Part shown: piece after piece, positions 1-64,000 of the stretch | Position numbering within the stretch: the stretch's first letter is position 1 | Layout: the number at the start of each line of letters is the position of its first letter | Assembly: GCF_050320075.1 (NCBI RefSeq) | Contig: NZ_CP190018.1 | DNA from: Escherichia coli | GTDB lineage: Bacteria > Pseudomonadota > Gammaproteobacteria > Enterobacterales > Enterobacteriaceae | Strand: one strand, 5' to 3' | DNA: 64,000 bases | Program-made: the position numbers and the translations under genes | The notes under the pieces: generated by a model | What the model was told of the DNA's origin: nothing | What the model saw: the letters and a program-made list of their open reading frames with translations, nothing else | The model's database searches: none

Positions 1-287
1 GTTTTGCCGCCTGTATGGATTCATCAAATGAATATAAAAAAATCAGCCCCCTTCTGCGCAAGGGCGAAAATGAAATTAACCAATGGGCTGACCGTCATTC
101 TGTTGAGCGCGCTACCGTTCAGGCGATACAATGGCTGACCCGAGCACCCGATCGCTTTAGCGCCGCCCAGTTCAGCCCTTTACTCGAACACGAAAAATCA
201 TCAACGCAGATTATTAATCTGCTGGTATGGAGCGGGCTGTGTGGCTGGATAAATCGCTTAGAAATCGCGTTGGGTGAGACATATTAA
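1..287 (+). CDS. yciW: 3' portion of an uncharacterised CMD-family-like protein; the 5' end lies outside the window
   Basis: Open frame runs from the window edge (in frame with ORF 15..287) and sits immediately upstream of rnb as in the E. coli map. Gene identity is from position and memory, not from a domain match. Confidence 0.45.
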
Positions 288-354
288 CCTTGCCGCGTCA
301 GACAGATTCGCGTAAAACTGTCAGCCGCTCTAATGGCCACCAAAATAGACAATT

Positions 355-2289
355 ATGTTTCAGGACAACCCGCTGCTAGCGCAGCTTAAACAGCAACTGC
401 ATTCCCAGACGCCACGCGCTGAAGGGGTGGTAAAAGCCACAGAAAAAGGCTTTGGCTTCCTGGAAGTCGACGCGCAAAAAAGTTATTTCATTCCGCCGCC
501 GCAGATGAAAAAAGTCATGCATGGCGACCGAATTATCGCGGTTATCCACAGTGAAAAAGAACGTGAATCCGCAGAGCCAGAAGAACTGGTTGAACCGTTC
601 CTGACTCGTTTCGTGGGTAAAGTTCAGGGCAAAAATGACCGTCTGGCCATCGTTCCTGATCATCCACTCTTAAAAGACGCCATTCCTTGCCGCGCAGCCC
701 GTGGCCTGAACCACGAGTTTAAAGAAGGCGACTGGGCAGTTGCCGAAATGCGCCGCCATCCGCTGAAAGGCGATCGTTCTTTCTATGCTGAACTGACACA
801 ATACATCACTTTTGGTGACGACCACTTTGTACCGTGGTGGGTTACCCTTGCGCGCCATAATCTGGAAAAAGAAGCACCAGACGGCGTCGCTACCGAAATG
901 CTCGATGAAGGTCTGGTTCGTGAAGATCTGACCGCGCTGGATTTTGTCACCATCGACAGTGCCAGCACAGAAGATATGGATGACGCCCTTTTCGCTAAGG
1001 CGTTGCCGGATGGCAAACTTCAGCTGATTGTGGCGATTGCCGATCCAACCGCGTGGATTGCTGAAGGCAGCAAGCTGGACAAAGCCGCGAAAATTCGCGC
1101 ATTCACCAACTATCTGCCTGGCTTCAACATCCCTATGCTGCCTCGCGAGCTTTCTGACGATCTCTGCTCACTGCGCGCCAATGAAGTCCGCCCGGTACTG
1201 GCATGCCGCATGACGCTCTCCGCTGATGGCACCATTGAAGATAATATCGAATTCTTTGCTGCCACCATCGAATCCAAAGCGAAGCTGGTGTATGACCTGG
1301 TTTCTGACTGGCTGGAAAATACCGGTGACTGGAAGCCTGAAAGTGAAGCAATTGCCGAACAAGTCCGTTTGTTAGCGCAAATTTGCCAACGCCGCGGCGA
1401 GTGGCGTCATAACCACGCACTGGTATTTAAAGATCGCCCGGATTACCGCTTTATTCTCGGTGAAAAAGGTGAAGTGCTGGATATCGTCGCCGAGCCTCGT
1501 CGCATTGCCAATCGTATCGTCGAAGAAGCGATGATTGCCGCTAACATTTGTGCGGCCCGCGTACTGCGCGATAAGCTCGGTTTTGGCATCTATAACGTGC
1601 ATATGGGCTTTGATCCGGCGAATGCCGACGCGCTGGCAGCGTTGCTGAAAACCCACGGTCTGCATATCGATGCCGAAGAAGTGCTCACGCTGGACGGTTT
1701 CTGCAAACTGCGTCGTGAACTGGATGCGCAACCAACTGGTTTCCTCGACAGCCGCATTCGTCGCTTCCAGTCATTTGCTGAAATTAGCACTGAACCCGGT
1801 CCTCACTTTGGCCTCGGTCTGGAGGCATACGCCACCTGGACTTCGCCGATCCGTAAATATGGCGACATGATCAACCACCGTCTGCTGAAAGCGGTTATCA
1901 AAGGCGAAACTGCGACGCGTCCGCAGGATGAAATCACTGTCCAAATGGCCGAGCGTCGCCGTCTCAACCGAATGGCAGAACGTGATGTTGGCGACTGGTT
2001 ATACGCACGCTTCCTGAAAGACAAAGCCGGGTCCGACACCCGTTTCGCGGCGGAAATTGTCGATATCAGCCGTGGCGGCATGCGTGTGCGTTTGGTTGAT
2101 AACGGCGCTATTGCCTTTATTCCGGCACCTTTCTTACACGCTGTGCGCGATGAACTGGTTTGCAGCCAGGAAAACGGCACTGTACAAATTAAAGGTGAAA
2201 CGGCTTACAAAGTGACTGACGTTATTGACGTCACCATTGCCGAAGTCCGCATGGAAACCCGCAGCATTATTGCGCGCCCGGTCGCGTAA
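355..2289 (+). CDS. rnb: Exoribonuclease II (RNase II), 644 aa
   Basis: ORF of 644 aa with the N-terminus [20 protein letters not shown]; length matches E. coli RNase II. Followed by a hairpin terminator. Confidence 0.95.
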
Positions 2290-2299
2290 TCTCCTTTCA

Positions 2300-2331
2300 C
2301 GGCCCATTCCTCATGAATGGGCCGTTTATTT
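2300..2331 (+). terminator. Rho-independent terminator after rnb
   Basis: GC hairpin cggcccattcctcatgaatgggccg followed by tttattt. Confidence 0.55.
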
Positions 2332-2523
2332 CCCCGCTCCACCTTCGTCATATCCCGGCAGATTTTTAACTGACTTTCGTTTGAAAACTGGCGTTTTTCC
2401 AAAACTGGATTACAAATAAATATATAAAAAAAACAATGCGTTTAGCCGCCGTTAATTTCATGTAAGTCATGTTGTTCCTTTTATTTAACCGCGGACTCCG
2501 CTGTTAACCGGAGGATATGCATC

Positions 2524-4509
2524 ATGAAAACCGTTAGGGAGTCCACAACGTTGTACAACTTTCTCGGATCGCACAATCCATACTGGCGGTTAACGGAAAG
2601 CAGCGATGTTTTGCGCTTTTCTACCACCGAAACCACAGAACCTGAACGTACGTTGCAGTTATCTGCCGAACAGGCTGCTCGCATCAGGGAAATGACAGTC
2701 ATCACTTCCAGTCTGATGATGAGTCTGACCGTCGATGAAAGCGATCTTTCTGTGCATCTGGTAGGACGAAAAATCAATAAACGGGAATGGGCTGGCAACG
2801 CGTCGGCATGGCATGACACACCGGCGGTTGCTCGTGATTTATCACACGGGCTTTCCTTTGCTGAGCAGGTAGTTTCTGAAGCACATTCCGCAATAGTGAT
2901 TCTCGACAGTCGGGGGAATATCCAGCGCTTCAATCGGTTATGTGAAGATTACACAGGGTTGAAAGAACACGACGTCATTGGGCAAAGCGTGTTTAAACTG
3001 TTTATGAGCCGTCGTGAAGCTGCGGCATCCAGGCGCAATAACCGTGTATTTTTTCGAAGCGGCAATGCATATGAAGTCGAACTGTGGATACCAACACGTA
3101 AAGGCCAGCGGCTGTTTCTGTTTCGCAATAAATTTGTCCACAGCGGCAGTGGCAAAAACGAGATTTTTTTAATCTGTTCCGGCACCGACATTACCGAAGA
3201 GCGCCGCGCTCAGGAGCGACTGCGCATTCTGGCAAATACCGACAGTATCACCGGACTGCCGAATCGTAACGCAATGCAGGAGTTAATCGATCACGCTATT
3301 AATCAGGCAGATAACAATAAAGTTGGGGTTGTGTATCTTGATTTGGATAATTTTAAAAAGGTCAACGACGCCTATGGGCATTTGTTTGGTGACCAGCTAT
3401 TACGCGACGTGTCATTGGCCATTTTAAGCTGTCTGGAGCATGACCAGGTTTTGGCGCGTCCAGGTGGCGATGAGTTTCTGGTACTGGCATCCAATACCTC
3501 ACAAAGCGCGCTGGAAGCAATGGCATCACGAATTTTGACTCGCTTACGACTCCCCTTCCGCATTGGTTTAATTGAAGTTTATACCAGCTGTTCAGTGGGT
3601 ATTTCACTCTCTCCCGAACATGGTTCGGACAGCGCGGCTATTATTCGTCACGCCGACACAGCAATGTACACAGCGAAGGAAGGCGGACGAGGACAATTTT
3701 GCGTTTTTACTCCAGAAATGAATCAGCGGGTATTTGAATATCTCTGGCTGGATACCAACTTGCGTAAAGCACTGGAAAACGATCAGTTGGTTATTCACTA
3801 TCAACCGAAAATCACCTGGCGTGGCGAAGTGCGCAGTCTGGAAGCTCTAGTACGTTGGCAGTCAACTGAACGTGGGTTGATTCCACCGTTGGACTTCATT
3901 TCCTACGCCGAAGAGTCAGGGCTCATTGTGCCTTTAGGCCGTTGGGTGATTCTCGATGTCGTACGCCAGGTGGCAAAGTGGCGGGATAAAGGTATTAACC
4001 TGCGAGTGGCGGTAAACATTTCTGCACGTCAGCTCGCCGATCAAACCATTTTCACCGCCCTGAAACAGGTTCTCCAGGAACTCAATTTTGAATACTGCCC
4101 TATTGATGTTGAACTGACGGAGAGCTGCCTGATTGAGAATGATGAACTGGCACTTTCTGTTATTCAACAATTTAGCCAACTAGGTGCGCAAGTGCATCTG
4201 GACGATTTTGGTACCGGCTACTCTTCACTTTCGCAACTGGCGCGCTTTCCGATCGATGCGATTAAACTTGACCAGGTTTTTGTTCGAGATATTCACAAAC
4301 AACCTGTATCGCAGTCGCTAGTCCGGACGATCGTCGCTGTGGCCCAGGCATTGAATCTTCAGGTGATCGCTGAAGGTGTGGAGAGTAAAAAGGAAGATGC
4401 TTTTTTAACCAAGAACGGGATCAATGAGCGGCAAGGATTTTTGTTTGCCAAACCGATGCCCGCCGTCGCCTTCGAACGTTGGTATAAACGCTATCTGAAG
4501 CGCGCATAA
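2524..4509 (+). CDS. pdeR: Cyclic-di-GMP phosphodiesterase with PAS, GGDEF and EAL domains, 661 aa
   Basis: 661 aa ORF containing RPGGDEFLVL (GGDEF motif) and EALVRW (EAL motif); the position after rnb matches yciR/gmr/pdeR. Confidence 0.9.
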   Translation: MKTVRESTTLYNFLGSHNPYWRLTESSDVLRFSTTETTEPERTLQLSAEQAARIREMTVITSSLMMSLTVDESDLSVHLVGRKINKREWAGNASAWHDTPAVARDLSHGLSFAEQVVSEAHSAIVILDSRGNIQRFNRLCEDYTGLKEHDVIGQSVFKLFMSRREAAASRRNNRVFFRSGNAYEVELWIPTRKGQRLFLFRNKFVHSGSGKNEIFLICSGTDITEERRAQERLRILANTDSITGLPNRNAMQELIDHAINQADNNKVGVVYLDLDNFKKVNDAYGHLFGDQLLRDVSLAILSCLEHDQVLARPGGDEFLVLASNTSQSALEAMASRILTRLRLPFRIGLIEVYTSCSVGISLSPEHGSDSAAIIRHADTAMYTAKEGGRGQFCVFTPEMNQRVFEYLWLDTNLRKALENDQLVIHYQPKITWRGEVRSLEALVRWQSTERGLIPPLDFISYAEESGLIVPLGRWVILDVVRQVAKWRDKGINLRVAVNISARQLADQTIFTALKQVLQELNFEYCPIDVELTESCLIENDELALSVIQQFSQLGAQVHLDDFGTGYSSLSQLARFPIDAIKLDQVFVRDIHKQPVSQSLVRTIVAVAQALNLQVIAEGVESKKEDAFLTKNGINERQGFLFAKPMPAVAFERWYKRYLKRA

Positions 4510-4655
4510 GTAGATGAATATATATACTTAGCGATATATTCCGTCATTATATATCGTATTACTGGATGATAATTAGCCGTTGCTGTTAAACACTTCTCTT
4601 TTAGCGGCAATTTTTGCATTATTCCTTTTCCACTTTTGCTATAAGGATGTCCTTG

Positions 4656-4829
4656 ATGTCTGAATTTGATGCCCAGCGCGTTGCCGAACGTATTGATATT
4701 GTGTTAGATATCCTTGTGGCAGGCGATTACCACTCTGCGATCCATAATCTCGAGATACTTAAAGCAGAACTCTTGCGCCAGGTTGCTGAATCTACGCCAG
4801 ACATCCCGAAGGCACCGTGGGAGATTTAA
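4656..4829 (+). CDS. yciZ: UPF0509 small protein YciZ, 57 aa
   Basis: ORF 4614..4829 trimmed to the internal Met that gives [18 protein letters not shown], matching the remembered 57-aa YciZ. Confidence 0.7.
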
Positions 4830-4918
4830 CAATCGTGCCTTCAGGTTTTCCTATTTGAGGATGCCCGGCGCGTCAGTATTTTTTTATTTAGTATTATAAC
4901 GTTATAAGAATTACAGCG

Positions 4919-5668
4919 ATGAATTCCCGACAACAAACAATTCTACAGATGGTCATTGACCAGGGTCAGGTTAGCGTAACCGATCTGGCAAAAGCCACTG
5001 GAGTTTCTGAAGTTACCATTCGCCAGGATCTCAACACCCTCGAAAAACTGAGTTACCTCCGCCGTGCACATGGCTTTGCAGTATCGCTTGATAGTGATGA
5101 CGTCGAAACTCGTATGATGAGCAACTATACGCTGAAGCGTGAACTCGCCGAGTTTGCCGCGTCACTGGTTCAACCGGGCGAAACCATCTTTATCGAAAAT
5201 GGCAGCAGCAATGCCCTGCTCGCCCGGACTCTGGGCGAGCAGAAGAAAAATGTCACTATCATCACGGTCAGCAGCTACATCGCGCATTTGCTGAAAGACG
5301 CGCCTTGTGAAGTTATTTTGCTCGGTGGCGTGTACCAGAAAAATAGCGAAAGTATGGTTGGTCCTTTGACACGCCAGTGCATCCAACAGGTGCATTTCAG
5401 CAAAGCATTTATTGGTATTGATGGCTGGCAACCTGAAACTGGGTTTACCGGTCGCGATATGATGCGTACCGATGTGGTCAATGCCGTGCTGGAAAAAGAG
5501 TGCGAAGCGATAGTCCTGACTGACAGCTCGAAATTTGGTGCTGTACATTCATACTCCATCGGCCCCGTTGAGCGATTCAATCGCGTGATTACCGATTCGA
5601 AAATACGCGCCAGCGATCTGATGCATCTTGAGCACAGTAAACTCACCGTTCACGTCGTTGACATTTAA
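4919..5668 (+). CDS. yciT: DeoR-family transcriptional regulator (DeoT), 249 aa
   Basis: 249 aa ORF with an N-terminal HTH ([21 protein letters not shown]) and a sugar-phosphate-binding DeoR C-terminal domain. Confidence 0.85.
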
Positions 5669-5936
5669 CCATTTCCCTTCTCTACGGATGATTTGCTGTT
5701 TTGCAAATCATCCGCTCTAAGATGATTCCTGGTTGATAATTAAGACTATTTACCTGTTATTAACACTCTCAAGATATAAAATTATTATCAGCGATATAAC
5801 AGGAAGTCATTATCACCTGCGTGATATAACCCTGCGCGCGAGCGGATTTCACGGAATAATTTCACCAGGCTTATTCTTAGCTATTATAGTTATAGTGAGC
5901 TTACTTCCGTGAATCATAAATTCAGGAGAGAGTATT

Positions 5937-6155
5937 ATGTTTGTAACGAGCAAAAAAATGACCGCGGCTGTTCTGGCAATTACCCTGGCAATGTCTCTGA
6001 GTGCCTGTTCTAACTGGTCTAAACGAGACCGTAACACCGCAATTGGCGCGGGTGCAGGTGCATTAGGCGGTGCAGTACTGACCGATGGCAGTACGCTGGG
6101 TACATTAGGTGGTGCTGCCGTCGGTGGTGTTATTGGTCACCAGGTCGGTAAATAA
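5937..6155 (+). CDS. osmB: Osmotically inducible lipoprotein B, 72 aa
   Basis: Lipoprotein signal peptide with lipobox LSAC, followed by a Gly-rich body (GAGAGALGGAV...); length 72 aa. Confidence 0.9.
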   Translation: MFVTSKKMTAAVLAITLAMSLSACSNWSKRDRNTAIGAGAGALGGAVLTDGSTLGTLGGAAVGGVIGHQVGK

Positions 6156-6280
6156 TCGTAAATAAATGTCGATTATCGACTCGCAATTATAATACGCTTG
6201 ATTCTGTTCAGTACGAAATAACTGAATAATACACACAGTAAAATATTCGAAAGCCACGGATATATCCGTGGCTTTTTATG

Positions 6281-6607
6281 TTAACCGCCTGCGAGTTTTA
6301 CCTTCATCCCTTTCGCTTCAAGTAGTGATTTTAATAAATCACGCTTATCGCCCTGGATTTCAATAACTCCATCTTTAACTGCTCCGCCGCAGCCGCATTT
6401 TTTCTTCAGTTCCGCTGCAAGTTTTGTCAGTTCGGCATCATCGAGATCGACACCGGTAATCAAGCAAACGCCCTTACCTTTACGTCCACTGGTCTGACGC
6501 TGAATACGCACCACACCGTCGCCTTTAGGGCGTACAGGGGCCGCTTTTGGCTCATCAATACGTCCGGTTTCCGTTGAGTAGACCAGACGGCTGTTGGAAT
6601 CACTCAT
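6281..6607 (-). CDS. yciH: SUI1/eIF1-like translation factor YciH, 108 aa (109 aa if the upstream ATG at 6610 is used)
   Basis: ORF 6281..6610; SDSNSRLVYSTETGR matches YciH. Two adjacent ATG codons; the first overlaps the pyrF stop as ATGA. Confidence 0.85.
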   Translation of the reverse strand: MSDSNSRLVYSTETGRIDEPKAAPVRPKGDGVVRIQRQTSGRKGKGVCLITGVDLDDAELTKLAAELKKKCGCGGAVKDGVIEIQGDKRDLLKSLLEAKGMKVKLAGG

Positions 6608-7344
6608 CATGCACTCCGCTGTAAAGAGGCGTTGATCGCTTTCAGCGTCTGCGCTGGATCTACCGATTGCGTTATCGGGCGACCAATCACCATATAATCA
6701 ACACCAGCCGCCGACGCCTGTTCTGGCGTCATAATGCGGCGCTGGTCACCAGCTTCACTCCCCTGCGGACGAATGCCCGGCGTAACCAGTTTGAACTCCT
6801 GACCAAATACCTGTTTAAAGCGCGCAGCTTCCTGAGCAGAACACACCACACCATCAAGGCCACATTTTTGCGTCAGTGCTGCCAGACGTTCTGCATAATC
6901 TGCAGGTGACAGTGTCACGCCAAGATCGGCCAGGTCGCTGGCTTCCATGCTGGTCAATACTGTCACAGCAATCAAAAGCGGTGCATCTTTGCCAAACGGC
7001 ACCAGTGCCTCACGCGCTGCGGTCATCATACGCGCCCCACCGGAGGCATGAACATTCACCATCCACACGCCTAAGTCAGCTGCAGCAGCGACAGCGTGCG
7101 CTGCAGTGTTGGGAATATCGTGAAATTTCAGGTCGAGGAAGATATCAAAACCCCGTTGTTGAAGTTCGCGTACAAATTGAGGTCCAAACAGCGTAAACAT
7201 CTCTTTGCCGACTTTCAGACGACAATCGCGTGGGTCGATCTTGTCGACAAAGGCCAGCGCGTCATCACGATTATGATAATCAAGGGCAACAACCACAGGA
7301 GAATTCGTAACAGCGCGGGAAGAAGATGAAGCAGTTAACGTCAT
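6607..7344 (-). CDS. pyrF: Orotidine-5'-phosphate decarboxylase, 245 aa
   Basis: ORF trimmed to [25 protein letters not shown]; OMP decarboxylase family; length 245 aa. Confidence 0.9.
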
Positions 7345-7535
7345 GACCAGACCTTCTTGATGATGGGCACCGGAAGTGGCGCGAAACAGGTAAACGGCGA
7401 GCATTCTACCCGTGGAAATAAAAAATTAACAGTTGCGATTTCTCCCCTGGCAGGCTTTTCTGCGCCTGAGTTACCGGAGCACAATGGAACATCAACAATT
7501 AGTATGTTGTAACTAAAGTCGGATTTTTTTAAAAA

Positions 7536-8705
7536 TTACAGGCCATCAAGACCGCGAATCGGTTTAATGGTTGACCAGGCCCGACAAGACGGACAATGCC
7601 AGTAGAGAGCGTATGCGGTAAAACCACATTTCTGGCAGCGATAACGAGGCTTACTACGCACCTTCTCGCCAACCATGTCACGCAGCACCATCAGACTCTC
7701 TTTGGCACGCCCTTCTTCCGCTTCATTTAAGTGGTAATCCATAAGCTTATGGAACACACGCATGGTCGGATGACGCTGAAGCTGACGCGTAATATAGACC
7801 TGTGCGGCCTCACTACCGTCGCGCGCTTCGATGATGTCCGCAAGCATCAGTTCAGCATCGGCACCGGTGTTCTCTTCCACCGCGCGCTGCAGGAACTCTG
7901 CCCATTCGGCAGTTTTACCCAACTGCTGGTAGCAGGTTTGCAGCATTTCCAGCGTTTCGCTGACCAGTTCTCTGTCCTGGGATATCACGCGTTGCAGACT
8001 TTCGACGGCTTTGGCGTATTCTCCTTTCGCCATAAATACGCGTCCCATCATGATGGATACGCGGGCGCTGTTTTTATCTGCCGCCGCACCTTTTTTTAAC
8101 AAGGCCATGGCACGATCGAGATCGTCGCTGGCCATATGCTGCAGGGCTAACTCACAGTAGAAATGGGCAATTTCGACGCGCTGTTTATCTTTACCCAGCT
8201 TCACCAGGCGTTCGGCAACATCAATTGCTTTCTGCCACTCGCTGGTAGCCTGGTAGATTTGTAGCAACTGTTGCAGCGCGCCAATGCGGAAGTCAGTTTC
8301 ATCGGTCAGCTGATTGAACATGTCTTCCGCGCGGTCGTATAACCCGGCGGCCATGTAATCACGCCCCAGTTGTTGAATCGCCAACAGACGCTGTTCATAG
8401 GTCAGCGAGGCGCTTTCCATTAGGGTCTGATGGATGCGAATAGCGCGATCAACTTCGCCACGCGAACGGAACAGGTTTCCGAGCGTAAGGTGGGCTTCAA
8501 CGGTACCCGTATCCTCTTTAAGCATATCGAGAAACAGGTCTACCGCTTTATCCTGTTGATTACTAAGCAGAAAGTTAACCCCCGCTACGTAATCACGCGA
8601 CAAGCGGTTGGCTTCATCTTGCTTGTTTTGTTGCGCACTTCTGCGGCCCATATACCAGCCATAGGCAGCGGCTACAGGCAAAAGCAGAAACAACAACTCC
8701 AGCAT
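7536..8705 (-). CDS. lapB: LPS assembly protein LapB (TPR repeats plus C-terminal rubredoxin-like zinc finger), 389 aa
   Basis: 389 aa; N-terminal TM helix, TPR-like repeats, C-terminal CQKCGFTAYALYWHCPSC metal-binding motif. Confidence 0.9.
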   Translation of the reverse strand: MLELLFLLLPVAAAYGWYMGRRSAQQNKQDEANRLSRDYVAGVNFLLSNQQDKAVDLFLDMLKEDTGTVEAHLTLGNLFRSRGEVDRAIRIHQTLMESASLTYEQRLLAIQQLGRDYMAAGLYDRAEDMFNQLTDETDFRIGALQQLLQIYQATSEWQKAIDVAERLVKLGKDKQRVEIAHFYCELALQHMASDDLDRAMALLKKGAAADKNSARVSIMMGRVFMAKGEYAKAVESLQRVISQDRELVSETLEMLQTCYQQLGKTAEWAEFLQRAVEENTGADAELMLADIIEARDGSEAAQVYITRQLQRHPTMRVFHKLMDYHLNEAEEGRAKESLMVLRDMVGEKVRSKPRYRCQKCGFTAYALYWHCPSCRAWSTIKPIRGLDGL

Positions 8706-8711
8706 AGAAAG

Positions 8712-9020
8712 TTATTCCTTCGCCGCTGACGAATGCGGCGCTACAGCCACGTCAGTCGCGGGTGAAAGCTGGTTTTCCAGTCGCTTTATTTTACGTTCAG
8801 CGCGCGCCAGGGAAACACGAACTCGCAGCCAGAACAGACCGCAAATCAGCCAACCGATAGCAAACCCCGCAGCAAACAATACCGCCAGCAATGTGGAAAT
8901 ACGGTACTCCCCTTGCGCTAACAGATAATTAAACGTCACCTGTTGATCGTTCTGCGCACCTAACGTGACCGAAATCACGAAGATCGCTAACACCAGTAAG
9001 AAAATGAGTAAATATTTCAC
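8712..9020 (-). CDS. lapA: LPS assembly protein LapA (YciS), 102 aa inner-membrane protein
   Basis: 102 aa ORF with two hydrophobic helices, immediately upstream of lapB on the same strand. Confidence 0.85.
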   Translation of the reverse strand: MKYLLIFLLVLAIFVISVTLGAQNDQQVTFNYLLAQGEYRISTLLAVLFAAGFAIGWLICGLFWLRVRVSLARAERKIKRLENQLSPATDVAVAPHSSAAKE

Positions 9021-9168
9021 ATTACTTCCCGTTATGTGGTTAGAGCGAATAAATTATGGTCAACTTACCGCAATAGCCCTTTAAAGTACCATTTTCGCGC
9101 CGTCTGCGAAATGGCATCCACGCGCATTGTTGATGATTTAAGGGCTAAATTCGGAAAATCAACCAGCG

Positions 9169-9933
9169 TTAACTTTCTTGTTCTCGTTGTGCAATTTCGC
9201 GATTTTCTTCCACAGGTGGTGTTAATGGCCCACAAATTCGTTGCGCAAGCCACGTTGCCACCGCCACCAGCGCCCACGAAATCAACGTAGCTACCACCAG
9301 ATCGCGTGGCCAATGCATCCCGAGCAGCAGGCGGCTTCCCATGACTCCCGTTGCCCAGACCAACAAGATAGCAATGGTTAACGTTCGACGACGCGGCCAC
9401 AGCAAACCAACGGCCAGCAGAGCCCAACTGGCAGCAAACATCGTGTGACCGGAAGGAAAGGCAAACCCCGTCTCTTTTTGCCAGTGTGAACGCAAATATT
9501 GTGGGATATTTTTCTCTTCAGCCAACTGTTCTTTCACTAGATTTCCGCGTTCTGCTCGCTTTAAAGTGTAGAACTCATCAACCGGAATATGATGTATTTT
9601 TTCCAGCCAGATAACAAAAGGTCGTGGTTCCTGGACTTTGTCTTTGATCCAGGATTTAACTCCTTGTCCCACAAGGATTGCCGCCGCCAGAATGGCAAAT
9701 AACATAATGGCAGCCTTAATGCGAAAACGCAGACACCAGAGAAACCAGCCGAATAAAATCAAATGTGTAATGACGCCCCAGGGCTGGGTGACAGTTTCAG
9801 TAACCCAAAAAGCCGCTTTTAGTAGCCAACTTTGTTCTCCAGGTTGCCAACGCCAGCCAGAAATCCATACGGCTACTGGCATAACAAGCAATAGTGCAGC
9901 TCCCACTGCGGTACGTCTGGCAATCGAACGCAT
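9169..9933 (-). CDS. pgpB: Phosphatidylglycerophosphatase B (PAP2 family), 254 aa
   Basis: 254 aa multi-pass membrane ORF with PAP2 motifs (PSGHTM, SRLLLGMHWPRD). Confidence 0.9.
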   Translation of the reverse strand: MRSIARRTAVGAALLLVMPVAVWISGWRWQPGEQSWLLKAAFWVTETVTQPWGVITHLILFGWFLWCLRFRIKAAIMLFAILAAAILVGQGVKSWIKDKVQEPRPFVIWLEKIHHIPVDEFYTLKRAERGNLVKEQLAEEKNIPQYLRSHWQKETGFAFPSGHTMFAASWALLAVGLLWPRRRTLTIAILLVWATGVMGSRLLLGMHWPRDLVVATLISWALVAVATWLAQRICGPLTPPVEENREIAQREQES

Positions 9934-10102
9934 GGCCTCTCCTTTTTGATAAGTCCCACAATCATAACTGAAAATGCCAGTTCCAGGAAAAATTGACAGA
10001 TTTGTGCCATTCCGTGAACGATCGACGCGTCGTGATTAGGTGAACCCCTTCTCGTTATGGCAAAATAAGCCAATACAGAACCAGCATTATCTGGAGAATT
10101 TC

Positions 10103-10693
10103 ATGCAGCTTAAACGTGTGGCAGAAGCCAAACTGCCAACCCCATGGGGCGATTTCCTGATGGTGGGATTTGAAGAACTGGCAACCGGACACGATCATGT
10201 CGCGCTAGTCTATGGCGATATTTCCGGGCATACCCCGGTACTTGCGCGCGTCCATTCCGAATGTCTGACCGGTGACGCCCTGTTCAGCTTGCGCTGCGAT
10301 TGTGGCTTCCAGCTCGAAGCGGCACTGACGCAAATTGCCGAAGAAGGCCGTGGTATTTTGCTGTATCACCGTCAGGAAGGTCGTAACATTGGTCTGCTGA
10401 ATAAAATCCGCGCTTATGCACTGCAGGATCAAGGTTACGATACCGTAGAGGCTAACCACCAGTTAGGCTTCGCCGCTGATGAGCGCGACTTCACTCTTTG
10501 CGCTGATATGTTCAAACTCCTTGGCGTCAATGAAGTCCGCTTGTTAACCAATAACCCGAAAAAAGTCGAAATTCTGACCGAAGCAGGGATTAATATTGTT
10601 GAACGCGTACCGTTGATTGTAGGTCGTAACCCCAATAACGAACATTATCTCGATACCAAAGCCGAGAAAATGGGTCATTTGCTGAACAAATAA
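10103..10693 (+). CDS. ribA: GTP cyclohydrolase II, 196 aa
   Basis: ORF 10040..10693 trimmed to the ATG at 10103 giving [18 protein letters not shown]; zinc-binding [15 protein letters not shown] motif. Confidence 0.9.
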
Positions 10694-10716
10694 CCCTCTT
10701 GCATTGTGTAATTCAT

Positions 10717-10750
10717 TTGCTTGCCGGAAGCAAAATAACCGGCAAGCAAA
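10717..10750. terminator. Bidirectional hairpin terminator between convergent ribA and acnA
   Basis: Inverted repeat tttgcttgccgg ... ccggcaagcaaa flanked by A/T tracts. Confidence 0.5.
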
Positions 10751-10756
10751 TACTCG

Positions 10757-13432
10757 TTACTTCAACATATTACGAATGACATAATGCAAAATGCCGTCGT
10801 TCTGGTAGTAGGTCAACTCCGTCGCGGTGTCGATACGACAACGGCAGGGTACGACTTCCTGGCTACCATCCGCGCGCGTAAACGTCACCGGAACCGTCGC
10901 GCCGGGTTGTAGACTTTGCAGATCGACAATATCAATCTTCTCTTCCCCGATTAGCCCTAACGTTTTACGCGTCACGCCTTGCGGAAATTCTAGCGGCAGG
11001 ATGCCCATGCCAATTAAATTCGAACGGTGAATTCGTTCAAACGATTCGGCAATCACCACACGAATTCCAAGCAGACGAGGACCTTTTGCCGCCCAGTCAC
11101 GGCTGGAGCCTGATCCATACTCTTTCCCGGCAATCACCGCCAGCGGCGTTTGCTCCTGCTTATAGCGCATCGCGGCATCATAAATAGAGATGACCTCGCT
11201 GTCAGGTAAATGCCGCGTCATCCCCCCTTCAACGCCAGGCACCATTTCATTACGGATGCGAATATTGGCGAAGGTGCCGCGCATCATCACTTCATGGTTA
11301 CCACGCCGCGAACCGTAGGAGTTAAAGTCTTTTCGCTCAACACCCCGGCCTTGTAGATATCGACCCGCTGGGCTGTCGGGCTTAATACTGCCCGCCGGAG
11401 AGATATGGTCAGTGGTGACTGAATCCCCAAGCATTGCGAGGATCCGCGCACCGTGAATATCTTCCACAGGTGCTGGTGTTGCCTGCATTTCATCAAAGAA
11501 AGGCGATAAGCGAATATAGGTTGAATCCTCCTGCCAACCGTAGGTATCGGATCGTGCGACGTTAATTTCCTTCCACTCTGCTATGCCTTCAAAAACTTCT
11601 GCGTACTCTTTACGGAACATTTCTGTGGAGACTTGTTCTACCGCACGGGCAATTTCTTGTGCCGATGGCCAGATATCTTTCAGATATACCGGATCGCCTT
11701 TGCGATCGTGACCAATAGGCTCAGATGCGAGGTTGATATTCATATTTCCCGCCAGCGCATAGGCAACCACCAGCGGCGGCGAGGCCAGCCAGTTGGTTTT
11801 AACCAGCGGATGGATACGGCCTTCAAAGTTACGGTTGCCGGACAGCACTGCACCGACGGTTAAATCGCCTTTTTTGATTGCCGTTTCGATAGGATCGGGC
11901 AGCGGCCCAGAGTTACCAATACAGGTGGTACAACCATATCCCACAAGGTTAAACCCCAGTTCGTCGAGATACGGTGTCAATTTCGCTTTTGCCAGATAGT
12001 CAGAAACAACTTTCGAGCCTGGTGCCAGCGACGCTTTGACCCACGGTTGCCGCTTGAGGCCCAGAGTTACGGCTTTTTTCGCCAGCAAGCCTGCGGCCAT
12101 CAGCACACTTGGGTTAGAGGTATTGGTGCACGACGTTATCGCTGCAATGACCACAGCGCCATCAGGTAACTGATACTGATGTCCGTTCATAACATAATCG
12201 ACCGGCTGGCGATCTTTATGCGTGGCATTTACTTCCAGTTCGTTACTGGCGGCAAATGCTTTTGGTACATCGGGCAGTGCAACGCGATCCTGTGGGCGTT
12301 TTGGCCCTGCCAGGCTCGCTTCAACGTCATTCATATCCAGTTCTAACGTACTGGTAAAAATCGGTTCATCGCCCGGGTTACGCCACATGCCCTGCGCTTT
12401 GGCGTATTTTTCGACCAACTCGACCTGATCTTCACTGCGCCCGCTTAAACGCATGTAATCGAGGGTGACAGCATCGATTGGGAAGAAGCCACAGGTGGCA
12501 CCATATTCTGGCGACATATTGGCAATGGTGGCGCGATCCGCCAACGGTAGTGAATCCAGACCATCACCATAAAATTCGACGAATTTCCCCACCACGCCAT
12601 GTTTGCGCAGCATTTGGGTAACGGTGAGAACCAGGTCTGTGGCGGTAATACCTTCACGTAATTTTCCGGTGAGTTTAAAGCCCACTACGTCCGGGATAAG
12701 CATGGAAACCGGCTGACCTAACATTGCGGCTTCTGCTTCGATCCCCCCCACGCCCCACCCCAGCACGCCAAGGCCGTTGATCATGGTGGTGTGCGAGTCA
12801 GTACCAACGAGTGTATCCGGATAAGCAATCCATTCACCGTCCTGCAATTCGCTCCACACTGCTTTGCCGAGATATTCGAGGTTAACCTGATGGCAAATGC
12901 CTGTGCCTGGCGGCACGACGCTAAAACGACTGAACGCCTGCTTTCCCCATTTCAGGAACACATAACGTTCGTGGTTGCGCTCCATTTCCAGGCGCACGTT
13001 TTCTTCAAATGCCTCATCATCACCAAAACGATCGACGGTCACCGAGTGGTCAATGACCAGGTCGACCGGTGAGAGCGGGTTAACCTTTGCAGTATCGCCG
13101 CCGAGGCGTTTAACCGCTTCGCGCATTGCCGCCAGATCAACAACGGCAGGTACGCCGGTAAAGTCCTGCATCAGCACCCTTGCCGGGCGGTAGGCAATTT
13201 CACGGTCAGCATGGGCATTTTTCAGCCATCCCGCCAGCGCGTAGATATCCTCTTCGGTAACCGAGTTACCATCCTGCCAGCGCAGCAGGTTTTCGAGCAA
13301 AACTTTGAGTGACTTAGGCAAACGGGTGATATCGCCCAGTGATTTGGCAGCAAGCGGCAGGCTGTAGTAGTGGTAAGTTTTATCTTTGGCCTGCAACGTG
13401 TCCTTACTGGCTTCTCGTAGGGTTGACGACAT
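10757..13432 (-). CDS. acnA: Aconitate hydratase A, 891 aa
   Basis: 891 aa ORF, aconitase family (N-terminus [29 protein letters not shown]). Confidence 0.95.
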
Positions 13433-13804
13433 AGCTCCTCCTTAATGACAGGGTTGCGAAGCCCTGATTCTCTTCAGGGTGAATATTAAAGATAACACAA
13501 ACATCGCGTAACGATTTGATAACAACCCAAATTGATAAAAGAGGAGAAAGCTTGTGGCAAAACAAATGAAAACCCCGCCGCAGCGGGGTCAGGGATCAGT
13601 GAGTAATGATCCAGAGGAGTTCGGCCCAGAAGAGCATCGACAGAGAAAATGCGCCCATCCAGGACCAATATTTCATATTTGTGTTGATCATAGGCTACAC
13701 CTTTAACGGTTATTACTTTGTGTTGAGATAACTCAACCTGTTATTGCTGCGGTGTATTAAAAGCCCTGTAATTCATTAAAAATGGGTAATAAGAATGATG
13801 ATAA

Positions 13805-13972
13805 TTATTGTTTCGGCTGATCATCTTCAGCAAACAGTTCTATAAAGGCTTGCTGCTGCGATGTTAGTTGCCAGTCGTCTGGAATAACGACGGAACATTC
13901 CCGTTTCGTTTCTGTTTCATTGTCACTATGCTGGCATAATGGTGACGACTCCAGTTGCTCCTGACCGACCAT
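13805..13972 (-). CDS. yciX: Small protein YciX, 55 aa
   Basis: ORF 13805..13993 trimmed to MVGQEQLESSPLCQHSDNETETKRECSVVIPDDWQ..., 55 aa; lies between cysB and acnA as in the K-12 map. Confidence 0.6.
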   Translation of the reverse strand: MVGQEQLESSPLCQHSDNETETKRECSVVIPDDWQLTSQQQAFIELFAEDDQPKQ

Positions 13973-13974
13973 AG

Positions 13975-14103
13975 TTATCCCCACACTTTCCAAATCAGCA
14001 GTGCGACAACCACCCAGAAAAGTGCAGAACCAAGAAAAACCGCCAGCCAGGCTTTACGTTTTAATTCAGGATCGCGGCGGGGTTCCTGATTTCCAGAAGG
14101 CAT
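13975..14103 (-). CDS. ymiA: Small membrane protein YmiA, 42 aa
   Basis: Hand translation of the minus strand gives MPSGNQEPRRDPELKRKAWLAVFLGSALFWVVVALLIWKVWG with one predicted TM helix; its stop lies 2 nt before the yciX start. Confidence 0.6.
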   Translation of the reverse strand: MPSGNQEPRRDPELKRKAWLAVFLGSALFWVVVALLIWKVWG

Positions 14104-14433
14104 TGCTAACCTCATATAATCGCCATCACTTATCAGAAAGACGTTGAACGATTGGTGTAATTAATCATACGATGAGACAAATCCTAAAGAAACTTTAGTC
14201 AAAAATCCAGCGAATTTACGAATCGTCTCCAGTGAATAATTCAATCTTTTGACCTGAAATAGATATTTGAAAACTGGAGTTTGCGAGGCGGGTAATTAGA
14301 CACTACTTTACAGGTAATTTACCCTATAAATATGAGGGATAAAAATATTGTGCACGGTATACAAATAAGCAACAAAAGAGAATATATTCCGGCACCTTCG
14401 CTACATAAAAGGTGCCGAAAATAACGCAAGAAA

Positions 14434-15432
<999 letters not shown>

Positions 15433-15617
15433 TCAGAACATCGTTTTTTCGTCACACCTGGCGGGTGACTAATACGATTTAATAATAAAAAAGGTGCTAA
15501 CTATAACCACTATATCATTTATAGCCTTAGTGTATAGGTGTGAAGAAAAAATAATATGCAATAAAAAAGGGCCGCTTTCGCGACCCTTTGTTTATAAAAA
15601 CCTGACAGAATTAAAGG

Positions 15618-18215
15618 TTATTTTTTTCCTTCAACCCATTTGCCATCAACATAAAATGCTGACCAGCCAGTCGCCTTTCCGTCTTTTTCCGAAGAGACAT
15701 ATTGCTGTTTGGTTTTACGGCTAAAGCGAACCATGGTCTTATTACCTTCCGGATCCTGCTGTGGCGCATCGGCCAGATAACGCAGTTTTTCCGGCAGACG
15801 GTCGCGGAAGCGATAAAGCTCTTCCACCAGTGGCGCACGTGTTTCACGCGATTTCGGGAAGGTATTGGCCGCCAGGAACACACCGGCAGCACCGTCACGC
15901 AGCACGAAATAAGCATCTGATTTTTCGCACGGCAGCTCCGGTAATGGCACCGGATCTTCTTTCGGTGGTGCCACTTCGCCGTTACGTAAAATCTTACGCG
16001 TGTTTTTACACTCTTCGTTAGTGCAGGCCATGTATTTACCGAAACGCCCCATTTTCAGGTGCATTTCAGAGCCACATTTTTCACACTCAACGATCGGGCC
16101 GTCATAACCTTTAATGCGGAATTCGCCCTCTTCGATCTCGTAACCGTCGCAGGTTGGGTTATTACCACAGACATGCAACTTACGTTTCGGATCGATGAGA
16201 TAGCTGTCCATCGCCGTGCCGCATTTCGGGCAACGACGTTTTGCGCGCAGCGCGTTGGTTTCAGCGTCTTCGCCTTCCAGCACGTTCAGCACTTCGTTTT
16301 CCGGCACCAGGTTAATGGTGGTTTTGCAACGCTCTTTCGGCGGCAGCGCATAGCCAGAACAGCCAAGGAATACCCCGGTGCTCGCTGTGCGAATCCCCAT
16401 TTTGCGACCACAAGTCGGGCAGTCAATGCTGGTCAGAACCATCTGGTTCGGGCGCATCCCCCCCTCTTCCGGATCTTTTTCAGCTTTATCTAACTGCTGG
16501 GTGAAATCCGAGAAGAAGTGATCCAGTACAGCTTTCCACTCTGCTTCGTGATTTGCCACCTGGTCGAGGCTGTTTTCCATCTGTGCGGTGAAGTCGTAGT
16601 TCATTAACTCATGGAAATTTTCTTCAAGGCGATCGGTGACAATTTCACCCATTTTTTCCGCGTAGAAACGACGATTTTCTACTCGCACATAGCCACGATC
16701 CTGAATGGTCGAAATGATCGACGCATAGGTAGACGGACGACCGATGCCGCGTTTTTCCAGCTCTTTAACCAACGATGCTTCACTGAAACGCGCTGGCGGC
16801 TTGGTAAAGTGCTGGGCTGGTGTCAGTTCAACGAGTGTCAAAGCATCGCCTTTATCGACTGCCGGTAAGATACGATCTTCATCGCCTTTACGCAGCGCAG
16901 GCATCACTTTCGTCCAGCCATCAAAGCGCAAAATACGACCGCGTGCTTTCAGGCGGAAATCGCCCGCACCAACGGTCAGCGTCGTGGAGTCATATTTCGC
17001 TGGGGTCATCTGGCAGGCAACGAACTGACGCCAGATTAACTGGTACAGTTTCTGCGCATCTGCTTCCATATCCTTCAGCGATTCCGCCATCACATTGACG
17101 TCAGAAGGACGAATCGCTTCGTGCGCTTCCTGTGAGTTTTCTTTGCTGGCGTACTGATTCGGACTTTCCGGCAGATATTTCTTACCAAAATTATCGCTGA
17201 TATAACCGCGAACCATATTTACCGCGTCCTGACTCAGGTTGGTGGAGTCGGTACGCATGTATGTGATATAGCCAGCTTCATACAAACGCTGCGCCATCAT
17301 CATGGTTTTTTTCACGCCAAAACCAAGACGGGTGCTGGCAGCTTGTTGCAGCGTAGAGGTAATAAAAGGAGCGCCAGGTTTACTGGTTGTCGGTTTGTCT
17401 TCACGTTCCAGCACGCTGTAGCGCGCTTTTTCCAGCAGACTTACCGCAGCCTGAGTTTGTTCTTTGTTGACCGGACGGAACGGTTTGTCGTTCTGATGAG
17501 TCACCTGCAACGCCAACGCTTCACCAGATGGCGTGGTCGTGCTGGCATCGACTTCCCAGAACTCTTCCGGTACGAACGCTTTAATTTCACGCTCACGCTC
17601 GACCACCAGGCGGACCGCCACCGACTGCACACGACCGGCAGACAGACCACGAGCGATCTTTTTCCACAGCAGCGGCGAAACCATATACCCCACCACGCGG
17701 TCCATAAAGCGACGCGCCTGCTGGGCATTAACACGATCAATATTCAGCTCACCTGGTTTGTTAAATGCCTGGCGGATCGCGTTTTTAGTAATTTCGTTAA
17801 ACACCACTCGGCTATAGCGCGCATCATCACCACCAATCACTTCCCGCAGGTGCCATGCAATGGCTTCCCCTTCGCGGTCAAGGTCGGTTGCGAGATAGAT
17901 GTGGTCGGCTTTTTCAGCCAGTTGTTTCAGTTCAGAGACGACCTTCTCTTTACCAGGCAACACTTCATAGTGCGCCTCCCAATTGTGCCACGGGTCAACC
18001 CCCATACGGTTGACGAGAGCGCCACGTTCATCCTTTTTAGGCTTTTTAGCCGTCTTGGTGGAGGTAGAGTCGGCACTCTTTTTGGCAGCTGAGCCACTGG
18101 TCGGCAAATCGCGGATGTGACCGACGCTGGATTTCACCACGTAGTCACTACCCAGATACTTGTTGATCGTTTTGGCTTTTGCCGGGGACTCAACGATGAC
18201 AAGAGCTTTACCCAT
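15618..18215 (-). CDS. topA: DNA topoisomerase I, 865 aa
   Basis: ORF 15618..18257 trimmed to [22 protein letters not shown]; Toprim and topo IA core, C-terminal zinc ribbons ([16 protein letters not shown]). Confidence 0.95.
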
Positions 18216-18594
18216 ATTCACCTTACCTAATTTGATTCTTCCAGGAATGCGTCGCACGTTGATAAACCTTCCACTGGCAACGAGTTACCGATATGGACTC
18301 GCTCTCTGCGGATATCAACCCCTTGTCGTGACTCTGTTCACGAAAATTCAGGTGACTGAGTTAACAGGTCTTGGCCTACAGGCGCTATAGCACGACGGAA
18401 TTTTGGTCGAATGTCAAGCAAATCTATTGCCAGATTGACGAAAGCGTCACACTGTACCTGATAAAATCCGATACGCAACTTTATTAGCATGCAAAATCCA
18501 AAGTTGCCAGTAAGGCGCTCTTGCCACCAGCGTGGTATATTTGTCTGCAAGCCATGCCTGGCGTAGACTAATGTCCTTGTTTAAGGAGTAAATA

Positions 18595-18846
18595 ATGAAC
18601 AAAGAGACACAACCCATCGACCGCGAGACGCTGTTGAAAGAGGCCAACAAAATCATTCGTGAGCATGAGGATACGCTCGCAGGGATTGAAGCCACCGGCG
18701 TCACGCAGCGTAATGGCGTGCTGGTATTTACCGGCGACTACTTTTTAGATGAACAAGGATTGCCAACAGCCAAAAGCACCGCGGTGTTTAATATGTTCAA
18801 ACACCTGGCCCATGTGCTTTCAGAAAAATATCACCTGGTTGATTAA
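18595..18846 (+). CDS. yciN: Uncharacterised protein YciN, 83 aa
   Basis: 83 aa ORF between topA and sohB as in the K-12 gene order. Confidence 0.75.
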
Positions 18847-18881
18847 AGCAAAACGCGAGGTCTTAGCCTCGCGTTTGTCTT

Positions 18882-19931
18882 TTACATCAATGGCTTTTGA
18901 CCCCGCTGCCACCAGCGTAGCAACAATCGATCGGCGCTCTCTGCCGCGCTGCCGGTGAATCGGTCAATGAGTCGTTTACGCTGCATATAGCGTACATTGA
19001 CCACTTCACGGCCTTCCATCAGGCTAAGAATAACTTCATCACTGGTGTTGATTTCATCAACCAGGCCTTTCTCTACCGCCTGTTGTCCGTACCAGTGTTC
19101 ACCCGTTGCCACCTGTTCAATATCCAGAGACGGACGCATACGCTTCACAAAATCTTTAAATAACTGATGCGTTTCGTTCAGCTCTTCGCGGAATTTCTCC
19201 CGCCCTTCTTCGGTATTTTCACCCAGCAACGTCAGCGTGCGCTTATACTGCCCGGCGGTGTGCAGTTCGATATCAATATCTTTGCTTTTCAGGAAGCGGT
19301 TAAAGTTGGGCATTTGCGCCACCACGCCAATAGAACCCACAATAGCAAACGGTGCGGAAACAATTTTGTCTGCCACACAGGCCATCATGTAACCGCCACT
19401 GGCAGCAACTTTGTCTACCGTAACAGTTAAAGGAATGTTTTTATCACGCAGACGCTGCAGCTGCGAAGCCGCCAGCCCGTAACCATGCACCATGCCACCA
19501 GGGCTTTCCAGACGTAGCACAACCTGATCCTGCGGTTTGAATGCTGCGAGTACCGCCGTTATCTCTTCACGTAGCGAGTTCACTTCATGGGCGTCCATGC
19601 TGCCTTTAAAATCCAGCACCCAGACGCGAGGTTTACTGTCAGTTGCCACCTCGCCCAGTTTGGCTTTCGCTTTTGCTGCTTTCGCTTCTTGTTTGTGCTT
19701 TTTCTTCTGCGTTTTGTGCCACTGTTTTTGCTGATGAGTGTCCATCAGCGCCGCAGCCAGTTCTTCTTTCATCTCCTTATACTGTTCGCTGATATTGTTG
19801 ACCCGTAACTCGCCACGCTGGCGTTTATTACGTTGAGCAACATTGACAATAATGGCGGCAATCGCCGCAATCGCTAGCACAACGGTAACGATTTTCGCCA
19901 AAAACAAACCATATTCAGACAACAATTCCAC
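18882..19931 (-). CDS. sohB: S49-family periplasmic serine peptidase SohB, 349 aa
   Basis: 349 aa; N-terminal TM helix and signal-peptide-peptidase-like domain. Confidence 0.9.
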   Translation of the reverse strand: MELLSEYGLFLAKIVTVVLAIAAIAAIIVNVAQRNKRQRGELRVNNISEQYKEMKEELAAALMDTHQQKQWHKTQKKKHKQEAKAAKAKAKLGEVATDSKPRVWVLDFKGSMDAHEVNSLREEITAVLAAFKPQDQVVLRLESPGGMVHGYGLAASQLQRLRDKNIPLTVTVDKVAASGGYMMACVADKIVSAPFAIVGSIGVVAQMPNFNRFLKSKDIDIELHTAGQYKRTLTLLGENTEEGREKFREELNETHQLFKDFVKRMRPSLDIEQVATGEHWYGQQAVEKGLVDEINTSDEVILSLMEGREVVNVRYMQRKRLIDRFTGSAAESADRLLLRWWQRGQKPLM

Positions 19932-20150
19932 GAGTCCCCACCTTGGTTAAACAACGCTTTGGCTCACAGTTTACAACAGGCATGTTAAGCCGTCTCGCAG
20001 AGATGTTATTGCAGCGAAAGTATGACAAAGTATCCATTTTGCGGTGTTATCGCCCCAGGCTGATTGAAATGCCCTTCTGTTTCAGGCATAAAGCCCCAAA
20101 GTCATAAAGTACACTGGCAGCGCGACAGACAACGTCGTTGAGGAGTAGCC

Positions 20151-20909
20151 ATGCATTACCAGCCAAAACAAGATTTACTCAATGATCGCATTATCCTAGT
20201 GACGGGAGCCAGCGATGGTATTGGCCGTGAAGCCGCGATGACGTATGCACGCTATGGTGCGACAGTGATTCTGTTGGGCCGTAATGAAGAAAAATTACGT
20301 CAGGTAGCCAGCCACATAAACGAAGAAACTGGACGTCAGCCACAGTGGTTTATTCTCGATTTGCTGACCTGCACGTCCGAAGATTGCCAACAACTGGCAC
20401 AGCGCATTGCCGTTAATTATCCGCGTCTGGATGGTGTTTTGCATAATGCCGGATTGCTCGGCGATGTTTGCCCAATGAGCGAACAAAATCCGCAGGTCTG
20501 GCAGGACGTCATGCAGGTCAACGTTAATGCCACCTTTATGCTCACCCAGGCACTGCTTCCTTTATTACTCAAATCGGACGCCGGTTCACTGGTCTTTACT
20601 TCATCAAGCGTTGGACGTCAGGGACGAGCCAACTGGGGCGCATATGCAGCGTCGAAATTTGCCACCGAAGGGATGATGCAGGTACTGGCCGATGAATATC
20701 AGCAGCGCCTGCGCGTCAACTGCATTAACCCAGGCGGTACGCGCACCGCAATGCGGGCCAGCGCCTTCCCGACCGAAGATCCACAGAAACTTAAAACACC
20801 CGCTGATATCATGCCGCTCTACCTCTGGCTGATGGGCGATGACAGCCGCCGTAAAACCGGCATGACCTTTGACGCCCAACCGGGCCGTAAACCAGGAATT
20901 TCCCAATGA
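20151..20909 (+). CDS. yciK: Short-chain dehydrogenase/reductase family oxidoreductase YciK, 252 aa
   Basis: Rossmann motif TGASDGIGREAA and SDR catalytic region; 252 aa. Confidence 0.85.
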   Translation: MHYQPKQDLLNDRIILVTGASDGIGREAAMTYARYGATVILLGRNEEKLRQVASHINEETGRQPQWFILDLLTCTSEDCQQLAQRIAVNYPRLDGVLHNAGLLGDVCPMSEQNPQVWQDVMQVNVNATFMLTQALLPLLLKSDAGSLVFTSSSVGRQGRANWGAYAASKFATEGMMQVLADEYQQRLRVNCINPGGTRTAMRASAFPTEDPQKLKTPADIMPLYLWLMGDDSRRKTGMTFDAQPGRKPGISQ

Positions 20910-21496
20910 GTGATGAACGCTACCAACAGCGTCAGCAGCGAGTGAAAGAAAAAGTCGATGCTCGTGTGGCCCAGGCCCAGGATGAACGCGGTATTATCAT
21001 CGTTTTTACCGGCAATGGAAAAGGCAAAACCACCGCGGCATTTGGTACGGCAACTCGTGCAGTAGGCCATGGCAAAAAAGTGGGTATCGTGCAGTTTATT
21101 AAAGGCACCTGGCCTAATGGCGAGCGCAATCTACTGGAGCCACATGGCGTTGAGTTTCAGGTGATGGCAACGGGCTTTACCTGGGATACACAAAATCGCG
21201 AATCTGATACCGCGGCCTGCCGTGAAGTCTGGCAACATGCCAAACGAATGCTGGCCGATCCTTCACTGGATATGGTTTTGCTCGATGAGCTGACTTATAT
21301 GGTGGCGTATGATTATTTGCCACTTGAAGAAGTGGTGAAGGCGTTAAATGAACGTCCACATCAGCAAACCGTCATTATTACGGGTCGTGGTTGTCATCGG
21401 GATATACTTGAACTGGCGGATACGGTAAGTGAATTACGCCCCGTGAAACATGCGTTTGATGCCGGTGTAAAAGCGCAGATAGGGATTGACTACTAA
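20906..21496 (+). CDS. btuR: Cob(I)yrinic acid a,c-diamide adenosyltransferase, 196 aa
   Basis: 196 aa; P-loop GNGKGKTTAAFG; start overlaps the yciK stop (ATGA). Confidence 0.9.
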   Translation: MSDERYQQRQQRVKEKVDARVAQAQDERGIIIVFTGNGKGKTTAAFGTATRAVGHGKKVGIVQFIKGTWPNGERNLLEPHGVEFQVMATGFTWDTQNRESDTAACREVWQHAKRMLADPSLDMVLLDELTYMVAYDYLPLEEVVKALNERPHQQTVIITGRGCHRDILELADTVSELRPVKHAFDAGVKAQIGIDY

Positions 21497-21502
21497 GTGA
21501 AA

Positions 21503-21536
21503 GCACCTCAAAAGAAGCCTCTTGAGGTGCTTTAAT
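21503..21536 (+). terminator. Hairpin terminator after btuR, immediately abutting the IS1 left end
   Basis: gcacctcaa aagaagcctc ttgaggtgc followed by ttt. Confidence 0.5.
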
Positions 21537-21592
21537 CGGTAATGGTGCCAACTTACTGATTTAGTGTATGATGGTGTTTTTGAGGTGCTCCC

Positions 21593-21868
21593 GTGGCTTC
21601 CATCTCCATCAGTTGTCCCTCCTGCTCAGCTACTGAAGGCGTGGTGCGTAACGGTAAAAGTACTGCCGGACATCAGCGCTATCTCTGCTCTCACTGCCGT
21701 AAAACATGGCAACTGCAGTTCACTTACACCGCTTCTCAACCCGGTACACACCAGAAAATCATTGATATGGCCATGAATGGTGTTGGATGCCGGGCAACCG
21801 CCCGCATTATGGGCGTTGGCCTCAACACGATTTTACGTCACTTAAAAAACTCAGGCCGCAGTCGGTAA
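21593..21868 (+). CDS. insA: IS1 InsA (transposition repressor / N-terminal part of the transposase), 91 aa
   Basis: [46 protein letters not shown] with a zinc-finger motif; canonical InsA. Confidence 0.9.
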
Positions 21869-22290
21869 CCTCGCGCATACAGCCGGGCAGTGATGTGATT
21901 GTCTGCGCTGAAATGGACGAACAGTGGGGCTACGTCGGTGCTAAATCACGTCAGCGCTGGCTGTTTTACGCGTATGACAGGATACGGAGGACGGTTGTGG
22001 CGCACGTCTTCGGTGAACGCACTCTGGCCACACTGGAGCGTCTTCTGAGCCTGCTGTCGGCCTTTGAGGTCGTGGTATGGATGACGGATGGCTGGCCGCT
22101 GTATGAATCCCGCCTGAAGGGAAAGCTGCACGTAATCAGCAAGCGTTACACTCAGCGCATTGAGCGACATAACCTGAATCTGAGACAACATCTGGCAAGG
22201 CTGGGACGGAAGTCACTGTCGTTCTCAAAATCGGTGGAGCTGCATGACAAAGTCATCGGGCATTATCTGAACATAAAACACTATCAGTAA
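21787..22290 (+). CDS. insB: IS1 InsB frame; expressed as the InsAB' transposase by -1 frameshifting at A6C (21844..21850)
   Basis: ORF overlapping the insA 3' end in the -1 frame; contains [21 protein letters not shown] typical of InsB. Confidence 0.85.
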
Positions 22291-22319
22291 GTTGGAGTCA
22301 TTACCGCTTCAAATGAAGA

Positions 22320-22346
22320 AAAGGCCCCGCAGGGCCTTTATTTTAT
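22320..22346 (-). terminator. Hairpin terminator downstream of rluB (potentially bidirectional)
   Basis: aaggccccgcagggcctt flanked by an A-run upstream and a T-run downstream. Confidence 0.5.
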
Positions 22347-22358
22347 ACTTATCTTAAA

Positions 22359-23234
22359 TTAACCGTTATTATTACGTCCACCAGAACGACGACCGCCGCT
22401 CACCTGACTGTGACGCTTAACCGCTCGACGAATCTGATTCGCCTTCATACGACGACGGTCTTTTTCTACAGCGACTTTAGAGCTGGTTTCTGGCGGTAGC
22501 TCCACCAGTTCGCGCAGATAGTTAGTCTGGGCGAGGTCCAGCTCCGTCCAGCCACCGCGTGGCAGACCTTTCGGCAGTGGGATATCACCGTAACGAACAC
22601 GGATCAGGCGGCTTACCTGCACACCAACCGCTTCCCAAAGACGACGAACTTCACGGTTACGGCCTTCGGTCAGAGTAACGTTGTACCACTGGTTGATCCC
22701 TTCGCCGCCGCTGAACTTGATGGTTTTAAAGGCTGCCGGACCATCTTCCAACTGCACGCCACGACTCAAATCACGCAGTTTCGCGTCGTCAACCTGACCA
22801 AATACACGCACGGCATATTCACGTTCAACTTCACGGCTTGGATGCATTAAGCGGTTTGCCAGTTCACCGTCGGTGGTAAACAGCAGCAGACCGCAGGTAT
22901 TAACGTCCAGACGACCCACGGCAATCCAGCGCGCACCGCGCAGCTTTGGCAGACGGTCAAACACCGTTGGACGCCCTTCCGGATCGTTACGGGTACACAA
23001 CTCACCTTCCGGTTTGTAATAGGCCAGAACGCGACAAATTTGTTCAGCGGACTCACGTACCGAAATAAGGTGACCATCGATACGGATTTTCAATCCAGGG
23101 GTAACTTCAACGCGATCGCCGAGTTTAGCAATTTTGCCATCAACACTCACACGACCGGCTTCAATAATAGATTCGATTTCACGGCGAGAACCGTGGCCGG
23201 CACGCGCCAGCACTTTCTGTAGCTTTTCGCTCAT
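22359..23234 (-). CDS. rluB: 23S rRNA pseudouridine(2605) synthase, 291 aa
   Basis: ORF 22359..23315 trimmed to [21 protein letters not shown] (S4 domain) followed by the RsuA/RluB catalytic domain; Arg/Gly-rich C-terminal tail. Confidence 0.9.
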
Positions 23235-23444
23235 AGAGCTTCCTTTTGGTGTCGCCTTCCCAGGCGTCTGATATGCTTTTGTGCAACAGTGAGTCAGAAC
23301 TGACATCTGACTCACTGATAGTAAAGTCTGTTTGAACTCTTCAGGCCTTAAGTAAACGACTCGACGTTTATCGGCCTGGCTTTGAGGCGCAACATACTAC
23401 ACTATCTTTATGGTTAAAGCTTGTTTCGATTAACGTCGATTTGG

Positions 23445-25340
23445 TTACCAACCACCACCGCCTCCGCCACCCGCACCGCCGCCAGCACCACCACCGGAAT
23501 AGCTTCGCCCCAACAAACTGGTATAGGCCCCGCAACTCAGGTGCGTCTGCAATGAGAATAAAACGCCACTACGGGCAATTTCCGGGGCGCTAACAGCCGC
23601 TGTGAGTGATGGGGTGATACGTTCTGCCCATTCTCTACCAAGGTTTGCCGAGACCGCCCAACCTAACAACGCGTAATCCAGTTTCCGTGTTTCCCCTTTC
23701 CGCCGCCGCCCACTGTGTGTTGCCGCCTCTTTACGCGCAAGATAGTTAACGATAGCTTCACCGTGGGCATAACGTTGCTGCCCAGTTTGGGTAAACTTTG
23801 GCAGAAAAATATACCCCATGCCAGTGAGATAACCGGTCAGGACAACAGCGCTAAAATAACCCGCTGGCATATACCAGTAAAAGAATACATCTCCGACATT
23901 GATATAGAGAGAATAGAAGGCCACACCTGAACAAATCAGTGGTAAAAACAAAGTGATGATTACACGATTAACGCAAGGCTTGTCATCATCGCGGGCAAAC
24001 AAAAGCTCAAGGGAACAAAATAAAAAAGGAAGAAGCCAGCAGATCATAATAAACATATCGCCCACCAGACTCATTCCTGCCCAGCCTACGGGACTCAGGT
24101 TACCGTAGAGAATGACCGCCAATATTGCCATTCCGCCCCATTGCAAAAACGCATCAGGTCGGTAAAACGAAGACTTTTTACGCGGCAGATAAAATTTCTG
24201 CATCCGTAAAAATGCCCTGCGTAACACTCTGTTGCGTCTCCCCGTAAGAACGACCTTATCGCCTTTACGAAATAACGCTTCCAGTAATAACTGCTCTGCG
24301 GGCAGTAATACCGCATTATTTCTGGTCGCGCCTTCATTAACACGAATCAGGATTTGCTGGTTCTTGTCATACTGATCTTCCAGATGAATTTTGCCTTTCA
24401 CAATCAGATTTACGATATCGGCACAAAAACCTTTATCGTCGTAAACCAGCTTCGCATCGAGACGTAACATGCCGGGCGTGTAATCTGGCGGAATGACATC
24501 GGTTTCAATCACATCTACCGGCGTAAATTGCGGCCTGCGCTTCCAGAGATATAACCATCCACAAACCATGAGCAGACACGGAAACCAAATTAACAACGAT
24601 GACGTGGAGGGTAAAAGAAGATGGCTGAAAATATTCGTCGTTTGTAGAGCCGGGGCATTGCTAAGTAAAGCGTGAGGCCAGCGATAGAGGACCGTGAAGT
24701 CTTCACGATAAAACGGATCGCGGGATTCAATTCTTCCGTCCTCAAGGATGCGGCCATTTCGATATGTGTCGCCCTCTTCTCCGGTAAAGAGATCAATTTC
24801 GCTAAATGGATTACCCGCAATATTAGAGATCTGGAGAGAAAATCGGGTCTTATAAATTTCAAACGGCCACTTGTTACCGGTCACGTTCCAGATTAACAGA
24901 TCAGAATCTCCCTCACGCAGGAAAGCATTTTTAACCTGATAATGAATTTGATAATGATAGTCACCTTGAGGCAAGAAACGTTGTTTATCGCCCACGACAA
25001 TACTCATTAAACCGATATGCCAGTCAAGATGCCAGGGTTCAGGAACACCATCACGGGTGACGCCAACAATATGATAGTTCAGCAGTGCAGCGTCACCATC
25101 AGGCTGCATCCATAGTCGTGGTAAATCACGATAAAATCCGTGCTTAATCTGCTGATTTCGCGCCTGAAAATGAATGTTCTCTTTGATGTCGAGCACCCCA
25201 TCCAGTTGCAGGGTGGCTTCAACATCAAAGAGCGAGATCCCTTCTTCATAAGAAGGGATCTCCGTGTTTTCTGCATAACTTAGAGATGATACAAACAGCC
25301 CTGCTATCAACAGCAAAATGCAGCGAAACTTCCCTGCCAT
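23445..25340 (-). CDS. yciQ: DUF2207-family inner membrane protein YciQ, 631 aa, with a C-terminal poly-Gly tail
   Basis: 631 aa; signal/TM segment at the N-terminus, several TM helices in the C-terminal third, ends ...SYSGGGAGGGAGGGGGGGW. Confidence 0.8.
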   Translation of the reverse strand: MAGKFRCILLLIAGLFVSSLSYAENTEIPSYEEGISLFDVEATLQLDGVLDIKENIHFQARNQQIKHGFYRDLPRLWMQPDGDAALLNYHIVGVTRDGVPEPWHLDWHIGLMSIVVGDKQRFLPQGDYHYQIHYQVKNAFLREGDSDLLIWNVTGNKWPFEIYKTRFSLQISNIAGNPFSEIDLFTGEEGDTYRNGRILEDGRIESRDPFYREDFTVLYRWPHALLSNAPALQTTNIFSHLLLPSTSSLLIWFPCLLMVCGWLYLWKRRPQFTPVDVIETDVIPPDYTPGMLRLDAKLVYDDKGFCADIVNLIVKGKIHLEDQYDKNQQILIRVNEGATRNNAVLLPAEQLLLEALFRKGDKVVLTGRRNRVLRRAFLRMQKFYLPRKKSSFYRPDAFLQWGGMAILAVILYGNLSPVGWAGMSLVGDMFIMICWLLPFLFCSLELLFARDDDKPCVNRVIITLFLPLICSGVAFYSLYINVGDVFFYWYMPAGYFSAVVLTGYLTGMGYIFLPKFTQTGQQRYAHGEAIVNYLARKEAATHSGRRRKGETRKLDYALLGWAVSANLGREWAERITPSLTAAVSAPEIARSGVLFSLQTHLSCGAYTSLLGRSYSGGGAGGGAGGGGGGGW

Positions 25341-25367
25341 AGTCTTCCATCCGTGGAACGCAATTTG

Positions 25368-25988
25368 TTATAAGAAAGGCTTCACATCACCTACGCCTTC
25401 ACGCACCACGACCGGCGTATCATCAGTAAGATCAATAACCGTTGTTGGTTTCTGCCCGAGATAGCCGCCGTGAATAATCAAATCTACCTGTTTTTCCAGA
25501 CGGTCTTTAATTTCTTCCGGATCGGATTCGGTAAATTCGCTACCTGGCAGCATCAGTGATGTGGAAAGCATCGGTTCGCCCAATGCTTCAAGCAGCGCCT
25601 GCGCAATCGGGTTAGAAGGCACACGCATACCGATGGTTTTGCGTTTTTCCTGCAACAGACGGCGTGGCACCTCCTTCGTCCCTTTCAGGATGAAGGTGTA
25701 GTTGCCCGGCGTGTTGTTTTTCATTAAACGAAACGCAACGTTATCCACGAATGAATAGGTCGAGAGCTCAGAAAGATCGCGACACATCAGGGTAAAGTTG
25801 TGACCGTCCGGCAGCTGGCGAATACGACAAATACGCTCCATGGCGTTTTTATCTTCAATTTTACAGCCGAGCGCATAGCCGGAATCAGTTGGATAAACAA
25901 TCACCCCGCCTTTACGCACGATCTCCACCGCCTGGTTGATCAGACGTTGCTGCGGGTTATCAGGATGAATATAAAAAAACTGGCTCAT
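25368..25988 (-). CDS. yciO: YrdC/Sua5-family protein YciO, 206 aa
   Basis: ORF 25368..26024 trimmed to MSQFFYIHPDNPQQRLINQAVEIVRKGGVIVYPTDSGYALGC (YrdC fold signature). Confidence 0.85.
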   Translation of the reverse strand: MSQFFYIHPDNPQQRLINQAVEIVRKGGVIVYPTDSGYALGCKIEDKNAMERICRIRQLPDGHNFTLMCRDLSELSTYSFVDNVAFRLMKNNTPGNYTFILKGTKEVPRRLLQEKRKTIGMRVPSNPIAQALLEALGEPMLSTSLMLPGSEFTESDPEEIKDRLEKQVDLIIHGGYLGQKPTTVIDLTDDTPVVVREGVGDVKPFL

Positions 25989-26866
25989 AATTCCCTCTCT
26001 GTGGTGTTCTGCGGCTGTTCCCATAGCTGCCAGACGCCTTCAACGCCTGCAGGCAGCCAGAGTTTACGACCCAGTTCAATCCACGGGCACGGCTGATGAA
26101 AATCAGATCCTTGTGATGCCCATAAATGATGCTGACGCGCAAGTGTGGCCAGCTGGGTGCGTTCATTGGGCGATTGCTGGCACTGCGCGACTTCCATCGC
26201 GTCGCCGTGGTGTTCGGCAAAATGCGCAACCAATCTTTTCAGCCATTTAGCACTAAGATTGTACCGCCCAGGATGAGCTAGCACCGCCTTACCGCCAGAA
26301 TGATGAATGACATCAATAGCTTGTTCTATTGTACACCACTGTGGCGGAACGTATCCGGTTTTCCCGCGCGCCAGATATTTTTTAAAGACATCCGCCATTG
26401 AACTGGCTTTGCCGCACTCCACAAGGAAACGCGCAAAATGACCGCGCGTCACCGCACCGCCCTGCGCCAGTCGTTGCGCGCCTTCCAGCGCCCCAGGTAT
26501 TTGCGCTTTTTCAAGTCTTTCAGCAATCAGCTGCGCCCGCTGATTGCGCCGTTCTGTCTGCTGCGCGAGGAACTCACACATTAGCGGATGAGTAATATCA
26601 ATATTCAGCCCGACAATATGAATTTCATGATTTTCCCAGACCGTGGAAATTTCCACGCCGGGAATAAGATTCAGCGCCAGTCCCGAACGTGAAATTTCCT
26701 CTCTTGCTGGTGAGATTGCAGCTGTGGTGTCATGGTCGGTGATCGCCAGGGTGCCGACGCGCATCTCGACTGCACGGTGCACCAATGCTTCTGGCGTCAG
26801 GCAGCCATCGGAAGCTGTGGTATGGCTGTGCAGGTCGTAAATCACTGCGTAATTCGTGTCGCTCAA
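25985..26866 (-). CDS. trpH: PHP-domain phosphoesterase / 5'-3' exoribonuclease RNase AM (TrpH/YciV), 293 aa
   Basis: PHP motif YDLHSHTTASDG at the N-terminus; 293 aa; divergent from the trp promoter; stop overlaps the yciO start by 4 nt. Confidence 0.85.
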   Translation of the reverse strand: MSDTNYAVIYDLHSHTTASDGCLTPEALVHRAVEMRVGTLAITDHDTTAAISPAREEISRSGLALNLIPGVEISTVWENHEIHIVGLNIDITHPLMCEFLAQQTERRNQRAQLIAERLEKAQIPGALEGAQRLAQGGAVTRGHFARFLVECGKASSMADVFKKYLARGKTGYVPPQWCTIEQAIDVIHHSGGKAVLAHPGRYNLSAKWLKRLVAHFAEHHGDAMEVAQCQQSPNERTQLATLARQHHLWASQGSDFHQPCPWIELGRKLWLPAGVEGVWQLWEQPQNTTEREL

Positions 26867-26941
26867 GGCGCACTCCCGTTCTGGATAATGTTTTTTGCGC
26901 CGACATCATAACGGTTCTGGCAAATATTCTGAAATGAGCTG

Positions 26942-26978
26942 TTGACAATTAATCATCGAACTAGTTAACTAGTACGCA
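26942..26978 (+). promoter_or_regulatory. trp promoter with TrpR operator
   Basis: -35 ttgaca (26942..26947), 17-bp spacer, -10 ttaact (26965..26970); operator palindrome cgaactagttaactagtacg overlaps the -10. Confidence 0.85.
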
Positions 26979-27003
26979 AGTTCACGTAAAAAGGGTATCG
27001 ACA

Positions 27004-27048
27004 ATGAAAGCAATTTTCGTACTGAAAGGTTGGTGGCGCACTTCCTGA
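27004..27048 (+). CDS. trpL: trp operon leader peptide, 14 aa ([14 protein letters not shown])
   Basis: Hand translation; tandem Trp codons tgg tgg at codons 10-11. Confidence 0.9.
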
Positions 27049-27090
27049 AACGGGCAGTGTATTCACCATGCGTAAAGCAATCAGATACCC

Positions 27091-27118
27091 AGCCCGCCTA
27101 ATGAGCGGGCTTTTTTTT
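27091..27118 (+). terminator. trp attenuator (3:4 terminator hairpin)
   Basis: agcccgcctaatgagcgggc followed by tttttttt, located 20 nt upstream of trpE. Confidence 0.85.
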
Positions 27119-27139
27119 GAACAAAATTAGAGAATAACA

Positions 27140-28702
27140 ATGCAAACACAAAAACCGACTCTCGAACTGCTAACCTGCGAAGGCACTTATCGCGACAACC
27201 CGACTGCGCTTTTTCACCAGTTGTGTGGGAATCGTCCAGCAACGCTGCTGCTGGAATCCGCAGATATCGACAGCAAAGATGATTTAAAAAGCCTGCTGCT
27301 GATAGACAGTGCGCTGCGCATTACAGCATTAGGTGACACTGTCACAATTCAGGCACTTTCTGGCAATGGCGAAGCCCTGCTGGCACTACTGGATAACGCC
27401 CTGCCTGCGGGTGTGGAAAGTGAACAATCACCAAACTGCCGTGTGCTGCGCTTCCCCCCTGTCAGTCCACTGCTGGATGAAGACGCCCGCTTATGCTCCC
27501 TTTCTGTTTTTAACGCTTTCCGTTTATTGCAGAATCTGTTGAATGTACCGAAGGAAGAACGAGAAGCCATGTTCTTCGGCGGCCTGTTCTCTTATGACCT
27601 TGTGGCGGGATTTGAAGATTTACCGCAACTGGCAGCGGAAAATAACTGTCCTGATTTCTGCTTTTATCTCGCAGAAACGCTGATGGTGATTGACCATCAG
27701 AAAAAAAGCACCCGCATTCAGGCCAGCCTGTTTGCTCCGAATGAAGAAGAAAAACAACGTCTCACTGCTCGCCTGAACGATCTTCGCCAGCAGCTGACCG
27801 AAGCCGCGCCACCGCTGCCGGTGGTTTCCGTGCCGCATATGCGTTGTGAATGTAATCAGAGCGATGAAGAGTTCGGTGGCGTAGTGCGTTTGTTGCAAAA
27901 AGCGATTCGCGCTGGAGAAATTTTCCAGGTGGTGCCATCTCGCCGTTTCTCTCTGCCCTGCCCGTCACCGCTGGCGGCCTATTACGTGCTGAAAAAGAGT
28001 AATCCCAGCCCGTACATGTTTTTTATGCAGGATAATGATTTCACCCTGTTTGGCGCGTCGCCGGAAAGTTCGCTCAAGTATGACGCCACCAGCCGCCAGA
28101 TTGAGATCTACCCGATTGCCGGAACACGCCCGCGCGGTCGTCGCGCCGATGGCTCGCTGGACAGAGACCTCGACAGCCGCATCGAACTGGAAATGCGTAC
28201 CGATCATAAAGAGCTTTCTGAACATCTGATGCTGGTGGATCTCGCCCGTAATGATCTGGCACGCATTTGCACCCCCGGCAGCCGCTACGTCGCCGATCTC
28301 ACCAAAGTTGACCGTTACTCTTACGTGATGCACCTGGTCTCCCGCGTGGTCGGTGAGCTGCGCCACGATCTCGACGCCCTGCACGCTTACCGCGCCTGTA
28401 TGAATATGGGGACGTTAAGCGGTGCGCCGAAAGTACGCGCTATGCAGTTAATTGCCGAGGCGGAAGGTCGTCGCCGCGGCAGCTACGGCGGCGCGGTAGG
28501 TTATTTCACCGCGCATGGCGATCTCGACACCTGCATTGTGATCCGCTCGGCGCTGGTGGAAAACGGTATCGCCACCGTGCAAGCCGGTGCTGGCGTGGTA
28601 CTTGATTCTGTTCCGCAGTCGGAAGCCGACGAAACCCGTAATAAAGCCCGCGCTGTACTGCGCGCTATTGCCACCGCGCATCATGCACAGGAGACGTTCT
28701 GA
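27140..28702 (+). CDS. trpE: Anthranilate synthase component I, 520 aa
   Basis: 520 aa chorismate-binding enzyme; first gene after the attenuator. Confidence 0.95.
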
Positions 28703-30297
28703 TGGCTGACATTCTGCTGCTCGATAATATCGACTCTTTTACTTACAACCTGGCAGATCAGTTGCGCAGCAATGGTCATAACGTGGTGATTTACCGCAAC
28801 CATATTCCGGCGCAGACCTTAATTGAACGCCTGGCGACAATGAGCAATCCGGTGCTGATGCTTTCTCCTGGCCCCGGTGTGCCAAGTGAAGCCGGTTGTA
28901 TGCCGGAACTCCTCACCCGCCTGCGCGGCAAGCTGCCAATTATTGGCATTTGCCTCGGTCATCAGGCGATTGTCGAAGCTTATGGGGGGTATGTCGGTCA
29001 AGCGGGCGAAATTCTTCACGGTAAAGCCTCCAGCATTGAACATGACGGTCAGGCGATGTTTGCCGGATTAACAAACCCGCTGCCAGTGGCGCGTTATCAC
29101 TCGCTGGTTGGCAGTAACATTCCGGCCGGTTTAACCATCAACGCCCATTTTAATGGCATGGTGATGGCGGTGCGTCACGATGCAGATCGCGTTTGTGGAT
29201 TCCAGTTCCATCCGGAATCCATTCTTACTACCCAGGGCGCTCGCCTGCTGGAACAAACATTGGCCTGGGCGCAGCAGAAACTGGAACCGACTAACACGCT
29301 GCAACCGATTCTGGAAAAACTGTATCAGGCGCAGACGCTTAGCCAGCAAGAAAGCCACCAGCTGTTTTCAGCGGTGGTGCGTGGCGAGCTGAAGCCAGAA
29401 CAGCTCGCGGCGGCGCTGGTGAGCATGAAAATTCGCGGCGAGCACCCGAACGAAATCGCCGGGGCAGCAACTGCCCTTCTGGAAAATGCTGCGCCATTCC
29501 CGCGCCCGGATTATCTGTTTGCCGATATCGTCGGCACCGGTGGTGACGGCAGCAACAGTATCAATATTTCTACCGCCAGTGCGTTTGTCGCCGCGGCCTG
29601 TGGGCTGAAAGTGGCGAAACACGGCAACCGTAGTGTCTCCAGTAAATCCGGTTCGTCGGATCTGCTGGCGGCATTCGGTATTAATCTTGATATGAACGCC
29701 GATAAATCGCGCCAGGCGCTGGATGAGTTAGGCGTCTGTTTCCTCTTTGCGCCGAAATATCACACCGGATTTCGCCACGCGATGCCGGTTCGCCAGCAAC
29801 TGAAAACCCGCACCCTGTTCAACGTGCTGGGGCCACTGATTAACCCGGCGCATCCTCCGCTGGCGTTAATTGGTGTTTATAGTCCGGAACTGGTGCTACC
29901 GATTGCCGAAACCTTGCGCGTGCTGGGGTATCAACGCGCGGCAGTGGTGCACAGCGGCGGGATGGATGAAGTTTCATTACACGCGCCGACAATCGTTGCC
30001 GAACTGCATGACGGCGAAATTAAGAGCTATCAATTGACCGCTGAAGATTTTGGCCTGACCCCCTACCACCAGGAGCAACTGGCAGGTGGAACACCGGAAG
30101 AAAACCGTGACATTTTAACACGCTTGTTACAAGGTAAAGGCGACGCCGCCCATGAAGCAGCCGTCGCGGCGAATGTCGCCATGTTAATGCGCCTGCATGG
30201 CCATGAAGATCTGCAAGCCAATGCGCAAACTGTTCTTGAGGTACTGCGCAGTGGTTCCGCTTACGACAGAGTCACCGCACTGGCGGCACGAGGGTAA
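28702..30297 (+). CDS. trpD: Anthranilate synthase component II / anthranilate phosphoribosyltransferase (bifunctional TrpGD), 531 aa
   Basis: N-terminal glutamine amidotransferase (GICLGHQ) and C-terminal phosphoribosyltransferase; ATG overlaps the trpE TGA (tgATGg). Confidence 0.95.
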
Positions 30298-31659
30298 ATG
30301 ATGCAAACCGTTTTAGCGAAAATCGTCGCAGACAAGGCGATTTGGGTAGAAACCCGCAAACAGCAGCAACCGCTGGCCAGTTTTCAGAATGAGATTCAGC
30401 CGAGCACGCGACATTTTTATGATGCGCTACAGGGTGCACGCACGGCGTTTATTCTTGAGTGCAAGAAAGCCTCGCCGTCAAAAGGCGTGATCCGTGATGA
30501 TTTCGATCCGGCACGCATTGCCGCCATTTATAAACATTACGCTTCGGCAATTTCGGTGCTGACTGATGAGAAATATTTTCAGGGGAGCTTTGATTTCCTC
30601 CCAATCGTCAGCCAAATCGCCCCGCAGCCGATTTTATGTAAAGACTTCATTATCGACCCTTACCAGATCTATCTGGCGCGCTATTACCAGGCCGATGCCT
30701 GCTTATTAATGCTTTCAGTACTGGATGACGAACAATATCGCCACCTTGCCGCCGTCGCCCACAGTCTGGAGATGGGCGTGCTTACCGAAGTCAGTAATGA
30801 AGAGGAACTGGAGCGCGCCATTGCATTGGGGGCAAAGGTCGTTGGCATCAACAACCGCGATCTACGTGATTTGTCGATTGATCTCAACCGTACCCGCGAG
30901 CTTGCGCCGAAACTGGGGCACAACGTGACGGTAATCAGCGAATCCGGCATCAATACTTACGCTCAGGTGCGCGAGTTAAGCCACTTCGCTAACGGTTTTC
31001 TGATTGGTTCGGCGTTGATGGCCCATGACGATTTGAACGCCGCCGTGCGCCGGGTGTTGCTGGGTGAGAATAAAGTATGTGGCCTGACGCGTGGGCAAGA
31101 TGCTAGAGCCGCTTATGACGCGGGCGCGATTTACGGTGGGTTGATTTTTGTTACAACGTCACCGCGTTGCGTCAACGTTGAACAGGCGCAGGAAGTGATG
31201 GCTGCGGCACCGTTGCAGTATGTTGGCGTGTTCCGCAATCACGATATTGCCGATGTGGTGGACAAAGCTAAGGTGTTATCGCTGGCGGCAGTGCAACTGC
31301 ATGGTAATGAAGATCAGCTGTATATCGATACGCTGCGTGAAGCTCTGCCAGCACACGTTGCCATCTGGAAAGCATTAAGCGTCGGTGAAACCCTGCCCGC
31401 CCGCGAGCTTCAGCACGTTGATAAATATGTTTTAGACAACGGCCAGGGTGGAAGCGGTCAACGTTTCGACTGGTCACTGTTAAACGGTCAATCGCTTGGC
31501 AACGTTCTGCTGGCGGGGGGCTTAGGCGCAGATAACTGCGTGGAAGCGGCACAAACCGGCTGCGCCGGACTTGATTTTAATTCTGCTGTAGAGTCGCAAC
31601 CGGGCATCAAAGACGCACGTCTTTTGGCCTCGGTTTTCCAGACGCTGCGCGCATATTAA
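30298..31659 (+). CDS. trpC: Bifunctional indole-3-glycerol-phosphate synthase / phosphoribosylanthranilate isomerase, 453 aa
   Basis: 453 aa; starts directly after the trpD stop. Confidence 0.95.
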
Positions 31660-31670
31660 GGAAAGGAACA

Positions 31671-32864
31671 ATGACAACATTACTTAACCCGTATTTTGGT
31701 GAGTTTGGCGGCATGTACGTGCCACAAATCCTGATGCCTGCTCTGCGCCAGCTGGAAGAAGCTTTTGTCAGCGCGCAAAAAGATCCTGAATTTCAGGCTC
31801 AGTTCAACGACCTGCTGAAAAACTATGCCGGGCGTCCAACCGCACTCACCAAATGCCAGAACATTACGGCTGGCACTAACACCACGCTGTATCTCAAGCG
31901 CGAAGATTTGCTGCACGGCGGCGCGCATAAAACCAACCAGGTGCTCGGCCAGGCTTTGCTGGCGAAGCGGATGGGTAAAACGGAAATCATCGCCGAAACC
32001 GGAGCCGGTCAGCATGGCGTGGCGTCGGCCCTTGCCAGCGCCCTGCTCGGCCTGAAATGTCGCATTTATATGGGTGCCAAAGACGTCGAGCGCCAGTCGC
32101 CTAACGTTTTTCGTATGCGCTTAATGGGTGCGGAAGTGATCCCGGTGCATAGCGGTTCCGCGACGCTGAAAGATGCCTGTAATGAGGCGCTACGCGACTG
32201 GTCCGGCAGTTATGAAACCGCGCACTATATGCTGGGCACCGCGGCTGGCCCGCATCCTTACCCGACCATTGTGCGTGAGTTTCAGCGGATGATTGGCGAA
32301 GAAACGAAAGCGCAGATTCTGGAAAGAGAAGGTCGCCTGCCGGATGCGGTTATCGCCTGTGTTGGCGGCGGTTCGAATGCCATCGGCATGTTTGCTGATT
32401 TCATCAACGAAACCGACGTCGGCCTGATTGGTGTGGAGCCTGGCGGTCACGGTATCGAAACTGGCGAGCACGGCGCACCGTTAAAACATGGTCGTGTGGG
32501 CATCTATTTCGGTATGAAAGCGCCGATGATGCAAACCGAAGACGGGCAGATTGAAGAATCTTACTCCATCTCCGCCGGACTGGATTTCCCGTCTGTCGGC
32601 CCACAACACGCGTATCTTAACAGCACTGGACGCGCTGATTACGTGTCAATTACCGATGATGAAGCACTGGAAGCCTTCAAAACGCTCTGCCTGCACGAAG
32701 GGATCATCCCGGCGCTGGAGTCCTCCCACGCCCTGGCCCATGCGCTGAAAATGATGCGCGAAACCCCGGAAAAAGAGCAGCTACTGGTGGTTAACCTTTC
32801 CGGTCGCGGCGATAAAGACATCTTCACCGTTCACGATATTTTGAAAGCTCGAGGGGAAATATGA
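31671..32864 (+). CDS. trpB: Tryptophan synthase beta chain, 397 aa
   Basis: 397 aa PLP enzyme; the PLP-lysine context HGGAHKTNQ is present. Confidence 0.95.
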
Positions 32865-33670
32865 TGGAACGCTACGAATCTCTGTTTGCCCAGTTGAAGG
32901 AGCGCAAAGAAGGCGCATTCGTTCCTTTCGTCACGCTCGGTGATCCGGGCATTGAGCAGTCGCTGAAAATTATCGACACGCTAATTGAAGCCGGTGCTGA
33001 CGCGCTGGAGTTAGGTATCCCCTTCTCCGACCCACTGGCGGATGGCCCGACGATTCAAAACGCCACACTGCGTGCCTTTGCGGCAGGTGTGACCCCGGCA
33101 CAGTGCTTTGAGATGCTGGCACTGATTCGCCAGAAGCACCCGACCATTCCCATCGGCCTTTTGATGTATGCCAACCTGGTGTTTAACAAAGGCATTGATG
33201 AGTTTTATGCCCAGTGCGAGAAAGTCGGCGTCGATTCGGTGCTGGTTGCCGATGTGCCAGTGGAAGAGTCCGCGCCCTTCCGCCAGGCCGCGTTGCGTCA
33301 TAATGTCGCACCTATCTTTATTTGCCCGCCGAATGCCGACGATGATTTGCTGCGCCAGATAGCCTCCTACGGTCGTGGATACACCTATTTATTGTCACGT
33401 GCGGGCGTGACCGGCGCAGAAAACCGCGCCGCGTTACCCCTCAATCATCTAGTCACGAAGCTGAAAGAATACAATGCTGCGCCTCCATTGCAGGGCTTTG
33501 GTATTTCCGCCCCGGATCAGGTAAAAGCAGCGATTGATGCAGGAGTTGCGGGCGCGATTTCTGGTTCGGCCATCGTTAAAATCATCGAGCAACATATTAA
33601 TGAGCCAGAGAAAATGCTGGCGGCACTGAAAGCTTTTGTACAACCGATGAAAGCGGCGACGCGCAGCTAA
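32864..33670 (+). CDS. trpA: Tryptophan synthase alpha chain, 268 aa
   Basis: ORF trimmed to [22 protein letters not shown]; ATG overlaps the trpB TGA by 1 nt. Confidence 0.95.
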
Positions 33671-33676
33671 TCCCAC

Positions 33677-33704
33677 AGCCGCCAGTTCCGCTGGCGGCAT
33701 TTTA
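33677..33704 (+). terminator. trp operon terminator (trp t)
   Basis: cagccgccagttccgctggcggc hairpin followed by atttt. Confidence 0.8.
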
Positions 33705-34050
33705 ACTGTCTTTAACGAAGCTGGAAAAATCCTAAATTCATTTATTATTTATCTTTTTACCGTTTCGCTTACCCCTGTCGAACGTAAACTTACGTCTTTT
33801 TTCAGCCCAACAGTAATATAATCAAACAAATTAATCCCGCAACATAACACCAGTAAAGTCAATAATTTTCTCTAAGTCACTTATTCCTCAGGCAATTGTT
33901 AATATATCCAGAATGTTCCTCATAATATATTTTCCCTCTTTCTTCTCGTTGCGCTTAATTTGACTAATTTTCATTAGCGACTAATTTTAATGAGTGTCGA
34001 CACACAACACTCATATTAATGAAACAATGCAACGCAACGGGAGAAATAAC

Positions 34051-34230
34051 ATGGCCGAACATCGTGGTGGTTCAGGAAATTTCGCCGAAGACCGTGAAAA
34101 GGCATCCGACGCTGGCCGTAAAGGCGGTCAGCATAGCGGCGGTAATTTTAAAAATGATCCGCAACGCGCATCTGAAGCGGGTAAAAAAGGCGGTCAACAA
34201 AGCGGTGGTAATAAATCAGGCAAATCCTGA
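34051..34230 (+). CDS. yciG: KGG-repeat general stress protein YciG, 59 aa
   Basis: ORF trimmed to MAEHRGGSGNFAEDREKASDAGRKGGQHSGGNFKNDPQRASEAGKKGGQQSGGNKSGKS; repeated [RK]KGGQ motifs. Confidence 0.8.
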   Translation: MAEHRGGSGNFAEDREKASDAGRKGGQHSGGNFKNDPQRASEAGKKGGQQSGGNKSGKS

Positions 34231-34315
34231 TTCACCGTTAATTATTAATATCAGCTGATAAAGATAATTGCATCTGCGGGCCGTATGGCTCGCAGTGATT
34301 TCACTGGAGAAAAAT

Positions 34316-34816
34316 ATGAATATGAAGACCATTGAAGATGTATTTATTCACCTGCTTTCAGATACCTACAGCGCAGAAAAACAATTAACCCGGGCACTGG
34401 CAAAACTCGCAAGAGCAACATCAAACGAAAAATTAAGTCAGGCTTTTCATGCGCACCTCGAGGAAACTCATGGACAGATTGAACGTATTGATCAAGTTGT
34501 GGAATCTGAATCGAACCTGAAAATTAAGCGCATGAAATGTGTGGCAATGGAAGGTCTCATTGAAGAAGCTAATGAGGTTATCGAAAGCACCGAGAAAAAC
34601 GAAGTGCGTGATGCCGCACTGATTGCCGCAGCGCAGAAAGTCGAGCACTATGAGATCGCCAGTTACGGGACATTAGCGACGCTGGCTGAACAATTAGGTT
34701 ACCGTAAAGCAGCGAAGCTTCTGAAAGAAACTCTTGAAGAAGAAAAGGCCACCGACATCAAACTGACTGATCTGGCACTTAATAACGTAAATAAGAAAGC
34801 CGAAAATAAAGCCTGA
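34316..34816 (+). CDS. yciF: DUF892 ferritin-like stress protein YciF, 166 aa
   Basis: ORF trimmed to MNMKTIEDVFIHLLSDTYSAEKQL; paralogous to the downstream yciE. Confidence 0.85.
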   Translation: MNMKTIEDVFIHLLSDTYSAEKQLTRALAKLARATSNEKLSQAFHAHLEETHGQIERIDQVVESESNLKIKRMKCVAMEGLIEEANEVIESTEKNEVRDAALIAAAQKVEHYEIASYGTLATLAEQLGYRKAAKLLKETLEEEKATDIKLTDLALNNVNKKAENKA

Positions 34817-34861
34817 AATATGAACTTTAACTTTTAGTCATTTTATAAAGAGGACATTTTC

Positions 34862-35368
34862 ATGAATCGTATTGAACATTATCATGACTGGTTACGTGAC
34901 GCCCACGCAATGGAAAAGCAAGCCGAATCTATGCTTGAATCCATGGCTAGTCGTATAGATAATTATCCTGAACTACGCGCTCGTATTGAACAACATCTTA
35001 GTGAAACCAAAAACCAGATTGTTCAACTGGAAACTATTCTTGATCGTAATGACATTTCACGTTCAGTCATTAAAGATTCCATGAGTAAAATGGCTGCGCT
35101 TGGGCAGTCAATCGGTGGTATATTCCCTTCTGATGAAATAGTCAAAGGCTCTATTAGCGGATATGTCTTCGAGCAATTTGAAATCGCCTGTTACACCTCA
35201 CTATTAGCAGCAGCAAAAAATGCCGGTGATACAGCTTCAATTCCAACCATCGAAGCGATTTTAAATGAGGAAAAAGAAATGGCCGACTGGCTGATTCAGC
35301 ATATTCCGCAAACAACTGAGAAATTTTTAATTCGCTCTGAAACTGATGGCGTAGAAGCGAAGAAATAA
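34862..35368 (+). CDS. yciE: DUF892 ferritin-like stress protein YciE, 168 aa
   Basis: 168 aa; similar architecture to YciF (four-helix-bundle signature ...HAMEKQAE...). Confidence 0.85.
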   Translation: MNRIEHYHDWLRDAHAMEKQAESMLESMASRIDNYPELRARIEQHLSETKNQIVQLETILDRNDISRSVIKDSMSKMAALGQSIGGIFPSDEIVKGSISGYVFEQFEIACYTSLLAAAKNAGDTASIPTIEAILNEEKEMADWLIQHIPQTTEKFLIRSETDGVEAKK

Positions 35369-35427
35369 TACCCTTTATACCATGTCCTTATTGACCCCGT
35401 ATATTACGGGGTCGTTTTTGTGCGGAA

Positions 35428-36066
35428 TTAAAAACGATATCCTGCTGAGAACATAAACACCCACGGATCGAGGCGTACGCTATCGTGTTGCTGTGCACCG
35501 CCCAGTTTATAATTGGCGGTGGTATCAATATCCATGTACCACACTGACATGTTAACCAACCAGTCACGGTTAATCAGATAATCAACCCCCACCTGCCCGG
35601 CAGCTCCCCAGGAGTCTTTAAGACTGAGATCGGAAAGCCCCGCCTCTTTGCCATGATCGTTAAATCCATTATCAAAGAAGGTGGTGTAGTTAATACCTGC
35701 ACCAACGTAAGGACGGAATTTGCTGCTGGCATCACCAAAATACCACTGCGCCATCAGTGTTGGCGGCAGATGATGAACGGTTGCAATATCGCCGGTCGCC
35801 CGGGTGCCGATTTTATGGCGGAACGGCGTCGCTGCCAGCAATTCCACACCAATGTTATCGGTCGCCATATAAGTAAACGTCAGGCCCAGTTGCGTGTTAT
35901 TGGTCACGCTGAATCCACCCAGACTTCCTAACGTACCACCAGCACCTTCTGTTGGACGTACGGTTGCAGACCCTGCACGCATAAAAAATTCGCCTGCTTC
36001 ATGCGCATAGGCACTGCCAGAGAGAAGAGTTGTTACTGCCAAAGCCGCCACTGTTAACTTTTTCAT
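35428..36066 (-). CDS. ompW: Outer membrane protein W, 212 aa
   Basis: Signal peptide MKKLTVAALAVTTLLSGSAYA and beta-barrel ending in the aromatic residue F (…SAGYRF). Confidence 0.9.
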   Translation of the reverse strand: MKKLTVAALAVTTLLSGSAYAHEAGEFFMRAGSATVRPTEGAGGTLGSLGGFSVTNNTQLGLTFTYMATDNIGVELLAATPFRHKIGTRATGDIATVHHLPPTLMAQWYFGDASSKFRPYVGAGINYTTFFDNGFNDHGKEAGLSDLSLKDSWGAAGQVGVDYLINRDWLVNMSVWYMDIDTTANYKLGGAQQHDSVRLDPWVFMFSAGYRF

Positions 36067-36214
36067 ATCCGCTCCGTCGTTATGGTTATAAAAACGTGAC
36101 GAATATACCTACATTGGAGTAACAAATGATCCTACATAGATCACATTACATATGATAATTCACCATTTATTGATCTGGATTAATTTAGAAGTTGCATTGA
36201 GAATCCTGGTTAAT

Positions 36215-36229
36215 GTGATTTAAATCAAT
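36215..36229. promoter_or_regulatory. FNR/CRP-like palindrome in the ompW upstream region
   Basis: gTGATttaaATCAat, a perfect palindrome with FNR-like half sites, about 150 bp upstream of the ompW start codon. Confidence 0.35.
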
Positions 36230-36422
36230 TTTTAAATATTTTCGCTACGCAAATATTAACTCGTTCGCCACTTGCCGCGGTTTGCCCACGCCTGAAGGCC
36301 AGCAATTACCTCCGCTTTACAAAGATATGCTTTTCCATACAAGACCTGATGCTGCCACCCGAGGCTTAACCAGGGTACAATTGCCCGCTAATTAACACCT
36401 GCATAAAACTCAAGGAGAGTGC

Positions 36423-37166
36423 ATGTCTATCACGGCGCAGTCCGTATACCGTGACACCGGAAATTTCTTCCGTAATCAATTTATGACCATTCTGTTGGTA
36501 TCGTTGCTATGTGCGTTTATCACAGTGGTGTTAGGGCATGTTTTCTCACCCAGTGATGCACAGCTTGCGCAGCTCAATGACGGCGTGCCCGTTAGCGGCA
36601 GTAGTGGGTTGTTCGACCTGGTTCAGAATATGTCACCGGAACAGCAACAAATTTTGCTGCAGGCTTCAGCGGCGTCCACTTTTTCAGGATTAATCGGTAA
36701 CGCCATTCTCGCCGGAGGCGTAATATTAATTATCCAGCTGGTGTCTGCGGGTCAGAGAGTCAGTACGCTGCGAGCTATTGGTGCCAGTGCGCCGATATTG
36801 CCAAAGTTATTTATTCTGATTTTTCTGACTACCCTTTTAGTACAGATTGGCATCATGCTGGTGGTCGTTCCGGGAATTATCATGGCCATTTTACTGGCCC
36901 TGGCACCGGTGATGTTGGTACAGGACAAAATGGGCGTTTTTGCCTCGATGCGTAGCAGTATGCGGCTGACTTGGGCGAATATGCGTCTGGTGGCACCCGC
37001 AGTACTGAGCTGGTTGCTGGCAAAAACACTGTTGCTGCTTTTTGCCTCTTCTTTTGCCGCATTAACCCCGGAAATTGGTGCCGTACTTGCGAACACCTTG
37101 AGCAACCTGATTTCAGCCATACTGCTCATCTATCTGTTCCGCCTGTATATGTTGATTCGCCAATAA
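36423..37166 (+). CDS. yciC: UPF0259 inner membrane protein YciC, 247 aa
   Basis: 247 aa multi-pass membrane ORF; position between ompW and yciB. Confidence 0.85.
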
Positions 37167-37195
37167 CCTTAAGCATTTGATTACGGAATCGTAAA

Positions 37196-37735
37196 ATGAA
37201 GCAGTTTCTTGATTTTTTACCGCTGGTTGTCTTTTTCGCGTTTTACAAGATTTATGACATCTATGCGGCTACTGCGGCGCTGATCGTCGCCACGGCGCTT
37301 GTGCTTATATATAGCTGGGTTCGCTTTCGTAAGGTTGAGAAGATGGCCCTGATCACTTTTGTTCTGGTGGTCGTCTTCGGTGGCTTGACCCTGTTCTTCC
37401 ACAATGATGAGTTTATTAAATGGAAGGTTACTGTCATTTATGCCCTGTTTGCGGGTGCCCTGTTAGTCAGCCAATGGGTGATGAAAAAGCCGCTAATTCA
37501 GCGGATGCTGGGTAAAGAACTCACGCTGCCGCAACCGGTATGGTCGAAGCTGAATCTGGCCTGGGCTGTTTTCTTTATCCTTTGCGGTCTGGCAAACATC
37601 TACATCGCATTCTGGCTGCCGCAAAATATTTGGGTCAACTTTAAAGTCTTTGGCCTGACCGCCCTTACCTTAATCTTCACATTGTTAAGCGGTATCTATA
37701 TCTACCGCCACATGCCGCAGGAAGATAAATCCTAA
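37196..37735 (+). CDS. yciB: Inner membrane (intracellular septation) protein YciB, 179 aa
   Basis: 179 aa, five predicted TM helices; N-terminus [18 protein letters not shown]. Confidence 0.85.
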
Positions 37736-37839
37736 CCAGACTGCCAGTCCTTCGGGGCTGGCGCTGTATCTCCTCTGTTCTCCTCAGGAAAATCATAGTA
37801 GCATCGCGCCTGTGATTTTCCTTTTAAGTCGGTTTTACC

Positions 37840-38238
37840 ATGTCTACAACACATAACGTCCCTCAGGGCGATCTTGTTTTACGTACTTTAGCCATGCCCG
37901 CCGATACCAATGCCAATGGTGACATCTTTGGTGGTTGGTTAATGTCACAAATGGATATTGGCGGCGCTATTCTGGCGAAAGAAATTGCCCACGGTCGCGT
38001 AGTGACCGTGCGGGTTGAAGGAATGACTTTCTTACGACCGGTTGCGGTCGGCGATGTGGTGTGCTGCTATGCACGCTGTGTCCAGAAAGGGACGACATCG
38101 GTTAGCATTAATATTGAAGTGTGGGTGAAAAAAGTCGCGTCTGAACCCATTGGGCAACGCTATAAAGCGACAGAAGCATTATTTAAGTATGTCGCGGTTG
38201 ATCCTGAAGGAAAACCTCGCGCCTTACCTGTTGAGTAA
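37840..38238 (+). CDS. yciA: Acyl-CoA thioesterase (hotdog fold) YciA, 132 aa
   Basis: 132 aa; hotdog thioesterase signature around DIFGGWLMSQMD. Confidence 0.85.
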   Translation: MSTTHNVPQGDLVLRTLAMPADTNANGDIFGGWLMSQMDIGGAILAKEIAHGRVVTVRVEGMTFLRPVAVGDVVCCYARCVQKGTTSVSINIEVWVKKVASEPIGQRYKATEALFKYVAVDPEGKPRALPVE

Positions 38239-38277
38239 TAATCAAAAGCCTCCGGTCGGAGGCTTTTGACTTTATGC

Positions 38278-38997
38278 TTACTGAATTTCGGTGGTGCCGT
38301 TAATTTTAAACAGGATATTCACCACAATCCCACTGCCTGGCTTACCCGGCTCATAACGCCATCTGCGCATCGCATTTTTCACCTCACGCTCAAACATATT
38401 CGCAGGCTTGGCTGAGAGGATTTGTACGTTATCCACGCGACCATCCGGCGTGACGTCAAATTTAACTTTAACCTGCCCTTCAATGCGCAATGCCTGTGCT
38501 CGTGCCGGATACTGCGGCTGATTACGGCTTAATGCGCGTGGTCCTGAAGCCACACTGGTAACCGGCTTGCTGGTTGCAGCCGTCGCCGTACTTGATGTCG
38601 GGCGCGCGGGCGCCGTATTTTCAAACGGTGATGCCGGACGCGACTCTACGGGTTTGACATCGCGTTTTGGCTGTTCCTGTACCTTTTTCACCGGCTTCGG
38701 TTTTGGCTTAGGTTTCGGCTTCGGCTTTTCAATGACCACCGGTGCTTCTTTTGGCGGTTCGGGGATCGGCTCAGGTTCCGGTTCTGGCTCTACCACCGGC
38801 TCCGGTGGCGGCTGAACGGCTTGTGGCGGTTCGAGATCCGCAGGCGCAACCATCGTGACAGAAATTGGCTGCGCAGGCGCAGGTAGTTCAATAACCTGAT
38901 GTACCGAGGTATAGAGCAGACCCGCCACAACAGCACCATGAATGCAGACCGAAAGTAACGTCGGCCAGGGGAAGCGGCGAGGTAAATCAAGGGTCAT
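38278..38997 (-). CDS. tonB: TonB energy transducer, 239 aa
   Basis: ORF trimmed to [26 protein letters not shown]; characteristic (EP)n and (KP)n repeats. Confidence 0.95.
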
Positions 38998-39040
38998 TGA
39001 AGTCATAATCATTTCAGTAGAAAAACCAGGCCTCGATTTT

Positions 39041-39066
39041 AAATGCAAATAGCAATCATATTCAAT
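39041..39066 (-). promoter_or_regulatory. Candidate Fur box in the tonB promoter region
   Basis: Minus-strand sequence attgaatatgattgctatttgcattt resembles the Fur consensus and lies about 45-70 nt upstream of the tonB start. Confidence 0.5.
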
Positions 39067-39220
39067 AAGGCAAGACGATCAGGATCAGTGAAAATGTCAT
39101 TTTTGGCGTAATTGACCTTACTTTATGCATGGTCTTAACAAAGACATCATCTTTCCGTTGCAGATCTTCGCCCTTTCAAATAACGTACTTTACAACTTTC
39201 CCGAACAAGGAGTTGTGCCC

Positions 39221-39517
39221 GTGTTGTATGTTATTTACGCTCAAGACAAAGCTGATAGCCTCGAAAAACGCCTTTCCGTTCGTCCGGCACATTTAGCACG
39301 TTTACAGTTACTGCATGATGAAGGTCGTTTGTTGACAGCTGGTCCAATGCCAGCGGTAGACAGTAACGATCCAGGGGCTGCGGGATTTACTGGCTCAACC
39401 GTTATTGCTGAATTTGAATCGCTGGAAGCAGCTCAGGCCTGGGCCGATGCTGACCCGTACGTAGCGGCAGGAGTCTATGAACACGTTTCAGTGAAACCAT
39501 TTAAGAAAGTGTTCTGA
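39221..39517 (+). CDS. yciI: YciI-like (Dabb-fold) protein, 98 aa, GTG start
   Basis: ORF 39125..39517 trimmed to the GTG at 39221 ([17 protein letters not shown]) preceded by aaggag 8 nt upstream. Confidence 0.8.
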
Positions 39518-39817
39518 ATAGAGATTCAATATTTAAGGGCACGGTTTTTGCAACCGTGTTCTTGTTTGGCCTTTCCTTATAGGTCGGTCAGTGCATTCAC
39601 CCCCACAAGCAGATAATAACTTTATCTGTATTTCTTTATATGATGTAAGCATATTCAGGAAAAATGCCCTTTCCTGACGCAGAGTTGCTCACTCAAAACC
39701 TTTGATTACTGCGGATAAAGTCATCTACTATTGTTTAACACATTCACGCGCTGCATGTATGTTCAGAAAATGTGCACGCTCAGATAATTAAACAAAATTG
39801 TGGTTACAGAGGTATCA

Positions 39818-41071
39818 GTGAGTCACTGGGCTACATTCAAACAAACAGCAACTAATTTATGGGTGACCCTACGGCACGACATTCTCGCGCTGGCCGTCTT
39901 TTTAAATGGATTGCTTATTTTTAAAACAATCTATGGTATGTCGGTCAATTTGCTAGATATTTTCCATATCAAAGCATTTTCAGAGTTGGATCTCTCCTTG
40001 CTGGCAAACGCCCCACTCTTTATGCTCGGCGTCTTTCTTGTCCTGAACTCCATTGGCTTACTGTTCCGGGCAAAGCTCGCATGGGCAATCAGTATCATTT
40101 TGTTGTTGATAGCGCTAATTTACACCCTGCATTTTTATCCCTGGCTGAAATTTAGTATTGGATTTTGCATTTTTACGCTGGTGTTTTTGCTGATACTGCG
40201 CAAAGACTTCTCCCACAGTAGCGCCGCAGCCGGGACAATTTTCGCATTTATTAGTTTCACGACGTTACTGTTTTACTCCACCTACGGTGCGCTTTATTTA
40301 AGCGAAGGTTTTAATCCGCGAATAGAAAGTTTGATGACCGCGTTCTATTTTTCGATAGAAACCATGTCAACCGTCGGCTATGGCGATATTGTCCCTGTTT
40401 CTGAATCAGCACGATTGTTCACTATTTCGGTCATTATTTCCGGCATTACCGTTTTTGCCACCTCTATGACCTCAATTTTTGGTCCGCTTATCCGCGGGGG
40501 ATTCAACAAACTTGTAAAAGGAAACAATCATACAATGCATCGTAAAGATCATTTTATTGTTTGCGGACATTCGATTCTCGCCATCAATACGATCCTGCAA
40601 CTGAATCAACGCGGACAAAACGTAACGGTTATCAGCAACTTGCCTGAAGATGATATCAAGCAACTTGAGCAACGCTTAGGCGATAACGCTGATGTTATCC
40701 CCGGTGACAGTAATGACAGTTCAGTCTTGAAGAAAGCGGGAATCGATCGTTGCCGGGCCATTCTGGCGCTGAGTGATAACGATGCAGATAACGCGTTTGT
40801 TGTACTCTCGGCAAAAGATATGAGCAGTGATGTCAAAACAGTTCTCGCCGTCAGTGATAGCAAAAACCTGAATAAGATTAAGATGGTACATCCGGATATC
40901 ATTCTCTCGCCGCAACTGTTTGGCAGCGAAATTCTGGCGCGAGTTTTAAATGGTGAAGAGATTAATAATGATATGCTCGTTTCAATGTTGTTGAACTCCG
41001 GTCATGGCATTTTCAGCGATAACGATGAACAAGAAACGAAAGCTGACAGTAAAGAATCGGCGCAAAAATAG
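39818..41071 (+). CDS. kch: Voltage-gated potassium channel Kch, 417 aa, GTG start
   Basis: Selectivity filter TVGYGD, six TM segments, C-terminal RCK/TrkA-N domain; start trimmed to the GTG giving MSHWATFKQ. Confidence 0.85.
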   Translation: MSHWATFKQTATNLWVTLRHDILALAVFLNGLLIFKTIYGMSVNLLDIFHIKAFSELDLSLLANAPLFMLGVFLVLNSIGLLFRAKLAWAISIILLLIALIYTLHFYPWLKFSIGFCIFTLVFLLILRKDFSHSSAAAGTIFAFISFTTLLFYSTYGALYLSEGFNPRIESLMTAFYFSIETMSTVGYGDIVPVSESARLFTISVIISGITVFATSMTSIFGPLIRGGFNKLVKGNNHTMHRKDHFIVCGHSILAINTILQLNQRGQNVTVISNLPEDDIKQLEQRLGDNADVIPGDSNDSSVLKKAGIDRCRAILALSDNDADNAFVVLSAKDMSSDVKTVLAVSDSKNLNKIKMVHPDIILSPQLFGSEILARVLNGEEINNDMLVSMLLNSGHGIFSDNDEQETKADSKESAQK

Positions 41072-41441
41072 AGTTTAAAGACGGAAGAGTAAACTTATTG
41101 GGCACCGCAATGGTGCCCAGTACATTTAGATATTGTAGATCGCAAACAATAACGAGTTACGCTGTTTGTTTAGAATGCACTTCCTGATGCTGTGGATACG
41201 CATATTTCGGCGCGATTGCCCCTCAAGCCAACGCGATTTACGTCGGCTAGCCTGACGCTGCATGCGCCAGCGCCCCACTTCCGTTCTACTCCGCTTCATG
41301 TTAACTACTCTATGCAATAACAGAATGGTCATTATACCCCCGCCCCCGACGCTGACCAGTGCTTTTCCCGCGTTTTTATTTGCCAGATGAATCCATATGC
41401 GTAAACTCATAACAATGCGCTTTCAAAAGGATTTCTAATCT

Positions 41442-43266
<1,825 letters not shown>

Positions 43267-43318
43267 ATAATCGCTTTCGGCGTGAAAAAGGGCTGACAAC
43301 TGTCAGCCCTTATTGTGT

Positions 43319-44323
43319 TTAAAGCGGATCGACTTTCAGGCAAGAAACGGCGTGTCTGAAACTCCCCTCCAGAACAGGACGTGTTTTGGCGCACTCCGGA
43401 CCGGCAATCGGGCAACGGGTACGGAAAACACAACCGGAAGGCGGGTTGATCGGCGACGGTAATTCCCCTTCCAGTAACTGGATGGTTTTGTTCTTCTCCA
43501 GATCCGGATCAGGTATGGGGACTGCCGACATCAATGCCCGGGTGTAAGGATGTAGTGGATTGTGGTAGACCTCATCATAGTTCCCCAGTTCTACCGCATG
43601 GCCGAGATACATCACCAGCACACGATCGGAAATGTGTTTTACCACGGCCAGGTCGTGAGCGATAAAAATTAATGACAATCCCATCTCGCGTTGCAGCTGC
43701 TGGAGCAGGTTGACCACCTGCGCCTGAATTGACACGTCCAGCGCCGACACCGGCTCATCACAGATAATCAGCTTCGGTTCAAGAATAAGAGCACGAGCAA
43801 TCCCGATACGCTGGCACTGCCCACCAGAGAACTCATGCGGATAGCGGTTAATCAGGTTAGGCAATAACCCGACTTTCAGCATCATCGCCTTCACGCGCTC
43901 GCGAACTTCCTGGCGTGACATTTTCGGATGATAAGTACGCAGTGGTTCAGCGATGATCTCGCCGATGGTCATACGCGGGTTAAGCGATGCCAACGGATCC
44001 TGGAAAATCATCTGAATATCACTGCGAACGGCACGCCATTCATCGGGCTTCATGCCCAGCAACTCTTTACCTAACCAGGCAACATGACCGTCGGTCGCCT
44101 TGACCAAACCGATGATGGCGCGAGCAAAGGTGGACTTACCGCATCCCGATTCCCCTACCACACCTAAAGTTTCCCCTTCATACAGGCGAAGAGTGACACC
44201 ATCGACGGCTTTGAGCGTTTTCGGCGGTTGCCAGAACCACTGTTTGCCATCTTTGATTTCAAAGTGCACTTTCAGATCGGCGATTTCAAGGAGGACTTTT
44301 CTTCCTTCAGTTACAGCATTCAT
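43319..44323 (-). CDS. oppF: Oligopeptide ABC transporter ATP-binding protein OppF, 334 aa
   Basis: Walker A GESGCGKST, ABC signature LSGGQ; last gene of the opp cluster. Confidence 0.9.
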   Translation of the reverse strand: MNAVTEGRKVLLEIADLKVHFEIKDGKQWFWQPPKTLKAVDGVTLRLYEGETLGVVGESGCGKSTFARAIIGLVKATDGHVAWLGKELLGMKPDEWRAVRSDIQMIFQDPLASLNPRMTIGEIIAEPLRTYHPKMSRQEVRERVKAMMLKVGLLPNLINRYPHEFSGGQCQRIGIARALILEPKLIICDEPVSALDVSIQAQVVNLLQQLQREMGLSLIFIAHDLAVVKHISDRVLVMYLGHAVELGNYDEVYHNPLHPYTRALMSAVPIPDPDLEKNKTIQLLEGELPSPINPPSGCVFRTRCPIAGPECAKTRPVLEGSFRHAVSCLKVDPL

Positions 44324-45333
44324 AACAGTTCCTCCACCGGTTTAAAGCAAGCACGCAGACGGCCAGGCGTAAACTCTTCCAGCGGCGGTGCGCTACTACA
44401 AATTTCCATCGCATGCGGACAACGTGGCTGGAACGGGCAACCTTTCGGTAATCGCAGCAAGTTTGGCGGATTACCCGGGATGGTCAACATTGTTTCACCT
44501 TCCGCATCAAGACGCGGCACCGCGTTGAGCAAACCGATAGAATAAGGATGAACGGGTTGATAAAAGACATCGCGCGCATTGCCATATTCCATCGTGCGCC
44601 CGGCGTACATTACCAGCACTTTGTCGCAGATCCCCGCCACCACGCCAAGATCGTGGGTGATCATAATGATGGCGGTATTAAATTCCCGCTTCAGTTCATT
44701 TAATAGCGTCATGATCTGTGCCTGTACGGTGACGTCCAGCGCAGTAGTGGGTTCATCCGCAATCAGCAGCTTAGGTCGACATAGCAATGCCATCGCAATC
44801 ATGACTCGCTGACGCATGCCGCCAGAAAATTCGTGCGGGTACATTTTCATGCGTTTACGCGCTTCCGGCATTTTTACCGCATCGAGCATCCGCACCGACT
44901 CTTCAAACGCCTCAGCTTTGCTCATGTTCTTATGCAGCATCAGCACTTCCATCAACTGCTCACCGACACGCATATAGGGATTCAACGAAGTCATTGGGTC
45001 CTGAAAAATCATTGAGATTTGTTCAGCGCGCAGTTTATTGAGTTCATGCTCTGGCAAATTGAGGATTTCACGCCCATTGAAGGTTGCCGATCCGCCAATA
45101 CGTCCGTTGGCAGCCAACAGGCCCATCAACGCAAATGCAGTTTGCGATTTACCCGAACCAGACTCACCTACAATGCCCAGCGTTTCTCCGGCACGTAGGG
45201 AAAAATTCAAATCATTGACCGCCGTGACGTCGCCGTCCGGGGTACTAAAGGTGACACGCAAATCTTTCACGTTCAGCAGTGCGTCAGCCTGTTGTTGTGC
45301 GAGCGGCACAGTTGCAGTTTCAATTACGCTCAT
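44320..45333 (-). CDS. oppD: Oligopeptide ABC transporter ATP-binding protein OppD, 337 aa
   Basis: Walker A GESGSGKSQ, signature FSGGMRQR; 4-nt overlap with oppF. Confidence 0.9.
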   Translation of the reverse strand: MSVIETATVPLAQQQADALLNVKDLRVTFSTPDGDVTAVNDLNFSLRAGETLGIVGESGSGKSQTAFALMGLLAANGRIGGSATFNGREILNLPEHELNKLRAEQISMIFQDPMTSLNPYMRVGEQLMEVLMLHKNMSKAEAFEESVRMLDAVKMPEARKRMKMYPHEFSGGMRQRVMIAMALLCRPKLLIADEPTTALDVTVQAQIMTLLNELKREFNTAIIMITHDLGVVAGICDKVLVMYAGRTMEYGNARDVFYQPVHPYSIGLLNAVPRLDAEGETMLTIPGNPPNLLRLPKGCPFQPRCPHAMEICSSAPPLEEFTPGRLRACFKPVEELL

Positions 45334-45344
45334 GGCTGCACTCC

Positions 45345-46253
45345 TTAACGATCTTTCGGGTCGAGGGCATCACGCAAGCCATCGCCGATAAAGTTGAAAC
45401 AAAACAGTGTCACCACGAGGAATCCCGCTGGGAACAACAGTAACCATGGAGAGACTTCCATCGAGTTCGCGCCATCACTCAGCAATGCACCCCAGCTGCT
45501 TAACGGCTCTTGCGTACCCAACCCCAGGAAGCTAAGGAAAGATTCAAAGAGGATCATGCTGGGCACCAGAAGTGATGCGTAGACCACCACCACACCGAGT
45601 ACATTCGGCACAATGTGGCGAATAACAATGCCCGACGTCGATACACCGCCAACTTGTGCCGCCTCAATAAACTCTTTGCGCTTCAGACTCAGGGTTTGCC
45701 CACGCACAATACGAGCCATATCCAGCCAGGAAACCATGCCTATCGCCACGAAAATCAGCAGGATGTTTTGACCGAAAAAGGTCACCAGCAAAATGACGAA
45801 GAACATGAATGGGAAGGAGTTGAGGATTTCCAGCAGACGCATCATTACCGAATCCACTTTACCGCCCAGATAACCGGAAAGCGAACCATAAAGTGTCCCG
45901 ACGACCACAGCCACCAGTGCCGCAGCAACACCGACCATGAGTGAGATACGCCCGCCAATCGCAACGCGTACAAGCAGGTCGCGACCGGATGAGTCAGTAC
46001 CAAAGTAGTGACCGGACTCCATATCCGGGGCGCTGGACATCATCGCCCAGTCAGTATCGTCATAGGCAAACTGCGAAAGCATCGGTGCCAGGATTACAAA
46101 TAACGCGATCAGCACCAGCACTATCAGACTGGCAACCGCCGCACGGTTATGCATAAAACGTCGACGTGCGTCCTGCCACAAGCTGCGCCCTTCGACCTCC
46201 AGCTTTTCACTGAAATTTTCCAGCGTCTCGCTGTTTTTCTTACTTAACATCAT
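45345..46253 (-). CDS. oppC: Oligopeptide ABC transporter permease OppC, 302 aa
   Basis: 302 aa permease with ABC-transmembrane domain. Confidence 0.9.
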   Translation of the reverse strand: MMLSKKNSETLENFSEKLEVEGRSLWQDARRRFMHNRAAVASLIVLVLIALFVILAPMLSQFAYDDTDWAMMSSAPDMESGHYFGTDSSGRDLLVRVAIGGRISLMVGVAAALVAVVVGTLYGSLSGYLGGKVDSVMMRLLEILNSFPFMFFVILLVTFFGQNILLIFVAIGMVSWLDMARIVRGQTLSLKRKEFIEAAQVGGVSTSGIVIRHIVPNVLGVVVVYASLLVPSMILFESFLSFLGLGTQEPLSSWGALLSDGANSMEVSPWLLLFPAGFLVVTLFCFNFIGDGLRDALDPKDR

Positions 46254-46267
46254 CGCGAGCTCCAGTA

Positions 46268-47188
46268 TCAGTAACGGATTTTCGGGTCGATAACCGCATA
46301 TAGCACATCGACAATGGCATTAAACAAAATGGTTAACGCACCAACCAGGATAGTCAGGCTTAACACTAAGGAATAGTCACGGTTCAATGCGCCATTAACG
46401 AACAGTTGCCCAATCCCCGGCAAACCATAAATGGTTTCGATAACCATAGAACCGGTAATAATGCCGACAAATGCGGGGCCCATATAGGAGAGCACGGGTA
46501 ACAGAGCAGGTTTTAATGCGTGGCGTAAAATGATCCGCCGCATAGGTAACCCTTTCGCCCGGGCAGTACGAATAAAGTTGGAGTGTAAAACCTCAATCAT
46601 AGAGCCACGGGTAATACGCGCAATACTGGCGATATAGGCGAGTGACAACGCCACCATCGGCAATATCATGAATTTAAGCGCCCCACCATTCCAGCCACCG
46701 CCCGGCAGCCAATGCAAAATGATCGCAAATATCATGACTAATAATGGCGCAACCACAAAACTAGGGATAACAACCCCGGTCATTGCCAGCCCCATCACGG
46801 TATAGTCCCATTTGGTGTTTTGTTTTAATGCGGCAATAACGCCAGCACTAACACCCAGTATTACCGCAAGGAAAAATGCTGCGGCTCCCAGTTTGGCAGA
46901 AACGGGAAAACTGGATGCAACCAGGTCGTTGACCGAATAATCTTTATATTTAAACGATGGACCGAAATCGCCATGCGCCAGTTGTTTCAGGTAGCTGAAA
47001 TACTGTGTCATGATCGGATCATTAAGATGATATTTCGCTTCGATATTGGCCATCACTTCTGGCGGTAAAGTACGTTCGCCGGTAAAAGGGCTTCCCGGCG
47101 CGAGGCGCATCATGAAGAACGAAATAGTAATAAGAATAAATAGCGTCGGAATCGCTTCCAGACAGCGACGTAGAATAAATTTTAACAT
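46268..47188 (-). CDS. oppB: Oligopeptide ABC transporter permease OppB, 306 aa
   Basis: 306 aa permease with ABC-transmembrane domain. Confidence 0.9.
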   Translation of the reverse strand: MLKFILRRCLEAIPTLFILITISFFMMRLAPGSPFTGERTLPPEVMANIEAKYHLNDPIMTQYFSYLKQLAHGDFGPSFKYKDYSVNDLVASSFPVSAKLGAAAFFLAVILGVSAGVIAALKQNTKWDYTVMGLAMTGVVIPSFVVAPLLVMIFAIILHWLPGGGWNGGALKFMILPMVALSLAYIASIARITRGSMIEVLHSNFIRTARAKGLPMRRIILRHALKPALLPVLSYMGPAFVGIITGSMVIETIYGLPGIGQLFVNGALNRDYSLVLSLTILVGALTILFNAIVDVLYAVIDPKIRY

Positions 47189-47273
47189 TGCCCTACCTTC
47201 TGGCCTGTGCCTTCTGTAATGCGATAAAAATCAGACACCGTGGAGCAGGACACGCCTGCCCCACGTATTGCCA

Positions 47274-48905
47274 TTAGTGCTTCACAATGTACATATTCCG
47301 GGTGTAGGTATTATCCAGCGGATCTTTGCCGGTATAGCCACCAACCCACGGTTTCACCAGACGCGCATTCACGTAGTAATAAACAGGAACAATGGCCGAA
47401 TCCTTATCCAGCTGTTGTTCTGCTTTAGTGTACAGAGCTGTGCGCTGCGCCTCGTCAGTCGCTTTCAGCGTTTCCGCCATAATGCTGTCAAAGGCCGGGC
47501 TCTTATAATGCGCGGTATTCATCGAGCTGTTCGACAGCATGGTGTTCAGGAAGGAAGTTGGTTCGTTGTAGTCTGCACACCAGCCTGCACGGGCCACATC
47601 AAAAGTGCCCTGGTGACGGGTGTCGAGGAACGTTTTCCACTCCTGGTTAACCAGTTTGACGTTTACACCAATGTTTTTCTTCCACAATGAAGAGGCTGCA
47701 ATCGCCAGCTTTTTATGCAGATCGGAGGTGTTATACAACAGGTTGATGGTCAACGGTTTGTCTGCGGTATAACCCGCTTCAGCCAGCAGTTTTTTTGCTT
47801 CTTCGTTACGTTTTTCCTGGCTCCAGCCAAACCATTCCGGCTGAGTCAATTTTGCGCCATCAGTATACGGTGGAGTGTAACCATAGGCGGGCATGTCGCC
47901 CTGCGCTTTCACTTTATTAACAATGATATCGCGGTCCATACCCAGTTTCAGTGCGGTACGCACACGTACATCGTTAAATGGCGGTTTCTGGTTGTTAATT
48001 TCGTAATAATAAGTGCACAGGTATGGATCAACGTGAACTTCGTCCGGGATCTCTTTTTTCAGCTTCTGGAACAATTCGATCGGCATGTTGTTATAAGTCA
48101 TGTCGATTTCACCACTACGGTAGCGATTGACATCGGTAACTTCAGAAGCAATAGGCAAATAGGTTACCTGGTTAATAACGGTTTTCGCGTTGTTCCAGTA
48201 GGTCGGGCTGCGTTCAAGAACGATTCGTTCGTTTACGACCCAATCTTTTAAGGTATAGGCACCGTTGGTGACGATATTACCAGGCTGGGTCCATTTTTCG
48301 CCGAATTTCTCGATAGCGGCTTTTGGCACCGGTGAAGTTGACGGGTGAACAAGTAATTTATAGAAGTACGGAACGGGTTCACTTAAGGTGACTTCTAATG
48401 TGTGATCATCAATAGCTTTCACGCCGAGATCGGTAATCGGTTTTTTCCCTTCAAGAATTTCATCAATACCGGCGATATGCCCATATTGCAGATAACTGGC
48501 ATACGGAGAAGCGGTGTTCGGATCAACAGAACGTTGCCAGCTATACACAAAGTCTTGGGCTGTGACTGGCGTGCCATCAGACCATTTCGCATCTTTACGC
48601 AAATGGAAGGTCCAGACTTTCGCGTCTTTATTATCCCAGGATTCAGCGACGCCAGGTGCCGGATGGCCGTCAAGATCGCTGACCAGTAAGCCTTCAAACA
48701 GGTCTCGGCTGATATTAGACTCCGGAACACCTTCAATTTTGTGCGGATCTAATGACTGAACTTCTGAACCATTGTTACGTACCAGCGTTTGTTTTTCCGC
48801 CAGTGTGACGCCTGCGGGTACATCAGCTGCCAGCGCGACATTCCCTGCCATAAGCGCAGCCAGAACGCCAGCTGCTACTAAACTTCTCTTGGTGATGTTG
48901 GTCAT
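47274..48905 (-). CDS. oppA: Periplasmic oligopeptide-binding protein OppA, 543 aa
   Basis: ORF 47274..48977 trimmed to MTNITKRSLVAAGVLAALMAGNVALA (signal peptide); SBP family 5. Confidence 0.9.
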   Translation of the reverse strand: MTNITKRSLVAAGVLAALMAGNVALAADVPAGVTLAEKQTLVRNNGSEVQSLDPHKIEGVPESNISRDLFEGLLVSDLDGHPAPGVAESWDNKDAKVWTFHLRKDAKWSDGTPVTAQDFVYSWQRSVDPNTASPYASYLQYGHIAGIDEILEGKKPITDLGVKAIDDHTLEVTLSEPVPYFYKLLVHPSTSPVPKAAIEKFGEKWTQPGNIVTNGAYTLKDWVVNERIVLERSPTYWNNAKTVINQVTYLPIASEVTDVNRYRSGEIDMTYNNMPIELFQKLKKEIPDEVHVDPYLCTYYYEINNQKPPFNDVRVRTALKLGMDRDIIVNKVKAQGDMPAYGYTPPYTDGAKLTQPEWFGWSQEKRNEEAKKLLAEAGYTADKPLTINLLYNTSDLHKKLAIAASSLWKKNIGVNVKLVNQEWKTFLDTRHQGTFDVARAGWCADYNEPTSFLNTMLSNSSMNTAHYKSPAFDSIMAETLKATDEAQRTALYTKAEQQLDKDSAIVPVYYYVNARLVKPWVGGYTGKDPLDNTYTRNMYIVKH

Positions 48906-49642
48906 TGTTTTTTGGACTCCCTCATTATAATTACTGGTATTAACCAGCATGTGTAATCCCGGATTGGGACCCTGCACAGGCTCGGAGACTTTCTGCTGTC
49001 AGGTTACTTTATCGTTACGTATTACTATCACCGACTTTATTTATTCTGGTGATTCAGACGATCACCTTATGTCGATTCGTACTGTGTCTCCCCTGTCGAG
49101 ACACATTATTCTTTCGCGACGCTCTTTAATTGTTAATTATTCTCATTACCAATAAAGAATCGTCTGGCGGTTGCCCGGAAAGTACCAAATGCGGTTCTTA
49201 CTCGCCAATACATTTTGCAAAATTGTTAAGCAATTCTCTTTTATTGACCGTATCAGAATCTATAGCTTGCATCCATGTCTTAACAAACATCTTTTAATTC
49301 AATCAAATAGAGATTGGTTAAGCATGTCTCTCTTTTCTGATTACAGTTCCAGTAGTGAAATGCACAATAATTTAACAATTGATTATTATTTAGCACTTTC
49401 CTCTACCAAAGGCAGTGGAATTACTAATATCATTTCAATTATTCTTCAGCAAGCCCAGGATTATGATGTGGCGAAAATAACATGATGGTGAGGAGAAGCA
49501 GTTAAGGAAATCCTTATAACCAACTGTAATTTGAGAAGAATATTTTCACCCATTCCTTTTGCTTTTGATAACTGCGCGGGAACAAAGTAAAAATAATGAC
49601 GAAGTAAACGGAGCATGACAGCTCCGTTTCATTTGAAAGGAA

Positions 49643-50290
49643 TTAATTAAGCAGGCCGGGGAAAATCCCCTTAATACCAGTAACGATAAATTCAATCCCC
49701 AATGCCATCAGCAATAGCCCCATAATACGCGTGATCACGTTGATGCCGGTTTGGCGTAAAACCCGTACCAGCCACGGTGCCATGCGGAACAATCCCCAGC
49801 AACATAAAGCGAACAATGCAATAGCCACAAAGAAACCAAACAGATAGCTAATGCTGTGATAACGCGTACCCCAGACGATGGTAGAACTGATCGCCCCTGG
49901 CCCCGCCATCAACGGCAACGCCAGTGGCACCACACCAATGCTTTCACGTACCGCGGTTTCTGATTTTTCTTGCTTGTTCTGTTTATCCTCGCCAAGCTTG
50001 CCGCTGATCATCGACATCGCTATCGTCACCACCAGGATGCCCCCGGCGATACGGAACGAATCAATTGATATACCAAAAAGTTGCAGAATCGTGTCGCCGA
50101 GAAAAAGCGAGATCCACAAGATAATGGCCACAGACAGGTTGGCTGTAAGGTTAGTTTTGTTTCGCGCTGCCGCTGTCTGATAACTGGTCATGCTGATAAA
50201 GACGGGAATAATCCCTACCGGGTTGACCAGCGCAAATAACCCGATGAAAAATTTGAAGTAAACGGGAAAATCAAAAAGGGTCTGAATCAC
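49643..50290 (-). CDS. ychE: MarC-family inner membrane protein YchE, 215 aa
   Basis: 215 aa, six predicted TM helices. Confidence 0.8.
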   Translation of the reverse strand: MIQTLFDFPVYFKFFIGLFALVNPVGIIPVFISMTSYQTAAARNKTNLTANLSVAIILWISLFLGDTILQLFGISIDSFRIAGGILVVTIAMSMISGKLGEDKQNKQEKSETAVRESIGVVPLALPLMAGPGAISSTIVWGTRYHSISYLFGFFVAIALFALCCWGLFRMAPWLVRVLRQTGINVITRIMGLLLMALGIEFIVTGIKGIFPGLLN

Positions 50291-50627
50291 GGTTAGCTCC
50301 GAAGCAAAAGCCGGATAATGTTAGCCATAAATAAGGTTAAAAAGACGCGCTGACAATACGCCTTTTGACAGCATTTTTCACCTCCTAACTACTTAAAATT
50401 GCTATCATTCGTTATTGTTATCTGGTTGTGCAAAACATGATAATGTAGCCAACAAATCATACTACAATTTATTAACTGTTAGCTATAATGGCGAAAAGCG
50501 ATGCTGAAAGGTGTCAGCTTTGCAAAAATTTGATTTGGATCACGTAATCAGTACCCAGAAGTGAGTAATCTTGCTTACGCCACCTGGAAGTGACGCATTA
50601 GAGATAATAACTCTAATGTTTAAACTC

Positions 50628-50740
50628 TTTTAGTAAATCACAGTGAGTGTGAGCGCGAGTAAGCTTTTGATTTTCATCGGTTAAGCAAATCATCACCGCA
50701 CTGACTATACTCTCGTATTCGAGCAGATGATTTACTAAAA
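50628..50740 (+). promoter_or_regulatory. Long-range inverted repeat in the adhE 5' leader
   Basis: tttagtaaatca (50628..50640) pairs with tgatttactaaa (50728..50740); the downstream arm ends about 14 nt before the adhE Shine-Dalgarno. Confidence 0.4.
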
Positions 50741-50766
50741 AAGTTTAACATTATCAGGAGAGCATT

Positions 50767-53442
50767 ATGGCTGTTACTAATGTCGCTGAACTTAACGCAC
50801 TCGTAGAGCGTGTAAAAAAAGCCCAGCGTGAATATGCCAGTTTCACTCAAGAGCAAGTAGACAAAATCTTCCGCGCCGCCGCTCTGGCTGCCGCAGATGC
50901 TCGAATCCCACTCGCGAAAATGGCCGTTGCCGAATCCGGCATGGGTATCGTCGAAGATAAAGTGATCAAAAACCACTTTGCTTCTGAATATATCTACAAC
51001 GCCTATAAAGATGAAAAAACCTGTGGTGTTCTGTCTGAAGACGACACTTTTGGTACCATCACTATCGCTGAACCAATCGGTATTATTTGCGGTATCGTTC
51101 CGACCACTAACCCGACTTCAACTGCTATCTTCAAATCGCTGATCAGCCTGAAGACCCGTAACGCCATTATCTTCTCCCCGCACCCACGTGCAAAAGATGC
51201 AACCAACAAAGCAGCTGATATCGTTCTGCAGGCTGCTATCGCTGCCGGTGCTCCGAAAGATCTGATCGGCTGGATCGATCAACCTTCGGTTGAACTGTCT
51301 AACGCACTGATGCACCACCCAGACATCAACCTGATCCTCGCGACTGGTGGTCCGGGCATGGTTAAAGCCGCATACAGCTCCGGTAAACCAGCTATCGGTG
51401 TAGGCGCGGGTAACACGCCTGTTGTTATCGATGAAACTGCTGATATCAAACGTGCAGTTGCATCTGTGCTGATGTCCAAAACCTTCGACAACGGCGTAAT
51501 CTGTGCTTCTGAACAGTCTGTTGTTGTTGTTGACTCTGTTTATGACGCAGTACGTGAACGTTTCGCAACCCATGGCGGCTATCTGTTGCAGGGTAAAGAG
51601 CTGAAAGCTGTTCAGGACGTTATCCTGAAAAACGGTGCGCTGAACGCGGCTATCGTTGGTCAGCCAGCCTATAAAATTGCTGAACTGGCAGGCTTCTCTG
51701 TACCAGAAAACACCAAGATTCTGATCGGTGAAGTGACCGTTGTTGATGAAAGCGAACCGTTCGCACATGAAAAACTGTCCCCGACTCTGGCAATGTACCG
51801 CGCTAAAGATTTCGAAGACGCGGTAGAAAAAGCAGAGAAACTGGTAGCTATGGGCGGTATCGGTCATACCTCTTGCCTGTACACTGACCAGGATAACCAA
51901 CCGGCTCGCGTTTCTTACTTCGGTCAGAAAATGAAAACGGCTCGTATCCTGATTAACACCCCGGCTTCTCAGGGTGGTATCGGTGACCTGTATAACTTCA
52001 AACTCGCACCTTCCCTGACTCTGGGTTGTGGTTCCTGGGGTGGTAACTCCATCTCTGAAAACGTTGGTCCGAAACACCTGATCAACAAGAAAACCGTTGC
52101 TAAGCGAGCTGAAAACATGTTGTGGCACAAACTTCCGAAATCTATCTACTTCCGCCGTGGCTCCCTGCCAATCGCGCTGGATGAAGTGATTACTGATGGC
52201 CACAAACGTGCGCTCATCGTGACTGACCGCTTCCTGTTCAACAATGGTTATGCTGATCAGATCACTTCCGTACTGAAAGCAGCAGGCGTTGAAACTGAAG
52301 TCTTCTTCGAAGTAGAAGCTGACCCGACCCTGAGCATCGTTCGTAAAGGTGCAGAACTGGCAAACTCCTTCAAACCAGACGTGATTATCGCGCTGGGTGG
52401 TGGTTCCCCGATGGACGCCGCGAAGATCATGTGGGTCATGTACGAACATCCGGAAACTCACTTCGAAGAACTGGCGCTGCGCTTTATGGATATCCGTAAA
52501 CGTATCTACAAGTTCCCGAAAATGGGCGTGAAAGCGAAAATGATCGCTGTCACCACCACTTCTGGTACAGGTTCTGAAGTCACTCCGTTTGCGGTTGTAA
52601 CTGACGACGCTACTGGTCAGAAATATCCGCTGGCAGACTATGCGCTGACCCCGGATATGGCGATTGTCGATGCCAACCTGGTTATGGACATGCCGAAGTC
52701 CCTGTGTGCTTTCGGTGGTCTGGACGCAGTAACTCACGCCATGGAAGCTTATGTTTCTGTACTGGCATCTGAGTTCTCTGATGGTCAGGCTCTGCAGGCA
52801 CTGAAACTGCTGAAAGAATATCTGCCAGCGTCCTACCACGAAGGGTCTAAAAATCCGGTAGCGCGTGAACGTGTTCACAGTGCAGCAACTATCGCGGGTA
52901 TCGCGTTTGCGAACGCCTTCCTGGGTGTATGTCACTCAATGGCGCACAAACTGGGTTCCCAGTTCCATATTCCGCACGGACTGGCAAACGCCCTGCTGAT
53001 TTGTAACGTTATTCGCTACAACGCGAACGACAACCCGACCAAGCAGACTGCATTCAGCCAGTATGACCGTCCGCAAGCTCGCCGTCGTTATGCTGAAATT
53101 GCTGACCACCTGGGTCTGAGCGCACCGGGCGACCGTACTGCTGCTAAGATCGAAAAACTGCTGGCATGGCTGGAAACGCTGAAAGCTGAACTGGGTATTC
53201 CGAAATCTATCCGTGAAGCTGGCGTTCAGGAAGCAGACTTCCTGGCGAATGTGGATAAACTGTCTGAAGATGCATTCGATGACCAGTGCACCGGCGCTAA
53301 CCCGCGTTACCCACTGATCTCCGAGCTGAAACAGATTCTGCTGGATACCTACTACGGTCGTGATTATGTAGAAGGTGAAACTGCAGCGAAAAAAGAAGCC
53401 GCTCCGGCTAAAGCTGAGAAAAAAGCGAAGAAATCCGCTTAA
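50767..53442 (+). CDS. adhE: Bifunctional acetaldehyde-CoA / alcohol dehydrogenase, 891 aa
   Basis: 891 aa; N-terminal aldehyde dehydrogenase and C-terminal Fe-ADH domains; N-terminus [20 protein letters not shown]. Confidence 0.95.
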
Positions 53443-53744
53443 TCAGTAGCGCTGTCTGGCAACATAAACGGTCCCTTCTGGGGCCGTTTTTTTGTTTTAC
53501 CCAAAGCAACTTTCCCATAAACCGACAGCATTTGCCTTCATCATATTTACGGCGATGTATAACGCCTACACACAGCGATATTGTACTTTACAGGTCACAA
53601 GTCAATGTCACTGTAAAAGCGCTCTGTGAGGGGTATAGTGGCGTTAAAGAACTGTCGAGAAGGGTATATACACCGGATGAAGTGAGTAAAACGAACTGAC
53701 AGGATAAAAGCGCCCTGCTCACCCTGTCAGTAAAGAAATTCTTA

Positions 53745-54362
53745 TTAATCGTGGCGATGCCTTTCCTGAATAGCCGTTAATGAGCCGACTTCTAACGCTT
53801 CTTTATAGTGTTTACGGCATACAGAAACGTAGCGTTCATTACCACCAATAACCACCTGCTCACCTTCGTTATAAGGTCTGCCTGCTTGATCAAGACGCAG
53901 CACCATGCTTGCTTTGCGGCCACAAAAACAGATGGTTTTTAATTCAACCAGTTTGTCGGACCATGCCAGTAAGTATTGGCTGCCAATAAATAACTCACCT
54001 CGAAAATCGGTACGTAAACCATAACAAAGTACGGGTATATCGAGTTGATCGACAACCTCCGATAATTCATATACTTGTTGTCTGGTTAAAAACTGGCATT
54101 CATCAACCAGTACGCAATGAATTGCCTGCTGTTCATGTTCCGCACGAATCTCATCAAATAATGATGAATTTTGGTTAAATAATTTTGCAGGCGATGACAA
54201 ACCTATACGCGAGCTGACTTTCCCGGCACCAAAGCGATCATCAATTTCTGCCGTATATACGACAGTGCGCATGCCGCGTTCCTGGTAATTGTATGAAGAT
54301 TGCAACAATGCTGTAGACTTACCCGCATTCATTGCGGAATAGTAGAAATATAGCTGTGCCAT
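53745..54362 (-). CDS. tdk: Thymidine kinase, 205 aa
   Basis: P-loop SAMNAGKST and C-terminal zinc-ribbon cysteines; 205 aa. Confidence 0.9.
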
Positions 54363-54965
54363 CAGCCACAGGCCCTCAATGATATGAATTAAAGTTGGCT
54401 GGAGTTTATCATAATTCGTCAGTTTTTCAGCTCAACAGTATGCACAGAAGTGGTATATGCGTTCTCCCTTACGAAGCCTTGCATAATCCTTCTGAGCTAT
54501 CATTACAACTGCCTCGCTTGTTATAAGCGGGTAAATGACTGCTGGTAACTATTCACAATCTTTAACCTGTTGCGCAAGTAATAGCCCTCTGTTGACCTCC
54601 TGGAGATAGTGCAATACTAAGTCCCTGCTCTTATTGCGACTGTTCTACTTTTCATCATTCGCTTAATAGGGAATTCTCGTAAACACGACTAATACAGAAG
54701 ACTGAAAGGTCGTCAGCCTACGATAATCTCCCCATAAAATGTGACATGAATCAGGAAGTTTTAACCTCACGTGCTGCGAAATCATCGGCGCAAATAGGGC
54801 TATATGCCGCGTCTTTTCTGGCTAATTTTATGAAAAGATATTTATTGGCGGCACAAAATAAAGAACAATTTTGAATTCCTTACATTCCTGGCTATTGCAC
54901 AACTGAATTTAAGGCTCTATTATTACCTCAACAAACCACCCCAATATAAGTTTGAGATTACTACA

Positions 54966-55379
54966 ATGAGCGAAGCACTTAAAATTCTGAACAACATCCG
55001 TACTCTTCGTGCGCAGGCAAGAGAATGTACACTTGAAACGCTGGAAGAAATGCTGGAAAAATTAGAAGTTGTTGTTAACGAACGTCGCGAAGAAGAAAGC
55101 GCGGCTGCTGCTGAAGTTGAAGAGCGCACTCGTAAACTGCAGCAATATCGCGAAATGCTGATCGCTGACGGTATTGACCCGAACGAACTGCTGAATAGCC
55201 TTGCTGCCGTTAAATCTGGCACCAAAGCTAAACGTGCTCAGCGTCCGGCAAAATATAGCTACGTTGACGAAAACGGCGAAACTAAAACCTGGACTGGCCA
55301 GGGCCGTACTCCAGCTGTAATCAAAAAAGCAATGGATGAGCAAGGTAAATCCCTCGACGATTTCCTGATCAAGCAATAA
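54966..55379 (+). CDS. hns: Nucleoid-associated protein H-NS, 137 aa
   Basis: [41 protein letters not shown]... and the DNA-binding motif TWTGQGRTP. Confidence 0.95.
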
Positions 55380-55402
55380 TCTTTTGTAGATTGCACTTGC
55401 TT

Positions 55403-55430
55403 AAAAATCCCGCCATCGGCGGGATTTTTT
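55403..55430 (+). terminator. Rho-independent terminator after hns
   Basis: aaaaatcccgccatcggcgggatttttt. Confidence 0.7.
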
Positions 55431-55523
55431 ATTGTCCGGTTTAAGACAATTTAATAAGAATAAGCTATAAAAAAACGGCGTCGATTGCTCAACGCCGTTT
55501 CGTGGATAACACCGATACGGATG

Positions 55524-56432
55524 TTACTTCTTAATGCCCATCTCTTCTTCAAGCCAGGCTTTAAATTCCGTGCCAAGGGTGTTATGACGAATACCGTATT
55601 CAACGAAGGCCTGCATGTAACCTAATTTATTACCGCAGTCATGGCTCTTCCCTTTCATATGATAGGCTTCCACCGTTTCTTTTTCGATCAGCATATCAAT
55701 TGCGTCGGTGAGCTGAATTTCATCACCAGCTCCCGGAGGGGTTTTTGCCAGCAACGGCCAAATATCCGCGCTAAGTACGTAACGACCCACAATAGCGAGA
55801 TTAGACGGCGCAACATCCGCTTTCGGTTTTTCTACCACACCAACCATCGGTACGCTTTCACCCGGCGCTAATTCAACGCCTTTGCAATCCACAACGCCAT
55901 ATGCGGTAACATCAGCAACCGGTTCAACCATGATCTGGCTATGACCCGTTTCATCAAAGCGGCGGATCATCTCTGCCAGGTTATCCTGTGACAAATCGGA
56001 TTCATATTCATCCAGAATAACGTCAGGCAAAATAACAGCCACAGGTTCATCACCCACTACCGGGTGAGCACACAATACCGCATGTCCCAGGCCTTTCGCC
56101 AGCCCCTGACGAACTTGCATAATAGTCACGTGCGGCGGACAAATAGACTGCACTTCATCAAGCAGTTGACGTTTTACACGTTTTTCCAGCATTGCTTCCA
56201 GTTCAAAACTGGTATCAAAGTGGTTTTCAATCGAGTTTTTAGATGAGTGAGTAACCAGCACAATTTCAGTAATGCCAGCCGCAATACATTCATTCACGAC
56301 GTATTGAATTAATGGCTTATCGACAAGTGGCAGCATCTCTTTCGGGATGGCTTTCGTCGCCGGCAACATCCTGGTTCCTAATCCCGCAACGGGGATAACG
56401 GCTTTTTTGACTTTCGTATTAATGGCAGCCAT
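55524..56432 (-). CDS. galU: UTP--glucose-1-phosphate uridylyltransferase, 302 aa
   Basis: [35 protein letters not shown], nucleotidyltransferase signature. Confidence 0.9.
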
Positions 56433-56633
56433 TTAAATTCTCCTGGACTGTTCGTGTTTTGAACGTGTTCATATTTCTGTATCGCATCCCAGTATATCAG
56501 CACCCCGAAGGGGCTAAGTTCTGAAAAGGAGGCGAGTTAGCATAATTAAGACAATTACTTATACGAATGGCGACGATAGTAACACCAGCCGACATTAGCA
56601 GGTAATGCAAATTTAGCCCGCGTTATCGTTTGC

Positions 56634-57647
56634 TCATTCTGCAGACAACATCAAGCGAAGCCGACCACCGGTTCCCCATATTTGGCATTGCCAGGCATCG
56701 CATCGCTGGCTCAATTGATTCAAATAAGCGTTACCTAAAGTGCCTAACGGAACACCATTACTGATTTGCACCTGGTGTTCGCCAGTATTTAATGTCGCAT
56801 TCAGACCCGCAGAAACCAGAATGAAATTTTTCAGTTCGCGATGATAATAGCCAACTAATAGCGGAAACTGCCCCGGTAGATTGGCCTGACGGAGTAAATG
56901 GTTTACCTGCTTCAATAACGCGCCCAACTCTGGCAACCGTTGATTTTGATGTGCAAGCTGTTCCTGTAATAATCCGTTAAACAATGCGCGTAATAACAAG
57001 GCAGCAAGTACGCCATTATGTCCAGCTCGGGTGACATCAAGGCAATAAAATGCCAGATCGTTTTCCGAAAGTGCGGCAATATCAAGCACCAGGCCGGGTT
57101 TGTCCGCGGCAACCAATTGACGATAATTAACCCGGCAATGGGAAATCACCTGCTGAACCGGCGGTTGCAATTCCTGTAATAATTTCGCCGCTGCGGCAGG
57201 GTTATCAACCATTGCATCCCAGTCGCGAAAAAGCCTCTCCTCTTCCTCAACGCGGGAATTAAACATGCTGGGATAGAGACAGGCAAAAACCATCTCGCGC
57301 AAGCGATTCAGATCTTTAACTGGTTTCAGCAAAACATCTTCAACGCCCAGACGTAACGCTTTGGCAATATCTGCCATATTTTCAGTGGCAGATATCACCA
57401 GAACAGGTGTCTGGTCGCCTCTGTTACGTATATGCTCCAGCAGTTTAAGCCCGTTCATTCGTGGCATCGCGATATCACATATCATCAGGTCTGGAGTGAA
57501 ACCTCCCAGCAACTCAAGGGCATCCACCCCATCAGCCGCCAGTACCGTTGTCGCTCCCAATGAGGAAAACCACGAATCCAGAAGCGAGCGAAATACCTGC
57601 TCATCTTCAACAATGAGAATCTGTTTTCCGACCAATGGCTGCGTCAT
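56634..57647 (-). CDS. rssB: Response regulator / RpoS adaptor RssB, 337 aa
   Basis: N-terminal receiver domain (ILIVEDEQ...DLMICDIAMPRMNG) with C-terminal PP2C-like domain. Confidence 0.9.
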   Translation of the reverse strand: MTQPLVGKQILIVEDEQVFRSLLDSWFSSLGATTVLAADGVDALELLGGFTPDLMICDIAMPRMNGLKLLEHIRNRGDQTPVLVISATENMADIAKALRLGVEDVLLKPVKDLNRLREMVFACLYPSMFNSRVEEEERLFRDWDAMVDNPAAAAKLLQELQPPVQQVISHCRVNYRQLVAADKPGLVLDIAALSENDLAFYCLDVTRAGHNGVLAALLLRALFNGLLQEQLAHQNQRLPELGALLKQVNHLLRQANLPGQFPLLVGYYHRELKNFILVSAGLNATLNTGEHQVQISNGVPLGTLGNAYLNQLSQRCDAWQCQIWGTGGRLRLMLSAE

Positions 57648-57738
57648 GTTCTCTCCCCTGACTGGCTTTACTCAATAGTGGCATGCTATTGCCACCTGCG
57701 CCTGTCAGAATTAACTTAAGTGTAGATAAAAATTCTGG

Positions 57739-58644
57739 TCAAATGTTGGTGCGTACCAACGGCAAAAGTTCATCCATTTTCTTTTCCACTGCCAGCTGCC
57801 CAGCCGCAATGGCAGCGTGCGCGCGATGGAAATCAAGCGTAGATATTTGCGGGCAAACAGGTTGAATCAGAATATCGGGCGGATCACCTGCCATGCGGTT
57901 CCTTTTAAGGCGGTTCTCCAGCACTTGGATAGAAGTGGTCATAATCTCTGTTGCCGTTGGCGCTGTCACCGCCCGACGTGTCGTTATGCTGCCCAACCTT
58001 TCTTTCAGACGCGCATGCCACGGCAGAGAATCACCATTCTCGCTATTTTCTTCACTAACATTAAAGGAGAGCAGATCTTGTTGCATCAAATGAGCATCGT
58101 GCTGCAGGTCGACCGCTATCACAATATCAGCACCCAATGCACGCGTGAGCGAAATAGGAATTGGGTTAACTACAGCGCCATCAACCAGCCAGTAGCCGTT
58201 ATGCGCAACGGGTGCCATTAGTCCTGGAATACTGCATGATGCACGAATAGCAAGATGGAGATCGCCTTCAGTAAACCATAATTCGCGCCCAGTACTTAAA
58301 TTGGTGGCAACAGCCGCGAAGCGACGGGAACAATTTTCGATCTCTGTTTCCGGCATTATTTCGCGATATTGATTGAAGACACGCTCGCCGCGCAGTAACC
58401 CACCGCGCTGCCAGGAGAGATCCATCAGGCGTAAAACATCCCAATAACTGAAAGAGGTCACCCAATCTTCCAGCGCAGATAGTCGATCGCATGCATAGGC
58501 AGCGCCCACCAGCGAACCAATTGAACATCCTGCAACGATATCAATTTCAATACCCACTTTTTTTAGCGCATTAATAACGCCAATATGCGACCAACCTCTC
58601 GCCGCGCCAGATCCCAGCGCCAGCCCTATTTTTATCTTTCTCAT
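57739..58644 (-). CDS. rssA: Patatin-like phospholipase RssA, 301 aa
   Basis: Patatin motifs GSGAARG and GCSIGS (GXSXG). Confidence 0.85.
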   Translation of the reverse strand: MRKIKIGLALGSGAARGWSHIGVINALKKVGIEIDIVAGCSIGSLVGAAYACDRLSALEDWVTSFSYWDVLRLMDLSWQRGGLLRGERVFNQYREIMPETEIENCSRRFAAVATNLSTGRELWFTEGDLHLAIRASCSIPGLMAPVAHNGYWLVDGAVVNPIPISLTRALGADIVIAVDLQHDAHLMQQDLLSFNVSEENSENGDSLPWHARLKERLGSITTRRAVTAPTATEIMTTSIQVLENRLKRNRMAGDPPDILIQPVCPQISTLDFHRAHAAIAAGQLAVEKKMDELLPLVRTNI

Positions 58645-58756
58645 TATTCCCGCAAGATTCCCCTGGAATGCAATCGTAGCAACATCGCTACTGCTCGGTT
58701 AACATAGTGCTACTCAGGCGGTTAATACGCCGTTATTGTTTCCAGGGAGATTATTT

Positions 58757-59215
58757 GTGTCTCAGCTTTGTCCCTGTGGTAGTGCTGTCGAGTATAGCCT
58801 ATGTTGCCACCCTTATGTGTCTGGTGAAAAGGTTGCACCTGATCCAGAACATCTCATGCGTTCGCGTTACTGCGCTTTTGTGATGAAAGACGCAGATTAT
58901 TTAATAAAGACCTGGCATCCATCTTGTGGAGCGGCGGCGTTACGTGCCGAATTGATTGCCGGATTTGCGCATACTGAATGGTTAGGATTGACCGTATTTG
59001 AACATTGTTGGCAGGACGTCGACAATATCGGATTTGTCAGTTTTGTTGCGCGATATACCGAAGGTGGCAAAACAGGTGCAATCATTGAACGTTCGCGATT
59101 TTTGAAAGAAAACGGTCAATGGTACTATATTGACGGTACACGTCCGCAGTTTGGCCGCAACGATCCCTGCCCTTGTGGTTCAGGTAAAAAATTTAAAAAG
59201 TGCTGCGGCCAATAA
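58757..59215 (+). CDS. ychJ: UPF0225 protein YchJ with N- and C-terminal SEC-C metal-binding motifs, 152 aa, GTG start
   Basis: ORF 58736..59215 trimmed to the GTG at 58757 (RBS gggaga 6 nt upstream); CPCGS...CC motif at both ends. Confidence 0.8.
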
Positions 59216-59264
59216 TGGTTGACGGTACGGTTTAGCAAACACTCTCAACAAGGTTTTTCCAGCA

Positions 59265-60107
59265 ATGCATTCACTCCAACGTAAAGTTCTGCGTACTATT
59301 TGTCCGGACCAAAAAGGTCTGATCGCACGTATTACCAATATTTGCTACAAGCACGAGTTAAATATCGTACAGAACAATGAATTTGTTGATCACCGTACCG
59401 GGCGCTTTTTTATGCGCACGGAACTGGAAGGAATTTTTAATGATTCCACCCTGCTGGCGGATCTCGACAGCGCATTGCCAGAAGGCTCCGTACGTGAGCT
59501 GAATCCTGCCGGTCGTCGCCGGATAGTGATTCTGGTCACTAAAGAGGCGCATTGCCTCGGCGATTTGTTGATGAAAGCCAATTACGGCGGCCTGGATGTC
59601 GAAATCGCGGCAGTTATTGGTAACCACGATACTTTACGTTCTCTGGTTGAGCGTTTTGATATTCCGTTTGAGCTGGTAAGCCATGAAGGGTTAAGCCGCA
59701 ACGAGCACGATCAAAAGATGGCGGATGCCATTGATGCTTATCAGCCTGACTACGTGGTGCTGGCGAAGTATATGCGGGTATTAACGCCAGAATTTGTGGC
59801 ACGCTTCCCGAATAAGATCATCAATATTCACCATTCATTCCTGCCAGCGTTTATCGGCGCACGTCCTTATCACCAGGCCTATGAACGTGGCGTGAAGATT
59901 ATTGGCGCAACCGCTCACTATGTGAATGACAATCTGGACGAAGGTCCAATCATCATGCAGGACGTTATTCATGTCGATCATACCTACACAGCTGAAGATA
60001 TGATGCGCGCAGGTCGTGACGTCGAGAAAAACGTCTTAAGTCGCGCACTCTACAAAGTACTGGCGCAGCGCGTCTTTGTTTACGGTAATCGGACGATTAT
60101 TCTTTAA
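59265..60107 (+). CDS. purU: Formyltetrahydrofolate deformylase, 280 aa
   Basis: N-terminal ACT domain and C-terminal formyltransferase domain; 280 aa. Confidence 0.9.
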   Translation: MHSLQRKVLRTICPDQKGLIARITNICYKHELNIVQNNEFVDHRTGRFFMRTELEGIFNDSTLLADLDSALPEGSVRELNPAGRRRIVILVTKEAHCLGDLLMKANYGGLDVEIAAVIGNHDTLRSLVERFDIPFELVSHEGLSRNEHDQKMADAIDAYQPDYVVLAKYMRVLTPEFVARFPNKIINIHHSFLPAFIGARPYHQAYERGVKIIGATAHYVNDNLDEGPIIMQDVIHVDHTYTAEDMMRAGRDVEKNVLSRALYKVLAQRVFVYGNRTIIL

Positions 60108-60188
60108 TCGCCAGCAAAAATAACTGGTTACCTTTAATCCGTTACGGATGAAAATTACCCAACCAGTTCATTTTTCTCAACGTAACAC

Positions 60189-60216
60189 TTTACAGCGGCG
60201 CGTCATTTGATATGAT
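60189..60216 (+). promoter_or_regulatory. tyrT promoter (stringently controlled tRNA promoter)
   Basis: -35 tttaca (60189..60194), 16-bp spacer, -10 tatgat (60211..60216), followed by the GC-rich discriminator gcgccccgcttcccg. Confidence 0.8.
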
Positions 60217-60265
60217 GCGCCCCGCTTCCCGATAAGGGAGCAGGCCAGTAAAAGCATTACCCCGT

Positions 60266-60350
<85 letters not shown>

Positions 60351-60384
60351 TCTCAAGCATTACCTCAAAATTTGAATTACCCCT

Positions 60385-60469
<85 letters not shown>

Positions 60470-61004
60470 TCACTTTCAAAAGTCCGTGAACTCTCAAACG
60501 AATCCGCGATTAAATATTCTGCCCATGCGGGGAAGGATGAGAAGCTTCGACCAAGGTTCGACTCGAGCGCCAGCGAGAGAGCGTGGCCGCAGGCAACGAC
60601 CCGAAGGGCGAAGCGCGCAGCGCTGAGTAATCCTTCCCCCACCACCATAACTTTCAAAAGCCCCGGAATTCTCAAACGAATCCGCAATCAAATATTCTGC
60701 CCATGCGGGGAAGGATGAGAAGCTTCAACCAAGGTTCGACTTGAGCGCCAGCGAGAGAGCGTTGCCGCAGGCAACGACCCGAAGGGCGAAGCGCGCAGCG
60801 CTGAGTAATCCTTCTCCCACCACCATCACTTTTCAAAAGTCCGTGAACTCTCAAACGAATCCGCAATTAAATATTCTGCCCATGCGGGGAAGGATGAGAA
60901 GCTTCGACCAAGGTGCGACTCGAGCGCCAGCGAGAAAGCGTTGCCGCAGGCAACGACCCGAAGGGTGAAGCGCGCAGCGCTGAGTAATCCTTCCCCCACC
61001 ACCA
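60470..61004 (+). repeat. rtT: Three tandem 178/179-bp tRNA-derived repeats distal to tyrV (rtT RNA / tpr region)
   Basis: Units 60470..60647, 60648..60825 and 60826..61004, each ending with the tRNA-Tyr 3' segment aatccttc[c/t]cccaccacca; a partial fourth start follows. Confidence 0.85.
60525..60626 (+). CDS. tpr: Arg-rich protamine-like small ORF (Tpr-like), 33 aa, in repeat unit 1
   Basis: Hand translation [33 protein letters not shown]; unit 2 copy has a premature stop, unit 3 copy is a 28-aa variant. Whether it is translated cannot be judged from sequence. Confidence 0.4.
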
Positions 61005-61070
61005 TCACTTCCTGTAAATACTCAAAACCTGTTACTCCGAGCTAATTCTACCCAATGGCACCGCGTTTAC

Positions 61071-61122
61071 CGGACCTACAATATCCTCCCCTGTAGGTCG
61101 GATAAGCGAAGCGCATCCGACA
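61071..61122. repeat. REP-like palindromic element
   Basis: Nested inverted repeats gacctaca...tgtaggtc and gtcggat aagcgaagcgc atccgac; resembles REP units. Confidence 0.4.
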
Positions 61123-61144
61123 ACTCACCCCGTACCGTGCCCAT

Positions 61145-61170
61145 AAAAAAACCCCGCCGAAGCGGGGTCT
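61145..61170 (-). terminator. Rho-independent terminator of the narGHJI operon
   Basis: Minus strand reads agaccccgcttcggcggggttttttt, 19 nt after the narI stop. Confidence 0.75.
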
Positions 61171-61188
61171 ATGCAAACTAAAATTCGC

Positions 61189-61866
61189 TTAGTGACGAGC
61201 GCGCACCAGCTGATACTTACGTGTCAGATACTCCACCGGTACGCTCCAGATGTGCACCAGACGTGAGAACGGGAACAGCAAGAATAACGTCATCCCCAGC
61301 ACCAGGTGCAGACGGAAGATAAACGCCACACCATCAAGGTGTTGAGAAGCGCCACCGTGGAAGGTCACTACCGACTGCGCCCAGCCAACCAGTTTCATCA
61401 TCTCGCTACCGTCCATATGCTGGGCGGAGAACGGAATGGTCAGCAAGCCCAGAGCGCACTGGATAACCAGCAGAGACAGGATCAGGATATCCGCTCCGGT
61501 AGTCGTTGCACGCACGCGTGGGCTGAACAGACGACGTTTCAGCAACAGCACGCCGCCAATCAGACACAGCACGCCGCTGGCACCACCAGCAAACATCGCC
61601 ATTTTCTGTTTCACTTCAATCGGCAGCCAGGCTTCATACATCCAGTGCGGCGTCAGCATACCAAAGAAGTGACCGACAAAAATCCCCAGAATACCGATAT
61701 GGAACAGGTTCGACGCCAGGTTCATCCCTTTGCGATCCAGCATCTGGCTGGACGCCGCGCGCCAGGTGTACTGCCCGTAGTCATAACGCAGCCAGCTACC
61801 AATCAGGAAGACCGCCCCGGCTATGTACGGGTAGATATCAAAGAAGAACATATTCAGGAATTGCAT
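61189..61866 (-). CDS. narI: Respiratory nitrate reductase gamma subunit (cytochrome b), 225 aa
   Basis: 225 aa, five TM helices with conserved haem-ligand His residues; N-terminus [35 protein letters not shown]. Confidence 0.9.
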
Positions 61867-62576
61867 TAGTGCTGTCCTCCGGTGGTGATATTCAGATATT
61901 GCGGCGCGACGGCACCGGCAAAGCGACGCTGATGAGCAGTGATTGCTGAATCACCGCAGCCTTTGTCAGCAAAGAATTTAACCTGCTCTTCTTCCCAGAC
62001 AGCATCCAGCGCCTGCGGCGTATCGTCGCGCGCTTCGTCGGCAATTTTTTCCGCCACTTTGTCGCTGTCGATTGCGGTATTCGCCAGTTTCAGCAGCAGA
62101 TCAAACAGCACGGCATAACGGCTTTCACGCTGTTGCAGACGCGCGCAGAGCAATGCCAGAATCGGCGCGATATCTTTCAAACCTTCCACGGCTTCGCTTT
62201 GCGGCAGCTGCGCCAGATACTCCAGATACAGCGGCAAATGGTCGGGCAATTCGCGGCTGTTTAACTGCAAACCGTGCTGCTCGTACTGTGCCAGCAGGTC
62301 CACCATCGCCTGACCGCGATCGCGGGATTCCCCGTGAACGTGTTCAAACAGCAACAGCGACGTGGCGCGACCACGATCGAACAGTTCGCTGTACTGCGCC
62401 TGGGCATCGAGCGGATCCATCGTCGTTAAATCGCGCAGGAAAATGCCCAGCGCATGGGCATCTTCTTTCGACAGATTTTTCGACGCAGCAATTGCCTCAA
62501 ACATCTCTTGTTGATGCTGCCATAAAGCAGCATCCGGATATTCAAGGAGACGCGATACAATCACGAGTTCGATCAT
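61866..62576 (-). CDS. narJ: Nitrate reductase assembly chaperone NarJ, 236 aa
   Basis: 236 aa; stop overlaps the narI start by 1 nt (ATGA-type junction). Confidence 0.9.
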
Positions 62577-64000
62577 GGGTGCGGCTCCGTTTTGCTGGTT
62601 ACGTCGATGGCATCGATACGGCGGCTGTTGAACAGATTGAATTTGGTATCTGAACCGTGGCAGCCATCACCAAAGGTAAAGCCGCAGCCATTTTTCTCCG
62701 GGAAGGCTTCCCGCGCCAGTTCACGATGACTGCTCGGCACCACAAAGCGATCTTCGTAGTTAGCAATCGCCAGATAACGGTACATCTCCTGTGCCTGGGC
62801 TTCGGTCAGACCGACCTCTTCCAGCGCACGGGTATCGACTTTACCGTCAACGGTTTCAGCACGTTTGTAATGACGCATCGCCAGCATACGTTTCAGCGCG
62901 CGCAGTACCGGTTTGGTATCACCGGCGGTCAGCAGATTCGCCAGATACTGTACCGGAATACGCAGGCTTTCGACGTCTGGCAGAATGCCGTTGCTGCCCA
63001 GCTCACCCGCGTCTGCTGCAGACTGAATCGGAGACAGAGGCGGCACGTACCAGACCATCGGCAGTGTGCGATATTCTGGATGCAGCGGCAGCGCCAGTTT
63101 CCATTCCATCGCCATTTTATAAACCGGCGACTGCTGTGCGGCTTCAATAACGCTCAGCGGAATACCGTCTTTAATTGCCTGCTCGATGACTTTCGGATCG
63201 TTCGGATCGAGGAACACCTCCAGCTGACGCTGGTAGAGATCTTTCTCGTTCTCGGTGCTGGCTGCACGTTCAATGGCGTCGGCATCGTACAACAGCACGC
63301 CGAGATAACGGATACGACCGACACAGGTTTCAGAGCACACGGTCGGCTGACCCGCTTCAATACGCGGATAGCAGAAGATGCACTTCTCAGACTTACCGCT
63401 CTTCCAGTTGAAGTAGATTTTTTTGTATGGGCATCCGGTGATGCACATACGCCAGCCACGGCATTTATCCTGGTCGATCAGGACGATGCCATCTTCTTCA
63501 CGCTTGTAAATCGCACCGCTCGGGCAGGTCGCCACACATGCCGGGTTCAGGCAGTGTTCGCACAGGCGCGGCAAATACATCATGAAGGTGTTTTCGAACT
63601 GGCTATACATCGCCTTCTGGATGTTGTCGAAGTTCTTGTCTTTCGCCAGCTTGTCAAACTCACCGCCCAGGTCATCTTCCCAGTTCGGCCCTTTTTCGAT
63701 TTTCGCCATCCGTTCCCCGGTAATCAGCGAACGCGGACGGGCAATCGGCTGCGATTTGCTGCCTTCCGGCGCGGTATGCAGGTTCTGATAATCAAAATCG
63801 AACGGCTCGTAATAATCGTCGATCCCCGGCAGATGCGGGTTAGCGAAGATTTTACCCAGCAGCATGGCGCGGTTACCCATGCGCGGTTGCAGTTTGCCAT
63901 TGATTTTACGGATCCAGCCGCCTTTGTATTTTTCCTGGTTTTCCCAGTCAGTCGGGAAGCCCTGGCCCGGCTTGGTTTCCACGTTGTTGAACCACGCGTA
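62573..64000 (-). CDS. narH: Respiratory nitrate reductase beta subunit, 3' portion (5' end beyond the window)
   Basis: Frame open to the window edge; Fe-S cluster Cys motifs (CEHCLNPACVATCPSGAIYKRE, CRGWRMCITGCPYKK); C-terminus ...[14 protein letters not shown]. Confidence 0.9.
   Translation of the reverse strand, partial: YAWFNNVETKPGQGFPTDWENQEKYKGGWIRKINGKLQPRMGNRAMLLGKIFANPHLPGIDDYYEPFDFDYQNLHTAPEGSKSQPIARPRSLITGERMAKIEKGPNWEDDLGGEFDKLAKDKNFDNIQKAMYSQFENTFMMYLPRLCEHCLNPACVATCPSGAIYKREEDGIVLIDQDKCRGWRMCITGCPYKKIYFNWKSGKSEKCIFCYPRIEAGQPTVCSETCVGRIRYLGVLLYDADAIERAASTENEKDLYQRQLEVFLDPNDPKVIEQAIKDGIPLSVIEAAQQSPVYKMAMEWKLALPLHPEYRTLPMVWYVPPLSPIQSAADAGELGSNGILPDVESLRIPVQYLANLLTAGDTKPVLRALKRMLAMRHYKRAETVDGKVDTRALEEVGLTEAQAQEMYRYLAIANYEDRFVVPSSHRELAREAFPEKNGCGFTFGDGCHGSDTKFNLFNSRRIDAIDVTSKTEPHP

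Follow-up and report, generated by a model that had tools for sequence, protein, structure and literature searches.

The perfect palindrome that follows the yciT gene at positions 5685-5714 of the Escherichia coli window (the whole 64,000-nt stretch of DNA analysed here) is in all probability the RNA 3'-end hairpin of the yciT mRNA. The established features are a stable stem, a precise and abundant 3' end in E. coli K-12 that lies 4 nt downstream of it, the lack of a U-tract, and conservation of the structure. The best overall explanation would be that the palindrome forms the protective 3' stem-loop of a factor-terminated yciT transcript, which we consider fairly likely; for the specific route of Rho termination followed by trimming, the balance is close to even and tips slightly in its favor. 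A role as an RNA 3'-end stabilizing stem-loop was one of two functions suggested in the original prediction, and it is supported by the K-12 Term-seq end 4 nt past the stem and by the retention of the hairpin while its sequence changes. The features referred to below are the following.

4919..5668, plus strand: yciT coding sequence, DeoR-family regulator of 249 aa (ORF list; annotation in matching E. coli genomes)
5669..5684, plus strand: spacer from stop codon to stem, 16 nt, CCATTTCCCTTCTCTA, with 7 C, 7 T, 2 A and 0 G, i.e. pyrimidine-rich and free of G
5685..5714, plus strand: the hairpin, located in the 3' UTR of the yciT transcript (ORF list)
5685..5696, plus strand: 5' arm of the stem, CGGATGATTTGC, with a core, GATGATTTGC, that hardly varies among Escherichia, Salmonella and Citrobacter
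5697..5702, plus strand: loop, TGTTTT (AGTTTG in K-12), the columns of which show a mean pairwise identity of only 39%
5703..5714, plus strand: 3' arm of the stem, GCAAATCATCCG (sequence, repeat finder and folding)
5718, plus strand: equivalent of the K-12 Term-seq primary yciT 3' end (PMC7815308 Supplementary file 1, coordinate converted)
5718..5731, plus strand: RcsB-box-like sequence TAAGATGATTCCTG of the osmB upstream promoter, a neighbor of the hairpin and not part of it
5900, plus strand: equivalent of the K-12 'Rho termination region' 1343365(-) (PMC7815308 Supplementary file 2)
5937..6155, plus strand: osmB coding sequence, the next gene downstream, in the orientation of yciT (ORF list; matching E. 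coli annotation)

The two 12-nt arms are 100% complementary as judged by sequence reading and a repeat finder, and they enclose a loop of 6 nt. The yciT ORF ends at 5668 and the first base of the stem is the 17th nucleotide past the stop codon; the osmB start codon at 5937 is found 223 nt downstream of the stem, where about 220 bp had been predicted. The tails beyond the stem, CTCTAAGAT on the plus strand and TAGAGAAGG on the minus strand, show a T-run on neither strand, again as originally described. The gene names given there are likewise correct: the 401-nt region around the hairpin is 100% identical to that of E. coli strain 7/2 and is found in 5422 of 5426 complete E. coli genomes, once in the median genome, and the names yciT and osmB match the annotation of E. 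coli chromosomes that are 100% identical in this region.

RNA folding of the stem yields -18.8 kcal/mol on the plus strand and -18.2 kcal/mol on the minus strand, with z-scores of -7.3 and -8.3, respectively, relative to shuffled sequences, none of which folded equally well. Only 6 of the 12 base pairs are G-C, so that the stem is A/U-rich. Within the 64-kb window, there are 6 distinct inverted repeats in which arms of at least 12 bp match perfectly and the loop is 3-10 nt long, compared with a mean of 0.025 expected from 40 first-order Markov simulations; the palindrome is thus far from a chance occurrence, yet not unique in the window. The five further repeats, with arms of 12-13 bp, are located at 21500-21533, 23287-23317, 25234-25262, 38242-38269 and 55403-55429. 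Those at 21500, 38242 and 55403 are flanked by A-runs and T-runs and resemble bidirectional terminators. A T-run is absent from the repeats at 23287 (CAGTGAGTCAGA...) and 25234 (GAGATCCCTTCTT...). The 10-mer of the arms occurs exactly four times in the window, once in each arm and once each at 33341 and 50685, where it stands isolated and is not paired into a hairpin.

The original prediction that this is not a typical intrinsic terminator holds. Only 2 T are found among the first 8 bases of the tail, resulting in a T-tract weight (in which the T residues of the tail are counted with weights) of 0.89 as compared with 3.2-4.3 in real terminators, and a consensus terminator scan did not call the hairpin. 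Upstream of the stem, in CCATTTCCCTTCTCTA, there is no A-tract. An Rfam covariance-model scan with a threshold of E <= 1 returned nothing at the hairpin.

The end of the yciT transcript is known from published Term-seq data on E. coli K-12 MG1655, in which the 'primary' yciT 3' end is NC_000913.3 1343547(-) (Adams et al. 2021, eLife, PMC7815308). This end occurs in 2 of the 3 growth-condition sheets, with 107065 and 37489 reads (PMC7815308 Supplementary file 1), and is printed there in the context ACCATTTCCCTTCTCTACGGATGATTTGCAGTTTGGCAAATCATCCGCTCTAAGATGATTC, with the end marked as ...CGGATGATTTGCAGTTTGGCAAATCATCCGCTCT^AAG. We read the 3' end as position 51 of the 61-mers, a convention calibrated on sgrS, the annotated end of which is the last U of its tract. 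With yciT at 1343597-1344346 in K-12 coordinates, the stem occupies 1343580-1343551, and the mapped 3' end is the T four nucleotides past the last G of the stem, corresponding to window position 5718, which is also the first base of the RcsB-like box. Between the present hairpin and that of K-12 there are two differences, both at loop positions, and we infer that the yciT transcript of the present strain ends at 5718, as Term-seq shows for K-12. The original prediction had named transcript 3' ends at the stem as the mark of a plain processing or termination hairpin, and this is where the K-12 data place them. The TERMITe supplements contain no entry for yciT.

The hairpin is a general feature of this locus. 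We scanned one genome per species and obtained 80 Enterobacteriaceae loci with YciT proteins 74-99% identical, 79 of which were long enough for evaluation. In all 79, osmB is found downstream of yciT on the same strand, and in 78 of them the interval from the yciT stop codon to the RcsB-like box holds a stem-loop that folds at -9 kcal/mol or below. These hairpins start at a median of 9 nt past the stop codon and end at a median of 13 nt before the box. Their energies have a median of -14.9 kcal/mol, as opposed to -5.2 kcal/mol for dinucleotide shuffles of the same segments; 98.7% of the loci but only 16.7% of the shuffles reach -9 kcal/mol, and 72 of the 79 loci score better than all 10 of their own shuffles. 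The stems themselves, however, fall into about ten sequence families that are unrelated across genera: GATGATTTGC in Escherichia, Salmonella and Citrobacter, GCGCCCG in Enterobacter and Lelliottia, AGCCCGC in Kosakonia and Phytobacter, ACCCGATGC in Kluyvera, and several others in the remaining genera. The sequence of the spacer corresponding to 5669..5684 is not kept between genera either. Conservation in the Enterobacteriaceae, proposed originally as a check, is seen for the hairpin and not for the sequence of its stem. Position and stability are kept and the sequence is free to change, a pattern typical of an RNA structural element rather than of a DNA site for a conserved protein.

Three loci or groups of loci depart from the common arrangement or origin. 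Entomohabitans teleogrylli (L077) is the sole ortholog without a hairpin, and its RcsB-like box begins 12 nt past the stop codon. In Raoultella (L078-L079), the hairpin lies 37-45 nt past the stop codon, as compared with about 9 nt elsewhere. The locus L001 (JAEWQO010000093.1) is titled 'MAG: Actinomycetes bacterium' but has a YciT 99% identical to that of E. coli and a hairpin of the K-12 form; this is almost certainly E. coli sequence that entered the assembly through contamination or mis-binning.

The Escherichia/Salmonella/Citrobacter clade, in which the 30-nt hairpins align without gaps, allows pairing to be counted in a fixed register. In this register, 91.3% of the cells are paired, a share that falls to 27-47% once the partner is shifted. 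At pair 5-32, A-U and G-C are each found in 9 sequences, a full compensatory switch, and pair 15-22 is C-G in 16, U-G in 6 and U-A in 1, a series that is the classical route via a wobble intermediate. Among the ten core pairs, the departures from Watson-Crick pairing on the plus strand are 12 G.U as against 1 A.C, and the independent events in the clade are about 7-8 G.U as against 2 A.C. A G.U pair on the plus strand would be an A.C mismatch on the minus strand or in a duplex read by a protein, and an RNA in the yciT sense is therefore favored. This strand evidence rests on the fixed-register G.U counts of the one clade. A family-wide folding advantage of the plus strand (41 versus 24 loci, p=0.013, with 40 G.U versus 11) was rejected as biased because the hairpins had been picked on that strand; when hairpins were optimized independently on both strands, no family-wide strand effect was found (p=0.25, 40 G.U versus 39). 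On the minus strand, pyrF-yciH transcription stops at a terminator at 6275-6250, and therefore no minus-strand transcript would be expected at the palindrome.

Within the same clade, the 10-bp core GATGATTTGC/GCAAATCATC (5686-5695 and 5704-5713; loci L001-L022) is 94.5% identical, as compared with 39% identity in the loop and 40% in the 5' flank. Judging from this alignment, the core sequence is conserved beyond the needs of pairing. It might have been selected for its sequence and not for pairing alone, in a dual-purpose element that combines an RNA 3'-end hairpin with a specific protein site. A protein site of this kind may reside on the RNA (e.g. for a 3'-end-binding protein such as ProQ), or it may be a DNA site that assists the neighboring RcsB box in tuning osmBp1. 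As an alternative, the element could act as a U-tract-less terminator that insulates osmBp1. We consider these readings improbable.

The region into which yciT transcription would continue is the promoter region of osmB, so that the hairpin is wedged between the yciT stop codon and the upstream osmB promoter. Two osmB promoters, P1 and P2, were reportedly mapped by Boulanger et al. 2005. A promoter scan identified promoter-like hexamers at 5760-5788 and 5861-5890, the latter comprising TTCACC (-35) at 5861 and an osmBp2-like -10 element, TATAGT, at 5885-5890. The RcsB-like box TAAGATGATTCCTG begins 3 nt past the stem and matches the pattern TN(G/A)GAN4TC(T/C)NA save for the last base; the motif is present in 77 of the 79 orthologous loci. 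In Salmonella, the osmB RcsB box TAAGACTTTTCTGA has been validated by EMSA and is located 215 nt before the ATG (PMC7913699), and TAAGATGATTCCTG (5718-5731) occupies the equivalent position relative to the osmB ATG. The exact start of osmBp1 is a prediction based only on the promoter scan together with the findings in Salmonella. A second RcsB-box-like sequence, ACCAGGCTTATTCTTAG, occurs in inverted orientation at 5864-5880 and is 76% complementary to the box at 5717-5733; it overlaps the -35 element of the osmBp2-like promoter and could be a second RcsB site. The region upstream of osmB also contains a pair of 24-nt direct repeats with 71% identity, 50 nt apart (5756-5779 and 5806-5829), as well as two copies of GATATAAC, 30 nt apart (5793-5800 and 5823-5830). 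A link between stem and RcsB box, both of which share GATGATT in E. coli, was considered and rejected: in Citrobacter and Salmonella the stem is retained next to another box, and in Enterobacter the box is retained next to another stem.

As to how the 3' end arises, we propose that transcription of yciT continues beyond the stop codon and that a stem of 12 bp then forms. Without a U-tract, the stem alone would probably be poor at releasing RNA polymerase, which would then enter the untranslated, AT-rich DNA of the osmB promoter, where it would be released, most likely by Rho or else by another non-intrinsic route, over the following 50-200 nt. Two 3'-to-5' exonucleases, PNPase and RNase II, would subsequently trim the tail back to the stem, and the stem would block them, thereby stabilizing the yciT mRNA and setting its steady-state end 4 nt past the stem. 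As a side effect, yciT transcripts would be kept separate from osmB expression. Such a combination is known: Dar and Sorek 2018 found that Rho-dependent transcripts end just past stable stem-loops without U-rich tails, which shield them against PNPase and RNase II (PMC6061677).

Published bicyclomycin data bear on the involvement of Rho. In that experiment, a Rho termination region was assigned to 1343365(-) (Rho score 3.63, p = 9.7e-9; PMC7815308 Supplementary file 2); it maps to window position 5900, on the same strand and 182 nt downstream of the yciT 3' end. The upstream/downstream reads were 101/25 in untreated cells and 259/233 with bicyclomycin (PMC7815308), so that the downstream/upstream ratio rose from 0.25 to 0.90. 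These data are compatible with Rho ending yciT transcripts past the stem and suggest Rho dependence. Their meaning is ambiguous, however, because position 5900 adjoins the osmBp2-like -10 element (5885-5890) and because the 3'-end reads in the upstream 800-nt window did not fall but rose with bicyclomycin, from 101 to 259; bicyclomycin-induced osmB transcription is an equally good reading of them. As to base composition, the spacer ahead of the stem, which lacks G and is rich in C and U, favors the involvement of Rho. Past the stem, C and G number 14 and 10 in the 86 nt at 5715-5800, and 35 and 32 in the 186 nt at 5715-5900, and a rut-like composition downstream of the stem was dropped as support, the excess of C being marginal.

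Instead of Rho, the stem-loop itself could stop the polymerase, as a U-poor intrinsic terminator that is perhaps aided by NusA or NusG and acts before the RcsB box and the osmB promoter are reached. We regard this as possible, although it is clearly the less probable course of events. It would readily account for a 3' end 4 nt past a stem of -18.8 kcal/mol, for hairpin-proximal 3' ends that do not fall under bicyclomycin, and for a hairpin placed just upstream of the RcsB box, at a median gap of 13 nt, in nearly all genera. Furthermore, in Leclercia and in Cedecea-like Enterobacter (L039, L067-L069), a T-run follows an unrelated stem at the same position, and these orthologs resemble canonical terminators. 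A T-rich tail (at least 5 T in 8 nt) is nevertheless absent from 73 of the 79 loci, and its presence in the other six is also a caveat to the Rho route, since it means that a self-sufficient terminator can fill this slot. Release in E. coli, on the other hand, normally needs a U-tract, as is established knowledge (Dar and Sorek, PMC6061677), and the E. coli hairpin has 2 T in 8 tail positions, a T-tract weight of 0.89 and a negative terminator scan; the change in downstream/upstream reads from 0.25 to 0.90 with bicyclomycin also speaks against intrinsic release.

A further way to produce the same end would be endonucleolytic cleavage of a yciT-osmB read-through RNA followed by trimming, which would make the fragment a decay intermediate or a functional 3'-UTR small RNA. 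The 107065 Term-seq reads are indeed high for a modestly expressed gene (RNA-seq baseMean 358), and the conservation of the 10-bp core past pairing needs would suit a functional RNA. Against this, the tail offers no U-run for Hfq, no Rfam family is found at the hairpin, and the stem sequence is not kept outside three genera; a literature search for work linking yciT to Hfq, ProQ or RIL-seq found no paper. We therefore give this origin little credence.

The remaining proposal, and the second of the two functions originally suggested, is that the palindrome is a DNA operator, bound by a dimeric regulator (YciT, or a factor cooperating with RcsB) that controls osmBp1. The attraction of this idea lies in the perfect 12-bp symmetry of a site located 3 nt before an RcsB box, in a core that is invariant in Escherichia, Salmonella and Citrobacter, and in the increase of osmB by log2 +1.83 in a yciT deletion. 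In the same study, the osmB transcript also rises by log2 +2.73 in the deletion of another, unrelated regulator, however, and the increase in the yciT deletion may be a polar, scar or nonspecific effect or part of the general stress response. To our knowledge, the half-sites show no convincing match to the operators of PurR, CytR, Cra or DeoR.

The binding sites of YciT itself are known from ChIP-exo in glucose M9, which yielded 49 peaks (Gao et al. 2021, NAR, PMC8464067 Dataset S4). None of the 49 lies in the yciT-osmB spacer, the nearest being upstream of pdeR at NC_000913.2 1344894-1344924, or about 2366-2396 in the window. From eight of the strongest K-12 peaks and the pdeR site, we built a motif; TTCATTTGAAA is common to the rdcA, yjiT, yjjI and pdeR peaks and occurs as a variant in yfcV, and the inferred motif TTTCAnnTGAAA is the palindrome TTTCA-nn-TGAAA. 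It predicts both published peaks in the window. The first match, at 2375-2386 (TTTCGTTTGAAA, one mismatch), is the published peak upstream of pdeR. The second, at 49627-49638 (TTTCATTTGAAA, perfect), is located just past the stop codon of a ychE-like ORF of 215 aa on the minus strand (49643-50290) and fits published peak 16, which was assigned to oppA and was not used in building the motif. In contrast, TTTCAnnTGAAA has no match in 5600-5950 even with up to 2 mismatches. In addition, unrelated stems occur in genera where YciT is about 80% identical and the RcsB box is conserved, and departures from symmetry are of the G.U type and not random. The operator proposal is consequently very improbable, and for YciT in particular the absence of a ChIP-exo peak and of the motif, together with the unrelated stems, speaks against it.

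Taking the palindrome as the 3'-end hairpin of the yciT mRNA locates the end of the yciT transcript and explains how that end can be precise without a U-tract; beyond annotation, this matters little. Because yciT transcripts end right at the RcsB box of osmB, engineering or deleting yciT can disturb osmB expression. For genome scans, the case carries the caution that, among perfect palindromes beside regulator genes, RNA 3'-end hairpins are commoner than operators, and that the two can be told apart quickly by turnover of sequence at a kept position, departures of the G.U type and published 3'-end maps.

Comparison with known systems leads to the same assignment. With the operators of YciT and the DeoR family, the palindrome shares dyad symmetry and its location beside a DeoR-family gene, but its half-site and spacing are unlike TTTCA-nn-TGAAA and no ChIP-exo peak coincides with it. 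Like REP elements, it is an extragenic palindrome able to block 3' exonucleases; unlike them, it is single-copy (its region being present once in the median of 5422 E. coli genomes), is not GC-rich and lacks the REP consensus, so that it does not fit the description of a REP element. In common with intrinsic terminators, it is a stem-loop right after a gene with a 3' end near the base of the stem, and a few genera have a true stem-plus-T-run at the orthologous position. It differs from them in its tail CUCUAAGAU, which has no U-tract, in the negative terminator scan and in its A/U-rich stem: compared with a G+C-rich terminator stem of 5-14 bp, that of yciT has 12 bp and a 6-nt loop, with 6 of 12 pairs being G-C.

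The closest resemblance is to the class described by Dar and Sorek. Three differences set the yciT locus apart from that class: the downstream excess of C over G is marginal here; the downstream DNA is the promoter region of the next gene; and Rho dependence and exonuclease trimming, part of the description of the class, are for yciT proposed by analogy. In other respects the two agree. The yciT element is a stable stem-loop with terminator-like stem and loop dimensions, located in the UTR past the stop codon, without a U-rich tail or an upstream A-tract, and followed within a few nucleotides by a precise 3' end. In its structure and, on the K-12 literature, in its 3' end, the yciT hairpin has the properties of this class; with its 3' end already in a published table and the class well described, it is an ordinary element of its kind.

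Follow-up and report, generated by a model that had tools for sequence, protein, structure and literature searches.

The pyrF-yciH locus and its genomic setting

The stretch of DNA analysed here (the window, 64 kb) is part of an E. coli chromosome, with the order yciW-rnb … pyrF-yciH … trp operon … opp operon … adhE … narI/J/H, an orientation that we take to be reversed relative to the K-12 map. It is collinear with the genome of E. coli YZLc1-3 (NZ_CP123240.1, 2836742-2900741; chicken faeces, China) and differs from it at 6 positions only (261, 3865, 4327, 5344, 32861 and 56825), so that window coordinates correspond 1:1 to the RefSeq annotation of YZLc1-3. Over positions 5500-8000, the window has 100% matches in many E. 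coli genomes. Away from this segment, the interval between cobO (btuR) and rluB holds an IS1 element, recognizable by its left inverted repeat (match at 21538..21560) and its transposase ORFs, which together cover 21538..22290, the transposase with its programmed frameshift occupying 21593..22290. Among complete E. coli genomes, just two, YZLc1-3 and Ec-U3, have the identical insertion, while some other strains, for instance CFSAN061763, carry two hypothetical genes at the same spot, which is thus a variable site.

The features of the locus are as follows.

6607..7344, minus strand: pyrF CDS, orotidine-5'-phosphate decarboxylase, 245 aa (RefSeq of the collinear genome and Pfam)
6281..6607, minus strand: yciH CDS, SUI1/eIF1-family protein, 108 aa when read from ATG2 (RefSeq, Pfam and a PDB match)
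6605..6610, minus strand: ATGATG hexamer at the pyrF/yciH junction, both ATGs in the yciH frame
6610..6608, minus strand: ATG1, forming ATGA with the pyrF TGA, a -4 overlap
6607..6605, minus strand: ATG2, forming TGATG, a -1 overlap; the conserved start
6614..6617, minus strand: Shine-Dalgarno (SD) core GGAG in the pyrF codons Arg-Ser, -10..-7 from ATG2
6250..6275, minus strand: terminator-like hairpin 3' of yciH, with an 11-bp stem of which 6 pairs are GC, followed by a T-rich tail

PyrF scores 238 bits against the Pfam family OMPdecase PF00215 (cutoff 27, E=1e-70) and YciH scores 74.2 bits against SUI1 PF01253 (cutoff 25.5, E=1e-20), and YciH also matches archaeal aIF1/SUI1 structures at 1e-9 to 1e-11. 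Its RefSeq product name, 'stress response translation initiation inhibitor', is an annotation label for a putative function. Read from ATG2, with the N-terminus MSDSNS, residues 1-108 are identical to PDB entry 1D1R, whose title is 'hypothetical 11.4 kD protein YciH in pyrF-osmB intergenic region'. At the junction, minus strand 6619..6605 reads GCGGAGTGCATGATG; pyrF ends in Gln-Arg-Ser-Ala-TGA, with its stop at 6609..6607, and the hexamer ATGATG with this TGA inside, which the first-pass annotation had reported at 6605-6610, is exact in the minus-strand sequence. The two genes, on the same strand, therefore overlap by both of the spacings, -1 and -4, that define stop/start overlaps. The same 81-nt junction occurs without change in 4959 of 5423 E. 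coli records.

Overlapping junctions elsewhere in the window

Six further junctions had been listed by the first-pass annotation together with pyrF/yciH, and all seven are exact -1 or -4 overlaps, both by sequence and by RefSeq annotation. An eighth, narH/narJ, was absent from that list; together with narJ/narI it makes two consecutive overlapping junctions in narH-narJ-narI. The junctions other than pyrF/yciH, and one abutting pair, are given below.

28700..28704, plus strand: trpE/trpD, TGATG, -1
32861..32866, plus strand: trpB/trpA, ATGATG, with the trpB TGA at 32862..32864 and the annotated trpA ATG at 32864..32866, -1
20906..20909, plus strand: yciK/cobO (btuR), ATGA, -4
25985..25988, minus strand: rnm (trpH)/yciO, ATGA, -4
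44320..44323, minus strand: oppD/oppF, ATGA, -4
61864..61868, minus strand: narJ/narI, TAATG, -1
62573..62576, minus strand: narH/narJ, ATGA, -4
30295..30303, plus strand: trpD/trpC, zero spacing, TAAATG, sequence TAAATGATG

Among the 38 co-directional CDS pairs of the window, 4 stand at -1 and 4 at -4, and no other overlap occurs. These 8 pairs compare with about 0.58 expected when the local density of short positive spacings is applied to two arbitrary spacings (Poisson P = 2e-7), in keeping with the enrichment of -1/-4 overlaps known throughout the genomes of bacteria and archaea (PMC6728339, PMC12548453). Taken over all junctions, SD energies lie between -4.3 and -9.5 kcal/mol. Two of the pairs, trpE/trpD and trpB/trpA, have been shown by experiment to be translationally coupled (Oppenheim & Yanofsky; Aksoy et al., both as cited in PMC12548453 and PMC6728339).

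Two observations concern start codons in the trp operon. In trpC, a second in-frame ATG directly follows the annotated start, giving another tandem-ATG start. In trpB, position 32861 carries an apparently private synonymous SNP, C>A at the wobble position of the final sense codon (ATC to ATA, a rare Ile codon), which turns the trpB/trpA junction from ATCTGATGG into ATATGATGG and so produces a second ATGATG, whose additional in-frame ATG (32861..32863) stands at -4 for trpA. The 81-mer around this position has an exact match in 0 of 5,426 complete E. coli genomes, the best match being 98.8%.

The start codon of yciH

The two in-frame ATGs had been put forward as two candidate starts for yciH. 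Both are indeed present, and comparison across species settles the choice in favour of ATG2. We scanned one genome per species with YciH, which yielded 80 Enterobacterales loci, and used the 79 with pyrF upstream for the junction. An ATG homologous to ATG2 occurs in 79/79 of these species and an ATG at the position of ATG1 in only 5/79, its rarity being explained by the pyrF stop, which is TAA in 52/79 species, so that the triplet at this position is ATA, GTA or TTA. Among the 10 species with TGATG, the preceding base is A in 4, G in 3, C in 2 and T in 1, a spread that fits a free wobble position; even in a divergent lineage whose representative is labelled E. coli (L004), the junction reads GCATAATG. 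The GGAG core stands 6 nt ahead of ATG2 and only 3 nt ahead of ATG1. RefSeq likewise places the start at ATG2, and among the protein matches listed the 108-aa form accounts for the big clusters, with 1709 and 1040 members, while 109-aa calls form single-member clusters. By this comparative evidence, yciH starts at ATG2 and encodes a predicted 108-aa protein, and ATG1 is a by-product of the final pyrF codon, GCA, before TGA.

It is unlikely, in our judgement, that E. coli uses both ATGs and makes YciH in two proteoforms, one beginning MMSDS... (-4 ATG) and the other (M)SDS... (-1 ATG). Such a dual start would be in keeping with the fixation of ATG1 in E. coli, where the junction is so largely invariant, with the choice of the 109-aa form by some gene callers and with the -4 spacing being the commonest coupling geometry (PMC12548453). 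On the other hand, the near-absence of ATG1 from other species, the wobble-like behaviour of its preceding base and its short distance from GGAG all speak against it, as does the absence of yciH from the re-annotated or dual starts in the TetRP tables examined. Starts 3 nt apart are often inseparable by start-site profiling, which leaves room for a second proteoform. In the TetRP study, the signal one codon past the start nearly equals the signal at the start itself, and ribosome profiling, which the first-pass annotation had recommended for deciding between the two ATGs, is thus unlikely to separate them. When the supplementary tables of TRAINSPOTTER, the Salmonella riboproteogenomics study and TetRP were examined for start-site or N-terminus evidence, no yciH entry was found in them.

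Conservation of spacing and of the intragenic Shine-Dalgarno sequence

Directly upstream of yciH lies pyrF in 79/80 Enterobacterales species. The sole locus without it (L082) comes from a MAG labelled Neisseriaceae, whose YciH is 80% identical to that of E. coli; its contig is short (5.4 kb), and mis-binning or horizontal transfer is possible. In the 79 species, the spacing from pyrF to yciH always falls within -11..+12 nt and takes 11 different values, distributed as follows.

-1 nt: 39 species
-4 nt: 12 species
0 nt: 7 species
-8 nt: 3 species
-11 nt: 3 species
+2 to +12 nt: 15 species

In the same loci, the gap from lapB to pyrF runs from 32 to 1243 nt (median 188). A pyrF-yciH gap that never exceeds 12 nt, next to a 40-fold variation in the neighbouring gap, suggests selection for proximity and not merely for co-transcription.

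The second conserved element is the SD sequence, whose duplex with the anti-SD has -6.1 kcal/mol in E. coli. Across the species, positions -10..-5 from the yciH start hold a conserved purine-rich SD, with G at -9 in 68/79 and at -8 in 61/79 species, while the PyrF C-terminal residues encoded over it vary (…LQRSA, …LKRGA, …LKKDA, …LGMEA and others). As a control, we resampled the last seven pyrF codons synonymously in the 58 loci with spacing -4..0, and the best anti-SD duplex of the natural sequences averaged -8.7 kcal/mol as against -4.6 kcal/mol in these synonymous controls (Wilcoxon p=1e-10). The downstream SD thus lies inside the upstream coding region at a functional spacing, and the comparison with synonymous controls shows it to be under selection. 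Together, the tight spacing and an SD stronger than in the controls indicate that proximity and the intragenic SD are both maintained.

Transcription of pyrF and yciH

The hairpin at 6250..6275 is common to yciH and the convergent osmB and would mark the end of the pyrF-yciH unit. In a strict-consensus scan, by which a weak internal promoter would be missed, no sigma-70-like promoter was found in 5900-7700. Two papers of 1987, by Turnbough et al. (J Biol Chem) and Theisen et al. (Eur J Biochem), are said to have described a pyrF-orfF (yciH) operon in E. coli K-12 and Salmonella, reportedly with an 11.4-kDa ORF after pyrF in the same transcription unit and with the overlapping junction already described. 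The title of PDB 1D1R agrees with an 11.4-kDa ORF after pyrF. Blocking pyrF with dCas9 reduced YciH protein ~3-fold in each of two independent backgrounds (2.2e7 to 6.9e6; 2.07e7 to 7.1e6; PMC7818426). This drop fits a single operon, and the residual YciH would represent carry-over or independent expression.

Coupling of yciH translation to pyrF and alternative explanations

The reading that we prefer, with a probability of about 0.72, is that pyrF and yciH form a two-gene operon in which yciH starts at ATG2 with an intragenic SD, and in which its initiation is most likely promoted by translation of pyrF. The operon would be transcribed on the minus strand from upstream of pyrF and would end at the hairpin after yciH. 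Translation of yciH would start at 6607..6605, where the start codon shares its A with the end of the pyrF stop codon (UGAUG), and would use the GGAG at -10..-7 within the last pyrF codons. Ribosomes finishing pyrF would thus be released within 1 nt of the yciH start, and it is this release next to ATG2 that makes promotion of yciH initiation by pyrF translation the most likely outcome. The arrangement would then be an ordinary case of the -1/-4 'spatial coupling' common among bacterial operons. An architecture with close spacing throughout 79 species and a conserved SD fits coupling, and, by analogy with other overlapping pairs, it is plausible that translation of yciH depends on that of pyrF; a literature search found no published experiment on coupling at pyrF/yciH itself. 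The route, we infer, would be either re-initiation by the terminating ribosome or local unfolding of the mRNA.

Experiments on other gene pairs bear on this reading from both sides. Coupling tolerates spacings of approximately -4..+25 nt and decays with longer overlaps (PMC12548453), and 4/5 overlapping E. coli pairs tested were coupled (PMC6728339), which, like the limit of 12 nt on the pyrF-yciH spacing beside the 40-fold variation upstream of pyrF, tells against the serious rival to coupling, namely independent de novo initiation. According to this rival, yciH is co-transcribed with pyrF, free 30S subunits start de novo at its own SD, and the overlap is cheap packing that evolves easily and has no coupling function. 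We hold it to be possible though rather doubtful, and several lines of evidence favour it. The yciH SD is conserved and strong, and a conserved RNA structure that would occlude it was not found at the junction. The bioB/bioF pair overlaps and yet initiates de novo (PMC6728339), so that overlap alone is no proof of coupling. Upon RRF depletion, downstream/upstream ribosome-density ratios were unchanged genome-wide, overlapping pairs included, which argues against re-initiation as a general mechanism, and the same study gives a coupling factor of only 1.7 for trpB-trpA in reporters, so that coupling effects can be small. The abundance of -4 overlaps has been ascribed in a review to their ease of evolution (PMC12548453), and the junction state of pyrF/yciH, with its 11 spacing classes, shifts often between genera. 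As for the promoter and ribosome-binding site of its own that the first-pass annotation had named as the finding that would speak against coupling, yciH has the binding site, which is conserved, and by strict consensus shows no sigma-70-like promoter within 5900-7700. The binding site does not discriminate between the two readings, because removal of the SD also cut re-initiation substantially in 4/5 E. coli pairs tested (PMC6728339).

Coupling by RNA unfolding, in which the SD (GGAG) would be paired with yciH codons 3-4 (AUUCC) and opened only by the ribosome ending pyrF, is in our view very unlikely. Local structures of this kind have been proposed by Huber et al. (PMC6728339), and the E. 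coli sequence does yield a predicted hairpin, GGAGUGCAUGAUGAGUGAUUCC, of -5.0 kcal/mol, an unpaired probability of 0.14 for the SD and a z-score of -2.5 for the 151-nt fold. However, the ±40-nt minimum free energy is no better than that of shuffled sequences (z = -0.5), the pairing partner of the SD shifts with the length folded, and predicted accessibility over the 79 species is average, at 0.43 for the SD zone and 0.52 for the start as against 0.46 overall. On the strength of this z-score and the average accessibility, a conserved occluding structure at pyrF/yciH was rejected, and a conserved 'unfolding' switch is not supported by these folding predictions.

Phylogenetic reach of the pyrF-SUI1 linkage

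The first-pass annotation had singled out pyrF/yciH as the most notable junction, on the ground that it joins a nucleotide biosynthesis enzyme to an eIF1-like translation factor. As the best 120 protein matches to YciH are all near-identical Enterobacterales proteins, distant taxa were reached through a search of representatives, and 12 distant homologues of 46-61% identity were traced to their contigs. In only 2/12 of these contexts does pyrF lie upstream of the SUI1 gene, once as lapA-lapB-pyrF-yciH at -4 and once as tmk-holB-pyrF-yciH at -14, which weakens the claim to special status. In 3/12, there is a 4-nt overlap of the SUI1 gene with an unrelated gene upstream (for a zinc alcohol dehydrogenase, a BMFP-family protein and a DsbA-family protein), and in a further 3/12 it is first in line and overlaps the gene that follows (RuvX, -1; S4/Hsp15-like, -1; peptidase S9, -4); these loci with overlaps to neighbours other than pyrF, which come from unrelated lineages, are L088, L090, L092, L093, L095 and L096. 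The remaining 4/12 stand alone or lie on contigs too short for a judgement. Judged by gene order, then, the pyrF-SUI1 linkage is a lineage-specific synteny and not a deep functional association.

These contexts also raise a much more speculative idea, which we regard as highly improbable, that stop/start linkage of SUI1 genes to any neighbour recurs and makes YciH synthesis report on terminating or re-initiating ribosomes; if true, YciH output in Enterobacterales would also be tied to translation of a pyrimidine-pathway enzyme. Since >30% of E. coli gene pairs overlap, as stated in the RRF-depletion study, and every gene has two sides, the frequency of SUI1 overlaps is not clearly above background. 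The proposition that SUI1 genes are unusually often overlapped was therefore set aside, the frequency being indistinguishable from background with 12 samples.

Significance and comparison with known systems

The overlaps themselves are already known: they are textbook operon layout, each annotated in RefSeq, and the window happens to contain, in trpE/trpD and trpB/trpA, the historical, founding examples of translational coupling. What the present analysis adds is the firm placement, by comparison of species, of the yciH start at ATG2, the evidence for selection on the SD and on spacing, and the limited phylogenetic reach of pyrF-yciH. Given a pyrF-SUI1 linkage that is restricted to a lineage, no ancient functional tie of nucleotide synthesis to translation initiation should be read from it, and the findings have little importance beyond annotation hygiene.

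With the pyrF-orfF operon of 1987, the window shares the locus itself, as a strain variant with an identical junction. With trpE/trpD and trpB/trpA, pyrF/yciH shares a -1 overlap (UGAUG), an SD in the last codons of the upstream gene and location of both genes on the same strand and, probably, in the same operon. The differences are that coupling of the trp pairs has been demonstrated by experiment whereas pyrF/yciH is known here from its sequence layout, and that the products of the trp pairs are subunits of one enzyme complex, while no physical or pathway relation is known between PyrF and YciH. More broadly, all eight junctions fall into the genome-wide class of ATGA or TGATG/TAATG overlaps (Huber et al. 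2019, PMC6728339; review PMC12548453), with which pyrF/yciH has in common the geometry, an intragenic SD of the sort usually required and the same short range of tolerated spacings. In no essential respect does pyrF/yciH depart from this class; it happens to carry the -1 and the -4 geometry at once, because the codon before its TGA ends in A.

Follow-up and report, generated by a model that had tools for sequence, protein, structure and literature searches.

What is encoded by the 31-codon open reading frame (ORF) that lies between yciX and acnA in Escherichia coli and ends immediately before a GC-rich hairpin with a T-run? An earlier note, based on the sequence of a 64,000-nucleotide stretch of E. 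coli DNA (referred to here as the window), described this mini-ORF as unannotated and suggested that it might specify a leader peptide or a small membrane protein, or that its position next to the hairpin might be coincidental. Comparison of ORFs with annotation identified the region as cysB-ymiA-yciX-ymiC-acnA of E. coli, with all of these genes on the minus strand. A 1051-nt piece around the mini-ORF was 100% identical to several complete E. coli genomes, and the region was found in 5421 of 5426 complete genomes. An ORF scan and the sequence itself confirmed that the features described on the minus strand (ymiA, yciX, the mini-ORF, the hairpin, and acnA) are all present, in the order cysB (stop at 14434), ymiA, yciX, mini-ORF, hairpin, and acnA (ATG at 13432). 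The features considered here are as follows.

13975..14115, minus strand: ymiA, first gene of the operon, encoding a small single-pass membrane protein (ORF, PGAP and K-12 RefSeq annotation)
13805..13972, minus strand: yciX, 55 amino acids, uncharacterised (ATG 2 nt past the ymiA TAA)
13722..13764, minus strand: 5' part of the Rfam STnc180 match, containing a motif and a small hairpin (alignment, per-locus hairpin search)
13698..13703, minus strand: Shine-Dalgarno-like AAGGTG, 6 nt 5' of the ymiC ATG
13596..13691, minus strand: ymiC (b4741), encoding a 31-amino acid small inner-membrane protein, ATG at 13691 (RefSeq, family models, published papers)
13559..13590, minus strand: intrinsic-terminator-like hairpin (stem 13590..13571) with a U-rich tail (terminator scan, folding, cross-locus comparison)
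13433..13545, minus strand: conserved block just 5' of acnA, read as the proximal promoter and 5' untranslated region (UTR) (alignment)

This region corresponds to an operon of three small-protein genes, ymiA-yciX-ymiC, that in Enterobacteriaceae has been inserted between cysB and acnA. The ymiA ORF encodes 46 amino acids from its first ATG (PGAP and K-12 RefSeq) or 42 amino acids from ATG 14103. The 42-residue version given in the earlier note corresponds to this second ATG, which is the universally conserved start, with the Met of MPSG alone being invariant across 14 loci. YmiA matched NCBIfam NF000536 (96.8 bits) and Pfam PF22868 (125.9 bits). Relatives of yciX were detected by tblastn in eight other Enterobacteriaceae loci, and its start indeed lies 2 nt after the ymiA stop. 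The ribosome binding site proposed for the mini-ORF was likewise found in place, as AAGGTG at 13703..13698, with GGTGT occupying the equivalent Shine-Dalgarno position in 6 of 11 ymiC loci, and the coordinates given for the hairpin and T-run were right to within 2 nt.

The mini-ORF is ymiC. RefSeq names its product "small membrane protein YmiC" (WP_001310756.1), and the K-12 gene is b4741, at 1335572-1335667. The translation in the window, MINTNMKYWSWMGAFSLSMLFWAELLWIITH (31 amino acids), is identical to K-12 YmiC and is encoded at the same place between yciX and acnA, so that the two are the same gene; the difference between K-12 and the window lies outside the protein, in the U-tract of the hairpin, which is cleaner in the window (UUUUCAUUUGUUUU versus UUGUCAUUUGCUUU in K-12). 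The protein scored 66.3 bits against NCBIfam NF041484 (cut-off of 42) and 87.5 bits against Pfam PF23694 (cut-off of 27), the latter over its full length (residues 1-31). Its position between yciX and acnA, 3' of cysB-ymiA, is that of the YmiC family and is retained in 10 other Enterobacteriaceae loci. The mini-ORF can therefore not be called unannotated, given that RefSeq annotates ymiC in E. coli genomes and that the protein has family models of its own. The feature is real but already known, named, and experimentally validated, and in this respect our main finding adds nothing new.

The gene was named ymiC after detection of the SPA-tagged protein by VanOrsdel et al. in 2018 (PMC6001520), who noted an earlier sign of it in tetracycline-inhibited ribosome profiling. 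A bioRxiv preprint of 2024-2025 (PMC11429745) described a YmiC start site in retapamulin profiling (Ribo-RET) that is induced in low Mg2+, and placed ymiC at the end of a ymiA-yciX-ymiC operon that responds to low Mg2+ by PhoQP-dependent induction. [quoted passage not shown] Neither deletion nor overexpression of ymiC gave rise to a detected phenotype (PMC11429745). The suggestion of a small membrane protein was thus correct, having been established by SPA tagging, Ribo-RET, and membrane localisation (PMC6001520, PMC11429745).

To compare the locus across genera, we collected acnA upstream regions regardless of the presence of ymiC, with the AcnA NH2-terminus as the seed. This search yielded at least 80 loci, and the cross-genus sample is small because only approximately 19 of the 80 acnA loci among the matches listed were from Enterobacterales. 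Additional loci encoding distant YmiC relatives were obtained from an exhaustive HMMER search (10 matches). The comparison set comprised 11 ymiC loci: that of E. coli and 10 from outside E. coli, namely Enterobacter cloacae, three other Enterobacter isolates, Pseudocitrobacter, Superficieibacter, and four other assemblies. Salmonella was represented indirectly, through the Rfam consensus only.

The ymiC ORF was intact in all 10 loci from outside E. coli, each with the order cysB-ymiA-yciX-ymiC-acnA. The distance from an invariant Lys to the stop was exactly 25 codons in 11 of 11 loci, preceded by an Asn-rich, variable NH2-terminus of six to eight residues. Eight residues (K7, Y8, W9, S10, W11, S18, L20, and W22) were invariant. 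The mean pairwise pN/pS for the 25-codon core in the 11 loci was 0.365 (pS of 0.69), compared with 0.83 and 1.33 in the shifted frames, and mean pairwise differences at codon positions 1, 2, and 3 were 0.335, 0.195, and 0.506, respectively (third > first > second). The YmiC peptide is therefore under protein-level purifying selection. The earlier note had proposed that conservation of the reading frame be examined across Enterobacteriaceae and that start sites be mapped with retapamulin. These checks have largely been made, since the YmiC start signal was already published (PMC11429745) and conservation was reproduced here, with an intact frame and a pN/pS of approximately 0.37 in the 11 loci.

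On the Kyte-Doolittle scale, the highest mean over 19 residues of YmiC was 1.54, a marginal value for a membrane-spanning helix. In our preferred account, ymiC is translated from ATG 13691 to yield a 31-residue, single-pass inner-membrane protein with an Asn-rich NH2-terminus, an invariant KYWSW motif at the putative membrane interface, and a helix bearing conserved Ser, LFW, and Glu/Gln residues. YmiC would then work as a protein and not as a regulatory leader, and we infer that its biochemical role is modulation of a membrane partner by way of the conserved polar face of the helix.

The hairpin that follows ymiC begins 6 nt past the TGA. A terminator scan defined it as GACCCCGC-TGCG-GCGGGGTT at 13590..13571, followed by TTCATTTGTTTT to approximately 13559. 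The 8-bp stem with six GC pairs, the 4-nt loop, and the tail TTCATTTGTT match the terminator consensus. The folding energy was approximately -16.5 kcal/mol (z = -2.5), with 7 of 200 shuffled sequences folding equally well. Each of the 11 ymiC loci contained a GC-rich hairpin with a T-run, as did E. albertii. The stems differ in sequence but remain paired; at one stem position, for example, C-G in E. coli corresponds to T.G in four loci and to T-A in E. albertii and one further locus (L082). Stems were compared locus by locus. In 10 of the 11 loci, the minimum-energy fold included the hairpin. The distance from the ymiC stop to the stem was 5-16 nt in nine of the 11 loci, 37 nt in L008, and 63 nt in L010, and that from the end of the stem to the acnA ATG was nearly constant, at 135-152 nt.

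The hairpin lies where the small-protein operon gives way to the control region of acnA, given that a conserved acnA block is located directly downstream. This position is as expected of an operon terminator or insulator, and the hairpin is probably the 3' end of the ymiA-yciX-ymiC transcript. It would act as the Rho-independent terminator of the operon, and would stop PhoQP-driven transcription from reaching the separately regulated proximal promoter of acnA. Among the K-12 Term-seq 3' ends examined (supplement to PMC7815308), no plus-strand 3' end is given between 1333823 and 1335835, and thus none at the hairpin; the operon, whose induction occurs mainly in low Mg2+ (PMC11429745), may have been poorly expressed in the media used, and the U-tract of K-12 is weakened. 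Together, we consider it highly likely that ymiC is the protein-acting last gene of ymiA-yciX-ymiC and that the hairpin is the operon terminator that insulates the acnA promoter.

The block of approximately 110 nt directly 3' of the hairpin and 5' of acnA was almost invariant across genera in the alignment, and we interpret it as the 5' UTR and proximal promoter of acnA. Within it lies TGTTTGTGTTATCTTTA at 13503..13487, a sequence described as a PhoP site in the promoter of Salmonella acnA (PMC10294627). The genomes without ymiC bear on the role of this block. In E. albertii, ymiA, yciX, and ymiC are all gone, and both the acnA block and a hairpin in the same place are retained. The genes ymiA-yciX occur without ymiC in two Citrobacter species and in Mangrovibacter, and no terminator was detectable in these three loci; the acnA block is almost intact in both Citrobacter loci, with Mangrovibacter keeping the promoter-proximal part only. 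In Rahnella, Acerihabitans, and Serratia, cysB directly adjoins acnA. Given that the block persists in genomes lacking ymiC, control of acnA from it is independent of ymiC.

A scan for consensus promoters detected no minus-strand promoter in the region. A scan for PhoP boxes with three mismatches allowed gave 206 matches in the window compared with 147 expected, and those upstream of ymiA were weak only. Cunningham et al. reportedly placed, in 1997, a sigma-S-dependent acnA promoter, P1, with its start 407 bp upstream of acnA, as well as a promoter P2 at -50. Such a position of P1 would fall inside yciX, and certain conditions would then give a long acnA leader with ymiC inside it.

Three alleles of the hairpin were found within E. 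coli. The window allele has the hairpin followed by UUUUCAUUUGUUUU, the K-12 allele has the hairpin followed by UUGUCAUUUGCUUU, an interrupted U-tract, and the third allele lacks 14 bp that include the 3' arm of the stem, with no alternative structure formed (-4.7 kcal/mol). Among 40 matches taken at even intervals from the 5421, eight had the deletion and approximately 24 a K-12-like sequence. A query spanning the deletion junction was covered to at least 80% in 1484 genomes, a few of these being two-piece matches to hairpin-bearing alleles. From the sample and the junction query, we estimate that the 14-bp deletion is carried by about 20-27% of E. coli genomes. Because the 3' arm is absent, termination at this site must be dispensable in the deletion strains. 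The YmiC protein has a single accession in window-type and deletion-type strains and is identical in K-12. The protein thus remains constant while the terminator decays within E. coli, the opposite of what is expected of a leader peptide that serves that terminator.

The alleles also allow another reading of the hairpin, as an insulator that leaks and can be adjusted in evolution, and not as a fixed end of the operon, with read-through in deletion strains, and partly in K-12, placing acnA under the control of Mg2+ and PhoQP. We regard this reading as unlikely. If it were true, the operon would extend to acnA as a fourth gene in strains that carry the 14-bp deletion, and partly so in K-12-type strains; where the hairpin is intact, read-through could be tuned by a ribosome that terminates 6 nt 5' of it. 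The natural series of three terminator alleles provides a ready test of transcriptional coupling between the operon and acnA.

The leader-peptide reading holds that ymiC is mainly a leader peptide or upstream ORF (uORF), with translation up to the hairpin setting the balance between termination and read-through into acnA. A ribosome terminating at the ymiC stop would cover the 5' arm of the hairpin where the two are 5-16 nt apart, and a distal acnA promoter inside yciX, reported in the older literature, is compatible with such an arrangement. The ymiC-acnA pair was moreover listed among candidate uORF-regulated genes by Adams et al. 2021. The 3' end to which that study refers is, according to its supplement (PMC7815308), K-12 position 1335835, corresponding to 13428 of the window in acnA codon 2 and not to the ymiC hairpin, and it is scored there as not Rho-dependent. 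Selection acts at the protein level along the whole peptide and not at a few codons only; the Trp residues at positions 9, 11, 22, and 27 do not form tandem regulatory codons, and eight columns are invariant. The stop-to-hairpin spacing varies, being wider in L008 and L010. Excluding the terminator from the fold raised the energy by 7.7-15.6 kcal/mol at every locus, and no antiterminator of comparable stability is therefore predicted. The hairpin has been deleted from roughly one-fifth to one-quarter of E. coli genomes with no change in YmiC, E. albertii has a hairpin without the ORF, and acnA with all (Citrobacter) or part (Mangrovibacter) of its block occurs where ymiC is absent. A conserved peptide, variable spacing, the lack of a predicted antiterminator, and loss of the hairpin in many E. 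coli genomes leave the leader suggested by the earlier note poorly supported, and we consider such a role improbable. Pure coincidence, a chance ORF beside a chance hairpin, has in its favour that 36 ORFs of at least 20 amino acids are present within 1.8 kb around the mini-ORF, so that an ORF of 31 codons could by itself have arisen by chance, and that some shuffled sequences fold as well as the hairpin region. The mini-ORF is raised above chance by its conservation in frame, length, and residues across genera, by the family-model matches, and by the published experiments that detected the protein. Given an intact ORF with a fixed 25-codon core and coding-type substitutions in 11 loci, we exclude coincidence and assign it virtually no weight.

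A non-coding reading must also be weighed, in which the segment of approximately 200 nt is the Hfq-associated small RNA (sRNA) STnc180 and the ORF is incidental to it. Rfam RF02079 (STnc180) matched 13562..13764 over its full length with 201.6 bits, compared with a gathering score of 50, and the family was found in nine other ymiC loci. STnc180 was first recovered by Hfq co-immunoprecipitation in Salmonella, and a motif and small hairpin in its 5' part are conserved. Against this reading, an uninterrupted YmiC ORF of 31 codons can be read from the Rfam consensus itself, and that ORF is under protein-level selection. The discovery paper detected no small RNA for a group of six candidates including STnc180, but only signals of 500-2000 nt, which it called processed mRNA species, and translation of YmiC and the protein itself have been published (PMC6001520, PMC11429745). 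We therefore hold an sRNA with an incidental ORF to be very improbable; the segment could nonetheless be a dual-function RNA, both coding and regulatory. STnc180 and ymiC are the same locus and the same sequence, with STnc180 typed as a non-coding sRNA and yet encoding YmiC, and, in the literature searched, the two papers with a mention of STnc180 (from 2008 and 2017) were different from those with a mention of ymiC. That an Rfam "sRNA" family is ymiC mRNA is a matter of database hygiene that should be of use to those working on small proteins. Our preferred reading remains that of ymiC as a protein-coding gene followed by the operon terminator.

The spacer between yciX and ymiC contains the motif TACAC-N-CAGCAAT at 13756..13743 (minus strand), with a hairpin, GTTGAG-TTAT-CTCAAC, located 3' of it at 13737..13722 (minus strand). 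All 12 loci had a hairpin of 5-9 bp located 13-22 nt after the motif, with a stem whose sequence differed from locus to locus. Both motif and hairpin are also present in Mangrovibacter, a locus without ymiC. These hairpins were identified by a search of each sequence against shuffles; RNAalifold predicted no pairs from the MAFFT alignment of the spacer, in which the hairpins are misaligned.

We also considered a Trp-sensing leader based on the WSW motif. This candidate was rejected, as the Trp codons are not in tandem, the residues concerned are invariant residues of the interface, and acnA is not known to be linked to Trp.

Alignment of the YmiC and YmiA families with hhalign gave a probability of 93.9% and a score of 31.5, compared with 9.6 +/- 2.3 (maximum of 19) for 200 column shuffles. 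Both are small single-pass membrane proteins, and the invariant K, W, F, S, and LFW residues of the two families are in register, as K-x3-W-x3-F-x2-S-x-LFW. YmiA is distinguished by a longer polar NH2-terminus (MPSG...RDP) and a WKxWG tail, whereas YmiC has the Asn-rich NH2-terminus of six to eight residues and a conserved Glu/Gln in the helix. The two belong to separate Pfam and NCBIfam families (NF000536 and PF22868 in the case of YmiA), and YmiA scored only 7.7 bits on the YmiC model. Judged from these sequences, YmiC is probably a paralogue of YmiA, and the in-register match of ymiA and ymiC suggests a tandem duplication. Given that YmiA and YmiC look like duplicates, they are worth studying jointly, as the paralogue may hide the effect of deleting one of them alone.

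In its outline, the locus resembles attenuators of the trpL type and the mdtU-mdtJI arrangement, in that a short ORF ends before a terminator-like hairpin with a metabolic gene downstream. It differs from both in that ymiC has no tandem codons and no competing antiterminator, and in that conservation extends over the whole peptide, the distance between stop and hairpin varies, and many strains can do without the hairpin. [quoted passage not shown] These have known protein partners and phenotypes, whereas YmiC has neither (PMC11429745), and they show no sequence relationship to YmiC. YmiC nevertheless shares with MgrB, MgtS, and PmrR a length of <50 amino acids, a single-pass topology in the inner membrane, and induction by PhoQP and low Mg2+ (PMC11429745).

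The small membrane proteins encoded by ymiC (13596-13691, minus strand) and ymiA (13975-14103, minus strand) have in common, in register, the pattern K-x3-W-x3-F-x2-S-x-LFW. The profile-profile score for YmiC versus YmiA was 31.5, and the maximum reached by 200 column shuffles was 19. The two proteins are probably paralogues that arose by tandem duplication, despite their separate family entries. Five further features of this region, in window coordinates, were as follows.

14101-14115, minus strand: start region of ymiA, with alternative Met codons
13722-13760, minus strand: motif TACAC-N-CAGCAAT and small hairpin between yciX and ymiC, conserved across loci
13557-13590, minus strand: terminator polymorphism, three E. 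coli alleles including those of strains 25DN (L091) and K-12 (L093)
13483-13545, minus strand: acnA upstream block, TTTATCAATTTGGGTTGTTATCAAA...TGTTTGTGTTATCTTTAAT, near-invariant in Enterobacteriaceae
13428-13482, minus strand: region of acnA 5' UTR segments CCCTG (13479-13475), CAGGG (13466-13462) and CCCTG (13454-13450)

The true start of ymiA is uncertain. Across 14 loci, the Met of MPSG (14103, 42 aa) was the sole invariant candidate. The Met at 14115 (46 aa), which is the choice of both PGAP and the K-12 RefSeq annotation, is replaced by Thr, Lys or Ile in six loci, and a Met farther 5' (MISDxDC...) is found in 10 of the 14, with CTG at that codon in E. coli. Published TetRP data are at odds with both ymiA annotations (PMC4909307).

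The small hairpin lies 13-22 nt 3' of the TACAC-N-CAGCAAT motif in all 12 loci compared at the equivalent position (the window, L004, L006-L010, L076, L082, L084, L086 and L088), with a stem sequence that differs in each genus. One of these loci, that of Mangrovibacter (L076), lacks ymiC. Candidate roles for motif and hairpin are RNA processing, binding of a protein or Hfq, and stabilisation of the mRNA by the stem.

Both ymiC and the terminator-like hairpin directly 3' of it are absent from Mangrovibacter and from two Citrobacter species (L002, L005), all of which possess ymiA-yciX. E. albertii NBRC 107761 (L003, 2230-2500) has lost ymiA-yciX-ymiC, whereas the hairpin is still there, as is the promoter block of acnA. 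Within E. coli, the hairpin is followed by a clean U-tract in the window allele and by an interrupted one in K-12; in the third allele, a 14-bp deletion removes the hairpin 3' arm. Among complete genomes, approximately a fifth to a quarter carry this deletion. All three alleles occur with one and the same YmiC protein sequence. Two individual variants of ymiC were also observed. In E. coli EC931 (L092, 2510-3300), the gene is interrupted after codon 26 by an IS1A element, yet the annotation retains it as a variant YmiC of 32 aa whose C-terminus is altered. In the Logan assembly of SRR25451646 (L090, 1501-1692), the deletion allele is accompanied by a change of the stop codon from TGA to TGC, giving a 63-aa product by read-through towards the acnA promoter.

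Conservation of the acnA upstream block far exceeds that of ymiC. The block contains two TTATCAA repeats, and the sequence of a PhoP site reported in Salmonella falls within it. All three 5' UTR segments are conserved and could form two mutually exclusive pairings immediately 5' of the acnA Shine-Dalgarno sequence. A K-12 Term-seq 3' end flagged as 'uORF' corresponds to window position 13428, in acnA codon 2.

The Rfam family STnc180 (RF02079, type 'Gene; sRNA') spans ymiC together with its hairpin (13562-13764, minus strand); no paper was found that names both STnc180 and ymiC. When translated, the STnc180 consensus yields an intact 31-aa YmiC, MINTNMKYWSWIGAFSVSILFWAELIWIVFH*.

Follow-up and report, generated by a model that had tools for sequence, protein, structure and literature searches.

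The earliest descriptions of adjacent deletions by IS1 date from the 1970s and concern the gal region, and iso-IS1 types have long been known in Escherichia coli, K-12 itself included. Members of the IS1 family are about 768 bp long and carry imperfect terminal repeats of about 23 bp that start with GGT(A/G)ATG, overlapping insA and insB' frames with an A6C frameshift, a combination of zinc ribbon, HTH and DDE domains, and a flanking duplication of 8-9 bp. When an insertion sequence is found without direct repeats, three standard causes are considered: the duplication may have decayed, two IS copies may have recombined, or an adjacent deletion may have occurred (PMC11708052). Deletions of the last kind start precisely at a terminus of the element, which is then no longer flanked by direct repeats, and they are described as typical of IS1 and Tn9 (reviewed in PMC9330008).

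The locus described here is a textbook case of an IS1-associated deletion, and as such it represents a phenomenon that is already known. The same configuration is also already present and annotated in RefSeq genomes. What it offers is a clean natural example, with breakpoints that can be placed to the base and a near-isogenic relative, U1, in which the deletion is absent. Two accessory genes have been removed between cobO and rluB, and these two neighbors and their hairpins have been left intact.

The element occupies positions 21538-22305 of the window, which is the entire 64,000-nucleotide stretch of E. coli DNA that was analyzed. A first-pass annotation of the window had reported an IS1 copy here, and all of its coordinates and quoted sequences proved to be correct. 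The copy is a complete IS1 of 768 bp on the plus strand, recognized as such by Pfam, NCBIfam and PGAP, and belongs to a non-K-12 iso-form whose insA to insB direction is the same as that of cobO. It begins with GGTAATGGTGCC and finishes with GGAGTCATTACC; its first bases are GGTAATGGTGCCAACTTACTGAT, and its right end, when inverted, reads ATCAGTAAGTTGGAGTCATTACC. The terminal inverted repeats are 23 nt long and match at 20 of 23 positions, with the left repeat (IRL, inverted repeat I1) at 21538-21560 on the plus strand and the right repeat (IRR) at 22283-22305 on the minus strand. A consensus scan located a promoter-like site in and adjoining IRL (GTGCCA, a 16-nt spacing, then TATGAT; 21545-21572, plus strand), which we take to be the position of the IS1 insA promoter.

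The coding content of the element is equally complete. The open reading frame list gives insA as a 91-aa frame with a GTG start (21593-21868, plus strand), followed by the insB' frame, which carries the DDE transposase domain and runs from 21847 to 22290 after the frameshift (within the plus-strand open reading frame 21787-22290). The A6C motif for -1 programmed frameshifting (AAAAAAC, 21844-21850, plus strand) is intact, as had been claimed, and both frames are open, as is the 232-aa InsAB' fusion that was rebuilt across it. This fusion contains all three IS1 Pfam domains, Zn_ribbon_InsA, HTH_Tnp_IS1 and DDE_Tnp_IS1, the last of which spans residues 102-232 (E = 2e-74). The Pfam scores, all over their cutoffs, are 68 bits for PF03811, 98 bits for PF12759 and 248 bits for PF03400, and the NCBIfam IS1 equivalog NF033558 scores 247 bits against a cutoff of 100. 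PGAP labels the element "IS1 family transposase, programmed frameshift" in the annotation of strain YZLc1-3. The length, the repeats, the frame overlap and the domains are therefore those of the IS1 family, and the flanking duplication is the one family feature that the window copy lacks.

The first-pass annotation had also assigned the element to a divergent iso-IS1 lineage on the basis of its left end, and the K-12 terminus that it quoted for comparison, CCAGTGGCTTCTGTTTCTATCAGCTGTCCC, agrees with MG1655 IS1A. Indeed, near-identity to the K-12 copies was not found: the element differs from IS1A (MG1655 19796-20563) at 52 of 768 nt, an identity of 93.2%, and IS1A has an identical second copy in MG1655, at 3583428. 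The two elements share their 768-bp length, the insA, A6C and insB' layout, similar terminal repeats and a 232-aa fusion protein. They differ at two positions of the left terminal repeat (GGTAATGG in the window versus GGTGATGC in IS1A), at 11 of the 232 InsAB' residues (221 identical), and at two residues of InsA.

A search of 5,426 complete E. coli genomes yielded 749 records with copies that are at least 99% identical to the window element. Copies that PGAP labels as IS1F-type are 95-96% identical to it, those of the IS1X3 type 93.9%, and those of the IS1A type about 93%; unlike these types, the window variant is named by PGAP only generically, as an IS1 family transposase. Copies that are 100% identical reside at other sites with fresh duplications in EC488, AZ 187 and HUM3355, and one is also carried by the plasmid NZ_CP023827.1. 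From the 749 records and the identical copies at unrelated sites, we take the window element to be a common, recently mobile iso-IS1 of a non-K-12 lineage, not an exotic one. Because it is 100% identical to copies elsewhere, this IS1 must be young. Its intact frames and frameshift site, together with the identical copies elsewhere, predict that it is probably active.

Among complete genomes, the junctions of this IS1 are restricted to a single clone. Of the 5,426 complete genomes, only YZLc1-3 and Ec-U3 have them in common with the window. YZLc1-3, from chicken faeces in China, differs from the window at 6 positions in 64,000 (NZ_CP123240.1, 2836742-2900741), and between the window and Ec-U3, from human urine in Burkina Faso, there are 7 differences in 35.5 kb of shared sequence. 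The IS1 junction can be used as a clone-specific marker for the YZLc1-3/Ec-U3 lineage. No other transposase or integrase is present in the YZLc1-3 annotation across the window, so the earlier statement that this IS1 is the only mobile element in the window holds.

The absence of a clean target-site duplication had been noticed in the first pass, and it is genuine. The window IS1 is flanked by GCTTTAATC on the left and GCTTCAAAT on the right, which form no direct repeat; the two 9-mers share only their first four bases, GCTT. Seven other IS1 insertions in this neighborhood served as controls, and all seven have perfect duplications of 8-9 bp: AACTTAACA in MS 21-1, TTATTTTA in EC488, CAAGTGTG in AZ 187, CAGATAGG in NR1442, CAGTAAAAG in HUM3355 (in yciQ), and TAACCCACT and GGAAGTTTT for copies a and b in AF10. 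The lack of a duplication at the window copy is therefore real and specific, and does not arise from the way in which the boundaries were called. Because identical copies elsewhere possess 8-9-bp duplications, the lack reflects the history of this particular copy and not the type of element. The simple insertions in EC488, AZ 187, NR1442, MS 21-1, AF10 and HUM3355 involve the same or a related IS1 and the same AT-rich target region, and they retain both the perfect duplications and a cassette of DNA between cobO and rluB, whereas the window copy has neither.

The nature of this cassette became apparent from comparisons with IS-free alleles, an approach that the first-pass annotation had proposed. 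K-12 was examined as the empty-site reference and rejected. As that annotation had supposed, there is no IS1 at the K-12 site; the cobO-rluB spacer of W3110 is only 39 bp long (L005:1573-1611) and contains a single hairpin. In blastn comparisons, similarity to K-12 ends at the cobO stop codon (21496) and returns at the rluB stop codon (22358), and the 39-bp spacer is unrelated to the flanks that adjoin the IS. A query made by joining the two flanks into a presumed empty site was covered to at least 80% by no genome, and therefore a simple empty site does not exist. E. coli strains differ in their cobO-rluB spacer, and comparison with K-12 would therefore yield the wrong empty site.

The relevant empty site is instead the cassette-bearing allele, represented by U1 (NZ_CP041359.1). 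To the left of the IS, this genome and the window agree in 4,552 of 4,553 bp, and to the right of it they agree in 6,111 of 6,113 bp. This amounts to three SNPs over 10.7 kb, and the 400-bp flanks on either side of IS1 are 100% identical. The match breaks exactly between 21537 and 21538 and between 22305 and 22306. Precisely between these two IS1 junctions, U1 holds 1,447 bp (L004:4554-6000) that are missing from the window. The window IS1 lacks a duplication because it is standing in place of this cassette. Whatever the route, the U1 alignment leaves us almost certain that IS1 replaced the cassette.

The short sequences that adjoin the IS carry the same message. On the left, 41 bp (21497-21537) match U1 and end at the left breakpoint (U1 L004:4553); no similarity between them and the 39-bp spacer of K-12 could be detected. 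On the right, the U1 match resumes at 100% at 22306, the right breakpoint (U1 L004:6001), and continues through a 52-bp stretch (22306-22357) up to 22358, where K-12 similarity begins. Both sequences exist only in the cassette allele and not in K-12. We interpret the 41 and 52 bp as the remaining ends of the cassette-bearing allele, to which both of the IS-adjoining hairpins belong. Full-length copies of the cassette occur in 425 of the 5,426 complete E. coli genomes (about 8%), and partial or divergent forms in up to 1,235 of them. Its wide distribution marks the cassette allele as the ancestral state for the window clone.

Given that 1,447 bp are missing, the first-pass proposals of an adjacent deletion or of recombination between IS1 copies are favored. 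We give about an even chance to the former, in which IS1 inserted at a cassette border and an intramolecular replicative transposition followed. In the first step, one border of the AT-rich cassette would have received an IS1 insertion, with the usual 8-9-bp duplication. Intramolecular replicative transposition would then have linked an end of the IS to a target site at the opposite border, and the DNA between, including one copy of the duplication, would have been lost as a circle. The expected outcome is a single IS1 between unrelated flanks, with the cassette gone and the neighboring genes and hairpins intact. As in the IS1 and Tn9 adjacent deletions (PMC9330008), the endpoint at this locus coincides to the base with the end of the IS, the IS itself remains in place, the direct repeats are absent, and the deletion is of kilobase size. 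Unlike those deletions, the event in the window is inferred from its end product alone; the replacement of the cassette is read directly from the alignment, whereas the route by which the cassette was lost is something we infer.

The first alternative is that two IS1 copies of the same variant once lay in the same orientation at both borders, and that RecA-dependent recombination removed the cassette along with one IS1. The product would be a single IS1 bordered on its left by the flank of copy 1 and on its right by that of copy 2, which is exactly the structure observed, and recombination between IS copies is listed as a frequent cause of missing duplications (PMC11708052). The locus is also a demonstrable hot spot for IS1, with at least seven independent insertions in about 1.6 kb. 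A precursor of the required type is present in AF10, at other sites within the cassette, where two direct IS1A copies lie 791 bp apart, each with a perfect 9-bp duplication. However, this route requires two insertions plus a recombination, three events in all, compared with two for an adjacent deletion, and IS1 at either exact border plus the cassette was seen in none of the 5,426 genomes. We therefore hold it only tentatively, as a possibility of appreciable weight.

Four junction types are possible at the locus, in which the cobO hairpin is joined to IRL, IRR is joined to GCTTTAATCATGATT, ATCATGCTTCAAAT is joined to IRL, or IRR is joined to the rluB hairpin. The exact intermediate, with IS1 at either border and the cassette present, was found neither in the 5,426 complete genomes (by ranking of full loci and by two synthetic-junction queries) nor in JGI metagenome contigs (by two exact-junction scans), which together are a sparse sample. 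Likewise, the ranking and the synthetic-junction queries revealed no pair of direct IS1 copies at these two borders among the complete genomes. Two genomes that reached at least 80% coverage in one of the synthetic-junction queries were rejected as intermediates. In EC488, the 100%-identical variant has the orientation of the window copy and lies 32 bp to the right of the right junction of the window, and in MSB1_4I the matching pieces span 931 bp.

Alternatively, IS1 may have inserted inside the cassette, after which one adjacent deletion and then another, proceeding from opposite IS ends, extended to the present borders. Most of the IS1 insertions at the locus are indeed internal to the cassette, and stepwise growth of IS-adjacent deletions has been documented in the Lenski long-term lines (PMC11708052). 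We regard this route as unlikely, since it requires three events, nothing in the sequence demands it, and the full-locus search of the 5,426 genomes revealed no relatives with partial deletions.

Less likely still is a single step in which a DNA break captured IS1 as the deletion formed, with neither staggered target cleavage nor duplication. An IS that is centered in a deletion and has no duplication is a pattern discussed in PMC11708052, and capture in one step is compatible with the absence of intermediates, but such an absence in a sparse sample is weak support. Moreover, the process is hypothetical; it has been proposed for some IS5 and IS481 events and not shown for IS1, and every case of an IS plus a deletion that could be traced in time in the same study was an insertion followed by an adjacent deletion (PMC11708052).

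Two further explanations have almost no probability. Flank decay, the remaining origin offered in the first pass, would make this a simple old insertion whose 9-bp duplication was eroded by point mutation, and the shared GCTT hints in that direction, but it is excluded by 400-bp flanks that agree with U1 at every base, by the 1,447 bp that separate the two 9-mers in that genome, and by the youth of the IS1 itself. An assembly artefact would mean that the cassette is present but concealed by an IS1 repeat that was collapsed or misjoined. IS copies do have a classic role in misassembly, but the same junctions appear in YZLc1-3 and Ec-U3, two independently sequenced genomes from different continents, as well as in the source of the window.

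The functional change in the window strain comes down to the loss of the two genes of the cassette. In U1, these are hypothetical genes on the minus strand that encode proteins of 102 and 333 aa, the larger of which has a lipoprotein signal (…LLMLSGC). The GC content of the cassette is 30-42%, versus 50-56% in the surrounding DNA. Neither protein has a significant match in Pfam, PADLOC or NCBIfam, and a homolog search returned solely entries named "hypothetical protein" from Escherichia and Citrobacter. An AlphaFold model of a cassette protein, built from a 13-sequence alignment, has a mean pLDDT of 48.6, which is too low for a fold search. More broadly, two forms of the cobO-rluB spacer exist in E. 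coli: the 39 bp with one hairpin seen in K-12, and an AT-rich insert of 1.54 kb that carries the two orphan genes. There is also a divergent allele of the cassette, for example in ST131 JJ1886, of which only the promoter-proximal 330 bp are held in common at the megablast level.

The IS1 hot spot formed by the cassette region, as sampled among complete genomes, includes insertions in both orientations and of at least two IS1 variants. Neighboring sites can be as little as 10 bp apart, as illustrated by MS 21-1 (U1 5709-5717) and AF10 (U1 5719-5727). In NR1442 (L008:4769-5368), IS1 is located in the last codons of cobO, which is annotated with a length of 600 nt instead of 591. In that strain, cobO thus tolerates an alteration of its C terminus, or at least survives it.

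Although the deletion itself has little importance beyond bookkeeping, an orphan cassette that is repeatedly targeted by IS1 is a mildly interesting by-product. We consider it improbable that the repeated hits and the deletion reflect selection for inactivation of the cassette, or alternatively that the event in the window was an insertion that deleted DNA in one step and made no duplication. Selection could be contrasted with the view that IS1 merely likes AT-rich DNA. If it were at work, the cassette, an AT-rich module of a lipoprotein gene and a small-protein gene confined to Escherichia and Citrobacter, would be more than a passive casualty.

The genes on either side of the element are intact in the window. 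Upstream lies cobO (also called btuR; 20906-21496, plus strand) and downstream the convergent rluB (22359-23234, minus strand), both taken from the open reading frame list and both with the same coordinates in YZLc1-3. As described in the first pass, IS1 sits between two hairpins. The first, an intact hairpin with a 15-bp stem (21500-21533; inverted repeat I2), separates cobO from the former cassette and stops 4 nt before IS1. It folds with a predicted energy of -19.1 kcal/mol (z = -4.0), and a terminator scan called it on neither strand; because it is without a proper T-run, it is not a canonical intrinsic terminator in either direction. The second, downstream of rluB (22320-22339, minus strand), begins 14 nt after IS1 and is an intact, bidirectional terminator-like hairpin by folding and by the terminator scan of both strands, with a AAAGGCCC/GGGCCTTT stem followed by a T-run. 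The first-pass annotation had suggested that the insertion could affect 3'-end formation of both genes. Because both hairpins and the T-tract of rluB are untouched, such an effect on cobO or rluB appears unlikely. An Rfam scan of positions 21000-22800 returned no credible RNA family.

Homology between the target and the IS end has been reported for IS1 hot spots. At this locus, the left arm of the cobO-side hairpin (21502-21513, AGCACCTCAAAA) matches IS1 positions 41-52 perfectly over 12 nt in inverted orientation. These positions correspond to 21578-21589 of the window (TTTTGAGGTGCT) and overlap the insA ribosome-binding site. The right arm (21522-21531) is a direct 10-mer match to the same stretch of IS1. 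A 12-mer match was reached in just 7 of 500 shuffles of the 200-nt flanks. For an RNA that runs from cobO into IS1, the long-range pairing (-33.9 kcal/mol) is predicted to be preferred to the local hairpin (-19.1 kcal/mol). The match could be due to chance, or it could represent target-to-IS-end homology of the kind found at hot spots.

Elsewhere in the window, ompW is intact (region 35428-36395), whereas in Ec-U3 the gene is truncated by a lambdoid prophage inserted in it. A YkgJ-family pseudogene fragment adjoins ompW at 36306-36395 in the YZLc1-3 annotation. The same annotation places two tandem tRNA-Tyr genes at about 60266-61004, followed by three tandem 132-nt RtT repeats, an ordinary-looking example of the known tyrT-tyrV-rtT arrangement.

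What the first reader, a model, noticed from the sequence alone, without database searches (positions are those of the whole stretch)
22359..26866. Co-directional rRNA-modification/maturation neighbourhood trpH-yciO-yciQ-rluB containing two uncharacterised genes
Four minus-strand genes are tightly packed. The trpH stop overlaps the yciO start by 4 nt, yciQ begins 27 bp after yciO ends, and rluB follows yciQ after about 210 bp (ATG 23234 vs yciQ stop at 23445). TrpH/YciV is a PHP-domain 5'-3' exoribonuclease reported to mature rRNA 5' ends, and RluB is a 23S rRNA pseudouridine synthase. Between them sit YciO (YrdC/Sua5 fold, a family that binds nucleotides or double-stranded RNA) and YciQ (a 631-aa DUF2207 membrane protein with a poly-Gly tail), both without an established function. 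By guilt-by-association, YciO and perhaps YciQ may act in ribosome biogenesis or RNA modification. This is a hypothesis about known but poorly characterised genes, not a new system.
Basis: inference. Interest (0 to 1): 0.4.

Follow-up and report, generated by a model that had tools for sequence, protein, structure and literature searches.

The report
Known E. coli rnm-yciO-yciQ-rluB locus
This is the well-known E. coli gene row next to the tryptophan operon: the pairing of the unknown-function gene yciO with rRNA-processing genes is real, ancient and already published. The membrane gene yciQ is an optional insert, missing from a quarter of E. coli strains, so its position says nothing about ribosomes.

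Summary
On the minus strand lie rnm/trpH (25985-26866), yciO (25368-25988, ATGA overlap with rnm), yciQ (23445-25340, 27-bp gap) and rluB (22359-23234, 210-bp gap). The window is E. coli chromosome.

- **YciO.** In 80 other species, rnm sits directly upstream of yciO in 74, and rluB lies downstream on the same strand in 69. ScpA-scpB lie between yciO and rluB in lineages that keep them. In four metagenomic contexts of ~40%-identical YciO, none shows rnm upstream where the upstream DNA is readable, yet the yciO-scpA(-scpB-rluB) order persists. The yciO-rnm link and the "YciO acts on rRNA, not tRNA" hypothesis are already published (bioRxiv 2023; G3 2025).
- **YciQ.** It is absent from all 80 species, including Escherichia albertii and Salmonella, and from 1,442 of 5,426 complete E. 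coli genomes. It belongs to a 2.1-kb cassette that replaced 66 bp of the conserved yciO-rluB spacer. It evolves far faster than its neighbours. Its homologues sit elsewhere (one next to LemA). It is predicted to be a secreted-domain membrane protein with no RNA-related fold.

Guilt by association therefore does not extend to YciQ. This is a known locus of low interest.

The parts
25985..26866 (-). rnm (trpH/yciV), RNase AM, a PHP-domain 5'-3' exoribonuclease
   Evidence: ORF; RefSeq 'RNase RNM'; Pfam PHP; NCBIfam equivalog NF047791 at 505 bits against a cut-off of 375; rRNA 5'-end maturation role from PMC7261194; oligo/diribonuclease role from PMC11528712.
26905..26933 (-). Sigma-70-like promoter match upstream of rnm (TTCAGA-17-TATGAT)
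   Evidence: This is a consensus match only; the number of matches in the region does not exceed the shuffle expectation.
25368..25988 (-). yciO, a TsaC/Sua5 paralogue of unknown in-vivo function; its start overlaps the rnm stop (ATGA)
   Evidence: Identical to PDB 1K7J/1KK9. Passes TIGR00057 (265 against 123) but fails the TsaC type-1 equivalog (72 against 175). 93-100% amino-acid identity across Enterobacteriaceae.
23269..25367 (-). 2,099-bp accessory cassette (yciQ plus 27 bp upstream and 176 bp downstream) that replaces 66 bp of the ancestral yciO-rluB spacer
   Evidence: BLAST of a yciQ-less E. coli allele (L095) against the window: homology ends at 25368 and resumes at 23268. Present in 3,976 and absent from 1,442 of 5,426 complete E. 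coli genomes.
23445..25340 (-). yciQ, a DUF2207 membrane protein with signal peptide, periplasmic beta-sandwich, transmembrane helices and Gly-rich tail
   Evidence: AlphaFold model with pLDDT 75. The N-domain resembles the Ost1/ribophorin I and M1-aminopeptidase N-domains. dN/dS is 0.14-0.18. GC is 47.4% against 54% for rnm and rluB.
23269..23444 (-). Structured non-coding segment downstream of yciQ and upstream of rluB, including a perfect 12-bp inverted repeat at 23287-23317
   Evidence: RNA fold of 23225-23444 gives -67.9 kcal/mol, z = -5.5. Inverted repeat I18. Single copy, found in exactly the yciQ-positive genomes. Only 5 differences in about 210 nt between alleles whose flanking genes have dS 0.12-0.16. 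No Rfam match.
23235..23268 (-). Conserved rluB leader (GACGCCTGGGAAGGCGACACC..AAGGAAGCTCT) shared by yciQ-positive and yciQ-less alleles
   Evidence: Alignments of E. coli, Salmonella, Klebsiella and E. albertii; homology breakpoint.
22359..23234 (-). rluB, 23S rRNA pseudouridine(2605) synthase
   Evidence: NCBIfam equivalog NF007976 at 631 bits against a cut-off of 290.
22320..22339 (-). Bidirectional intrinsic-terminator-like hairpin just after the rluB stop; the only terminator-like site at a gene boundary in the row
   Evidence: AAAGGCCCTGCGGGGCCTTT followed by a T-rich tail.

Best explanation
The locus is a composite of three layers of different age, not one functional module.

(1) Old core. 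A co-directional array rnm > yciO > (scpA > scpB) > rluB lies divergent from the trp operon and is conserved through Gammaproteobacteria. Rnm and yciO are usually overlapping or nearly touching, so they are probably co-transcribed and translationally coupled (inferred). In Enterobacterales, Vibrionales and Pasteurellales the scpAB pair is absent, which brings rluB next to yciO.

(2) rluB expression signals. rluB keeps a conserved 34-nt leader, and a promoter-like element sits in the spacer. It can therefore be expressed on its own as well as by read-through (inferred). No terminator-like site separates the genes.

(3) Recent insertion. In most, but not all, E. coli and in the Klebsiella oxytoca group, a 2.1-kb cassette has replaced 66 bp of the yciO-rluB spacer. 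It carries yciQ and a structured 176-nt tail.

Functional consequences.
- YciO is most likely an RNA-binding, ATP-using enzyme or cofactor. It probably works with RNase AM on rRNA ends or short RNAs, and possibly in the same 50S-maturation context as RluB. It is not a second t6A enzyme. This rests on conserved context plus published genetics and structure, and is inferred rather than shown.
- YciQ is an accessory envelope protein of the LemA-associated DUF2207 kind. Its large N-terminal domain faces the periplasm, and it has no role in rRNA maturation.
For: Gene identities.

Synteny in 80 species loci obtained with a YciO profile:
- Rnm adjacent upstream on the same strand in 74 of 80.
- RluB downstream on the same strand in 69 of 80. 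Four of the 11 misses are truncated contigs.
- YciQ in 0 of 80.
- Architectures: rnm>yciO>rluB in 40 loci and rnm>yciO>scpA>scpB>rluB in 23, plus one more with trpS2 inserted. ScpA and ScpB confirmed by Pfam.
- rnm-yciO junction overlapping in 31 of 74 loci and no more than 30 nt apart in another 13.

Distant YciO (~40% identity), four contexts with readable neighbours (L087, L088, L089/L090, L093): yciO>scpA>scpB>RluB-type synthase, with no rnm where the upstream DNA is readable, and the RluB model as best match.

yciQ as an insertion:
- Salmonella and E. albertii have a 100-bp yciO-rluB spacer.
- 1,442 of 5,426 E. coli genomes have the same direct junction and 3,976 have yciQ.
- Breakpoints at 25367/23269.
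- Other Enterobacterales carry unrelated cargo in the same spacer.

yciQ divergence: 57% amino-acid identity to Klebsiella, against 95% for YciO and 94% for RluB. Within E. coli, dN/dS is 0.18 against 0-0.05 for its neighbours.

yciQ homologues elsewhere: at a metK/speA locus in Serratia fonticola, and directly after LemA in another genome.

yciQ structure: signal peptide, periplasmic Ost1/M1-N-like beta-sandwich, transmembrane helices.

Operon signals: no terminator-like site between the genes and one after rluB. The operon is listed as 'yciVOQ' with an internal promoter in PMC3946193. The spacer and leader are conserved.

Literature on YciO: it does not replace TsaC in vivo, has a conserved basic patch, and clusters with rnm.
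Against: - No transcript data were examined, so operon structure, translational coupling and the rluB promoter are inferred from sequence only. The promoter matches do not exceed shuffle expectation.
- The 80 loci are the best-scoring of at least 600 candidates. Nearly all are Gammaproteobacteria and they are not phylogenetically independent.
- The distant loci are few (four contexts with readable neighbours, L087, L088, L089/L090 and L093; two further contigs, L086 and L094, were too short to show them) and their taxa are unknown.
- Conserved adjacency is a weak functional argument at this locus. Divergent trpE is conserved in 57 of 80 loci yet is functionally unrelated. The scpAB-rluB order is conserved even in mycobacteria without a known functional link.
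- RNase AM mutants have no growth phenotype, and the enzyme also acts as an oligo/diribonuclease. YciO's partner process may therefore not be rRNA maturation.
- yciQ is under purifying selection (dN/dS about 0.15), and RegulonDB-style annotation puts it in the yciVOQ operon. Some regulatory coupling with rnm-yciO in E. coli is therefore not excluded.
Confidence: 0.8

Rival explanations
1. One reading: all four genes, including YciQ, form one rRNA maturation/modification module, with YciQ acting in ribosome biogenesis.
For: The genes are co-directional and tightly packed, with no terminator-like site between them. The operon is listed as yciVOQ. yciQ is under purifying selection.
Against: YciQ is absent from 80 of 80 other species, including E. 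albertii and Salmonella, and from 1,442 of 5,426 E. coli genomes. It is a cassette with defined breakpoints. Its homologues sit in unrelated contexts or next to LemA. It has a signal peptide and a periplasmic N-domain, and no RNA-related fold. The same spacer holds unrelated cargo in other genera.
Confidence: 0.04
2. The synteny is purely historical. Rnm, yciO and rluB are neighbours only through inherited gene order, as with the adjacent trp operon, and YciO shares no process with either enzyme.
For: Divergent trpE is conserved next to rnm in 57 of 80 loci without a functional link. The rluB adjacency in E. coli arises from the absence of scpAB, which intervene elsewhere. scpA-scpB-rluB is conserved in mycobacteria with no known shared function. 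Rnm is missing in Pasteurellaceae while yciO-rluB persists, and rnm is absent upstream of the distant yciO genes examined wherever the upstream DNA is readable.
Against: Start/stop overlap of rnm and yciO in 31 of 74 loci, and gaps of no more than 30 nt in another 13, indicate co-expression rather than mere proximity. YciO carries a conserved basic, RNA-binding-like surface and an adenylate-forming active site. yciO overlaps scpA in distant loci.
Confidence: 0.25
3. YciO is a genuine, redundant L-threonylcarbamoyladenylate synthase, as RefSeq and NCBIfam name it, and simply backs up TsaC for tRNA t6A.
For: It passes NCBIfam TIGR00057 (265 bits against a cut-off of 123). RefSeq uses that product name. 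Weak in-vitro TC-AMP synthesis has been reported (PMC10645960, as discussed).
Against: yciO does not complement yeast sua5 or E. coli tsaC essentiality even when over-expressed. The TsaC KxR/SxN signature is reported absent, and activity is more than 10,000-fold below TsaC. It fails the TsaC type-1 equivalog model (72 against 175). Its gene context differs from that of tsaC.
Confidence: 0.04
4. YciO's real partners are ScpA/ScpB (chromosome condensation and segregation) rather than RNA enzymes.
For: yciO is immediately followed by scpA-scpB in at least 24 gammaproteobacterial loci and in the distant loci. In L089/L090 yciO overlaps scpA by 8 nt.
Against: yciO is retained at 93-100% identity in Enterobacteriaceae, in loci that lack scpAB. 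The fold and surface point to nucleotide and RNA binding.
Confidence: 0.08

Closest known systems
E. coli K-12 trpH(yciV/rnm)-yciO-yciQ-rluB region (the 'yciVOQ' operon plus rluB) beside trpLEDCBA
   Same: Same genes, order, strand and spacings. The window is 100% identical to sequenced E. coli chromosomes annotated this way. The operon is listed as yciVOQ in PMC3946193.
   Different: Nothing substantive. This strain additionally carries an IS1 between rluB and cobO.
Published yciO-rnm gene cluster and the 'YciO acts in rRNA metabolism' hypothesis (de Crecy-Lagard and co-workers, bioRxiv 10.1101/2023.12.18.571875; G3 2025, PMC12506659)
   Same: Same inference from the same neighbourhood. YciO is a non-isofunctional TsaC paralogue with a conserved basic patch, clustered with RNase AM.
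   Different: Those papers do not mention rluB, scpA/scpB or yciQ. Here the downstream scpAB-rluB linkage appears at least as deep as the rnm linkage, and yciQ is shown to be an accessory insertion.
scpA-scpB-rluB conserved gene order (for example scpA-scpB-rluB-cmk-engA in mycobacteria, PMC3323550)
   Same: Many gammaproteobacterial loci and the distant loci carry yciO>scpA>scpB>rluB. rluB follows scpB as in mycobacteria.
   Different: E. coli and the other Enterobacterales, Vibrionales and Pasteurellales loci lack scpAB at this locus, leaving yciO directly before rluB. From general knowledge, not tested here, these orders use MukBEF instead of Smc-ScpAB.
LemA-DUF2207 gene pairs and DUF2207 proteins such as S. 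mutans SMU.243 (PMC10457818)
   Same: YciQ passes both DUF2207 Pfam models. A 29%-identical homologue sits directly after a LemA gene. The only characterised member affects stress tolerance and biofilm, not RNA.
   Different: E. coli yciQ has no LemA neighbour. It is highly divergent (no more than 57% identity outside E. coli) and narrowly distributed.

Membership tests
RNase AM / Rnm (PHP-domain 5'-3' exoribonuclease) | Sequence membership: PHP domain and the NCBIfam RNase RNM equivalog above its cut-off | tested here: met
   PF02811 at 36.4 bits against 26.4; NF047791 at 505.4 bits against 375.
RNase AM / Rnm (PHP-domain 5'-3' exoribonuclease) | 5'-3' exonuclease activity that trims 3 nt from the 5' ends of 5S, 16S and 23S rRNA | not testable with these tools
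   Shown for the E. coli protein in PMC7261194. The window protein is the same gene.
RluB (23S rRNA pseudouridine 2605 synthase) | S4 plus PseudoU_synth_2 architecture, with the RluB equivalog above its cut-off and well above the paralogue models | tested here: met
   NF007976 at 630.7 bits against 290; RluF 119, RsuA 98, RluE 72.
TsaC/Sua5 L-threonylcarbamoyladenylate synthase (for YciO) | YrdC/Sua5 fold (PF01300) | tested here: met
   PF01300 at 175 bits; identical to the solved YciO structures 1K7J/1KK9.
TsaC/Sua5 L-threonylcarbamoyladenylate synthase (for YciO) | TsaC type-1 equivalog model above its cut-off | tested here: not met
   NF007919 at 71.9 bits against a cut-off of 175. The broader TIGR00057 model is passed (265 against 123), which is the over-annotation criticised in PMC12506659.
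TsaC/Sua5 L-threonylcarbamoyladenylate synthase (for YciO) | KxR...SxN signature and in-vivo t6A function (complementation of sua5/tsaC) | not tested
   Reported absent or negative for E. coli YciO in PMC2685093 and PMC3223725. The window protein reads R57-Q58-L59-P60 in the region where those papers place the TsaC K50-x-R52 motif (sequence). I did not align it to TsaC.
DUF2207 membrane proteins (for YciQ) | DUF2207 N-terminal and C-terminal Pfam domains above their gathering scores | tested here: met
   PF09972 at 73.5 bits against 24.4; PF20990 at 38.6 bits against 33.
DUF2207 membrane proteins (for YciQ) | Adjacent LemA partner gene (a frequent family context, not an obligatory one) | tested here: not met
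   The neighbours in the window are yciO and rluB. A 29%-identical homologue does follow LemA.
Conserved rnm-yciO-(scpAB)-rluB gene array | yciO flanked by rnm upstream and rluB downstream on the same strand, beyond Enterobacteriaceae | tested here: met
   Rnm in 74 of 80 and RluB in 69 of 80 species loci spanning six gammaproteobacterial orders.
Conserved rnm-yciO-(scpAB)-rluB gene array | yciQ as a conserved member of that array | tested here: not met
   Found in 0 of 80 species loci. Absent from 1,442 of 5,426 E. coli genomes. The Serratia fonticola homologue is at another locus.
Single four-gene operon | Co-transcription across all three junctions | not testable with these tools
   No terminator-like sites between the genes and one after rluB. 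The operon is listed as yciVOQ with an internal promoter. A promoter-like element and conserved leader lie upstream of rluB. No transcript data were available.

The most novel reading that the evidence does not exclude
YciO's oldest conserved neighbours may be scpA-scpB-rluB rather than rnm. In the metagenomic contexts of ~40%-identical YciO, rnm is absent upstream wherever that DNA is readable, but yciO>scpA>scpB>rluB persists, once with a ribosome-associated ABC-F ATPase inserted. If that order reflects function, YciO could act in the RluB / 50S late-assembly context. One possibility is an unrecognised ATP-dependent RNA modification or chaperoning step near 23S helix 89. RNase AM would then be a later, gammaproteobacterial addition. 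This angle is not raised in the published yciO-rnm work.
Probability: 0.15. Interest if true: 0.5.

Novelty: already known. Interest (0 to 1): 0.18.

Why it matters
YciO is one of the better-conserved proteins of unknown function in E. coli, and it is mis-named in RefSeq as a TC-AMP synthase, so any solid lead to its substrate matters. This analysis adds no new system, but it sharpens the lead in three ways. First, experiments should target YciO together with RNase AM and RluB (and ScpAB in organisms that have them). Second, YciQ should be dropped from that hypothesis. Third, natural yciQ-positive and yciQ-less E. coli strains provide a ready-made control. The locus also illustrates how an accessory insertion inside a conserved gene row can mislead guilt-by-association reasoning.

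Tried and rejected
- **Profile too broad.** A 47-sequence YciO alignment was too degenerate for the genome scan. An 8-sequence alignment worked.
- **Taxon names.** Looking up names for the distant YciO representatives returned none, so those loci remain taxonomically unassigned.
- **Rfam.** The only hit in 21400-27300 was the trp leader; no known RNA family covers the structured yciQ-rluB spacer.
- **Repeat element.** I tested whether that spacer is a dispersed repeat (REP/ERIC-like). It is single-copy and strictly linked to yciQ, so the idea was rejected.
- **Promoter and terminator scans.** They gave no more matches than shuffled sequence, so they serve only as weak pointers.
- **Solved structures for YciQ.** A sequence search of the PDB found nothing. 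Fold searches gave only generic beta-sandwich similarity for the N-domain, to Ost1/ribophorin I and the M1 aminopeptidase N-domain, with low whole-chain TM-scores. No catalytic inference was drawn.
- **Palindrome in yciQ.** The 29-bp perfect palindrome (25234-25262) was considered as a possible site or terminator. It is absent from the Klebsiella orthologue, and comparable inverted repeats occur elsewhere in the window, so it was left as an unexplained curiosity.
- **Foreign origin of yciQ.** GC content is only mildly low (47.4% against 49-54%), so composition alone does not prove horizontal transfer.
- **Literature on the junctions.** Searches for yciVOQ and related junction names, and for yciQ, gave no functional study of yciQ. 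The papers that mention it use it mainly as a neutral chromosomal integration site.

Full report
**What is there.** The window is E. coli chromosome. The 5.2 kb around the finding is 100% identical to NZ_CP123240, and 5,425 of 5,426 complete E. coli genomes match at least part of it. RefSeq annotates, on the window's minus strand:
- rnm (RNase RNM, formerly trpH/yciV)
- yciO
- yciQ (DUF2207 domain-containing protein)
- rluB (23S rRNA pseudouridine-2605 synthase)

These lie between the divergently transcribed trpL-trpEDCBA and cobO-yciK. In this strain an IS1 sits between rluB and cobO.

- The rnm stop and yciO start share ATGA.
- 27 bp separate yciO and yciQ.
- 210 bp separate yciQ and the rluB ATG at 23234.

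Domain content is as stated. NCBIfam equivalog models confirm Rnm (505 bits, cut-off 375) and RluB (631 bits, cut-off 290).

**What is already known.**
- RNase AM removes the last three nucleotides from the 5' ends of 5S, 16S and 23S rRNA (PMC7261194). It also degrades short oligo- and diribonucleotides, and its loss gives no growth defect in E. coli (PMC11528712).
- YciO has solved structures (1K7J, 1KK9).
- YciO does not complement loss of Sua5 or TsaC, and the TsaC KxR/SxN signature is reported absent from it (PMC2685093, PMC3223725).
- A 2023 preprint and a 2025 G3 paper argue from yciO-rnm clustering and a conserved basic surface patch that YciO acts in rRNA rather than tRNA metabolism.

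Those papers mention neither rluB, scpA/scpB nor yciQ. RefSeq's product name for YciO, 'L-threonylcarbamoyladenylate synthase', arises because YciO passes the broad TIGR00057 model. It fails the TsaC type-1 model (72 bits, cut-off 175).

**Test of synteny beyond Enterobacteriaceae.** I collected diverse YciO representatives by an exhaustive HMMER search. I built a small profile from them and scanned one genome per GTDB species. The 80 best loci, each with 10-kb flanks, cover:
- Enterobacteriaceae and other Enterobacterales families
- Pasteurellales, Vibrionales, Aeromonadales, Alteromonadales and Pseudomonadales-like taxa
- one Neisseriales MAG

tblastn with the four window proteins gave these counts:
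- Rnm directly upstream on the same strand in 74 of 80.
- RluB downstream on the same strand in 69 of 80. Four of the eleven misses are truncated contigs.
- YciQ in none.

The rnm-yciO coding regions overlap in 31 of 74 loci, mostly by the same ATGA, and lie no more than 30 nt apart in another 13.

The yciO-to-rluB distance is bimodal. It is about 100-340 bp in roughly half of the 69 loci, chiefly Enterobacterales, Vibrionales and Pasteurellales. It is about 1.4-1.9 kb in Aeromonas, Shewanella, most Alteromonadales and the Pseudomonadales-like taxa. Pfam shows that the larger gap holds scpA and scpB.

The overall architectures are:
- rnm>yciO>rluB in 40 loci
- rnm>yciO>scpA>scpB>rluB in 23 loci, plus one more with trpS2 inserted

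**Deeper relatives.** I looked up six YciO representatives at about 40% identity in metagenome assemblies; two (L086 and L094) lay on contigs too short to show neighbours.
- L087, L088 and L089/L090 show no PHP gene upstream of yciO; in L093 the contig begins 88 bp before yciO, so its upstream is unknown.
- L087, L089/L090 and L093 carry yciO>scpA>scpB followed by a pseudouridine synthase. In L089/L090 yciO overlaps scpA by 8 nt. In L093 an ABC-F ATPase is inserted.
- In L088 the contig ends within the gene after scpA.
- These synthases match the RluB model far better than the paralogue models (255-301 bits against no more than 100).
- scpA-scpB-rluB-cmk-engA is also a conserved order in mycobacteria (PMC3323550).

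The yciO-rluB adjacency seen in E. coli is therefore best read as what remains of a yciO-scpA-scpB-rluB row after loss of scpAB. From general knowledge, not tested here, the orders lacking scpAB at this locus use MukBEF instead of Smc-ScpAB.

**Strength of the argument.** This supports an old association of YciO with RluB and ScpAB, and a gammaproteobacterial one with RNase AM. It also shows how sticky gene order is at this locus. The divergent trpE is conserved next to rnm in 57 of 80 loci although RNase AM has nothing to do with tryptophan synthesis. Adjacency alone is weak evidence here. The start/stop overlaps are the stronger argument for rnm-yciO.

**yciQ is an accessory insertion.**
- *Distribution of homologues.* A search of 5.8 billion clustered proteins found close YciQ relatives only in E. 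coli (96-97%), the Klebsiella oxytoca group (51-57%) and Serratia fonticola (38%). Everything else is at or below 30%. YciO, by contrast, is 93% identical in Salmonella and about 80% in Erwinia.
- *Related species.* Salmonella and Escherichia albertii have yciO followed by rluB after about 100 bp. In Klebsiella, yciQ occupies the same slot.
- *Within E. coli.* 3,976 of 5,426 complete genomes carry yciQ. 1,442 have the uninterrupted yciO-rluB junction, and these two classes account for almost all genomes.
- *Breakpoints.* Comparing a yciQ-less strain (EC42405) with the window places homology breakpoints at 25367/25368 and 23268/23269. That means 2,099 bp in the window replace 66 bp of the ancestral spacer. 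The yciO stop and the last 34 nt before the rluB ATG are untouched.
- *A hotspot.* Other Enterobacterales carry unrelated genes in the same spacer: a LysR regulator, a PTS/PRD-regulator operon, an alpha/beta hydrolase and a lipoprotein. Two Oceanospirillales-like loci carry an H-NS gene there. The spacer is an insertion hotspot.
- *Rate of evolution.* YciQ evolves much faster than its neighbours. Against Klebsiella it is 57% identical, compared with YciO 95%, RluB 94% and Rnm 78%. Within E. coli its dN/dS is 0.18, against 0 to 0.05 for the neighbours. It is still under purifying selection, so it is a working gene.
- *Disruptions.* It is interrupted by IS elements in some strains.
- *Context elsewhere.* The S. 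fonticola homologue lies between metK and an iron-uptake operon. A 29%-identical homologue lies directly after a LemA gene.

**What YciQ looks like.** An AlphaFold model built on 28 homologues (mean pLDDT 75) shows, in order:
- a signal peptide
- a beta-sandwich domain (residues 34-222)
- a transmembrane helix
- a small cytoplasmic alpha/beta domain
- four long membrane helices
- C-terminal helices and a disordered glycine tail

**Expression signals (all inferred).**
- Consensus scans find a promoter-like site upstream of rnm and a bidirectional terminator-like hairpin right after rluB. No terminator-like site falls between the genes. The counts do not exceed shuffle expectation.
- A 2014 RpoD promoter survey lists the operon as yciVOQ with an internal promoter between yciO and yciQ.
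- In yciQ-less genomes the 100-bp yciO-rluB spacer is 93% conserved between E. coli, Salmonella and E. albertii. It contains a TTAACT-18-TAAAAT match and a GC hairpin whose closing pair covaries.
- In the yciQ-positive allele, the segment between yciQ and the rluB leader folds unusually well (z = -5.5). It is single-copy and present in exactly the yciQ-positive genomes. It differs at only 5 of about 210 positions between two alleles whose flanking genes have dS 0.12-0.16. It has no Rfam match.
- rluB therefore probably has its own promoter and a structured 5' region in both allele types, with read-through from upstream possible.

**Verdict.**
- The YciO part is sound but already published.
- The rluB link is real as conserved order, though partly a relic of scpAB loss.

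The locus is already known, and interest is low.

The most novel reading my evidence leaves open is that YciO's oldest association is with scpAB-rluB rather than with rnm. That would point experiments towards the RluB / 50S context. It rests on three complete contexts plus one truncated one, all of unknown taxonomy, and on a locus where gene order is demonstrably sticky.

Noticed in passing
window 21560-22330: An IS1 element (InsA/InsB frameshift ORFs) sits between rluB and cobO. Among the listed hits only two E. coli genomes match this configuration at 100%; in others the region aligns in two pieces. It is a strain-specific insertion just beyond the rluB terminator.
   Followed up: partly
window 23269-23444 (minus strand): The non-coding stretch between yciQ and the rluB leader folds far better than shuffles (z = -5.5) and contains a perfect 12-bp inverted repeat (23287-23317). 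It is single-copy and occurs only in yciQ-positive genomes. It is much more conserved than synonymous sites in the flanking genes, and it has no Rfam match. It could be a structured rluB 5' UTR, a yciQ 3' element or an unannotated small RNA.
   Followed up: partly
window 25234-25262: A 29-bp perfect palindrome (GAGATCCCTTCTT ATG AAGAAGGGATCTC) lies inside the 5' part of yciQ, encoding EIPSYEEGIS. It is identical in a divergent E. coli allele but absent from the Klebsiella orthologue. Its purpose is unknown and it may be incidental.
   Followed up: partly
window 22359-25988 compared with L096 (E. coli GN02350): Synonymous divergence between two E. coli strains is high across yciO, yciQ and rluB (dS 0.12-0.16) compared with rnm (0.065). 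This suggests old, recombining haplotypes around the presence/absence polymorphism.
   Followed up: no
L012, L013, L015, L016, L021, L027, L029, L037, L079, L083 (spacer downstream of yciO): The yciO-rluB spacer carries different, unrelated cargo in different genera. Examples are a LysR regulator, a PTS/PRD-regulator/glycosidase operon of about 7 kb, an alpha/beta hydrolase, a lipoprotein and an H-NS gene. It behaves as a recurrent insertion hotspot.
   Followed up: partly
L093 712-2544: In one distant metagenomic locus an ABC-F ATPase lies between yciO and scpA-scpB-rluB. Its best NCBIfam matches are PRK10636 and 'ribosomal protection-like ABC-F'. That makes another translation-related neighbour of YciO.
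   Followed up: no
L035, L036, L055 (Pasteurellaceae), L060 (Candidatus Enterovibrio escacola): rnm is missing within 10 kb upstream while yciO-rluB stay adjacent. YciO can therefore persist without a neighbouring, and perhaps without any, RNase AM gene.
   Followed up: no
L075, L081, L082: In Pseudomonas-like, soil proteobacterial and Neisseriales loci a second tryptophanyl-tRNA synthetase-like gene (PF00579, 406 aa) lies between yciO and scpA.
   Followed up: no
window 25368-25988: RefSeq and NCBIfam (TIGR00057, kind 'equivalog') name YciO 'L-threonylcarbamoyladenylate synthase', although published genetics show it does not perform TsaC's role. This is a propagating over-annotation.
   Followed up: yes
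protein P0133: A 399-aa predicted protein from an assembled sequencing run combines SohB peptidase domains with a segment 92% identical to YciQ. It is probably a deletion or an assembly chimera joining sohB and yciQ.
   Followed up: no
L095 3267-4589 (E. coli EC42405): In this yciQ-less strain two 'hypothetical protein' genes (about 333 and 102 aa) follow rluB where the window has IS1 and cobO. This is further strain-to-strain variability on the other side of rluB.
   Followed up: no

Follow-up and report, generated by a model that had tools for sequence, protein, structure and literature searches.

The native trp promoter, operator, leader peptide and attenuator on a 64-kb stretch of Escherichia coli DNA

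In the window (the whole 64-kb stretch of DNA that was analysed), the trp operon lies on the + strand, which is the reverse of its orientation in E. coli K-12 MG1655. The genes follow each other in the order yciO and rnm on the - strand, trpL-trpE-trpD-trpCF-trpB-trpA on the + strand, and then yciG, yciF, yciE, and ompW. The operon and its neighbouring elements occupy the following positions:

25985-26866, - strand: the divergent neighbour rnm (trpH/yciV, RNase AM), with a TTG start at 26866, 75 bp from the trp -35 hexamer
26942-26947, + strand: -35 hexamer of the trp promoter, TTGACA, read directly; it agrees with the consensus at 6 of 6 positions and is the same as in MG1655
26957-26976, + strand: TrpR operator, CGAACTAGTTAACTAGTACG, a 20-bp palindrome with 18/20 symmetry and a core at 26958-26975
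26965-26970, + strand: -10 hexamer of the trp promoter, TTAACT, at the operator dyad, after a 17-bp spacer from the -35 hexamer
26978, + strand: predicted transcription start (+1), the A of AAGTTCACG, placed by K-12 identity and the published K-12 start site
26991-26996, + strand: Shine-Dalgarno sequence of trpL, AAGGGT, 7 nt before the ATG, read directly
27004-27048, + strand: ORF of the trpL leader peptide, 14 codons and a TGA stop, from translation; the peptide is WP_001700591.1 in the identical record
27025-27118, + strand: match to Rfam RF00513 (Trp_leader), 93.1 bits, model positions 1-100 of 100
27031-27036, + strand: tandem Trp codons TGG TGG (codons 10-11; +54..+59), the sensing site
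27031-27045, + strand: attenuator segment 1 (+54..+68), which pairs with segment 2 to give the 1:2 pause hairpin
27051-27069, + strand: attenuator segment 2 (+74..+92), the partner of segment 1 or 3
27085-27098, + strand: attenuator segment 3 (+108..+121), the partner of segment 2 (antiterminator) or of segment 4 (terminator)
27091-27118, + strand: attenuator terminator, made of the 3:4 hairpin AGCCCGCC-TAAT-GAGCGGGCT (27091-27111) and T8 (27111-27118), from the terminator scan, the fold, and the Rfam structure line
27140-33670, + strand: structural genes trpE, trpD, trpC(F), trpB, and trpA (520, 531, 453, 397, and 268 aa)
33678-33698, + strand: operon-end terminator trp t, GCCGCCAGTTCCGCTGGCGGC followed by ATTTT, with 9 pairs of which 7 are G-C, from the terminator scan

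All five structural genes are full-length, contain no internal stops, and carry no pseudogene flag, and trp t starts 8 nt past the trpA stop. In addition, we found that positions 14000-38000 of the window match, at 100% identity, the chromosome of E. coli YZLc1-3 (NZ_CP123240.1), which comes from chicken faeces in Yangzhou. In that record PGAP annotates trpL and a 'Trp leader region' at the same positions, within a native rnm / trpL-trpEDCBA / yciG arrangement.

A sigma-70 promoter was defined here by -35 and -10 hexamers spaced 16-18 bp apart and a start 6-8 bp past the -10. Both hexamers are present at the trp promoter with a spacing of 17 bp, and the start site was taken from K-12 knowledge. 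From position 26978, a leader of 162 nt extends to the trpE ATG at 27140. The operator is a palindrome with CTAG-containing half-sites that overlaps the promoter, and the -10 hexamer sits at its centre. Its core at 26958-26975 reads GAACTAGTTAACTAGTAC and was matched without mismatch by the pattern GNACTAGTTAACTAGTNC, which occurs once in the 64-kb window against 0.09 occurrences expected by chance. On the basis of established knowledge of the E. coli trpEDCBA operon, we take the palindrome at 26957-26976 to be the TrpR operator, and from the identity to K-12 we infer that TrpR would bind and repress here in a tryptophan-dependent manner.

A generic sigma-70 scan, whose rule requires A at position 2 of the -10, missed the trp promoter: TTAACT has a T there and agrees with TATAAT at just 3 of 6 positions. 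This poor -10 match is a known property of the trp promoter. The miss is a limit of the scan rule and no evidence against the promoter. Meanwhile, the sole sigma-70-like site that the scan reported nearby was TTCAGA-17-TATGAT at 26933..26905 on the - strand, upstream of rnm. This site may be a divergent rnm promoter, predicted to stand back to back with the trp promoter.

Downstream of the promoter, the parts of a trp-type ribosome-mediated attenuator are all present, including a leader ORF with its own Shine-Dalgarno sequence and tandem cognate codons, and an intrinsic terminator upstream of the first structural gene. In the terminator scan, the stem of the hairpin (27091-27111) consists of 7 pairs, of which 6 are G-C. 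The hairpin runs into exactly eight T, its end lies 21 nt before the trpE ATG, and the same bases are paired in the Rfam structure line. The match to RF00513, the enterobacterial trp leader family, scored well above the gathering score of 41 (93.1 bits, E = 3.6e-20) and was not truncated, and no other Rfam family was found within 26000-28000 at E <= 1. Both consensus helices of this family (1:2 and 3:4) are formed here by standard pairs. Relative to the RF00513 consensus, the sequence lacks 5 nt of the unpaired linker that joins the helices and has one 1-nt gap in the loop of 1:2, as is usual in E. coli.

An earlier note, made from the letters of this DNA, had described the region as a textbook trp control region with a -35 ttgaca, a -10 ttaact embedded in the operator palindrome, a 14-codon leader with tandem Trp codons, and an attenuator hairpin with a U8 tract, all in the expected register. 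Every one of these elements was recovered, and their coordinates and spacings are correct to the base. For instance, the note begins at the first base of the -35 hexamer (26942) and ends at the last T of the tract (27118), the -10 lies at the dyad of the 18/20-symmetric palindrome, TGG TGG stands at 27031-27036 of the ORF, and the hairpin leads directly into T8. The textbook label also agrees with the Rfam Trp_leader match, the RefSeq trpL label, and the complete trpEDCBA downstream.

The 141-nt leader folds with a minimum free energy (MFE) of -46.9 kcal/mol, compared with -33.5 ± 3.6 for shuffled sequences (z = -3.69), and none of the 200 shuffles folded as well. When stretches of the leader were folded separately, the three helices of the attenuation model had the following energies:

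+50..95, + strand: helix 1:2, -17.5 kcal/mol
+70..122, + strand: helix 2:3, -15.6 kcal/mol
+105..141, + strand: helix 3:4, -14.0 kcal/mol

In the 2:3 helix, CGGGC (+74..78) is paired with GCCCG (+115..119), a stretch that belongs to the terminator's 5' arm, and this makes 2:3 and 3:4 mutually exclusive. The folding check that the earlier note had proposed for the alternative 2:3 and 3:4 pairings bore them out: 1:2, 2:3, and 3:4 all fold and exclude one another.

To represent the nascent RNA, +1..+121 or +1..+125 was folded, that is, the transcript before segment 4 has been made, with masks for the ribosome footprint. When either UGG-10 or UGG-11 was masked, the MFE structure was the antiterminator, with 11 pairs of 2:3. 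In the absence of a ribosome, helix 1:2 took up 14-16 pairs, there were zero 2:3 pairs, and all 8 nt of +114..+121 were unpaired. With the mask at the UGA stop, segment 2 was covered, no 2:3 pairs formed, and +114..+121 was again wholly unpaired. Among these nascent-RNA folds, 2:3 was formed only with the mask on a UGG codon, and the choice of pairing was set by the position of the ribosome. The switch obtained in silico matches the attenuation model of Yanofsky. Furthermore, from K-12 work and the identity of the sequence, we infer that pausing and the termination or readthrough response to tryptophan would occur here as well.

By contrast, in equilibrium folds of the full +1..+141 with the mask on the UGG codons, 2:3 never formed and 3:4 had a probability of ~1. 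Such a result without a switch is expected, because the attenuation decision is kinetic, and the attenuation mechanism is understood as co-transcriptional. Equilibrium folding of the full-length leader was rejected as an attenuation test for the reason that the decision is made during transcription. In these models, it is solely the co-transcriptional (kinetic) framing that supports the antiterminator.

A further pairing was seen in the MFE fold, in which the Shine-Dalgarno region of trpL, GGGUAUC (+16..22; 26993-26999), is paired with GAUACCC (+106..112; 27083-27089) just upstream of the terminator. This presumably corresponds to an older proposal, in which the leader RNA, once terminated, masks its own ribosome-binding site.

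For the comparison with K-12, 801 bp (window 26586-27386) were aligned with the MG1655 genome (NC_000913.3). We found 0 differences over the 335 bp of 26850-27184, a block that spans the whole rnm-trpL intergenic region, the promoter, the operator, the leader, the attenuator, and the first 45 nt of trpE. The earlier note had named alignment to the E. coli trp regulatory region as a check, and substitutions in the tandem Trp codons or the terminator stem as what would count against it; relative to K-12 MG1655 there are none. All 16 SNPs are located in the coding flanks of rnm or trpE (<=26849 or >=27185; 466 bp), and the probability that zero of 16 SNPs would fall in the block is P = 1.5e-4 if uniform SNP placement is assumed. 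Judged from this alignment, the control block is better conserved than the coding flanks.

The closest known system is trpL (b1265) of MG1655 itself, at ~1322947-1323220 (complement) of NC_000913.3, which has the same peptide (WP_001700591.1), the same neighbours, and an identical control block. The copy here differs from it in the + orientation and in SNPs of the flanking coding sequence, from 26849 in rnm and from 27185 onwards in trpE.

Across the species, a megablast search found the region 26860-27145 in 5,421 of 5,426 complete E. coli genomes. The RefSeq labels at these places are 'trpL: trp operon leader peptide' and 'Trp leader region', between rnm and trpE. The repressor gene trpR, whose locus is outside the window, was likewise found in 5,421 of the 5,426. 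The region is absent from 5 of the 5,426 genomes, and trpR is absent from five.

To survey variation, the most divergent E. coli alleles (98.0-99.5% identity) were sampled. None of these alleles had a change in the UGG codons or in any of the four stem segments. The changes were found in the promoter spacer (-27, -24), the outer operator (-20, -15), position -1, codon 9, the terminator loop (+123), and the length of the U tract, which went from 8 to 7. For example, strains Z142-6 and NT1N28 have a Gly9Ala leader peptide (WP_001386774.1), and the vampire-bat strain A19 has a U7 instead of a U8 tract.

In addition, strain Z1323HEC0477 (NZ_CP148323.1, 1915893-1916098) carries an 8-bp tandem duplication of AACTAGTT inside the trp operator, which gives GAACTAGTTAACTAGTTAACTAGTAC. 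The first -10 hexamer is still 17 bp from the -35, the operator gains one 8-bp register, and a second -10 is shifted. Going by its position, this duplication might change how TrpR occupies the operator or where transcription starts; alternatively, it may be an artefact of assembly.

We are close to certain that these elements make up the native, chromosomal trpLEDCBA control region of E. coli, with its two classical control layers. It is already known, and it is the known thing itself and not a relative. Nothing substantive stands against this identity. On this reading, sigma-70 RNA polymerase would use the promoter TTGACA-17 bp-TTAACT, and initiation would be blocked when tryptophan-bound TrpR dimers occupy the palindromic operator that covers the -10. 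Polymerase that starts at 26978 would be paused by the 1:2 hairpin until a ribosome begins to translate trpL. When charged tRNA-Trp is scarce, the ribosome would stall at the tandem UGG codons and cover segment 1; the 2:3 antiterminator would then form, and polymerase would read through into trpE. When tRNA-Trp is plentiful, the ribosome would reach the UGA stop and cover segment 2, which would leave segment 3 free for segment 4. The 3:4 hairpin and the U8 tract would then end transcription at about +141 (27118). In K-12, roughly 70-80-fold regulation comes from repression and roughly 8-10-fold from attenuation.

The same logic is shared by hisL, pheL, thrL, leuL, and ilvL, in which a leader ORF rich in cognate codons, alternative hairpins, and an intrinsic terminator precede the structural genes. 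Compared with those operons, trp has just two regulatory codons and, in addition, the repressor TrpR at its promoter.

The alternative that survives best concerns the role of the 141-nt product and not the identity of the locus. Its main role could be that of a trans-acting, Hfq-dependent sRNA, rnTrpL, together with the peptide peTrpL, and not that of a cis attenuator alone. According to a 2025 review (PMC12612679), the 140-nt E. coli rnTrpL has been reported to pair with and destabilise dnaA mRNA and to affect sanA, mhpC, rsuA, and bcr, and the original work on Sinorhizobium meliloti is PMC6614838. Because the sequence here is identical to that of K-12, any rnTrpL activity would carry over. 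However, a role in trans comes on top of cis attenuation, not in its place, and it is already published and not novel. We regard this alternative as possible but rather doubtful as an account of the main role. The trpL/rnTrpL of S. meliloti is likewise an attenuator for Trp, and its product after termination works in trans; an analogous role has been reported for the 140-nt RNA of E. coli (PMC6614838, PMC12612679). However, S. meliloti differs from E. coli in that it has no TrpR, its trp operons are split, the targets are different (trpDC), and the sequences are unrelated at this level.

A related point is whether the invariance of 26850-27184, beside a divergence of ~3.4% in the flanks, reflects more than the classical promoter, operator, and attenuator, which we consider unlikely. 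Possible extra constraints are a divergent rnm promoter, the Shine-Dalgarno pairing of +16..+22 with +106..+112, and the target-pairing surfaces of the rnTrpL sRNA. To some extent, all of these have been raised in earlier literature, so the reading is only mildly new.

With trpR located outside the window, it could also be supposed that an apparently intact control region has become uncoupled in function through a defect in the operon or the repressor, which would make its elements relics. However, the flanking coding DNA has diverged more than the regulatory block, and trpR is present in nearly all complete genomes, as counted above. A degraded operon was rejected, since all five genes are intact, with no internal stop or pseudogene flag in any of them. 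Such uncoupling is very improbable.

Finally, non-native copies of the trp promoter and leader do exist (a query of 198-286 bp also matched 6-9 plasmid places, and up to 3-4 places in some genomes), but an engineered or vector-derived copy at this locus has a negligible probability and was rejected on synteny and on the 24-kb identity to a natural chromosome, as over 24 kb the window runs colinear with the chromosome of a natural chicken isolate at 100% identity, the neighbours are native (rnm diverging upstream, the full trpEDCBA, trp t, and yciG downstream), and no vector sequence adjoins. The trp promoter and leader are widely used in expression plasmids, and the plasmid and multi-copy matches are probably expression constructs or engineered strains.

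With the native locus as the preferred reading, the region is of value solely as a control: it shows that the window comes from the E. coli chromosome, that the trp operon is on its + strand, and that the positions in the earlier note, which had offered the region as an internal check on strand and coordinates, are accurate to the base. The promoter, operator, and attenuator of trp are among the best-characterised regulatory regions, the copy here equals the reference, and no open question is touched.

Several other elements were observed in the window. A complete 768-bp IS1 is located at 21538-22305, in the cobO(btuR)-rluB intergenic region, 5 kb upstream of the trp region. Its ends are inverted (GGTAATGGTGCCAACTTACTGAT and ATCAGTAAGTTGGAGTCATTACC), and its transposase has a programmed frameshift. 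There was no clean target-site duplication at this IS1, the flanking 9 bp being GCTTTAATC on one side and GCTTCAAAT on the other. This IS1 is also the reason for thousands of extra BLAST places, plasmids included.

Furthermore, the Rfam sRNA STnc180 (RF02079) was matched with 201.6 bits at 13562-13764 on the - strand, upstream of acnA in the ymiC/yciX region. At about 36306-36395, between ompW and yciC, there is a fragment of a YkgJ-family cysteine-cluster protein with its N-terminus missing, which PGAP annotates as a pseudogene. Three tandem RtT repeats (RF00391, 127-132 bits each) come after a pair of tRNA genes at 60266-60347 and 60385-60466; the whole array spans 60266-61004 and is probably the tyrT-tyrV/rtT locus.
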